Below, piece after piece: positions 1 through 50,971 of a stretch of 50,971 nt of DNA. Origin of the DNA: Octopus sinensis (lineage: Eukaryota); contig NW_021834363.1 in assembly GCF_006345805.1 (NCBI RefSeq), positions 1-50,971 of the forward strand, given 5' to 3'. The translations under genes were made by a program, and so were the position numbers. The notes under the pieces are model-generated. The model saw nothing but the letters and a program-made list of their open reading frames with translations. It was not told the DNA's origin and did no database searches. How positions within the stretch are numbered: the stretch's first letter is position 1; every line of letters starts with the position of its first letter.

Positions 1-526
1 ACAAGTTTTCAAATCACATGCAATTTCATATTTACGATAGCTGCTACAATTCTTACTGAACCTGATAATGTCAGTGACGTATGGTGTGTTGCCATGTTTT
101 TTGTGTATACCGTTGCCAATTGTGAACGCCATCATAAAGCAGTATAACTCAATAATAGTTCAGTCTATAAAACTCACCAAAACTGTTTGTCCAAGTTTGG
201 TTCAGTCAAGCTATGGAGAGGAATTCATAAACGCTAAGCTGTTCAAGACAATTGTTAACAATCATTTTCCATTGAGATACGAGATTGGTAAATCCATTAT
301 AAAACTGTTTCTAATCGTATCTTTTTTCTTTGCTTGCAACAATATAATAAGTCGAGAAGACTTGAACTTATCAGCGTTCACAAGGATTACTTTGATATTG
401 ATGACGTCTATGATACCTAAATTGTTGTCTATAATAAATACAAATCGTAGGTTAACAATAACCATGTTAGATAAAATTATCGAAAGAATTAATGCATATG
501 CCGGAGACGTTAATCCAGTTATTTGA
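1..526 (+). pseudogene. 3' part of a paralog of the 740-aa multipass membrane protein; +1 frameshift near 116-118; 5' part lies outside the window
   Basis: Frame 1 from base 1 reads TSFQITCNFIFTIAATILTEPDNVSDVWCVAMFFVYTVA, aligning to VSFNILCEYVFSIAVAVLAKPDTVGDIWFVSMFLLYGIA of ORF 33909-36131. Frame 2 then continues IVNAIIKQY...HFPLRYEIGKSIIKLFLIVSFFFACNNIISREDLNLSAF...VNPVI*. The frameshift could be a sequencing indel. Confidence 0.8.
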
Positions 527-590
527 TATTCTTTAATAAGATTAAAGGTACTTCAGGGTCTTTTATGGATTATTAACTACAGTGTATAAT

Positions 591-639
591 ATAATAATGA
601 TGATGATGATGATGATGATGATAATAATAATAAAATAAT

Positions 640-720
<81 letters not shown>
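591..720 (+). repeat. (AAT)n/(GAT)n microsatellite, start of retroelement train 1
   Basis: Direct reading; begins about 65 bp after the stop codon at 524-526. Confidence 0.95.
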
Positions 721-722
<2 letters not shown>

Positions 723-2484
723 GCACTGGACAAGCACCTGCACGAAAACAAACTGTTCCCAGAAGAGCAGAAAGGATGCCGCAAAGGCTCATATGGCTGT
801 AAAGATCAACTAATGATTAATAAAGCCTAACTGAAGACAGCCACAGAAAGAAGAAAGGCCAAATGACAAACAGCTGGAAACACTATTAAAGACAGTTCAT
901 GGATTTACCAAAAAAATAGATATGAAATTTGGATTAGAAAAATGCGCCAAAGTAACCTGAAAAGCGGAAAACTAGTTAAGAGTAACAACATCACACTAGA
1001 TAAAACCAATGAAATAAAAGAATTAGACCAAAGCCAAACTTACAAATACTTAGGAATCCATGAACTAGATAAGACACAACACACACAAATGAAAGAGAAA
1101 ATAAAAAAAGAATATTATAGACGAGTTAGATCAATACTAAACACAGAGCTCAATGCTAAAAACAAGATAATAGGTATCAACACTTTAGCTGTCCCAGTTA
1201 TAAGTTACAGCTACAATATCCTTAACTGGACACGAAATGAACTGACCAAAATAGATAGGAAAACAAGAAAAATAATGACAGGATCTAGGATGCATCACCC
1301 AAAATCTGACATAGAAAGACTATATATACAACGTATAGAAGGTGGTAGAGGCCTTATACAGCTGGAAAACTACTATAAAATAACCACCATAGGACTGCAA
1401 AAATATCTACTTCAGAAGGAAGGAAAACTGATCCAGATAGCGGCAAAACACGAGCAAAACAAAAAACTGTTCTCAGTATTTAAGGAAGCTGACAAATACA
1501 AACAAGAAATCATACCACCTAATAAACAAGAAGAAGAAGAAGAAGATGAAGAAACAACAAAAGCTATAAAACAAATGAAATCCAAACTAAAAATAGAACA
1601 GCAACGAACCATGATAAAACGATGGCAAGAAAAGCCCCTTCATGGTAAATACTGGACTAAACTAAGCGCAAAAGAAATAGACAAAGAAAAATCCCAGCAA
1701 TGGTTGAGAAGCTCAGACTCAAAGCAGAAACAGAGGGATTTTTAATTGCAGCACAAGACCAAAGCCTCCCCACCAGAAATTACCAAAAACATGTAATGAA
1801 AAGAAATATTACAAGTAACTGCAGAATATGTGGAGATGGACAAGAAACAATAAATCATATTATCTCTGGCTGCCCAGTCCTGGCTAAGAAGGAATATATT
1901 CACAGACATGACAGAGTTGGAACCTACATACATTGGAAGCTATGCCAACATTATGGAATAACAACAGAAAAAAGATGGTATAGGCACACACCAGAAAAGG
2001 TCACAGAAAACGTGAAAGCAACCATACTCTGGGATATGCCGATACACACGGATAGAGAAATTAAGGCCAACAGACCAGATATAGTTGTCAGAGATCATGA
2101 AGAAAAACAATGCTTTCTAATTGATGTATCAATACGGCAGATGACAACGTGTCTCTAAAAGAAATGGAGAAACTCTCAAAATACAAAGACCTGGAAATAG
2201 AGGTAACTAGAATGTGGAATCTGAAAACAGAAACAATTCCTATCATAGTAGGTGCATTAGGCATGATAAGAAAATATTCAGACAAATACATAACAAAAAC
2301 ACCAGGACTTACAAACACATATAACATACAGAAATTGCACTACTAGGCACTGCACACCTCCTACGCAGAACACTTTCCATACAATAACCATCAGAGCATC
2401 ACAACAAATCACAGCACATACCCAAGGCACACAGAGCTGCGCTCGGTAGTGAAGTGAAAGCACGCTATAAAAATAAGACTACTG
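721..2484 (+). mobile_element. R4/Dong-clade RLE non-LTR retrotransposon, subfamily B; 5'-truncated, internally deleted, frameshifted
   Basis: EEQKGCRKGSYGCKDQL (RT N-terminal part) is fused near 857 to NDKQLETLL...FGLEKCAK, so the YxDD region is missing. Also KYLG, CRICGDGQETINHIISGC (CCHC knuckle), RPDIVV...LIDVSI and KLSKYKDL (PD-(D/E)xK nuclease). The 3' UTR ends ...ctactg followed by AAT repeats. Confidence 0.9.
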
Positions 2485-2534
2485 AATAATGATAATAATA
2501 ATAATAATAATAAGGATAATAATAATAATAATAA

Positions 2535-3655
2535 TACTCAGTAACAAAACAGGCAAAGGAATATCTAAGTGAATTCCGAATACAACAAATTTCGGAATTA
2601 GAGATAGTCATACGAGAAAAAAGCACAGAAAAATCTAAGCGCATGAAAACCCGTGCCAAAACTGCGGCCTTAGATATTCTGAATAATAAATGGTAAGAAA
2701 AACCTCTTTATGGCAAATACCCAAAGAGAGCGAATAATGCAGATATTGACAAAGCGCTGACCCAACAATCGTTAATGGCCTATGGCTTAAAATCTGAAAA
2801 AGAAGGGTTTATCATAGCAGCTCAATATCAATGCCTACCAACAAGAAACTACCAGGCCAACATATTAAAGAACGGCAGTAGCCCAACATGTCGTGTATGT
2901 CGACAACAAAATGAAACCATTGACCATGTTGTCTCCAAGTGCAGTCTTCTAGCGCCTACAGAGTACCTCAACAGGCATGATAGAGCTGCACAATATATTC
3001 ACTGGGTAATTTGCAAAAACCTGGATTTGCCCCAATGAAAAAAACTGGTGGGAACACAATCCACCTCCAGTGTGCTTGAAAATGACCACATCTCACTCCT
3101 CTGGAACTTCACCATTCAAACTGACAGAAAAATAGATGCAAATAGGCCAGACATCATATTAAAAGACTTCAAATAAAGAACATGCCTCCTCATTGATATG
3201 ACTGTCCCAATCGATATAAACGTATCTGTCAAGACCTACCAAAAACTGAGCAAATATAAAGATCTTGAAATAGAAATCAGCAAAATGTGGAACCTGAAGA
3301 CTAAAACAATACCTGTTGTCATAGGTGCCCTGGGAATGATAGCGAAAGGGGCTGATTGCTACCTAACTCAGATACCAGGAAACCCCAAAATGGCAGAAAT
3401 TCAAAAGATAGTGCTCATGGGAACTGCTCATATCCTACGCAAAATACTCTCTATGTAATCTCAAGGTTTAAAACAAACATTTTTTTTCTTTTTTTAATTT
3501 ATTTATTAGACATTCACTAGTACAACACACAAAAAAACCAAATATATGGCACACTAGGCATAACAATAACATGAACTTCCAACCTGTTGTCTCTTGAGGT
3601 CTCTGGGTGAGACTTGGAGCCAACTTGTACAAACATAAAGCAAAAGTCAAACATA

Positions 3656-3656
<1 letters not shown>
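2535..3656 (+). mobile_element. R4/Dong-clade element, subfamily D; 5'-truncated, with stops
   Basis: EKPLYGKY, GLKSEKEGFIIAAQ, CRVCRQQNETIDHVVSKC, RPDIILKD...LIDMTVP, KLSKYKDL, GTAHILRKILSM*. About 200 nt 3' UTR; flanked by AAT on both sides. Confidence 0.9.
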
Positions 3657-4011
<355 letters not shown>

Positions 4012-4014
<3 letters not shown>

Positions 4015-4561
4015 TGCAGTACCAGGCAGTGGCTCTCATGGCTTCTGATCTTAACTGATTGGAAGTGTTATCATGTACATTGTTTTGTCTTGGTATAAAA
4101 GATGGGCTACAGCAAATATTCTGCTCAATACCACAGATTTGCTTGACAGTTGTTTGACCGTAACCAGTTGAGCATGTCCCTTAGTGGCTGACGATATGTG
4201 CATCTCTGATCATGAGCAGAAGTAGTGGGGGAGCATCATAGCCATGTGTTGAGAGGGATTCTTTGGGGTTTGAATAGTTCACCTCTGGAAACATGGGTAG
4301 TTCTTTCAACATCCTTAAACAACCCTTATTCAGGGACCGTTTGAGCGGGATGGGCTACTCAACCTGAAGAAAATTCTAATTGGGCCCCACCTGCAAGGTC
4401 ATGTGCTGTTTATCTTGATATGAGATCACCATGTCGCGCACATATGGTTGTGATGCATGTGCCTGGTGTACCTTTATCAGACGGGTAGTCATGATGGGTA
4501 TATTGGGCTTCGTATATTTTACCCCAGTGTCACTTTGATGGCATGCACTGCTCTCTCACTC
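4012..4561 (+). mobile_element. Non-coding ~550-bp repeat X, copy 1, embedded in (AAT)n; probable non-autonomous retroposon or isolated LINE 3' UTR
   Basis: Near-identical to 4906-5459; ends ...gctctctcactc|aataat; no TE ORF seen. Confidence 0.6.
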
Positions 4562-5734
<1,173 letters not shown>

Positions 5735-6467
5735 TAGAGCGCCAGCCTTCACAGCGGCTGGACGTGTTCCTCCTCGCTGCTCTGACAATTCAGTAGCCGA
5801 AAGCCATAGAAACACTAATATGACCCAGTTTAGCAACGGGGAAAAATAACTCTCAAAGACTGGAATATCTACAATATCTTGTGAGTATTTAAAATTCTCT
5901 TCAAAATAAGTTAAGAAATTTACAAATTTACATATCTACAGTTTTCAAACACACAATCGATCAGCTTTAAAATCTTTAATACCCACAATTGCCTCTGTAA
6001 ACATCCATTTTTTTAATTCTTTCTAAAAACATCACTCTTTTCTTTGTGTGGACTTACAAAAGACTACCTTTGGTGAACCTTAAAACTTTCTATGAAAATC
6101 TGACTTATCTGTGCTTCCTCCCTGAATATTCAAATATAGATGTAAACATATACTTTTTATTGCAAAAACACGCCTGTTCTTCTAACTGGACATACAAACA
6201 TCTCTAGAAAAGTCAACTTCAATCTCTACAATATTACCTTACCCGAAATATGCAAACACTTTTGTATTGCAATAACACAAACGCACATGGAAAAAAAATA
6301 ATGATACTAATTATAGATTCTCTCTGGTCGAACACAACTTCTCTATTCACAAATAATACAGAACAGAGTAACTCGGCCCTTCCTTAATTTTTCTTAAGGT
6401 TAAGGTCACTGTTCGCTGCTGAACTTTTTTGACCGATAGGACCCCTATCCCACCTAAAAAAAAAAGA
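5735..6467 (+). mobile_element. Non-coding repeat Y, copy 1 (possibly Penelope-related terminal sequence)
   Basis: Homologous to the reverse complement of 19315-20472 (e.g. agccatagaaacactaatatg...agtttagcaacggggaaaaataactctcaaagactggaa). Starts at an AAT tract and ends in an A-run. Confidence 0.55.
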
Positions 6468-6483
6468 TTACATGAGCCACATT

Positions 6484-6968
6484 TACTACTACTACTACTA
6501 CTACTACTACTGCTGCTGCTACAACTGCTACTGGTGCAGCTGCTGTAGCTACTACTGCTGCTACTGCTGCTGCTGCCACTACTGCTGTTGCTGCTGCTAC
6601 TACTACTGCTGCTGCTGCTACAACTACGGCCACTACTACTGCTGCTGTAGCTGCTGCTACCACTGCTGCTGCTGTCACTGCTACTACTACTATTGCTACC
6701 ATTGCTGCTGCTACTGCTCCTGCTGCTGCTACCACTGCTGCTGCTACAACCACGGCCACTACTGTTGCTGTTGCTGCTACTACTACTATTGCTACCATTG
6801 CTGCTGCTACTGCTGCTGCTGCCACCGCTGCTACTACTACTACTGGTACTACCACTGCTGCTGCTGATGCTGTTGCTGCGGTCATTACTATTGCTACTAC
6901 CACTGCCGCTGCAGCTGCTGACAATGATATTGCTGCTGCTATAACTACTGGGGCTGCTAATGATGATA
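6484..6968 (+). repeat. Degenerate (CTA)/(CTG) trinucleotide repeat with higher-order repeat units
   Basis: Direct reading; recurring words such as gctacaactacggccactactact and tactactattgctaccattgctgctgctactgct. Confidence 0.9.
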
Positions 6969-7079
6969 AATGAGGCCCCTATATGAAAATTAGTGGTTAA
7001 ATCTTTTATTTATTTTTTATTTTATTTTATCTATGTTTTTTTTTTAATGAAAACTTAATAATAATTTAACTTTACTTGA

Positions 7080-10000
7080 AAAGAAAATTTCTAACAGTAC
7101 ACCGAATCGGTTGCCCAATGGTTATAAAGGAAGCGCGTCCGTCAGGAGGCTGCCAGCTTGATGGCGAAAAATTTTCAAATGGCTGAATATCTTCCCCGAA
7201 TACGAACCTGGAAGGTCACTTAAACGGGATTTGTCCCAAATTAAGCCCCTAAAGTTCACCACCACAACGACCAGAAAATCAAAAAAGTAAAAGAACTAAA
7301 TGGAACTGGGAAGAATATAAAGAAGTAATATATGCTTATTAATTTGCATTAAGTAGACCAGCCCAAGGAGGAGCCGGAATCCAGCTAGCAGACCAAACCT
7401 GGATGAAAGCAGTTTAGCAAATGTTAGAAGAGATATCTTCAGAAATACCAGACTCACAGATGCAGAATTAACCTCTATTAAATAAGTGGTAGAGAATGAC
7501 CTAAATATAAGTCAGGAAAGAAATAACGAAGCTGAGGAGAGGAATGTTGGGCCACAAGCATTGACTGAAAGGCGACCATCTGCCGAAACGACTCAAGATC
7601 CTGAAGAAGTAGGAAAATATAATGACCCTAGAAAAAACAGCCCGGAAAATGATGTCGAAACAGAATTTGAAGACCTCATGTTTGTTGAACAACACAGAAA
7701 ATCTATCATTGAAATGAAGCAAGAAGTTCTGAATGAGCTTGCAGTTGTAGGCCATACAACTATGAATGATAGGGAACCATTCCATAAACTCTCAAATGCA
7801 CACCAACATAAAACACAAATTGGCAACTGCGTTACACAGGAAATCATACAACTAAAACCTGATCTTAATAAATTAAATGAAATTATTTACTCTGTCGCTA
7901 AGGTAATCGAAAGACGCTGTTTAACACCCAAAAAGCCAACAATACCAAATTCGAAGAGAAAATCAAATTGGAGGAGTAGAATTGAAACTGAAATTGAATA
8001 ATTGCGAAGGGAGATATCAATATTAACTGAGCTAATCTCTGGAAATTATGTAAGATCAAGAAAAGGCAGGAAGATTGTGAGAAAATATGGACACTCAACA
8101 AGAGAAGAACTAATGTCAGCGAAAGAAACACTTAAACAAAAAGTTCAAGCAAAAGCCCAGAGAATACGCAGACTTGAGAAAAGAATCAGATGCTACAAAC
8201 AAAATAAGATGTTCGAATCCAATGCCAAATCATTTTACAGGGAAATAGGGAAAGAAAAAATAACCATTGAAAATCCACCCCTAATGGAAGAAGTTGAACA
8301 CTTTTGGAAGGGGATCTGGAGTGATGAGAAACCATACAATGAAAATGCAGAGTGGATCAAACGCACCCAAGATGACTACAAAAATCTACAAGAACAGGTA
8401 TGGGAAGACATCTCAATCGCCGACCTAAGGAGGGCACTAACGAAGGCTCATAAGTGGAAATCCCCTGGTATTGATAGAGTACCAAATTTCTGGCTCTCAT
8501 CACTCTCGTCCGCACACAAAATGTTAGTAATACTATTTAATAGTATTATGAAAGACCCGGAAAAACACCACATTGGATGGCAAATAGTATTACTTACCTC
8601 CTCCCCAAAAATAACAAAACGAAAGACCCCCAAAACTACCGGCCTATAACATGTTTATCTACTACCTAGAAGATCTTGACATCTATTCTAGTAGAGAAAA
8701 CATATACGTTTATGGAAGAGAATAACCTCATTCCCAATGCAGACGAGGCTCATATGGATGCAAAGTTCAGCTCTTAACTAATCGCATGATCCTTGAGAAC
8801 TGCCATAACAAGCGCAGAAATCTCAGCTCTTCATGGATTGATTTGACAGCATACCACATTCGTGGATTCTGAAATCGCTGTACATTTTCAAAATTTCTCT
8901 TGTGATATCAGATTTTTCAAAGTATAATATGTCACTATGGAACACGAAGCTCCAATTATATCATTCTAAGGGAGTATTGCACTCAAACAACATTAGCATA
9001 AACTGTGGAAATTTCCAAGGTGACTCACTTTCACCCCTGATTTTCTGCATTGCACTTATACCACTCTCAAGTGAACTGAATAGAACAGGATATGGCTACA
9101 AAATTGACAACAGAAAAATAAGCCATCTATTTTATATGGATGACTTAAAGCTATATGGCAAAGATGATGAAGAGCTTGAAGCATTATTACATACTGTGAA
9201 AGGATTCAGTGATGATATCGGGATGGAGTTTGGCCTTGAAAAGTGTGACAAAGCCACTTTTAAGAAAGGGAAATTGGTAAAGTCTAGTTCAATCGAATTA
9301 GATGTCGAAATAGTAATAAAGGAACTTGAGCAGGAACAAACCTATAAATACCTAGGAATAAATGAAGGCTCTGGTATCCAGCATGAAAGCATGAAAGAGA
9401 AGGTTAGGAAAGAATGTTATAGAAGAGTTCGAGCAGTCCTGAAGTCTGAGCTGAATGCATATAATAAGGTGTTAGCCATAAATTCCTTAGCAGTACCAGT
9501 TGTTCTATATAGCTTCAATGTGCTTAACTGGAATACCAGTGAAATAATGAAAATTGACAGAAAAATCCGCAAGCTACTGACTTGTAATAAGATGCACCAT
9601 CCAAAGGCAGACGTGGATCGCCTTTACCTTCCCAGAGCTCAGGGAGGTCGAGGTTTGATCCAGCTTCAACTTATGTACAAAACCACCACAATCGAACTGG
9701 CCAAATACCTTGAAACAACCAACGATTGGATGCTAAAACTTGTTGAAAAACATGAAAGACCGAAAAAACTTCACTCTATTCTCAAAGAGAGCAAACAATT
9801 CGCTGCTGATCTCTTAGATACACACCAGATTGATCAGGCTGAAGGAAATACGCCAACTGCAGCTGCAAGGAAACAGATGGGAACAGAAACCTCTCCATGG
9901 CAAGTACGTGGCCCGTAGCAAACAAGCTGATGTCGACCAGAAACACACGCACCAATGGTTACGAAGCTCAGGGCTAAAAGCAGAGAGTGAAGGTTTCATA

Positions 10001-10807
10001 TTAGCTGCTCAAGACCAAAGCTTATTAACCCGGAACTACCAAGCCAATGTGATGAAAAATGGAGCTGACCCAAAATGCTGATTCTGTAACGAGGAGACTG
10101 AAACAACAGACAACCTAATCTCAGGGTGTAGAGTCTTAGCACCTTCAGAATATAAAGCAAGACATGACAGAGTCGGCCAGTATTTACAATGGACAATATG
10201 TGGCATTATAAAATCAAAACCGCTGACAAATGGTATAAACATCATCCTGAAGCTGTGACTGAGGGAGAAAATGTGTCGATTCTATGGGACTTCCCCGTGA
10301 GGACCGACAAGACTATAAAAGCTAATAAACCGGATATTATTATAATAGATCAGACAAAAAGGATGTGTTTATTAATTGACAAGAGTATTCCCTGTGATCA
10401 CAATATAGTGGCAAAGAATTTGACAAGATTAGTAAATATAAAGACCTGCTAATAGAAACTGAAAAAATGTGGCATCTCGAGGCGACTACAGTACCAGTGA
10501 TTGTAGGATCTGTAGGAATGATAAAAAAAGGTACTGAAACCTATTTGAAAATGATTCCAGGCTCACCATCCCTACAAGGAAGTGCAAAAAATCGTATTAA
10601 CTGGAACGGCTCATGTACTGAGAAGAGCACTATCGCTTTGAAAATAACATCCATCCATGAATTTATTTATTTATTAATTTTTAAATACATATTTTATCTG
10701 TGAATTTGCGTGTGTAATCTGGGAATGCATACAATGAGCTTCTCTTCCCTAGGTGTATGGAAAACACTCGGCGAGAAACGGAAGAAAATTTGAAGAAAGA
10801 AGGAAAA
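7080..10807 (+). mobile_element. Near full-length but degenerate R4/Dong element, subfamily A-prime
   Basis: Colinear with the element at 14979-18950. N-terminal KWNWEEYKEVIYAY, FQGDSLSPL, HLFYMDDLKLY, KYLG, MHHPKADVDRLY, KPDIIIID. Many stops and frameshifts; 3' end followed by AAT. Confidence 0.9.
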
Positions 10808-10830
10808 AATAATAATAATATTAATATTGC

Positions 10831-10866
10831 TGGTTCAGGACATTCTCACAGTCACAACGACACTCA
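10831..10866 (+). other. Unique right flank of the ancestral (AAT)n site; paralogous to 40455-40490
   Basis: tggttcaggacattctcacagtcacaacgacactca versus tggttctgggcattctcacagtcacaaacacactca: 32/36 identical, no gaps. Confidence 0.8.
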
Positions 10867-11439
10867 GCTCCCTCCTCCCTTCCCACTCTCTCATATATGT
10901 ATATATATATGTAGTGGTCTATGTAGCTAAATAGTTGAATGATGTCCCTTGCAAGAAGGTTTATAGAGTAGTCTCCCTTCACTGAGGTTCTGGAAACATC
11001 TGTGCCATGAGAGCGGATTCTTTATTATTCAAGAAGCTTAATGTTTCTCTTGGAAGTTTCTAGAATATCTAGCGTTCCATTAATAAAAACAGCTTGCTAA
11101 CCCTGCTTTCACTTCTCAGTCGATTAGACTTAGAGCCATTCACGTCATTGCTATGTCCGTCTGTTTCTCTACGCCACATGACTGAAAATCACCACGTAGC
11201 TGTTATTTCCATATTTCCTATCTCTGATCTGTCTTGCATAGATTATTTCATTCAACTAGATTCTACATTTTGATTACGTATCATCAACGACCATTAAATA
11301 AAATACATTTTTACGTAGTAAATATTGTTTTTGAATTTATTCATGATCTCTCTATGAAATCTTGTAATAACATACACGTATCCATATCAGCACCTGGAAC
11401 TGAATATATATTCCCACTACATAAATTGATGGCCCCGAC

Positions 11440-11630
11440 GTGATACGAAGACGCAGCCTTCTGTTACTACTCATCAGTCAACCAGACGAAGTTCGTGCCA
11501 GTCACGAGGCCAAACATCCCTGAAAGTTTCATGCGAATCCATCCACCGGTTCTTGAGAATCTTGTCCACGGACAGACTAACAAACACGACTTAAAAAATA
11601 CATCTTCCTTAAGGAAGGCGGATGTAATGA
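11440..11630 (+). mobile_element. Possible non-autonomous DNA-transposon/Helitron-like terminal relic
   Basis: aagtttcatgcgaatccatcc...acggacagactaacaaacacgac motif and a cttccttaaggaag palindrome resemble such termini from memory; no diagnostic ORF. Confidence 0.3.
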
Positions 11631-12479
11631 AAGAACAAGGTAAACAATAGATTGTTGATCTACGAAATTATTAATCAGTTATGTTCTGTTGCTTATCACA
11701 CACCAACAAACAAATGAGTAACCCTCACCACACCAACCAAGTCCACCGAAAAATAAAATGGAAACAATGTTTAGAGACAGATGAAATGAGTATAAATGAA
11801 TTAGTCTGGAAGAGGAGCGGAGAGCTGAGAGTAGAAACGTGGTAGCAGGAAGAGGAGATGAGAATAAATTAATTAACCAATAATTACATCGCAACCAATC
11901 AGTTGCTCAATGAATGTCACAGATACTCGTTCACAGGAAAGTAGGGGGTCGTTCATTGGGAAGGAAAATCTGGTGAGAAGTAAAGGGTTTGATTCAGATT
12001 GCAGGTTTTGAGAAACGATATGATGGAATTATTGCCTTTCGATTTAAACCGAAACCAAAGGGATCAATGGTGGGAATTTTGTGATTGTAACAAAGCTGAA
12101 GAGAGGAAAGCAGCCAAAAGAGAATTGATTGTCGGATGGTAGAACCCAAAACTGACTTTCTATGTAGGTAACTTATTGACTTTTACTATCAAACTTACAA
12201 CGGGGAAGTAAACATACCAAGTTGAGTGCACTGGTAGAAGAAAAAAAAATGATACTCAAAAATAATATCGATCAATTGGCGATAAACTGCTGATTTATTG
12301 CTTGTTAGAATCTCACGTGTAACATTTATACAAGCTGTGTGAACCATTAAGGGTCGGCTGTTTGCGATAGTGTGATAATATCAGAGTTGAACAAGCATCT
12401 GGGAAGACTTTGTGCACCTGTTGACCATCTTTTAATTAGTAAAGTTATGAGGTGTGGTGGCATAGGAGGAACCTGGTCA

Positions 12480-13380
12480 TAGTCTCTCTGGCGTAGCTAA
12501 CAGGGGAAGAAGTGGAGCACATTTTCCAAAATTAGCACCTTTTATAGGCTGGAAAATCTTGTATAATTGGAATGGGGAAGCAGTCGGGTGTCGTATCCGC
12601 GTTGAGACGGCGGTAATCTCCGCAGGGTCGATAACCTCCGTTGGATTTGGGGGCCACATGCAGGGGTGATGACCAGGGACTGCTTGTTTAGCGAACAATA
12701 CCCAAAGCCTCCATATTGTCAAATTCGGTCTTTGCGATTGCAATTTGTCTGGTGATAGACGACGTGTGCGGCTGCGCACTGGGGAGCCGGGGTAGAGATG
12801 TGGTGTGTCATCCCATGGTGGGCTGTAGGTTTGGAGAATGTCGGAGTGGATAGATTCGGGCGACTAAGAAGAAGATCCGAGAATTCCTTCTTGGTCTGCG
12901 AGATGGTTGCTATGCGGGGGGGGGGCGACATGTGTAGATGGTGCAAGAAGCACGGAAGCGTGTGTTTTTGTCGAGCAGTCATCTTCCCCGCAAATCCATC
13001 AGTAGCAAATGTGCTCGAAGAAAGGTGTTCAATATCGGCCGGCCCTAGAGTTGCCCTGGTTCACTGGTGAAGGGGTCCTGAAGCTATACGGTTGTTTACA
13101 TTTTGTCGCCTTTTTACCAAACTTTGCATTGTAGAAGCACAGGTCATCCTGCTTAACCCTACTCCGTCTCGGAACCGGCCCTATGGCGTTGACCAGGACA
13201 CCACTGGATAAAAAATTCCCGTCAGACGCCTTTGATAATTTCCAAATGTCCTTGATTTCGGTCTGAGTTATGAGGGCCTGGACCTGGGGTGACAGCTTGC
13301 GGAGGAATATTTCGTTAAACAAATAGTGACTCACCTGGGGTGGGGTGGGGACTAATGCCAACATTCTGTCCATCAGTTTT
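12480..13380 (-). mobile_element. Ty3/Gypsy LTR retrotransposon internal relic (gag, protease C-terminal remnant, start of RT)
   Basis: gag LCFYNAKFGKKATKCKQPYSF...GNSRAG; RT start across frameshifts RRLSPDKL...WSSPLHVAPKSNGGYRPCGDYRRLNADT. Most of the protease is deleted; no LTRs recognised. Confidence 0.85.
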
Positions 13381-13416
13381 GGCGAGTTGGAATTTATATA
13401 TATATAATATAATATA

Positions 13417-13830
13417 CTCTTTCCTTGTTTCAGTCATTTGACAGCGGCCATGCTGGAGCACCGCCTTTAGTCGAGCAAATCGACCCCGGGACTTATTCTT
13501 TGTAAGCCCAGTACTTATTCTATCGGTCTCTTTTGCCGAACCGCTAAGTAACGGGGACGTAAACAAGCAATGCTAAGTAACGGGGACGTAAACAAGCAAT
13601 GCTAGGGGGACAAACTCAGACACACAAACACACACACACACATATATATGCATATATACATATATACGACAGGCTTCTTTCAGTTTCCGTCCACCAAATC
13701 CACTCACACGGCATTGGTCGGCCTGGGGCTATAGCAGAAGACACTTGCCCAAGAATCCACGCAGTGGGACTGAACCCGGAACCATGTGGTTGGTTAGCAA
13801 GCTACTTACCACACAGCCACTCTTGCGCCT
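13417..13830 (-). mobile_element. tRNA-derived SINE resembling octopus OK/OR-type SINEs
   Basis: Minus strand aggcgcaagagtggctgtgtggtaag (A box) ...ggttcagtcccac (B box), then core-like ttgggcaagtgtcttctgctatagcc and a central microsatellite. Internal 29-bp tandem duplication near 13543-13600. Confidence 0.85.
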
Positions 13831-14048
13831 AATATAAATAATATATATATATATATATGCATATATACATACATATATGTAATACCTACATCTATATGTA
13901 TGTATACATGCATATATGGGTACAGGACATCAAAAAATAGTTGAACACAATGAGAAACGAAAAATTATTTTGAACGCATTAAGGAGACAGGTTATGAGAG
14001 GGACAGAATAAGCCGTCTTGTTTCGATGAAGATAACATTTGGAAAGAT

Positions 14049-14700
14049 GGCTTATATTACATTATATTATACTATATTATATTATATTATGTTATATTAT
14101 TATATTATATTATTATATTATATTATATTATATTATATTATATTATATTATATTATTATATTATATTATATTATACTATATTATATTATATTATATTATA
14201 TTTTATATTATATATTATATTATATTATATTATATTATATTATATTACATTATATTATACTATATTATATTATATTATATTATTATATTATATTATACTA
14301 TATTATATTATATTATATTATATTATATTATATTATTATATTATATTACATTATATTATACTATATTATATTATATATATTATTATATTATATTATATTA
14401 TATTATATTATATTATATTATATTACATTATATTATACTATATTATATTATATATATTATATATTATATTATACTATATTATATTATATTATATTATATA
14501 TATTATATTATTATATTATATTACATTATATTATACTATATTATATTATATTATATATTATATTATATTACATTATATTACACTATATTATATTATATTA
14601 TTATATTATATATTATATTATATTATATTATATTAGATTAGATTAGATTAGATTATATCATATATATATATATATATATATATTATATTATATATATATT

Positions 14701-14754
<54 letters not shown>

Positions 14755-14755
14755 A
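14049..14755. repeat. (TATTA)n pentanucleotide satellite grading into (GATTA)n and (TA)n
   Basis: Direct reading. Confidence 0.95.
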
Positions 14756-14946
14756 ATGGAGTTGAACGCAGATGCTATTACTTTCGACATTCTCTTAGAG
14801 AAGAGAATATGGAAGAGTTCAGAGTACCGCAAGAAATTTTACACTGATATATAGAATTCTTGACCTTAGAATTATTAGACATAAATTTAATTCTGTTGGG
14901 GTTGTCCTCAGAGACCAAAACCATGTTTTTATTGCTATCATTATTA

Positions 14947-14978
<32 letters not shown>

Positions 14979-14979
<1 letters not shown>

Positions 14980-17900
14980 TTTTTTTTTCTTCTTTCAAAT
15001 TTTCTTCCATTTCTTGCCGAGTGTCTTCCCGACTCCTAGGGCAAAGAAACTCATAGTGTATATTGGTAGGCCATTAAACCAAACTCAGTAGTTCGTTAAT
15101 TTTTTTTTTTTTTTTTAATTTTAAAGTTAAATTAAAATACATGAGCAGCAACAGTTCTCACATCGACAATGCTCTTCTCAATACGTGTGATGTACCAGTT
15201 AAGACAATCTTTTGCACTTCTTGCAGGGATGGTAAGCCAGGGATCATTCTCATATAATTTTCGGTTCCCTTCTTGATCATTCCTAGTGCTCCTACGATCA
15301 CTGGTATTGTAACCGCCTTGAGATGCCACATTTTCTCAATTTCAATGAGTAGGTCTTTATATTTTCTGAGCTTGTCAAACTCTTTCGCTGAGATATTTTG
15401 ATCACAGGGGATGCTCATGTTGATCAATAAGCAAACTTTATTGTTTTGGTCTTTTACAACAATATCTGGTTTATTGGCCTTGATGGTTCGGTCTGTATGT
15501 ACTGGAAAGTCCCACAGAATGGTTACATTTTCTCCTTCAGTTACAACCTCAGGGTGGTGATTATACCACTTGTCGGCAGTTTTGATATTGTAATGCCGAC
15601 TTATTAGCCAGTGGAGATATTAGCCAACTCTGTCATGTCTTAATTTATACTCCACTGGTGCTAAGACTTTACATCCAGAGATTAGGTGGTCCACTGTTTC
15701 AATCATGTCGTTGCAGAATCGGCATTTTGGGTCTGCTCCATTTTTCATCACATTGGCCTGGTAGTTCCGGGTTAATAGGCTTTGGTCTTGAGCAGCCAGG
15801 ATGAAACCTTCGCTCTCTGCTTTTAGCCCTGAGCTCCGCAGCCACTGATGGGTTTGCTTCTGGTCAACATCAGCTTGTTTGCTGCGGGTCACATATTTGC
15901 CGTGCAGAGGTTTCTCCTCCCACCTATCAGCCAATTACTCGTGCGCTTTTTTCATTGCCATCATTTTCACCTTCTTTGCAACAATAGTTGCCGTACTTCC
16001 CTCGGGTTGTTCAATTTGGGTATCCTGCACGAGATCAATAGCAAATGTTTTGCTTTCCTTGATGATAGAATGAAGCTTCTTTCGTCTCTCGTGATTTTCC
16101 ACGAGCTTTAGCATCCAGTCATTCGATATTTCGAGATATTTGGCCAGTCCAATTGTGGTTGTTTTGTAAGCTAGTTCAAATTGGATCAGGCCTCGACCTC
16201 CTTGGGCTCTGGGAAGGTAAAGGCGATCTACGTCTGCCTTTGGGTGGTGCATCCTATTACAACTCAGCAGCTTGCGTATTTTTCTATCTATATTCTTTAC
16301 TTCACTCATATTCCAGTTCAACACATTGTAGCTATAAGTAACAACTGGAACTGCTAAGGAATTTATAGCTAACACCTTGTTACGTGCATTTATTTCAGAT
16401 TTCAGGACTGCACGAACTCTCCTATAACATTCCTTCCTGATTTTCTCTTTCATGCTTGCATGCTGAATACCAGAGCCTTCATTTATCCCTAAATATTTGT
16501 ATGTCTGTTCTTGCTCAAGCTCTCTTATGACTGTGTCAACATCTAACACGACTGAATTTGTGGTCTTCACTTTCCCTTTCTGGAAAGTGGCCTTGGCACA
16601 CTTCTCAAGTCCAAACTCCATCCCGATGTCATCGCTGAATGCTTTCACGGTGCGCAATAGGCCTTCAAGTTCATTATTGTCTTTACCATAAAGTTTTAAG
16701 TCATCCATATAAAATAGACGGCTTATTTTTTTATTGGCAATTTTATACCCATACCCTGTTCTGTTTCATTCACTTGTAAGGGGTATTAGGGCTATGCAGA
16801 ATATTAAAGGTGAAAGTGAGTCACCTTGAAAAATTCCACAGTTGATGTTTATATTTTCTGAGGCAAGTACTCCATTAGAGTGGTATAATTGGAGATTCGT
16901 ATTCCACAACGACATATTGTGCTTCAGGAAGTTTGAAATCACAGGGGAAATTTTAAAGATGTCCAGCGATCTCAAGATCCATGGATGCAGTATACTGTCG
17001 AAGGCCTTTTTATAGTCAATCCATGCGGTGCTGAGATTTCTGCGCTTGTTGTGACAGTTCTCAAGGATCATACGATTGATTAGCAGTTGATCTTTGCATC
17101 CGTAAGAGCCTCGGCGGCACCCTTTTTGTTCAATGGGGAAAATATCGTTCTTCTCCATGAATGCATATGTTTTCTCCGCCGGGATAGATGTTAGGATTTT
17201 ATACGTGGTGGATAGACAGGTTATAGGCCGATAGTTTTTTGGAAGGTTGGTTTCGTTATTCTTTGAGAGTAGGTAAGTAATGCCACTTGCTAACCATTCA
17301 GGTGTTTTCTTTGGGTCTCTCAAATTCCATTGAGCAGCTGAACTAGCTTACCGTGTGCGCACGGGAGCGATGCGAGCCAGAAATTCGGTACCCTATCTTT
17401 ACCGGGGGATTTCCAATTATGGGCCTTCGTGAGTGCCTTTCTTAGGTCTGCTATTGTGATGTCTTCCCATGCTTGTTGTTGTAAATTTTGGTAGGATCCT
17501 TCAGTTTGTATAATCCAGTCTGCATTTATGTTGTACGTCTTCTTGTCACTCCAAATCCTTTCCCAAAAGTTTTGAACTTCTTCCATGGGAGGGGGTCTTT
17601 AACGGTTACTTTCTCCTTCCCTATTCTCTGTAGAATTTTTTGGCATTGGATGTGAACAGCTTATTTTGCTTGTAAAACTTGTTTCTCTTCTCAAATCTTC
17701 GTATTCTTTGGGCTTTTGCTTGGACTTTTTGTTTCAGCGTTTCTTTTATTGATATCAGTTCTTCTCTTGGTGAGGATCCAAATTTTCTCTTCATCTTTCT
17801 TCCTGTTCTGGATCTTACATCATTTCCACATATTAGTTCATTTAATATTGATATTTCCCCTCTCATAAATTCAATCTCTTTTTCAATTTCACTTTCCAGG

Positions 17901-18950
17901 TTTGATTTCTTCCCAGGTTTGGTTTTCTTTGTTTTTTTTCGGGGGCATACAGCTGGTTTCAATTGCCCTAGCAGAAGCGTAAATAATTTCATTTAACTCA
18001 GAAAATCAGGTTTTAATTCTCTTATTATTTCATTTGTACATAGTTGCCAATTTGGATTTGTTTTTTATTTTGGTTTGTATTTGAGAGTTTATGAAGCGGT
18101 TCTCTATCATTCATACTTGTATGTCTTACAACTTCAAGCGTATTCAGGATTTTCTGCCTCATTTCTGCCATAGACTCTCTGTGTTCTTCAGCAAATGCGA
18201 GATCTTCAGTTACTGTTGTTTTTTCGTTTTCCTGGCTATCTTTAACAGGTACAATAGAATTTCTTGTATCTTCAGGCCTTTGCGTACTTTGGTCAGATGG
18301 CAGTCTTTCAATTAAGCCTCGTGGCGGGCTATACTGTTCATCTGATTCTTCATTTCCTTGTGTCTTATATTTATGTCATTTTCCGTTGCGTGCTTGATCG
18401 CACTTATTTCACTGTCTGTGAGTCTGTTATTTCTAAAGATATCCCTCCTCACATTTGCTAATTTGTTCTCGTCCAAATAGGGCCTACTGTCTTGATTCCG
18501 TGTTCCCCATATACTGTAAGAGTTTGCGGTGTGTCTCTCTTGAGATGGCCTACCTAATGCATAGTAATAAGCGTATATTACTTCTTTATACTCTTCTCGG
18601 GTCCATTTGTTCCGCTTACATTTTCTTTCTGTGGTGGTTGTGGTGGTGAACTTGGAGGGCTCGAGTTGGGGGATTTCCCGTTCAAGTGACCATCCATGTC
18701 CGTATTCGGAGAAGAGTTTGTGCCAGTTGATGACTTTTCGATCCCAGGCTGGCTCTTCCCTGGGGGACGCGCTTCCAGATTAACCATAGGACAAGCGATT
18801 TGGTATACTGATTTAGTTTTCCTTTTAGTTTCCAAAAACATTTTGGTGCTACGATAATGTTATCATTTTTTAGCTTTGATTGGCTCGTGGGGAGACGGCC
18901 ATCATTGCCGTTACATTATAATCGTACCATTATAGCAGCCGTAGTCGGCT
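14979..18950 (-). mobile_element. Full-length R4/Dong element, subfamily A, disabled; single ORF of about 1220 aa from ATG 18841 to stop 15158
   Basis: About 110-nt 5' UTR; Myb-like N-terminus KWTREEYKEVIYAYY...NVRRDI; RT (NYRPITCL, DYKKAFDS, FQGDSLSPL, YMDD, KYLG); CRFC...HLISGC; KPDIVV/LINMSIP nuclease. AAT repeats on the element sense strand at both ends. Nonsense codons at 16766, 15935 and 15620 plus 1-nt indels. Confidence 0.95.
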
Positions 18951-19314
18951 TATTATTGTTATTATCTTCGCCATTACCATCACTATCATCATTATCACCA
19001 CCATTACCATCATCATTATCATCATCACCATCACCATCACCACCATCATCATCAATGATATTGTTTATGTGTAGTCACAGCAGTATCTTATTATTGTTTT
19101 TTTTTTTTGTTTTTTATCATTATCACCATCACAGTAGTGTCTGTCTGTCTCGTTGGCTGGCTTGGTGTTGGCTGGCTGACTGTCTTCAATGCCAGAGTTC
19201 TTGCCTGTCAAATAATACTTTCATATTTGGTTAACAATAGAGCCGAGGTGAGGTTTGTATGTGTTGTGTGTGTATGTAGATAGATAGATAGAATATCAGC
19301 ACTATTACTATCTT

Positions 19315-20472
19315 TTTTTTTTTTTTTTTGGGGTGTGGTCAAAAAAGTTCAGATGTTTACTACTATTAGCCTTAAGAAAAATTAAGGAAGGGCTGTTCTG
19401 TATTGTTTGTGAATAGAGAAGTTGTGTTCGACCAGAGAGAATCTTAGCATCATCATTTTTTTTTTTCCATGTGCGTTTGTGTTATTGCAATAAAAAGTGT
19501 TTGTATATTTCGTGTAAGGTAATATTGTGGAGGTTGAAGTTGACTTTTCTAGAGATGTTTGTATGTCCAGTTAGAAGAACAGGTGTTTGTTTTGCAATAA
19601 AAAGTATATGTTTACGTTTATATTTGAATATTCAGGGAGGAAGCAAAGAAAAGTCAGATTTTCATAGAAAGTTTTACGGTTTTGAAAGTCCACAAAAAGA
19701 AAAGCGTGATGTTTTTAGAGAGAAGAAAAAAAAAGGATGTTTACAGAGGCAATTGTGGGTATCAAAGTTTTTAAAGCTGGTCGAATGTATGTTTGAAAAC
19801 TGTAGATATGTAAATTTGTAAATTTTCTTAACTTATTTTGAAGGGCTGTTCTGTATTATTTGTGAATAGAGAGAAGCTGTGTTCGACCAAGAGAATCTTA
19901 GCATCATTATTTTTTCCATGTGCGTTTGTGTTATTGCAATAAAAAGTGTTTGTATATTTCGTGCAAGGTAATATTGTGGAGGTTGAAGTTGACCCCTCTA
20001 GAGATGTTTGTATGTCCAGTTAGAAGAACAGGTGTGTTTTTGCAATAAAAAGTATATGTTTACATTTATATTTGAATATTCAGGGAGGAAGCAAAGAAAA
20101 GTCAGATATTCATAGAAAGTTTTAGGGTTTTGCAAGTCTACAAAAAGAAAAAAAAGAAAAGCGTGATGTTTTTGAGAGAAGAAAAAAAAAGAAAAGAAAG
20201 AAAAAAGGGTGCTTACAGAGGCAGTTGTGGGTATTAAAGTTTTTAAAGCCGATCGGATGTATGTTTGAAAGCTGTAGATACGTAAATTTGTAAATTTTCT
20301 TAACCCACTTTGAAGAGAATTTCAAATACTCACGAGGTATTGTAGATGTTCCAGTCTTTGAGAGTTATTTTTCCCCGTTGCTAAACTGGCCCATATTAGT
20401 GTTTCTATGGCTTTCGGCCACCGAACTGTCAGAGCAGTGAGGAACACGTCCAGCCGCTGTCAAGGCTGGTGC
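19315..20472 (-). mobile_element. Repeat Y, copy 2, with an internal ~453-bp head-to-tail duplication
   Basis: Reverse-complement homology to 5735-6467; gaagggctgttctgtatt recurs at 19387 and 19840. Confidence 0.6.
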
Positions 20473-20525
<53 letters not shown>

Positions 20526-21400
20526 GAGGGGCTGGAATTAATAAAATTAATGTTGTAACTCCCAGAAAATGGACTTTTATTTAGCAGACTGGTATTATGA
20601 GAAGATATAATTTGTGAAAGATTTTTTGTGTTGGAGAAGGCAACTCTAACTATAAGAGAATTAATAATTTTTTGGAAAGTTCCTAGCAACCACATCACGG
20701 AATTGTAAAGGAAGATTAGATTTAATTTGTTTTCCATACGGAATAACAAACAGACAGTTTTCCTAGTAACATTCAAATTGTAAGCGGTATTATCTTTAAA
20801 GAACAGTGAAATACCTCTAGAGTGGAAAAATGGCCTTAAAATAACGCTTGCCTCCCTTACCCCGTACAGGAATTTTATTTTTTGTGTTGTTTACAATATT
20901 AGAATTAAAATCACACTTATTATTACAACTAGATTTCTTGTCTTGAACAGTAGATGAAGGACGAAATTGAGCAGAATCAATGTATGTAACTTTTTCTTTA
21001 TATCCTGCTTTAACTAAAGCAGAGTTATAAAAATTCTGCCTTGTCGTTAAAAATGTCAAATTGGCGAATAGTTTAGACAATCTAACTGAAATGTTTTTAA
21101 CTAAATTCTTATTAATTGCCCTAGCGAGATTACTGGAAGGACTAATATAATTGATATTTGTGGAAGGTTTGGTGTATGGGAAGTACGAGTTATTTTGTAA
21201 TTAAGAGTAATATCTAAGAAGTTAGCCTTAGTTAACTCATCGTCAAAAACAATGTGAAAGCTCATTCTACGAAAAAACCTAACTAATCTATTCTTAACCT
21301 TCTATTTCAGTTAGATTGTCTAAACTAACAGTATCATAATTTCTGATGTATTAACTTTAGGTTGGCTGAGTTTGATGTCAGGGAAATTCTCGGCTACTTC
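20526..21400 (-). mobile_element. Penelope-like element relic (RT C-terminal/thumb-linker region)
   Basis: NFLDITLN...YFPYTKPSTNINYISPSSN..., FYNSALVKAGYKEKVTY and VRVAFSNTKNLSQIISSHNTSLL match motifs I recall from Penelope ORFs; no GIY-YIG domain seen. Confidence 0.7.
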
Positions 21401-23117
21401 TTGTAGGTGAAGCCTTCTTTATGAACCTTCTTCAATTCTTTTCTGAATTCTTTGAAACAGTTGATGGAGTTACAGACCAATCAGCGCTGCTGTCTTACTC
21501 ACACATTTCTCCATTCTTTTACCAAATTTCAATCTGTGCTCGTTTCTCATGCTTCTTCTTTGTCATTTTTATTTGGCATCTGAAGATGAATTTGGACATG
21601 ACTGTCAAGGAAATGATTACACAGACAAGATTGTTTGAGTTTTCTAGTGTTAAAAATAACATTTTGGAAAATCCAATTTACTAAAAGTAATAAGCCTATT
21701 GAAATGTGCAGGGGTGACTAAAGCTTCTCGGGTTACTGTGCATGCATGTATAAAACTGAGTTATCCGCATGAATGATGTTAATGCATTATTTACAGATAT
21801 AGATTTACAATTTTACACATATATTTATATATTTCACATGCACAGGAAATAGTTTACCCCTATTCAGGCATAGTTCTGACAATACAGTCTGTCTACCACC
21901 ACTTGGGTTCTGTTTTGATCAGGAAAGCACAGAGGAAGGTTGTTTTGTTGGTTGAGAAGTATTATTGATGCTTTTCAGGAATTGGCTTACTTTTTGTTTC
22001 CCAGTATTTTGTGTGTACGTATATCATTGAAATCGAGAGACTCGCAAAGGTAGAGAATTATTATTTTCTTGGTTTAGCAACATGTCAGTGTTGCGGGAGT
22101 AGATATATGATACAAGACATTCTAACCTTGACCACCACCCTCTCTATTCACATGCATTGTCCACCAATGTATCTCCTTCTAAGAATTGAAGGAAGGATTT
22201 GAGAGATATTTGGCTGTTGTTTTTAGCATTTTGTTTTCTTTGAATGAGTTTAATGTGAGACGAGGTGTCAGTCTGAGGATAAAGCATGAATCAATCTGGT
22301 TTTCTTTTTTTTCTCTGGGGTTGGAATCCCTATAAATGCTGTCCTTTTCTGTTTGTTATTGTTATTTTTGTGGTTTAACACCTTTTCATCCAGAAGAAGT
22401 CTATGTCTTCTCGTGAAGAAGTTTCTGTGATGTTCACTACTCCTCCTCTCAATCTCTGTATACTGCTGCCTGGTTCTGGTTAATTTTTTCTTTTTCGTTT
22501 ACTGTTTTTCTCTTGGTTATTCTCTTCTGATTTCGAGGTTCTCACTGACATCTTTTAGCTCCTGTTTGAGAGTGGTCAGTTCGTAATTGAATGTCCTCTT
22601 TTTGCTATCCAAAACATCACTTCTATCTCCTTCTTCTCTTCTCTTGGTGAACTTTTAATACCGTGTCTGGCAGTCTTTTGCTTACTTTGATATAGAATTA
22701 TCTCTCTTCGAGAGAGTGCTTCGAAATCAAAGTTATTTCTTCTTGAAAAATTTTTAGTCGGGGCACCGCCATATAGCCCTGACTACTATTGCTACTTTCG
22801 CAGTAAAATGATTTAGTTGTGGATGCAGATCGTCCATGTATGGTTCCAATCTGACCAAACATCCAACAAAAGGGTTTTGTTTAGCTCTTCTATAACAATT
22901 AATAAATCTGTCCACAATTCATAAATCCAAGAAAAAAAAATTAGTTTTGTGGTTACGGTTTCTTCTCTAACTAAAGCTAGAAAGAATCTGTTTATCTGTT
23001 GAGCTGTTGTTTTTGTTCTGTTCCTTGGTTGTGTTGTTGTTGATGTTGTGTCCAGCCATGTTGTTTGTAGTAAATCTCTGCATGCTAAATTCAAGTTTCA
23101 GTCGAAAATCAATACGA

Positions 23118-24994
23118 TCTCTTATTATAAAAGGCAGATTTTATCTGCCTCCCTTTGGGAGTTATACAAATCTACAATATAGGATTTCTTCAATTACAAT
23201 TTACCTTGCATTTTTAAGAGTACAATGCATCGCGTCATGCCAGGTCCAGTTTTTAAAATTTAAACTCCAATTAAGCAAAATTTACAGAAAACTCACATTC
23301 TGGTGTGTGTGTCAAATGCTTTTCTTAGTCTGGTTTACAGCACACGCAAACGCACACACACACTGTGTAACGAATAAAGTGAAACTAGATGTAATATTTG
23401 TTTCTGTCTATCACGCTGATAGATACATGAGTAAAATGTATGGGAAGCTAACAAATAAGAGTGAGTGAAAATGTTCTTGGAAGAGAGTAAATTTGAAGCT
23501 TGAGAACAATCAGATACATTTGCAAAACACATCTGTTGAAAATATTATTGTTCACACACATACATATACATATATACATACAGACAGACAGACAGATAGA
23601 CACACACACACACCACACACACATGATCCAGCATGGCCACAACCTCAAGGCTGAAACATATAAAAGAATAACAGAATATAAATGTGTGCATGTGTGTGAG
23701 AGAAAGAGTGTGTGTGTATATGTATGCATGTATGTATGTATATATATATAATAATGCGGTTTTTTTCAACAGCTTGAACTAAAAGCCAGAGGGGAATGGG
23801 ATAAACTACTTATATTAACTTGCTATAAAAGCAGGTAGTAATTTTATCGTGTCCTTATTCATAGTGCAAGTTTTGAAGAGTGCATTTCGATTTTAACAGC
23901 TATTTTTTTCAAAGCTATGTTGGAAGTAACAAAGGAGCATATTTGGCATATTTTGCTTTATGAGTTCAATAAAGACAACAACGCAACGGAAAGTACAAGA
24001 AATATTAATGCAGTATATGGGGATTGGACAATAAGCGTAAGGCAGTGTCAATGGTGGTTCCAGAAATTCCGAGCCATAAACTACAGCCTAGAAGACGAGC
24101 CTCATCCTGAAAGATCTGTAGAACTCGACAAGGACATCCTGAAAACCCTGGTGGAACAAAATCTCATCGTAACTGTTGAGGAACTAGCAGAGAAGCTTGG
24201 ATTTGGTCATTCAACCATTCATTGAGACCTGTGTGCTATCGGAAAAGTCAGCAAATTGGGTCAATGGGTTCCTCACGAACTTCCGAGTCTAATTGCATGC
24301 AGAGAGTGAATGTATGCTTTTCTTTGCTGTCACATCTCACCACTACTGCGCTATGTATATCTATATATAAAAACTGTAGTTGTGTGAGTGTCTGTCCCCT
24401 TCGATTTAGATTCCTAACTACTCCCACATTTTGCGGTGCAGTTTAACCAAATTCGGGTAGCTTATAGTCGTGATTCATATCGAGCCCGTCTGAGTATTAG
24501 CGCGCGTCTACGATAAGTCTACGATTTTAAAAATAATTTAACATCATTTTTTATTCCATTTTAATGCATAATTTTTCGTGTGTCGATGGCGGCGGAGTTG
24601 GCGTCCACGCTCACACCTGCACCTGTGGGGGAAGGGAGTGTAAGGAAATCAACGTCGTAATGCGTTGTAAAGGAGACCAGCGTTCTTTTAGAACAACGAC
24701 TTCATGGCTTGAAGACACCAAAACAGAAATGGCTAAGAAAGCGTCTACATGAGTCTACGATTTTAAAAAAAAATTTACCATCGTTTATTTTTCCATTTTA
24801 ATGCATTTTTTCGCTATTATATAAGGAAGTAACTCTCTAAAAATGTCTACGATGAGTCAACGATTTAAAAAAAATTACCATCATATTTTTTCCATTTTAA
24901 TGCATTTTTTGCTATTTTTTGGCTATAACTCTCTAAAAATGCTTATATAGTTATTTCCCTTACAAACCCGAGCAACGCCGGGCGATACTGCTAG
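23118..24994 (+). mobile_element. Non-autonomous composite Helitron
   Basis: Starts TC after A; ends cccg-agcaacgc-cggg hairpin ...CTAG before T; no TSD. Empty A|T site preserved in the duplicate at 30132/30133. A second TC-type start is near 24360. Confidence 0.85.
23840..24345 (+). mobile_element. mariner transposase N-terminal fragment inside the Helitron
   Basis: HIWHILLYEF...RQCQWWFQKFR...SLEDEP (HTH region) followed by LGQWVPHEL. Confidence 0.9.
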
Positions 24995-25152
24995 TCTTTA
25001 ATAAAAGGCTCCTTCAGTTAATACTTCTAAAGATTAACCAGTTATTTGATAAGGCTGGTAGTTTTAGCTTCAGAGTTGGAGATAGTAAACATCATATTTT
25101 CGATGAATAGTCTGCCACATCAAATACGCGACGTGTCGCTTGGAGTTCGTAA

Positions 25153-25400
25153 GTATGTATGTATGTATGTATGTATGTATGTATGTATGTATGTATGTAT
25201 GTATGTATGTATGTATGTATGTAGGTATGTATGTATGCAGGAATGCATGCATGCATGCATGTATGTATGTATGTATGTACGTATGTATGTATGTATGCAT
25301 GCATGCATTCATGTATGTATGTATGTATGTATACATGCATGCATGCATGCATGTATGTATGTATGTATGTATGTATGTATGTATGTATGTATGTATGTAT
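25153..25400. repeat. (TATG)n/(ATAC)n microsatellite between two lineage-C LINEs
   Basis: Direct reading. Confidence 0.95.
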
Positions 25401-27260
25401 ATGCAGATTTTTATGTTTATGTATGTATTCTCAAGCACATAGTTACATATCTAGAAATGCTCATATATATTTAATGATAAACTTCTGGAAAGTTTCTCAG
25501 ACTTTTACAGTTCCAGTGATGGGTCGTATCTGTAGTCTTCAAATTAGCTTTCTCCTCTCTGGTTTTGAGAAGTCTAATTTCTCTAGATTGGTATTTAGGC
25601 ATTGTGTAACACATCCCAGAGTCCCAATAATTACAGGTATAAACCTGAACTTGTAATCTGAATAGAGAAACTGCTGATTTCAGCTTTATGTTCACAGCTG
25701 CTGGGAAGTTAATTGCCACAACTGTACACAGTTTCTCTTCTCTATCTCAAATCATTCTCTCAGGTCTGTTGGGATTACAGTTTTTTGTGGTCTACACTGG
25801 GACATTCCATCAGTATTCTTTTTTGTTACGTGTGGCTATGACTTCTACCATACTGTGGATTCTTATTTCATTCTTCTCGGGATTATGCTTACCACGGATT
25901 TCCTTATAGAGTGTCCTAGCTACAACGTCATGTGACATTTAAGGTGATGGTATTTTCGGACAACTGCTTAAGGTGTGGGTGATATCTTCATTGTGAACTC
26001 CACAAATTCTGCATTGGTTGTCACATTTGAATGCTTTACCTACATCTCCATCCCTTTTGTTCATCAGATACTTGGTAGATATTTCCTATTCCTGGATTGC
26101 AAACGCATACCCTTCAAAGTGGGAGGTAGTAATCCCGCTGGTGGTCCATAATAAATAGCTTTGATGATCGATGTTACTATCATCACGGAGCTTTCTACTA
26201 TCATATCCATGCATGGTCGTCTGCTTACATAGGCTCATCCTTTCATCTGATGATAAGTTGCAGTAGAGTCGTGCGGCTTATTTGAGCATGTATTCTAGAT
26301 TATCAGACAAAGAGTGTTGCTCAAGGAGCTGCCTTCCAAGTCTTATGATGTTATTAGCTTCATGTATGCAAACTTGGTCAAGGGATGCTCGTCGACAATT
26401 GGTGTGTAAAAGATTTTGCCGAAGGGATATGATGCGACATTGAAAGGCATTTGGGATAGATGTTAAGCCTCTGCCACCTTGTTTTCGTTTTAGGTAGGGG
26501 AGGTCTACGTTGGGACTAGTACTGGCACTGCAAAGACATTGTGGGACACTGGTTCATTGAATGTAGAAAGTTCTGAGGTCCAAAGTTTCTTTATTTGGCT
26601 GTAATATTCTTTAGTGACAGGTGTTTCTTTACAGGTGCCAATGGTAGATATATTTTCATCCACCCCTAGATACCAGATACAGGGGAAACAGTTAAATTAT
26701 TGACGGAGATGCTACTAGTCTGGTTTAAAGTATTCCCCCTTTTCACAACCATATGACAACATTTATACTGACCAAACTCCAAACCTACATCCTTTGAGGA
26801 TGTTGTAACTAGCTCAAGGCTCTTTTTCATCTCATGCATATTCTTTGCATAAAGTTTTAAGTCAGTCACAAAGAAACAGTGTGTAATTTTGGTATTTCTG
26901 TTTCCTTGTGAACCTGTGAGATATCCTACAGACTTCCTTAACATGAATGAAGAAGGGTTTACACAAAGTATAAACAACATCATAGAGTGGCTGTCCCCTT
27001 GGAATATACCTTTGCGATATCAGTGATCATACATTAACTCTTTGTGATTAATTTTAGTATAGTGGACTACGATGAAGTCAGCTCAGCCATGGCTTTGACT
27101 ATTCTCACTGGAACTTTAGCAAGTTGAGGGGTTTCTGGCATCCATGAGTAGGGAACACAGTGAAAGGTTTTCTTGTAATGTAGCCACAATGAAACTAACT
27201 TCCTCCTATGCTCTCGCACCTCTGACACCTCAGTTTTCTTGATTAACAGTTGCTCGGCAC
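25401..27260 (-). mobile_element. 5'-truncated degenerate R4-like LINE, lineage C (RT to RLE plus 3' UTR), flanked by ATAC repeats
   Basis: IFQGDSHS, HCFFVTDLKLY, GLEFGQYKC, YKFRFIPVIIGTLG...TGTVKV*ETFQKF. On the element strand catacatacat precedes the 5' end and (ATAC)n follows the 3' end. Confidence 0.8.
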
Positions 27261-27318
27261 ATGTATGTATGTTACATATATATATATATTTCTCTCTCTT
27301 CTGTTTTTGATAATTTAA

Positions 27319-28900
27319 CCCATTAAATTCCAGAGTAATGAAATGTTTGAATATTACTTTTAAATTTTCAAAGATTATTGAAAAAAAAAGGGTAAAATGA
27401 AACAAAATCAATTATAAAAACTGCTTTACTTCAAGTAGAAATGGAAATACACGGGTTTCCCATAAAGAGGACCCTGGCCCAATGTGATATATTCATAAAT
27501 TCAAAATCCCTCATATGTTATCTGTTAATATATTCTATTGGTATTAAAGTTTATATGTAAAATGGCTAAAGTTTTTGAAAGAATACAGCGAAATAATAGA
27601 CTGAAATACAAAAAATACGATACAATTAACGATTGAAATACAAATCATACAAAAAAAAAGATTGAAAGAAATCTATTTATAAGACTATGCCTTGAGGAAA
27701 TGGGCCAAAACAGTCTAGACTCAGGGTGACGTTGCACTTTTCACAATAATTTAGTGAATCAGTTTTTAAATAGTCCACGCATTGACAACAGTCCTATCAA
27801 TAACTTTAGCCAACAATGGTCTGCACCACTTTATGCGTCTAATTGAGGTTGCACATTTTGACACCAACCAGTCGGGCTTGTCAACTCCACCCATGCAATT
27901 GTTATATGAGCCGCAAACATGGGGTCGGGTCACATTGCCTTTGCTTTTACTTCCTTTACTCTAGCGTTGTACATTGCAAATGGGTTCGACTGAATCAGGA
28001 TTAGTCCCAATTCTCAAACATTTAGTGTCAAGCCAACTAACTACAAGCAATTCATTATTGATTTGAAATGTATAATCATATGAACATCTTGGCTCCTTTC
28101 TCATCAATGCTCTTTCCTTTAGAGAACATCTCTTGAGACAATTATCTCTCGTAGCGGTTGCATCAAATCCCATTTGCCCGAGGTGCCCTAACAGATCATA
28201 CTTTGTGAATATATTATCAAAATATACGGAATGTGACCGAGGATCATCTACCATTCCAAGAAACTCTCCTTCCAAGTGGAAGATCGTCTTCGGGTCCTTT
28301 TTGAATTCTCTTGCCACAATACAGATCAAAGTGGTAACAAAAATTCTGAAACACAGCACAATGCCCAAAATTTTTAACGAAATCTTATGGGTTTCCCTTT
28401 TATAAATTGTTTGAGTGAATTATGCCCCCATAGTAGTTGACCATCATTACATCGACTGACAGACTTTTTTCAAAAATTTCGAATCTCTTGAAGGAATTCT
28501 GAACCATATTAAAGAGGGAACGAACTGCATAACATTTATCATGTTTATTCTCCTCCCAATTTTCGTTATTCTGAAGTGAATGGTGCTTTAAAGATGCTGG
28601 AGTGGATTTCTTGTAATAGCAGTTTTGATTAATGATACACCCATATATTCGTCACTTGACCAGAGTGGTTTCTTGTGAGAGGTAACCTAAGATAACTAGA
28701 ATATATTAGAACTCCAAGAACTGTTTCCATTCATCTACAGAAAAGGTTTCGAATATATCCTTCCTGACCGCAGAATTTGTTTCTTTGTGGGTTTTCTTGT
28801 TCCTTGCTCTGCCCTCTTCTTCTCTTCGGCAGTATGAGTTTCATCTTTTGCTGTGTTAAACTGTCCGAATGCTTCAATCACCTCTTCTCTCTTCACGAAT
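27319..28900 (-). mobile_element. piggyBac (PGBD2/PGBD3-like) transposon relic, copy 1
   Basis: TTAA (27315-27318) followed by CCC terminus; HSVYFDNIFT (DDD domain), YNNCMGGVDK..WL, KWCRPLLARVID. The other terminus was not identified. Confidence 0.85.
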
Positions 28901-28904
28901 GTTT

Positions 28905-29225
28905 TATTGTTTATGAAATAGGCAATATGCTTAAATAAGTGATGATTAGTTGGAGAGATATCAGAGAATGCTGCAAAATCTCATAATTCAGGATTTGCAA
29001 CATTTGGACCGTAGCTTGTGGAGAGTGAGCACGTGCAATGTCGTGGAGCAAAATTGGGCCATCTCTCTTCACTAGCCTGGGTTGCTTCTTTTTCAAATTC
29101 TCACGCATACAATCAATTTCCTAGCAATACGATGTTGTTACCGTTTTCCCTTGTTGCAAATATGAATAATGAATAACTCCCTTCGCGGACGACCATACAA
29201 TGACAACCAACTTTTTAGGGTGCAA
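28905..29225 (-). mobile_element. mariner transposase catalytic-domain fragment
   Basis: GKTVTTSYC...RDGPILLHDIARAH...LNYEILQH, matching the mariner LLHDNARPH...WEVLPHP region. Confidence 0.85.
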
Positions 29226-29479
29226 TGGTGCGTTTAGGTGACTCTCCTGCATTTAATCACTGTCCTGTTATATATATATATATATATTATATTATATTGT
29301 ATTAAATTAGAGATAAAACCACTATTAGGCAAATCAAACAGTGAAAAATATAAGCCAATACATAAACTTAATTTTAAAATATAAAAGTTAAAACTTAAAA
29401 AATAAAAAAAATTATACATACAGTCATCTCACAACTTTAGTCACACCCAGAAAAGTTTATATATATATATGTATATTTA

Positions 29480-30282
29480 AATGGGTTATTCCCCTGACTG
29501 ATTCCATTATGTTCTTTACAAATGCATTTACAATTTTATATTTATATATTCTACAAGTATTGCAAATCACACACTCATGTTCAAGCTTAGTTATGATAGT
29601 ACAGCCTGTCTACACCTATTGTCTAGGTTCTGCTTTAATCAGGAAAACGCAGAGGAAATTCATTTCGATGTTTGAGAAATATTACTGAGATTTTTAAGAA
29701 ATTGGCAAACATTTTGTTTTCCAGTATTTGTTGTACGTATACCATTCAAAGTGACAGACTCAGAAAGGTAAGACGATTATTATTATTCGTGTGGTTTAAC
29801 ATATTTTCCTCCAGAAGAGGTCTCTGTCTTCTCGTGAAGAAGTTTCTGCACCTCTTCTCATGTCACTGTATACTGCTGCCTGGTTTCGCTTAAATCTTTT
29901 GTTTACTGTTTTTCTCTTGGTTATTCTCTTCTGATTTCCGGGTTTGTCACTGACAACTTTTTGCTCCGGTTTCAGAGACATTAGTTCGAAAGTGAGTGTC
30001 CTCCGTTTATCTGTTGAGCTGTTGCTTTTGTTCTGTTCCTTGGTTGTGTTGCTGTTGATGTTGTGTCCAGCCATGTTGTTTGTAGTAAATCTCTGCATGC
30101 TAAATTAAAGTTTCAGTCGAAAATCAATACAATCTTTAATAAAAGGCTCCTTCAGTTAATTCATCTGGAGATTAACCAGTTATTTAACAGGGCTTCAAAG
30201 ATGGAGATAGTATTCATCGTATCTTCCATAAATAGTCTTCCATACTAAATACGCGACGCGTCACTTCGAGCCAGCCTGTCCG
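29480..30282 (-). mobile_element. Lineage-C LINE relic, duplicate of 21730-25150 without the Helitron and with deletions
   Basis: Blockwise homology to 21760-22040, 22380-22590, 23000-23117 and 24995-25150. Confidence 0.7.
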
Positions 30283-30707
30283 TATGTATGTATGTATGTA
30301 TGTATGTATGTATGTATGTATGTATGTATGTATGTATGTATGTATTATGTATGTATGTATGTATGTATGTATGTATGTATGTATGCATGCATGCATGCAT
30401 GTATGTATGTATGTATGTATGTATGCATGTATGGTTGATATTTCCTGATCCGGCATTGCAAATGCATACCCTTCAAAGTGGGAGGTAGCAATCCAGCTAT
30501 TGGTCCATGATAAACTGCTTTGATGATCGATGTTTATATTGTTTAGTGAAAGGTGTTTTGTTACAGTTGCCAATGTAAGATATATTTTCATCCACCCCTA
30601 GATACCAGATACAGGGGAAACAGTTAAATTATTGACGGAGTTGTTACTAGTCTGGTTTAAAGTATTCCCCCTTTTCACAACCATATGACAACATTTATAC
30701 TGACCAA
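30283..30707 (-). mobile_element. (TATG)n tract plus deleted duplicate of the lineage-C LINE at 25401-27260
   Basis: 30437-30540 matches 26080-26180; 30584-30707 is nearly identical to 26650-26775. Confidence 0.8.
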
Positions 30708-30758
30708 TATATGTTACATATATATATATTTCTCTCATTTCTGTTTTTGATAATTTAA

Positions 30759-32420
30759 CCCATTAAGTTCCAGAGTAATGAAATGTTTGAATATTACTTT
30801 TAAATTTTCAAAGATTATTGAAATAAAAAGGGTAAAATGAAAGAAAATCAATTATAAAAACTGCTTTACTTCAAGTAGAAATGGAAATAGACGGGTTTCC
30901 CATAAAGAGGACCCTGGCCCGATGTGATATATTCATAAATTCAAAATCCCTCATATGTTATCTGTTAATATATTCTATTGGTATTAAAGTTTATATGTAA
31001 AATGGCTAAAGTTTTTGAAAGAATACAGCGAAATAATAGAGTGAAATACAAAAAATACGATACAATTAAAGATTGAAATACAAATCATACAAAAAAACAA
31101 GATTGAAGGAAATCAATTTATAAGACTATGCCTTGAGGAAATGGGCCAAAACAGTCTAGACTCAGGGTGACGTTGCACTTTTCACAATAATTTAGTGGTT
31201 TCCTGTTGTACGACTTATTTTGACAACGTCGTTGCTGATCTCGTTTAGCTATTATATGGCCTTTCAAATCAAATTGAACGTCAGCAATTGGTGTGGATGG
31301 TGTGATCGTCTTTGTTTATTGTTCAGATTGCTTAGCAGTGGAGAGCTTTAGATATGAAACGCATAGATATCTCCTGAAATCGAGTAAATATTTATGTTTC
31401 CTCCTTTCCCTCGTTGATCAGTTTGTAAATAGTCCACGCATTGACAACAGTCCTATCAATGACTCTAGCCAACAATGGTCTGCACCACTTTATGCGTCTA
31501 ATTGAGGTTGCACATTTTGACACCAACCAGTCGGGCTTGTCAACTCCACCCATGCAATTGTTATATGAGCCGCAAACATGGGGTCGGGTCACATTGCCCT
31601 TGCTTTTACTTCCTTTACTCTAGCGTTGTACATTGCAAATGGGTTCGACTGAATCAGGATTAGTCCCAATTCTCAAATATTTAGTGTCAAGCCAACTAAC
31701 TACAAAGATTTCATTATTGATTTCAAATCTATAATCATATCAACATCTTGGCTCCTTTCTCATCAATGCTCTTTCCTTTAGCGGACATCTCTTGAGACAA
31801 TTATCTCTCGTAGCAGTTGTTTCAAATCCCATTTGCCCGAGGTGCACTAACAGATCATACTTTGTGAATATATTATCAAAATATACGGAATGTGACCGAG
31901 GATCATCTACCACTCCAAGAAACTTTCCTTCCAAGTGGAAGATCGTCTTCGGATCTTTTTTGAATTCTCTTGCCACAATACAGATCAAAGTGGTAACAAA
32001 ATTCTGAAACACAGCACAATGCCCAACATTTTTAACGAAATCTTATGGGTTTCCCTTTTATAAATTGTTTGAGTGAATTATGCCCCCATAGCATTTGACC
32101 ATCATTATATCGACTGACAGACTCTTTTCACAAATTTCGAATCTCTTGAAGGAATTCTGAATCATGGTAGAGATAGAACGACGTACGTAACCAGTATCAT
32201 CTTTATTCTCCTCCCAATTTTCGTTATTCTGAAGTGAATGGTGCTTTAAAGATGCTGGAGTGGATTTCTTGTAATAGCAGTATTGATTAATGGTACACCC
32301 ATATCTTCGTCACTTGACCAGTGGTTTCTTGTGAGGGGTAACCTAAGATAACTGGAATATATTAGAACTCCAAGAACTGTTTCATTCATCTACAGAAAAG
32401 GTTTCGGTTTTAATCCTTCC
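30759..32420 (-). mobile_element. piggyBac relic, copy 2
   Basis: TTAA|CCC at 30755-30761 with the same outer flank as copy 1. Retains about 230 bp of transposase 3' end (31200-31430) that is absent from copy 1. Confidence 0.85.
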
Positions 32421-32479
32421 GGGCCGCAGAATATCGAACGTTTTCTTTCGCTGTGTAGTCATATATTTCTGGTGTTTGC

Positions 32480-32830
32480 ATTTCCTCAAACATTTCATCA
32501 GGGCTGCGTTATTGCAGAGCATCTTGCATTTTTCTAAAACATTCTAACTAATTCTTAATTCTTGGCTGAGCTTTTTGTGTATTCAAGTATCTCTTTCGAT
32601 GTAATCGAGGTGCTCCTCCCGCAAATATTTCAGGCCTAATGTAGAAAGGATTATTATTGGTATGAATGCAAATTCGTAATCTGGATATAGAAGCTGGAAG
32701 TTACAATGCATTTGTCCATAATTAGCTTCTTTGTTTTTGATTTTCAAAGAGATATTCCCATCAGCAGGGCAACCGACCTGTACGACGGTACATTCTTTTT
32801 CTTGCCTGTCCCAGACAACAATATCTGACT
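32480..32830 (-). mobile_element. RLE-domain fragment of an R4-like LINE related to lineage C
   Basis: KHNESDIVVWDRQEKECTVVQVGCPAD...QLLYPDYEFAFIPIII. Confidence 0.75.
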
Positions 32831-33305
32831 CGTTATGCTTACCTTAGCATGAATGCACACCTGTTTCTGTCACACCAACCTCTCTTCATCTGGCACAACA
32901 TCACTTCTTCCAATGCTCCCTCCCCGTCTGAAAGAATATTTGTCTTGCAAATTACTTGGTGACCCTGCAAATGTTGGTGCCAGGTAAAGAGCCACCAATC
33001 CACACTGTAAAGTGGTTGGTATTTTCGAAGGGCATCCAGCTGTAAACATCATACCAAAACTGGCCTACTCTGTGCTGGGGCCACGTAAAAGACACTCTTC
33101 CGGCCTGTTGGTTAGGAAAAGCATCCAGCCCTAAAATCCATGCTAAAATATACACTGAAGCCTTGTGCAAGCTTTTGCCTAGCCAGCTCCTGTCAAACCG
33201 TCCAAACCATGCCAGCATGAAAAGCAGACGTGAAATGATGACGATTATGATGAAGATAACAAGGATGATGATGACGGCGACGACGATGATGATGATGACG
33301 ATGAT
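32830..33305 (+). mobile_element. RTE-type LINE/SINE 3' tail ending in (GAT)n
   Basis: gaagggcatccagctgta...ccatgccagcatgaaaagcagacgtgaaatgatgacg resembles RTE 3' UTRs from memory; non-coding. Confidence 0.55.
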
Positions 33306-33874
33306 TCATCTATATTTTCAGCTGCCCCTTAGAACGCCAATGGCTTCAATGTCTCTTTTATTGATTAGGTATTTAGTAGCAATCTCCCGTTCTTGGACTG
33401 TAAATGCATACCTTTCGAAGCCTAGTGTGATGTATCGGTCATGAGTCCAAAAGGGGCTTCGTTTCATCTCTGTGTTACTATCATCTTCAGGTCTACTAGA
33501 AACGTACTCATACATGGTCATTTCATAGCGTTCCATTTTTAATCTATTTGAAATGAAATTCATACTCATTTCATATATCTTTACCATCTACATTCAAACC
33601 TCCGTATTTTCAGTTCAAATATAACTTGATTCAGTTATGATGCTAATTTTAATAAACTAGGTAGTATCGAATGCAATAGAAAATATCCTGCAACCGTTGA
33701 ATAGAAAATATCGACCTTGAAACGGGGATATGTTTAACCATAAAAGAGGTACTCGGCAACAGCAAAATGCATTGATTTCTCAGATACATTGACCACAACA
33801 CTTATGATTATTTCGTAACAGTGCAAATGTCTATGAAATAAAGAAACGGAGTTGAATCTTCATTACTTAATATG

Positions 33875-33898
33875 CTCTGTTTTTTCATATTTTTACAG
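33875..33898 (+). promoter_or_regulatory. Putative 3' splice acceptor of a 5'-UTR intron, 10 nt before the ATG
   Basis: Polypyrimidine tract ctctgttttttcatatttttacAG then ataaccaaatATGG (A at -3, G at +4). Confidence 0.6.
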
Positions 33899-33908
33899 AT
33901 AACCAAAT

Positions 33909-36131
33909 ATGGCTGCCGTGCAGACGACAACAACAGCGACCAGTTCTCTTATTCTTTCAATCATTCTTATTATCACACTGACATCACTAAACATCTCTGC
34001 GAAGGAACTCGGCAATGATTGTGAAGTTAAAATCCCTCCCAATATCGGTGAGATTTTATCTCGTTTAGTGAAATTAGAAAAAGAGGTTTTCAATTTTGAA
34101 GTCCATTTATCAAACAAGACACTTGATGAACTTCTTAATCCTGTGCCATTGGATTATTTTGCAAATGCGAGGAGTTTTACGTGGATTCCAGATAAATCAG
34201 GCGCTTTAACTCTATATAAAACTTTCCCCTATGATTTTTCAATGCATACTTTTAATATGTTGGACGTCTACGTTGCTAAACAAAGGATTGATATCAATAT
34301 CACTTGTGGAAAACAAAATATTCAGAGACACGATTTAATATATTTGATATTCCATGCATTGAAAAGAATCATATTTATGGACAAATTGCAAATGGCAGAA
34401 TCTGGATACATGTGTTTTTATATAAATTTGTCTCAAGACATGAAGAAGAACAGCCCTGGCACATTTGAAGCTCACAAAAGAATTGGTAATAATCGAGAAC
34501 TGTTGAAGAACTATTGCTGTAAACTCTATAAAAATGGAAGCTATTTTTATCACTCCAAATCTATTTGTTCAGGAAAAATTATTGAGAATGCTATGTTTCA
34601 GAATTTAGCACGTATCGCCGGAGCCGTTTTGTGGGCTATATTACCATTACTCATTAGTTTCGTATCAAAAGCGAAAGTACCTTCACATTCCCGTCAACTC
34701 AATCTGCCACTGTTTGCTCACGATGAATTCATATTTACAATTAAAAACACATTACCATACAAATCCGAGTGGATCAATGTAAAACATAATATTTACACAT
34801 TCTCACATTTTCTGTCTTGGGTATTTTGTTTCCACAATTCCTCTTTCTTTGCCTCAAGACTAAGAAGATTCCTTTGTATTCTATTTTCACTTTCAGTACT
34901 CTTTCTGGATCTTTTGATGCATTACTTCTTTTTATATGAAACAATAGAAATTCTTTACCAAGATGGTATCCCATTGGGCTATCGCGCCCTAATATTAGGA
35001 ATAACAGAAAGTTATGATAATACAGATGGCTTCTTGGGGGGTCCGTTTTTGTGGTTCACGGTCTACATATTTTTTAGCTTTATTCTCTTTGTTCTTCCCA
35101 GTCGAACAAGTGAGACTATCGCTTATAATACATTACATCAAAGATCCACTTTCACGTTTCTTATTCAAAATAAGAGATTATTAGAGAAGTATGGCAGTTT
35201 AAATGTTTCTACACAACAGGATTATGATCTACTCTATGCAATAATGAAAGCTAATGTTTCTACTGCTTTAAACTCAAATTTCTGGATTTTAATAATGTAT
35301 ACTTGGTTCAAACGTATAAAGAAAATTTGGTTATATTACTACAGGAGAAATATTTTCTGGCAATTCATTGCGCTTTGGCTCTTTATTTCCATTACAATTT
35401 TATTTGCTGTATTTTCTGTCTGTGAATTATTTCTATGCCTCGTTTATTATGGAATCCCATTTGTTTATCTGATTTTAACTTTACCATTAAGTTATTTCAG
35501 AGTTTATATTTTCCCCCTGTATTTGAATCCTAACTATATTTTCAAGATTATTGCTTTCATTTTAACATTCATATCGTTTCTATGTTTTATAGTATGGGGA
35601 ATTTATTCAATCTATATATTTGCAGTAAGTTTTAATATCCTTTGCGAGTATGTATTTTCAATAGCTGTTGCAGTACTTGCTAAGCCTGATACTGTTGGTG
35701 ATATATGGTTTGTTTCCATGTTTCTTCTCTATGGTATTGCAATCATAAAAGCTATCCAGAAACAGTATGACTTCATTCTGCTTGAATCCATAAAGCTCGC
35801 CAAAACTCTTCGTCCAAATTTAGTTCAGTCAAAATATGGGGAAGAATTCATGGATGCCAGTGTGTTCAAGACAATTATTTACCATCATTTTCCATTGAGA
35901 TACGAAATTGGTAAATCCATTGTAAAATTGTTTCTAATCGTAACCTTTTTCTTTGCTTGCAACAATATAATAAGTCGAGAAGACTTGAACTTATCAGCAT
36001 TCACAAAGATTACTTTGATATTGATGACGTCTATGATACCTAAATTTTTGTCTATAGTAAATGCAGATCGTAGGTTAACAATAACCATGTTAGATAAAAT
36101 GATCCAAACAATAAACTTATTTGAAGAATGA
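33909..36131 (+). CDS. Uncharacterised 740-aa multipass membrane protein: signal peptide, ~200-aa ectodomain with 6 Cys, about 9-11 hydrophobic segments; single coding exon
   Basis: 2.2-kb uninterrupted non-repetitive ORF in TE-riddled DNA; signal-like LILSIILIITLTSLNISA; sequons NKT, NIT, NLS and NGS before the first TM; paralog at 1-526. No TE motifs; family not recognised. Confidence 0.9.
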   Translation: MAAVQTTTTATSSLILSIILIITLTSLNISAKELGNDCEVKIPPNIGEILSRLVKLEKEVFNFEVHLSNKTLDELLNPVPLDYFANARSFTWIPDKSGALTLYKTFPYDFSMHTFNMLDVYVAKQRIDINITCGKQNIQRHDLIYLIFHALKRIIFMDKLQMAESGYMCFYINLSQDMKKNSPGTFEAHKRIGNNRELLKNYCCKLYKNGSYFYHSKSICSGKIIENAMFQNLARIAGAVLWAILPLLISFVSKAKVPSHSRQLNLPLFAHDEFIFTIKNTLPYKSEWINVKHNIYTFSHFLSWVFCFHNSSFFASRLRRFLCILFSLSVLFLDLLMHYFFLYETIEILYQDGIPLGYRALILGITESYDNTDGFLGGPFLWFTVYIFFSFILFVLPSRTSETIAYNTLHQRSTFTFLIQNKRLLEKYGSLNVSTQQDYDLLYAIMKANVSTALNSNFWILIMYTWFKRIKKIWLYYYRRNIFWQFIALWLFISITILFAVFSVCELFLCLVYYGIPFVYLILTLPLSYFRVYIFPLYLNPNYIFKIIAFILTFISFLCFIVWGIYSIYIFAVSFNILCEYVFSIAVAVLAKPDTVGDIWFVSMFLLYGIAIIKAIQKQYDFILLESIKLAKTLRPNLVQSKYGEEFMDASVFKTIIYHHFPLRYEIGKSIVKLFLIVTFFFACNNIISREDLNLSAFTKITLILMTSMIPKFLSIVNADRRLTITMLDKMIQTINLFEE

Positions 36132-36229
36132 AATACATCACGCAGAAGTTTATCAAGTTATTTGATATTCTTCGATACGATGAAAAGTACATAAGTGTGC
36201 TTTATGGATTATTCACTACACTGTATAAC

Positions 36230-36266
<37 letters not shown>

Positions 36267-36274
36267 TAATAATA

Positions 36275-36306
<32 letters not shown>

Positions 36307-36311
36307 TAATA

Positions 36312-36342
<31 letters not shown>

Positions 36343-36348
36343 TAATAT

Positions 36349-36405
<57 letters not shown>

Positions 36406-36420
36406 TATAATAATAATAAT
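36230..36420 (+). repeat. (AAT)n microsatellite, start of retroelement train 2
   Basis: Direct reading. Confidence 0.95.
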
Positions 36421-39056
36421 AGGGAAGGAGAAAGTAACCGTTAAAGACCCCCCTCCCATGGAAGAAGTTCAAAACTTTTGGGAAAGGATTTGGAGTGACT
36501 AGAAGACGTACAACATAAATGCAGACTGGATTATACAAACAGAAGGATCCTACCAAAATTTACAACAACAAGCATGGGAAGGCATCACAATAGCAGACCT
36601 AAGAAAGGCACTCACGAAGGCCCATAATTGGAAATCCCCCGGTAAAGATAGGGTGCCGAATTTCTGGCTCTCATCGCTCCCATGCGCACACGGTTAGCTA
36701 ATTCAGCTGCTCGATGGAATTATGAGAGATCCAAAGAAAACACCTGAATGGTTAGCAAGTGGTATTACCTACCTACTCCCAAAGAATAACGAAACCAAAC
36801 TTCCAAAAAACTATCGGCCTAAAACCTGTCTATCCACCACGTATAAAATCCTAACATCTATCCTGGCGGAGAAAACATATGCATTCATGGAGAAGAACGA
36901 TATTTTCCCCATTGAACAAAAAGGGTGCCGCCGAGGCTCTTACGGATGCAAAGATCAACTGCTAATCAATCGTATGATCCTTGAGAACTGTCACAACAAG
37001 CGCAGAAATCTCAGCTCCGCATGGATTGACTATAAAAAGGCCTTCGATAGTATACCGCATTCATGGATCTTGAAATCGCTGGACATCTTCAAAATTTCCC
37101 CAGTGATTTCAAGCTTCCTGGAGCACAATATGTCGTTGCAGAATACGAATCTCCAATTATACCACTCTAATGGAGTACTTGCTTCAGAGAATATAAACAT
37201 CAACTGTGGAATTTTTCAAGGTGACTCACTTTCACCTCTAATATTCTGCATAGCCCTAATACCCCTTACACGTGAATTAAACAGAACAGGGTATGGGTAT
37301 AAAATTGTCAATAAAAAAATAAGCCATCTATTTTATATGGATGACTTAAAACTCTATGGTAAAGACGATAATGAACTTGAAGGCATATTGCGCACTGTGA
37401 AAGCATTCAGTGATGACATCGGGATGGAGTTTGGGCTTGAGAAGTGTGCCAAGGCCACTTTCCAGTAAGGGAAAGTGAAGACTACAAATTCAGTCGTGTT
37501 AGATGTTGACACAGTCATAAGAGAGCTTGAGCAAGAACAAACATACAAATATTTAGGGATAAATGAAGGCTCTATTATTCAGCATGCAAGCATGAAAGAG
37601 AAGATCAGGAAGGAATGTTATAGGAGAGTTCGAGCAGTCCTGAAATCAAACTAAATGCACGTAACAAGGTGTTAGCTATAAATTCCTTAGCAGTTCCAGT
37701 TGTTACTTATAGCTACAATGTGTTGAACTGGAATATGAGTGAAGTAAAGAATATAGATAGGAAAATACGCAAGCTGCTGAGTTGTAATAGGATGCACCAC
37801 CCAAAGGCATATGTAGATCGCCTTTACCTCCCCAGAGCCCAAGGATGTCGAGGCCTGATCCAATTTGAACTAGCTTACAAAACAACCACAATTGGACTGG
37901 CCAAATATCTTGAAATAACGAATGACTGGATGCTAAAGCTCGTGGAAAATCACGAGAGACGAAAGAAGCTTCATTCTATCATAAAGGAAAGCAAAACATT
38001 TGCTATTGATCTCGTGCAAGATACCCAAACTGAACAACCCGAGGGAAGTACGGCAACTATTGTTTCAAAGAAGGTGAAAATAATGACAACGAAAAAAGCG
38101 CACGAGCAATTGGCTGATAGGTGGGAGGAGAAACCTCTGCACGGCAAATATGTGGTCCGTAGCAAACAAGCTGATGTTGACCAGAAGCAAACCCATCAGT
38201 GGCTACGGAGCTCAGGGCTAAAAGCAGAGAGCGAAGGTTTCATCCTGGCTGCTCAAGATCAAAGCCTATTAACTCGGAACTACCAGGCCAATGTGATGAA
38301 AAATGGAGCAGACCCAAAATGCCGATTCTGCAACGACATGATTGAAACAGTGGGCCACCTAATCTCTGGATGTAAAGTCTTAGCACTAGTGGAGTATAAA
38401 TTAAGACGTGACAGAGTTGGCCAATATCTACACTGGCTAATAAGTCGGCATTACAATATCAAAACTGCCGACAAGTGGTATAATCACCACCCTGAGGCTG
38501 TAACTGAAGGAGAAAATGTAACCATTCTGTGGGACATTCCAGTACATACAGACCGAAACATCAAAGCCAATAAACCAGATATTGTTGTGAAAGACCAAAA
38601 CAATAAAGTTTGCTTATTGATCGACATGAGCATCCCCTTTGATCATAATATCTCGGTGGAAGAATTTGACAAGCTCAGAAAATATAAAGACCTGCTCATT
38701 GAAATTGAGAAAATGTGGCATCTCAAGGCGGTTACAATACCAGTGATCGTAGGAGCACTAGGAATGATCAAGAAGGGAACCGAAAATTATATGAGAATGA
38801 TCCCTGGCTTACCATCCCTGCAAGAAGTGCAAAAGATTGTCTTAACTGGTACATCACACGTATTGAGAAGAGCATTGTCGATGTGAGAACTATTACTACC
38901 CATGTATTTTAATTTAACTTTATTCTATAAAAAAAAATGAACGAACTATTGAGTTTGGTTTAATGGCCTACCAATGTATACTATGAGTTTCTTTGCCCTA
39001 GGATTCGGGAAGACACTCGGCAAGAAATAGAAGCAAATTTGAAAGAAGAAAAACCC
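36421..39056 (+). mobile_element. 5'-truncated R4/Dong element, subfamily A, closely related to 14979-18950
   Basis: RT (YMDD), CRFC...HLISGC and KPDIVV/LIDMSIP. Stops at 36500, about 36696 and 37466; 1-nt deletion near 37650; AAT on both sides. Confidence 0.95.
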
Positions 39057-39097
39057 ATAAACAATAATAATAATAAATAATAATAATAATAATAATA

Positions 39098-39149
<52 letters not shown>

Positions 39150-39159
39150 TATAATAATA

Positions 39160-39894
39160 CGCAAAAGAAATAGACAAAGAAAAATCCCAGCAATGGTTGA
39201 GAAGCTCAGAAACAGAGGGATTTTTAATTGCAGCACAAGACCAAAGCCTCCCCACCAGAAATTACCAAAAACATGTAATGAAAAGAAATATTACAAGTAA
39301 CTGCAGAATATGTGGAGATGGACAAGAAACCTACATACATTGGAAGCTAGGCCAACATTATGGAATAACAACAGAAAAAAGATGGTATAGGCACACACCA
39401 GAAAAGGTCACAGAAAACGAGAAAGCAACCATACTCTGGGATATGCCGATACACACAGATAGAGAAATTAAGGCCAACAGACCAGATATAGTTGTCAGAG
39501 ATCATGAAGAAAAAAATGCTTTCTAATTGATGTATCAATACCGGCAGATGACAACGTGTCTCTAAAAGAAATGGAGAAACTTTCAAAATACAAAGACCTG
39601 GAAATAGAGATAACTAGAATGTGGAACCTGAAAACAGAAACAATTCATATCATAGTAGGTGCATTAGGCATGATGAAAAAAATATTCAGACAAATACATA
39701 ACAAAAACACCAGGACTTACAAACACATATAACATACAGAAAATTGCACTACTAGGCACTGCACACATCCTACGCAGAACACTTTCCATACAATAACCAT
39801 CAGAGCAGCACAACAAATCACAGCACATACCCAAGGCACACAGAGCTGCGCTCGGTAGTGAAGTGAAAGCACGCTATAAAAAATAAAACTACTG
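39160..39894 (+). mobile_element. 5'-truncated R4/Dong subfamily B copy
   Basis: Near-identical to 1666-2484 except for two microhomology deletions; AAT-flanked. Confidence 0.9.
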
Positions 39895-39915
39895 AATAAT
39901 AAAATAATAATAATA

Positions 39916-39962
<47 letters not shown>

Positions 39963-39985
39963 TAATATAATAATAATAATAATAA

Positions 39986-40045
<60 letters not shown>

Positions 40046-40047
<2 letters not shown>

Positions 40048-40197
40048 TGCACTACTAGGCACTTGCACACATCCTACGCAGAACACTTTCCATACAATAA
40101 CCATCAGAGCATCACAACAAATCACAGCACATACCCAAGGCACACAGAGCTGCGCTCGGTAGTGAAGTGAAAGCACGCTATAAAAATAAAACTACTG
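40046..40197 (+). mobile_element. ~150-bp 3' stub of R4/Dong subfamily B
   Basis: Repeats the last codons and 3' UTR of 39743-39894; AAT-flanked. Confidence 0.9.
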
Positions 40198-40303
40198 AAT
40201 AATAATAATAATAATATAATATAATAATAATAATATAATAATAATAATAATAATATAATAATAATAATAATATAATAATAATAATAATAATAATATAATA
40301 ATA

Positions 40304-40362
<59 letters not shown>

Positions 40363-40454
40363 GTAATGATAATAATAATAATAATGATAATGATAATAAT
40401 AATAATAATATAATAATAATAATAATATAATAGTAATAATGATAATAATAATAA
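40198..40454 (+). repeat. (AAT)n microsatellite, end of train 2
   Basis: Direct reading; followed by the conserved flank at 40455-40490. Confidence 0.95.
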
Positions 40455-40516
40455 TGGTTCTGGGCATTCTCACAGTCACAAACACACTCATGTATCTCCT
40501 ATACATAAATACATAC

Positions 40517-40551
<35 letters not shown>

Positions 40552-40578
40552 CATACATATATATATATATATATAATT

Positions 40579-40615
<37 letters not shown>

Positions 40616-40624
<9 letters not shown>

Positions 40625-40780
40625 TACATTAAAAGGCTTCTAAAGGAAGAAGTGAGTACTAGATACACAAAAGTTGGATAAATTCAGTGAAATGAAAATT
40701 ACATTTCACTGAATTTATCCAACTTTTGTGTATCTAGTACTCACTTCTTCCTTTAGAAGCCTTTTAATGTACTTATATAT
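40616..40780. repeat. Perfect inverted repeat: 79-bp arms, 7-nt spacer
   Basis: 40616-40694 is the exact reverse complement of 40702-40780 by hand check. Confidence 0.95.
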
Positions 40781-40858
40781 GAATAACATATAGCCTATGG
40801 CTAAAATGTCTTTTGTGCTAGATCACCGGCGATAATAATTTTTTTATCGCATTTTGAC

Positions 40859-44295
<3,437 letters not shown>

Positions 44296-44398
44296 AATTT
44301 AAAATAATAAGGGTGAAAGTTTGATTATTAACTTGATTAATATCAATTTAAATCCAGTTGTCTAGCATATTGAAAAATTACATTACATATATATGAGA

Positions 44399-44486
44399 GA
44401 TGACCACTAAGTGGCTATCCATTGTGCTAGAGCAAGACCATAGTGGGTCAACTTCTAGCATAATGGATGTCCTCATAGTGATCATC
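44399..44486. repeat. Imperfect 34-bp inverted repeat (27/34) within a repeat related to 48268-48402
   Basis: gatgaccactaagtggctatccattgtgctagag / ttctagcataatggatgtcctcatagtgatcatc; upstream aataagggtga... motif is shared with 48275. Confidence 0.7.
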
Positions 44487-45007
44487 CCTCTTATGTATAT
44501 ACACACATCTGTCTGTACTTGACTCCCGCCTTCGCTGTGAAAAGGAATCAATGTTTTCCCTTCATTCTTTTGCTCCTAATGGTCATAATTCGTCACTTCT
44601 CTTCATCTCATACCCAACCCACTCAGATTAGCACACACGTCCCATATTCGACTGCCCATCTCCTCCACCCACACCGGCTAAATAGGTATCCTCACCATAC
44701 ACAACAAAACACACACTAGCTTAGTCGTACACATACACACACACACGTTCAAATATATCCCCAGATGCCTATGCGTTTGCACACACACATAATAAACGCC
44801 ACACAAATACAAATTTCATACGCCCAGACACATTCTAACCAGCACATGAAACACATCACTCTTTTATTCTCTCCCGCTTTTTTCCCCATTCACTCCTTTC
44901 TTATGAAGAGCATCGGTCCGAAACGTCAAAAAATTATCGATAATAATCATAATGATAATAATAATAATAATAATAATATTAAATAAAAAATATTAATAAT
45001 AATAATG

Positions 45008-45058
<51 letters not shown>

Positions 45059-46924
45059 TAATAATAATAATAATAATGCTTTCTAGTGGAGACATAAAAC
45101 CTGAAATTTGTGGGGTGTTCACTAGTCGATTATATCGACTCCAGTATTTCACTGGTATTTCATTTATCGACTTACATGCACACGCACACGCACATATATA
45201 CATCTAAATGTACAATCTGAAAAACAATTCTTCATTGCTTAATATTTTCTTTCTGTCTGGTTTAATCCAGGTTTTTGTTTATTTTGTTTCGAATCGAATA
45301 AAGAATTTATTTTGATATCGACTATAACGTTGTTTGTCTTTCTTCTCGGAATCCATGTCTCTGGGCGCTTTGTCATACTTCTCTCAAAGCATTTCCGTAT
45401 TTGTGTTTGAGTTTGTGTGTGTAAATGAGGGTGTGGTTGTGGGAGGGTGTGTGTATATGTGTGTATTACTCAAACAGTTGAGACTCATTGTTGGGTCTGT
45501 CAAAAGAATTTTAAAATGAACGACCCTCAAAATCAAGAATTTAAAGGAATTGCAAATGAATGCAAACATGAATTTCAAAACAAAACGTCACATCTTCAAA
45601 TTTTATTTAATTTGATTTTCACGGGAAGGAAAGTTTCATAAAGTCATGTATCGCCTTGACTTTCGAAACGTGGAGTAGATGAAACAAAGGCGATTGAAGA
45701 AGGCGAATTTTCCTTGTTTTGTATGTCCTGTACTTTTTTCGTTGTCAAAGAAAAATGTCCATTTCTTTGGTTTTGTGTTTATGTTTTCGTTTCTCATTGT
45801 GTTCGACGTTTTTTTTTTTTTGGTGTCCTGTACCCATATATGCATGTATATATACAGGTAGAGGTAGGTACTTACATATATGTATGTATATATGCATATG
45901 TTTTATTTATTTATTAATTTATATATATATTATATATATATATATATATTATATATATTATATATATATATATATAATATATATATATATATAATATATA
46001 TAAGGGATAAGCATGTTAGACGGTGAAAATATAAAGTATGATAAATACATGAAATACAAAAATTGTATACATGTATACCTGACACACAGAGTGCAAATGA
46101 TACAGAGAATTAAAGATGTTGAAGTAAAGTATTACAAGTCCAACAGCTGTTTCTGGGGAGTCGGTGGTCCAAAATAATGTTTATAGATTGATTCCATCGT
46201 AGAATGAAATGAGCCTCCATCTTCGGTGATGAGATCTTACATTTGAGATGTTAAAGGTAAGAAGTTCAAAGATGGAATGAATACGTGGAGAGCTAAGTGT
46301 TTTAGAGGGAGAAATTGGGGGAGGTATTCAGATAGGGAATAGTGAGAGGAGAAAATGAATTTCAAGTGTTAGGGGTTAATAAAGAGACTAGTAGGGAGTA
46401 ATAGTAGTAGAGGTGGAAGAGAGGAGGGTTGTGTTGGTGGTAATTGTTGGGATAGCGAGAAAAGAGAATGGCCATTATTTGGGAGGAGTAAGTTGACTGG
46501 TTCAGTGGCTGACGGAGATTACTAAATAGAGAAGTATGAGAGAAGATAGAGGGAGGTGGATGAGAGTGATGGTGGGAGTTGATAGTCTATACCCTCCATA
46601 TTGTCCTATCCAATGCATTCCATATTGTCCTAGGCTAATGATACATGAAGCCTCATAGTAAAAAGACGTTTCTCTCTCTCTCTCTTCCAGATCAGTGGCT
46701 ATCATTGCAATATTAAGATGTTCGCGTTTGTCTGTGTGTCTGTATGTATGTATATGTGTGTTGTGAATGTAAGTGTGTGTATGCGCTCGTGTGTGTGCGC
46801 ATGCGTGCTCAAGCACCTCAGTCTGCTTCCCATTTCCCAGCGTTTGCTCCCTCCTTGAATCTCTTATATCATTTTTATTCTTACATTTTCCGAAGTCCCG
46901 CTATTCTCCATTCGTTTATTCTTT

Positions 46925-47120
46925 TACTTGTTTCAGCCATGCTGGAGCACCGCGCTGAAGTGTTTTAGTCGAGCAAATCGATCCTAGGGCTTACATTTTA
47001 GTCTGGTGCTTATTTTTAAAGGTCTTTTTGCGAAACCGTTAAGTTACGGGGACGGAAACGCACCAACACCGGTTGTCAAACGGTGATGAGGGCACAAACA
47101 TAGAGCATACATACATACAT
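46925..47120 (-). mobile_element. 3' half of a tRNA-derived SINE, same family as 13417-13830
   Basis: gccatgctggagcaccgc...ttagtcgagcaaatcga...aagttacggggacg shared with the 13.4-kb copy. Confidence 0.8.
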
Positions 47121-47124
47121 ACAT

Positions 47125-47790
47125 GTTAGGATCCGTTCATCTTACTAAAGTTGCAGTGAACATAGTGAAAGCCATAACTAACCTGACTTCATCGAGGGCC
47201 GCCATCTTGAAATTAAACACAAACAGTGACTGTATTATCATTGGCAGAATACAGTATGGCAAAGGCATATTCCAATGGGACAGCCTTTCTGTGATGTTGT
47301 TTATACTTTCTGAAAACCCCTTGTCATTCATGTTAAGGAAGTCTGAGGAATATCTCACTGGTTCACAAGGAAACAGACATGCCAAAACTACACACTGTTT
47401 CTTTGTGGTTGGTTTCAAACTATATGCCATGAATGTGTATGAGATGAAAAAAAAAGCCTTGGCCTAGTTACGACATTCTCAAAGGAAGTAGGGTTGGAGT
47501 TTGGTCAGGATAAATGTTATAAGGTTGTGAAAAGGGGGAAAACTATAAACCAGACCAACAACATTTCCGTCAATGATTTAATTGATTCCTCTATATCTGA
47601 TGAGGAATATTACTGATATCTGGAGGTGCATGAATACATATCTTATATTGGCACCTGTAACAAAACACATGCCACAAAAGACTATCACAGCCAAATAAAG
47701 AAAATTTGAACCTCAGAACTCTTTGCATTCGATGAAACAGTGGCCCACACACAAAGATAAATTGATAGATACAACTGAGTATTTCTATAG
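47125..47790 (+). mobile_element. Lineage-C R4-like LINE RT fragment beginning right after (ATAC)n
   Basis: GIFQWDSLSVMLFILSENPLSFMLRK...HCFFVVGFKLY, homologous to 26666-27060; 5' junction catacatacatacatacat|gttagg. Confidence 0.8.
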
Positions 47791-47822
47791 TTATAGATGT
47801 ATATGTATACATGTATATGTGT

Positions 47823-47858
<36 letters not shown>

Positions 47859-47862
<4 letters not shown>

Positions 47863-48652
47863 TTTATACATAAATATAAGAGAGTAACCACTATGTGGTC
47901 GACTCTAGCACTAAAAATAGATCCGCTAGGTTTCAGCCACAAAGAATTGTTTCCGATGAAAGTTAGCACGACTACTAGCGTAAACGAACAAGGCAAATAA
48001 AAATAACAAAAATGCAGATTAATTCAGGACAATTGTTTTGCTATTAATAAATTATGTAATTTTACTCACATAACATATCTGTAGCTCTTCAGCCGAAACG
48101 GTCCAGAATACAATTTACTCAACCGCACGCTAGATTTTACCATAACGATAAACACACGTGCGGTTCGGTCGATTGCATTCGCTGTTATAATTCAAGTGCC
48201 CCTTCCACAGCCTGCCAAAATTCACGGAAACAGATAATACATCCAAAATTATATGTAGTATAATTACAATCAACTAATAAGGGTGAGAAAATTGGATACT
48301 AATTTAATAGTACATCCATTTAACACCAAGTGGCTTAGTGCATAAAAAACCTGGATTTCGATAAATTTTATACATAAATATAAGAGAGTAACCACTATGT
48401 GGTATTTTTGTTATTTTTATTTGCCTTGTTCGTTTGCGCTAGTAGTCGTGCTAACTTTCATCGGAAACAATTCTTTGTGGCTGAAACCTAGCGGATCTAT
48501 TTTTAGTGCTAGAGTCGACCACATAGTGGTTACTCTCTTATATTTATGTAAAAATTTATCGAAATCCAGGTTTTTTAAGCACTAAGCCACTTGGTGTTAA
48601 ATGGATGTACTATTAAATTAGTATCCAATTTTCTCACCCTTATTAGTTGATT
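47859..48652. repeat. 504-bp unit, restart of the unit, then an inverted copy spanning the unit junction; (TA)n-flanked
   Basis: 47859-47898 is repeated at 48363-48402. 48404-48557 is the reverse complement of 47859-48013, and 48519-48652 is the reverse complement of 48268-48402. Confidence 0.9.
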
Positions 48653-48756
48653 ATATATATATATATATGTACATGTAATATGTACACACACATATATACA
48701 CATATATACATACATACATATATACACCCATACACATATACACAAACACGTACATA

Positions 48757-49100
48757 GTGCGGGTGTGGCTGTGTGGTAACACACTTGGTTCCAAAACACA
48801 TGGTCCTAGGTTCAGTCCCACTGTGTGGTGACTTGGCATATATCTTCTGCTATAATCTCACACCAACCAAAGCCTTGTCAGTGGATTTCGTAGACAGAAA
48901 CTGAAAGAAATCAATCGTATATATATGTATGTATATATGTAAGTGTATGTGTGTGACTTTATTTCTGTGTTTCGCCCTCATCACTGCTTCACAACTGCTG
49001 TTCGTTTATTTACATCCCCATAACTTACTGGTTTCACAAGAACAAACTAACAGAATAAATACTAGGCTTATCAACATGAAAAAAGCACTAGGCTATCTCA
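48757..49100 (+). mobile_element. Degenerate tRNA-derived SINE
   Basis: gtggctgtgtggtaa...ggttcagtcccactg...gaaactgaaagaa, matching the 13.4-kb copy. Confidence 0.8.
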
Positions 49101-49189
49101 TATTTTTGTTTGCCCACTCAGGTGTATCTATCAATTTATCTTTGTGTGTGTGTTTCTATATATATATATAATTGACACAAACATACACG

Positions 49190-49288
<99 letters not shown>

Positions 49289-49307
49289 GTATATGTGCAC
49301 ATTCATA

Positions 49308-50971
49308 TCTTTTATATCAAAGTCAATGTCTTTATGTGTGTTCGTGTGTCACTTATACATTCGAAAACTGCTGCACCGATCGTCATAAAATTTGGAACAC
49401 AAAGTCCAACCCTAGGGAGAAGGGTAATGCTGTGTGTTTCATACAATTTCATGGACTAAAATTACTAAATGGATCCTTATGATATTTGACACTTATATTC
49501 AATGCATTAGTGCAGGTAAAATACAAAATGTTTGGCTTGAATTTCAAATGGCTTAAAGGGGGCAGAACCCCCGTGAAAATTCATAAATTTTCGATGTTGA
49601 TGAAATTTCAGCCATGGGTAATTAACACACATCAAGAAGTATTCTCAAAGTTTCCACTTCACATGAGGATTCTAAGACACCCTAATGGGGGCCTTAACTC
49701 CCAAATTTTAGTCATTTCTTTTATGATCCAAAACTAAGTCAAAAGTACTGAATGGATCTTTACGAAATTTGGAAATTATATTCTATGCATAACGGCCATA
49801 ACCCCCATGGCAATTCATGTATTTTTGCTGTTGATGACATTTTAACTATAGATATTTGATACAAATGAAGTAATATAAAATTTCATCTTACAAGTTAGAA
49901 AGACCCCTTCATGGGGACTTAACACCCACAATTTAGTCATTTTATCTAAGCAAAGACGAATGGAGTTGTGCTCTTGGAAGCTGTGGGGTCATCCGAGCAT
50001 ATCAGATAAGCATTATTTGTAATTCAATGGTACAACAGTGTAAGAGTTTGCTTTGACATACACTTAAATTGTGATTTCTGCAATGTGCTGCATAAATTGT
50101 CAAGTAAATGAGAGGCATCTTTGTTTCCACTAATTCAGTTGCAAAGTGTGGAGTAAAGTTATTTGATTGCAGACCTCCTTTCAGTCTTTTTATTATCACT
50201 GGGTCACACATAGTCCCTAGATGGTAACATTGATTTCAAGGTCTTCCCAGATGAGTGACTGGTTATTCAAAGACATTTATAGATTGTAAATTTATTCTGT
50301 CCAGTTACGTATCAGCATAGTGGTCATTTGTAAATTCCAACTTTCATTTCTCCTTGGCCATCACGTCACATAGTTGTTAATGTTTATTTCAGATGGGTCA
50401 CGCCCTACCAATTGCTATAGATTCGTAATGCATCTTACGGCTGTGCCTGTCACCTGGATGGTGAGGAATCCTACATTGGGAGTGGTAACGACTAGGGTAC
50501 TGTAGCTGACTGCTTATTGTTATCATTCATCGTTTGGTTTCCTGTAGCTTTGCTCCCTTCTACAAATCCAGTGAACATATATTTCCTATTTCAAAGAAAT
50601 TCAAGCTGTACATATAAGACCCAAGTAAAAAAGATTCTCAAAAGTTCAACTTCTCTGGTTGACATTAAGACCCCCACCCCCAATAGGGGCCTTAACATTT
50701 TAGAGCTCCGTGAGCTCCATTTTACAGGAGCAAAATCCTTTTAACAGGTTCTATAAGACTGGAATTTTGGAATATGCGCATAAAAATCAGTACTATGGGA
50801 TACATGTGGCACGATTACAATTTTTTAGGGTGTGTAAAGAGGGAAATAACCCTCATCTGTAATTTTGATGAAATTCGAAACATAGGTATTCCAGTTCATT
50901 ACAGAAAATATTACAAAAAGTCTAATTCTTCAATTGTATGTAACACGGGCAACGCCGGGTAACTCTGCTAG
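49308..50971 (+). mobile_element. Probable non-autonomous Helitron ending at the window edge
   Basis: 3' end cacgggcaacgccggg...ctgCTAG matches the 24967-24994 terminus; candidate A|TC start at 49308; internal sub-repeats ggggccttaac (about 49688, 49912, 50686). The 5' boundary is inferred. Confidence 0.7.

What the first reader, a model, noticed from the sequence alone, without database searches (positions are those of the whole stretch)
33909..36131. Unassigned intronless receptor/channel-like membrane protein present as a tandem gene family
Seen: intact 740-aa ORF with a signal peptide, an ~200-aa ectodomain (6 Cys, 4 N-glycosylation sequons), one TM, a loop, and then a dense multi-TM region ending in two conserved helices (FPLRYEIGKS..KLFLIV.FFFACNNIISREDLNLSAF..ITLILMTSMIPK). 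A paralog ends 35.6 kb upstream in the same orientation. I see no GPCR, Cys-loop/chemotactile receptor, TRP, IR or transporter signature. Inference: a single coding exon, tandem duplication, an extracellular domain and a polytopic core are the usual profile of lineage-expanded sensory or immune receptor families, so this may be an undescribed one.
Basis: partly seen in the sequence, partly recalled or inferred. Interest (0 to 1): 0.8.

Follow-up and report, generated by a model that had tools for sequence, protein, structure and literature searches.

The report
Orphan nine-helix membrane glycoprotein family
This octopus gene is a real, intact member of an unnamed family of large membrane proteins found in molluscs and at least one annelid; it matches no characterised protein family or solved structure, so its job (perhaps a surface receptor, channel or transporter) is still unknown.

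Summary
Window 33909-36131 (+) is an intact 740-codon ORF (chance about 6e-25). It encodes an N-terminal signal-like segment, a ~195-aa ectodomain with six cysteines, and nine inferred membrane helices. A second copy ends at 526 in the same orientation, but it is frameshifted.

The window is an unplaced Octopus sinensis contig. At least 10 further loci exist in that species; four intact ones lie within 3.6 Mb of one chromosome.

The family is not octopus-specific. A profile search found 149 representative proteins. All 13 named clusters are molluscs (cephalopods, bivalves, gastropods) or the annelid Owenia, and all are "uncharacterized". The single coding exon is shared by a clam, an oyster and the annelid, so it is probably ancestral. 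A conserved splice acceptor 10 nt before the ATG implies a 5'UTR intron.

There is no Pfam hit. A confident AlphaFold model (pLDDT 86.5, pTM 0.83) has no Foldseek match in PDB or BFVD. UniRef's "STRA6" name for two paralogs failed four tests.

Paralog dN/dS is 0.39-0.51, and the ectodomain is not faster than the core.

So this is an undescribed family, but the "sensory/immune receptor" reading is untested and somewhat disfavoured. Function is inferred only.

The parts
33876..33898 (+). Polypyrimidine tract plus CAG: a probable 3' splice site of a 5'UTR intron. The coding exon would start at 33899, 10 nt before the ATG.
   Evidence: The sequence is ctctgttttttcatatttttacag|ATAACCAAATATG. The CAG and the following 10 nt are conserved in all 5 O. 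sinensis paralogs, while homology to the three more distant paralogs stops there or within about 85 bp upstream. Splicing itself was not shown.
33909..36131 (+). Complete single-exon CDS, 740 codons plus stop, of a member of the orphan nine-helix glycoprotein family.
   Evidence: It aligns end to end with annotated 731-747 aa octopus proteins. The AF2 model has pLDDT 86.5.
33909..34001 (+). Residues 1-31: N-terminal hydrophobic segment, a probable cleavable signal peptide (..LNISA|KE).
   Evidence: Hydropathy. 77 of 103 family members have a comparable N-terminal hydrophobic segment before the first conserved Cys. Cleavage is inferred, not predicted by a dedicated tool.
34002..34589 (+). Residues 32-227: extracellular or lumenal alpha/beta domain with six conserved Cys and four N-x-S/T sequons.
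   Evidence: Across the family C38, C133, C169, C203, C204 and C220 are 83-100% conserved, and W92 is 93% conserved. Blocks of 10 residues have mean pLDDT 86-97 over residues 41-210. No PDB or Pfam match.
34590..34667 (+). Residues 228-253: membrane helix 1 (out to in), with P246 98% conserved.
34668..34844 (+). Residues 254-312: variable, low-confidence cytoplasmic linker.
   Evidence: pLDDT is below 50 for residues 260-285. Paralogs differ here by insertions and deletions.
34845..36059 (+). Residues 313-717: membrane helices 2-9 with their loops. These include the conserved extracellular loop IPLG..NTD.F.GGP (352-379), a conserved cytoplasmic helical region (396-481) and a cytoplasmic beta-hairpin (639-649).
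   Evidence: AF2 helices. The K+R distribution in loops across 101 sequences gives an N-out/C-in, 9-TM topology.
35424..35426 (+). Codon for E506: a Glu inside membrane helix 4 (consensus LCVLELLLCLLYYGLP), 94% conserved across the family.
   Evidence: A role in ion or substrate binding is inferred only.
36060..36128 (+). Residues 718-740: basic cytoplasmic tail with a terminal helix.
   Evidence: K+R fraction 0.235.
1..526 (+). 3' end of a second family copy in the same orientation. It is cut by the contig end and frameshifted near 113-117.
36132..36421 (+). 3' flank: about 100 bp shared with the other copy, then an (ATA)n array. Homology between the two copies ends in this array.

Best explanation
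The ORF is a functional, vertically inherited host gene of Octopus sinensis.

It belongs to an unnamed protein family found so far only in molluscs and one annelid. Family members are ~730-860 aa and are encoded by a single coding exon.

The protein has a signal peptide, a ~195-aa disulfide-bonded and N-glycosylated alpha/beta domain facing the outside (or the lumen), and nine membrane helices with the N-terminus out and the C-terminus in. The cytoplasmic loops are long and partly conserved. One Glu inside helix 4 is nearly invariant.

Octopods carry about a dozen copies, made by DNA-level duplication and probably partly homogenised by gene conversion.

Most likely working model (inferred, not shown): the conserved ectodomain and extracellular loop 2 bind a conserved extracellular or lumenal ligand, and the nine-helix core moves a small solute or ion, or passes on the signal, with E506 at the functional centre.

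The identity, architecture, distribution and selective constraint are shown. The surface location, the ligand and the channel/transporter activity are inferred.
For: - The ORF is intact and far beyond chance.
- The window is contig VCDQ01000048.1 of assembly GCA_006345805.1, the assembly that carries the named O. sinensis paralogs.
- There are 21 close homologues in octopods, with at least 10 LOC ids in O. sinensis. Four intact single-exon paralogs lie at 205.04, 205.13, 205.34 and 208.61 Mb of CM016859.1, and a further fragment lies 9 kb from one of them.
- The profile search found 149 representatives at E<=1e-3, mostly full-length. Named ones come from Ostrea, Mercenaria, Mytilus, Mizuhopecten, Haliotis and Owenia.
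- Single-exon CDS also in Mercenaria, Owenia, Ostrea and an unnamed ENA member.
- dN/dS is 0.39-0.51 over all pairs.
- The closest paralog shares 329 bp upstream of the ATG, including the acceptor. This fits DNA-level duplication, not retroposition.
- The AF2 model has pLDDT 86.5 and pTM 0.83.
- Topology follows from hydropathy, AF2 helices and the positive-inside rule.
- Conserved residues are six ectodomain Cys, prolines at the helix turns, R317/R320/R469, E506 and Y608/Y620, with no conserved His and no catalytic-type motif.
- No internal repeat.
- No match to any Pfam family, PDB sequence or PDB/BFVD fold.
Against: - No expression data could be consulted.
- The Ostrea Logan contigs are collinear with the genome, so they do not prove transcription.
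- No dedicated signal-peptide or TM predictor was available, so the 49-residue 'helix 6' could in principle be a hairpin. The K+R distribution argues against that.
- No oligomer model or coordinates were available, so no pore or cavity was seen.
- An ectodomain conserved across the two phyla, with moderate omega, would also fit an intracellular trafficking or biogenesis role.
- UniProt's automatic STRA6 name for two paralogs implies that some signature (probably PANTHER) weakly matches. I could not examine it.
Confidence: 0.6

Rival explanations
1. It is a divergent STRA6-type retinol-uptake receptor, as UniRef names two O. bimaculoides paralogs.
For: - UniRef names P0005 and P0006 'Receptor for retinol uptake STRA6'.
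- STRA6 is also a nine-helix, N-out/C-in protein (established knowledge of the zebrafish structure 5SY1), which matches the topology inferred here.
Against: - PF14752 (RBP_receptor) hits none of 23 family members or the family consensus at E<=10. The same library gives 869 bits for human STRA6.
- The 111-sequence family profile does not find 5sy1_A among PDB sequences at E<=10, although that chain is in the library.
- hhalign of the family against human STRA6 and against 18 mammalian STRA6 gives probabilities of 0.15% and 0.16%.
- Foldseek of the confident model against PDB lists no STRA6 chain among the 50 best of 57 matches; the best is E=1.9.
- STRA6 and its ligand RBP4 are reported absent from the annelid Platynereis (PMC5821490).
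- STRA6 has no signal peptide plus 200-aa Cys-rich ectodomain (established knowledge).
Confidence: 0.04
2. The ORF belongs to, or derives from, a mobile element or endogenous virus (for example an envelope-like membrane protein). That would explain the single exon, the many copies and the LINE sequences next to it.
For: - Both copies in the window are followed, about 100 bp after the stop, by (ATA)n and then by reverse-transcriptase fragments in the same orientation.
- The coding sequence is a single exon in every species examined.
Against: - The two LINE fragments are truncated at different points and are unrelated at their junctions.
- No reverse transcriptase, integrase or other gene was called within 3-10 kb of the paralogs/orthologs looked up in L002-L007; near L008 only short ORFs, one with a weak UBA hit.
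- Homology between the more distant paralogs is confined to the CDS plus a conserved splice acceptor.
- Sequence similarity groups by host clade: cephalopods, two bivalve groups and an Owenia group.
- omega is about 0.4-0.5.
- No match in BFVD viral structures.
Confidence: 0.05
3. It is a secretory-pathway housekeeping-type factor (a cargo receptor, or a lipid/glycan handling or biogenesis protein). It would resemble nonaspanins, Wntless or SID-1 in architecture and would not be a cell-surface sensory or immune receptor or channel.
For: - The ectodomain is conserved across the two phyla and evolves no faster than the core.
- The layout 'signal peptide + ~200-aa lumenal domain + nine helices' is that of TM9SF proteins (established knowledge).
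Against: - No hit to EMP70, Wntless, SID-1 or GOLD-7TM Pfam models.
- The family is restricted to molluscs and annelids and is multi-copy with pseudogenised members. That is unusual for core machinery.
- No conserved catalytic-type residues.
Confidence: 0.25
4. The ORF is a recently dead or never-functional duplicate that happens to be still open.
For: - The neighbouring copy is frameshifted.
- Several annotated paralogs are truncated, at 437-629 aa.
- The contig is unplaced and full of repeats.
Against: - 740 open codons in 34% G+C DNA.
- dN/dS is 0.41-0.51 against every other paralog.
- All family-wide conserved residues are retained except a few ectodomain positions.
- A 98%-identical protein is annotated in O. 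vulgaris (P0002), so the locus probably pre-dates the split of the two species, or is allelic to such a locus, without decay.
Confidence: 0.06

Closest known systems
STRA6 / RBP_receptor family (PF14752; zebrafish structure 5SY1)
   Same: Nine membrane helices with the N-terminus outside and the C-terminus inside, and long helices in the second half. Two octopus paralogs carry this name in UniRef.
   Different: No HMM, profile-profile or fold similarity. STRA6 lacks the signal peptide and the Cys-rich 195-aa ectodomain. Outside PF14752-bearing vertebrates its presence is doubtful (PMC5821490).
TM9SF / nonaspanin (EMP70, PF02990)
   Same: The overall layout: signal peptide, a lumenal domain of ~200-280 aa, then nine membrane helices (from established knowledge; a resemblance in architecture only).
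   Different: No EMP70 hit at E<=10 on any member or on the consensus. Nonaspanins are pan-eukaryotic and low-copy, whereas this family has been seen only in molluscs and an annelid and is multi-copy.
Ectodomain-plus-polytopic-core carriers and receptors (Wntless, GOLD-domain 7TM proteins, SID-1/SIDT)
   Same: An N-terminal folded extracellular or lumenal domain placed directly before a multi-helix core, which in those families binds a ligand that the core then handles.
   Different: No sequence or fold match. The helix number differs (7-8 or 11 against 9). The ectodomain here is alpha/beta with three probable disulfides, not a GOLD or beta-sandwich domain according to the model's secondary structure.

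Membership tests
STRA6 / RBP_receptor (PF14752) | Significant match to the PF14752 profile | tested here: not met
   No hit at E<=10 for the window protein, 22 other members or the family consensus. As a positive control, human STRA6 scores 869 bits.
STRA6 / RBP_receptor (PF14752) | Profile-profile homology to bona fide STRA6 sequences | tested here: not met
   hhalign gives probability 0.15% against human STRA6 and 0.16% against an 18-sequence mammalian alignment. The STRA6 alignment was shallow (mammals only).
STRA6 / RBP_receptor (PF14752) | Fold similarity to the solved STRA6 structure 5SY1 | tested here: not met
   Foldseek against PDB has a best hit of E=1.9 and lists no STRA6 chain among the 50 best of 57 matches. 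5sy1 is in the PDB sequence copy.
STRA6 / RBP_receptor (PF14752) | Nine helices, N-terminus out, C-terminus in | tested here: met
   Inferred from AF2 helices and K+R loop counts. This is a generic feature and is not sufficient for membership.
STRA6 / RBP_receptor (PF14752) | Binding of retinol-binding protein and calmodulin | not testable with these tools
   Needs biochemistry.
TM9SF / nonaspanin (EMP70, PF02990) | Match to the EMP70 profile | tested here: not met
   No Pfam hit at E<=10.
TM9SF / nonaspanin (EMP70, PF02990) | Signal peptide + lumenal domain + nine helices | tested here: met
   This is architecture only.
Known sensory receptor and channel families (GPCR classes, Cys-loop/chemotactile receptors, TRP, ionotropic glutamate-type, 7TM ion-channel gustatory/odorant type, TMC/OSCA, otopetrin) | Match to the corresponding Pfam profiles or to solved structures of the families | tested here: not met
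   No Pfam hits. The Foldseek hits to TRP channels have E>2 and TM-scores of 0.06-0.10, which is noise.
Mobile-element or viral membrane protein | Constant linkage to element genes or termini, or similarity to viral proteins | tested here: not met
   No reverse transcriptase, integrase or other mobile-element gene was called in the 3-10 kb flanks of seven other loci. The LINE fragments in the window differ. BFVD gives no match. A whole-genome census was not possible.
Unnamed mollusc/annelid nine-helix glycoprotein family (defined here by alignment A3) | Full-length profile match including the six-Cys ectodomain, the GGP motif, E506 and the turn prolines | tested here: met
   The window protein retains C38, C133, C169, C203, C204, C220, P246, R317, R320, G377-G378-P379, P397, F458-W459, R469, E506, P517, P593, Y608, Y620, P662 and P711.

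The most novel reading that the evidence does not exclude
The family is a new membrane-protein fold that works as a ligand-binding channel or transporter specific to molluscs, annelids and perhaps other spiralians. The conserved six-Cys ectodomain would be the ligand sensor and the helix-4 glutamate the ion or substrate site. Octopods would have multiplied it for a lineage-specific sensory, secretory or developmental use.
Probability: 0.25. Interest if true: 0.8.

Novelty: categorically new. Interest (0 to 1): 0.58.

Why it matters
Molluscs and annelids are poorly served by functional annotation. A conserved, multi-copy, ~750-aa membrane glycoprotein family with a confidently predicted fold and no match among solved structures is a concrete candidate for a new class of receptor, channel or transporter.

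It also corrects a misleading automatic name (STRA6). That name would otherwise suggest a vertebrate-type retinol uptake system in cephalopods.

The value is limited by two things. There is no functional or expression evidence. Orphan families of this kind are not rare in these phyla.

Tried and rejected
- Shallow structure model: a 13-sequence (octopod-heavy) alignment gave pLDDT 47.8 and was unusable. It was replaced by a 111-sequence alignment.
- STRA6 lead from UniRef names: rejected after Pfam, PDB-profile, hhalign and Foldseek tests.
- Second word-indexed search with the wide alignment: it returned only the same close relatives.
- Family consensus and ectodomain consensus against Pfam and PDB: nothing.
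- Internal repeat, as in many transporters: none by hhalign self-comparison.
- Retrocopy origin: not supported. The closest paralog shares 329 bp upstream including the acceptor, and the single exon is family-wide.
- RNA structure as the cause of the low synonymous divergence in codons 401-460: z=-1.3 against -0.98 for a control, so not supported.
- Transcript evidence from Logan contigs of the Ostrea ortholog: the contigs are collinear with the genome and therefore uninformative.
- Literature searches by LOC identifiers and by topic: nothing on this family.
- Viral structure library: no match.
Full report
**1. What is in the sequence**

Window 33909-36131 (+) is an uninterrupted ORF of 740 codons starting at ATG. 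The window has about 34% G+C, so a stop is expected about every 14 codons. An open run of this length has a chance of about 6e-25.

The protein begins with an uncharged, hydrophobic segment (residues ~10-27, ending ..LNISA|KE). A region of about 195 residues follows. It has Cys at 38, 133, 169, 203, 204 and 220, and sequons at N69, N130, N173 and N209. A hydrophobic helix lies at 228-253, then a variable linker, then a dense set of hydrophobic helices up to residue 717.

Its stop is 35,605 bp upstream of the main copy's stop. It is not intact in the part we can see. Frame 1 reads ...AMFFVYTVANCERHHKAV* and the homologous reading resumes in frame 2, because of one extra base near 113-117.

**2. 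Where it comes from and how many copies exist**

The exact protein is on record once, on the 50,971-bp GenBank contig VCDQ01000048.1 of assembly GCA_006345805.1. That contig is the whole window. The same assembly carries the proteins that NCBI names Octopus sinensis.

The word-indexed protein search found 21 relatives. These include at least ten O. sinensis LOC ids, several O. bimaculoides and O. vulgaris proteins (one 98% identical, P0002), one from Argonauta, and two unnamed ENA proteins at 34-38% identity.

Four intact O. sinensis paralogs lie on chromosome CM016859.1 at 205.04 (+), 205.13 (+), 205.34 (-) and 208.61 Mb (-). Each is a single-exon CDS. A further fragment lies about 9 kb beyond one of them. 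So the family is multi-copy and loosely clustered, with some truncated or broken members.

**3. The family is old, not octopus-specific**

A profile of 13 cephalopod sequences, run against 1.84 billion representative proteins, found 149 proteins at E<=1e-3 and 61 at E<=1e-30. Most are 750-860 aa and match over the full length, ectodomain included.

Of 30 clusters looked up, 13 carry names. The ten non-octopus ones are 'uncharacterized' proteins of bivalves (Ostrea, Mercenaria, Mytilus, Mizuhopecten), gastropods (Haliotis) and the annelid Owenia fusiformis. Similarity groups follow host clades. No named member came from outside molluscs and annelids; the taxa of the 17 unnamed clusters are unknown.

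The CDS is also a single exon in Mercenaria, Owenia, Ostrea and an unnamed ENA relative. This feature is therefore probably ancestral to the family.

In octopus, a polypyrimidine tract plus CAG ends 10 nt before the ATG. It is invariant in five paralogs, even where the upstream DNA is unrelated. This indicates a non-coding upstream exon. The closest paralog shares 329 bp upstream, including that acceptor. That fits DNA-level duplication and not retroposition.

**4. Constraint**

Nei-Gojobori dN/dS between the five intact O. sinensis copies is 0.39-0.51. It is 0.25-0.57 in the ectodomain and 0.37-0.50 in the membrane part. This is purifying selection of moderate strength, with no faster ectodomain.

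**5. Architecture**

With 111 family sequences, AlphaFold2 gave a confident model (mean pLDDT 86.5, pTM 0.83). Only residues 1-8, 28-32 and 260-285 fall below 50.

The ectodomain is alpha/beta. The rest contains helices at 228-253, 313-351, 379-395, 482-515, 517-539, 543-591, 593-634, 663-689 and 697-717. There are also short extracellular helices at 357-371, a cytoplasmic helical region at 400-478, and a beta-hairpin at 639-649.

K+R counts were taken over 101 sequences.
- Rich in K+R: 396-481, 540-542, 618-665 and the tail.
- Poor in K+R: 352-378, the 516 turn, the 590-596 turn and 690-696.

This gives nine membrane passes with the N-terminus out and the C-terminus in, and it treats 543-591 as one pass.

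Most members (77 of 103) have an N-terminal hydrophobic segment before the first conserved Cys.

Positions conserved at >=80% across the family are the six ectodomain Cys, W92, P246, R317, R320, G377-G378-P379, P397, F458-W459, R469, E506 (inside helix 4), P517, P593, Y608, Y620, P662 and P711. There is no conserved His and no catalytic-type motif. There is no internal repeat.

**6. Comparison with what is known**

Pfam gave nothing at E<=10 for the window protein, 22 other members or the consensus sequences. PDB sequences gave nothing with single sequences or with profiles.

Foldseek of the confident model against 350,542 PDB chains gave a best E of 1.9, with TM-scores of 0.05-0.12 and rmsd above 20 Å for almost all listed hits. 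That is noise. BFVD gave the same result.

The only lead to a known family was UniRef's name 'Receptor for retinol uptake STRA6' for two O. bimaculoides paralogs. I tested it as follows.
- A human STRA6 sequence written from memory was validated as bait: 869 bits to PF14752, and E=2.6e-169 to 5sy1_A.
- hhalign of the family against that sequence gave a probability of 0.15%.
- hhalign against an alignment of 18 database STRA6 proteins gave 0.16%.

Together with the Pfam, PDB-profile and Foldseek results, the name is unsupported. A paper on Platynereis reports STRA6 and RBP4 absent from that annelid (PMC5821490).

The nine-helix N-out/C-in topology is shared with STRA6. It is also shared with TM9SF nonaspanins, which in addition have a signal peptide and a lumenal domain. 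This is a resemblance in layout only.

**7. Most likely explanation**

Shown: this is a real, constrained host gene of an unnamed nine-helix glycoprotein family of molluscs and annelids, and it has been multiplied in octopods.

Inferred: the disulfide-bonded, glycosylated ectodomain faces outward and binds a conserved ligand. The core, with its buried and nearly invariant Glu, carries an ion or small solute, or relays the signal.

The conserved ectodomain and its unremarkable dN/dS argue against a rapidly diversifying immune or chemosensory receptor family. An intracellular trafficking or carrier role remains a serious rival. A mobile-element origin, a STRA6 identity and a dead ORF are each unlikely, for the reasons listed under the rival explanations.

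**8. Novelty and verdict**

With the libraries available here (Pfam 2025, PDB 2026, BFVD) the family lies outside every characterised kind. Its members exist in databases only as 'uncharacterized' proteins, or in two cases under a wrong name.

AlphaFold DB, PANTHER and HHpred could not be consulted, and no expression data were available. The claim of a new fold and any function therefore stay provisional.

Interest is moderate to fairly high. It is a good, concrete candidate for a new receptor/channel-like family, but there is no functional evidence yet.

Noticed in passing
window 1-526: The neighbouring family copy is frameshifted. There is one extra base near 113-117, frame 1 runs into a stop after ...CERHHKAV, and homology continues in frame 2. 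It is cut by the contig end, so it is a pseudogene or carries an assembly error.
   Followed up: yes
window 35109-35288 (codons 401-460); also codons 1-60 and 441-500: Synonymous divergence among the five O. sinensis paralogs drops to 0.086 here, against 0.25-0.37 elsewhere. The left partial copy is a mosaic whose best-matching paralog changes along its length. Gene conversion between paralogs is the likeliest cause, and local RNA structure is not unusual (z=-1.3, control -0.98). Constraint linked to cephalopod RNA editing was not tested.
   Followed up: partly
window 586-722 then 780-2158; window 36230-36421 then 36422-38886: Both family copies are followed, about 100 bp after the stop, by an (ATA)n array and then by a 5'-truncated LINE fragment (RVT_1, zf-RVT) in the same orientation. 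The two fragments are truncated at different points. The same (AAT)n repeat occurs at many other places in the window, which suggests a LINE that inserts at or carries (AAT)n tails.
   Followed up: partly
P0005 and P0006 (O. bimaculoides A0A0L8GSN3, A0A0L8GRC4): UniRef names these paralogs 'Receptor for retinol uptake STRA6'. No test here supports that name, so it looks like an automatic mis-annotation that could spread.
   Followed up: yes
P0019 (O. vulgaris, 1010 aa, 'cytoplasmic-like'): This annotated protein joins a fragment of this family (62% identity over 36% of the query) to gelsolin-type Pfam domains (PF00626 and others). It is probably a merged gene model.
   Followed up: no
whole window (VCDQ01000048.1) versus CM016859.1: The window's protein is 98% identical to an O. 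vulgaris protein but only 83% identical to the best O. sinensis protein returned by the search (P0001, on CM016859.1). The locus on this unplaced contig is therefore a distinct paralog apparently missing from the placed chromosome and from the RefSeq protein set.
   Followed up: partly
L003 21071-22001: A further family fragment (74% identity to window codons ~340-670) lies about 9 kb downstream of the P0003 gene. This is another tandem pair.
   Followed up: no
L009, L011-L013 versus L010 4315-8050 (Ostrea edulis): At least ten independent sequencing runs (SRR254450xx) give contigs of 3,731-3,739 bp with the same ends around the oyster ortholog, all collinear with the genome. They may be unspliced full-length transcripts or repeat-bounded genomic contigs. 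The run type could not be looked up.
   Followed up: partly
window 40001-44000 and 14052-14753: There is a 4-kb stretch of only 20-21% G+C packed with (AT)n arrays, and a 700-bp (TTATA)n array that produces spurious 200-aa ORFs.
   Followed up: no
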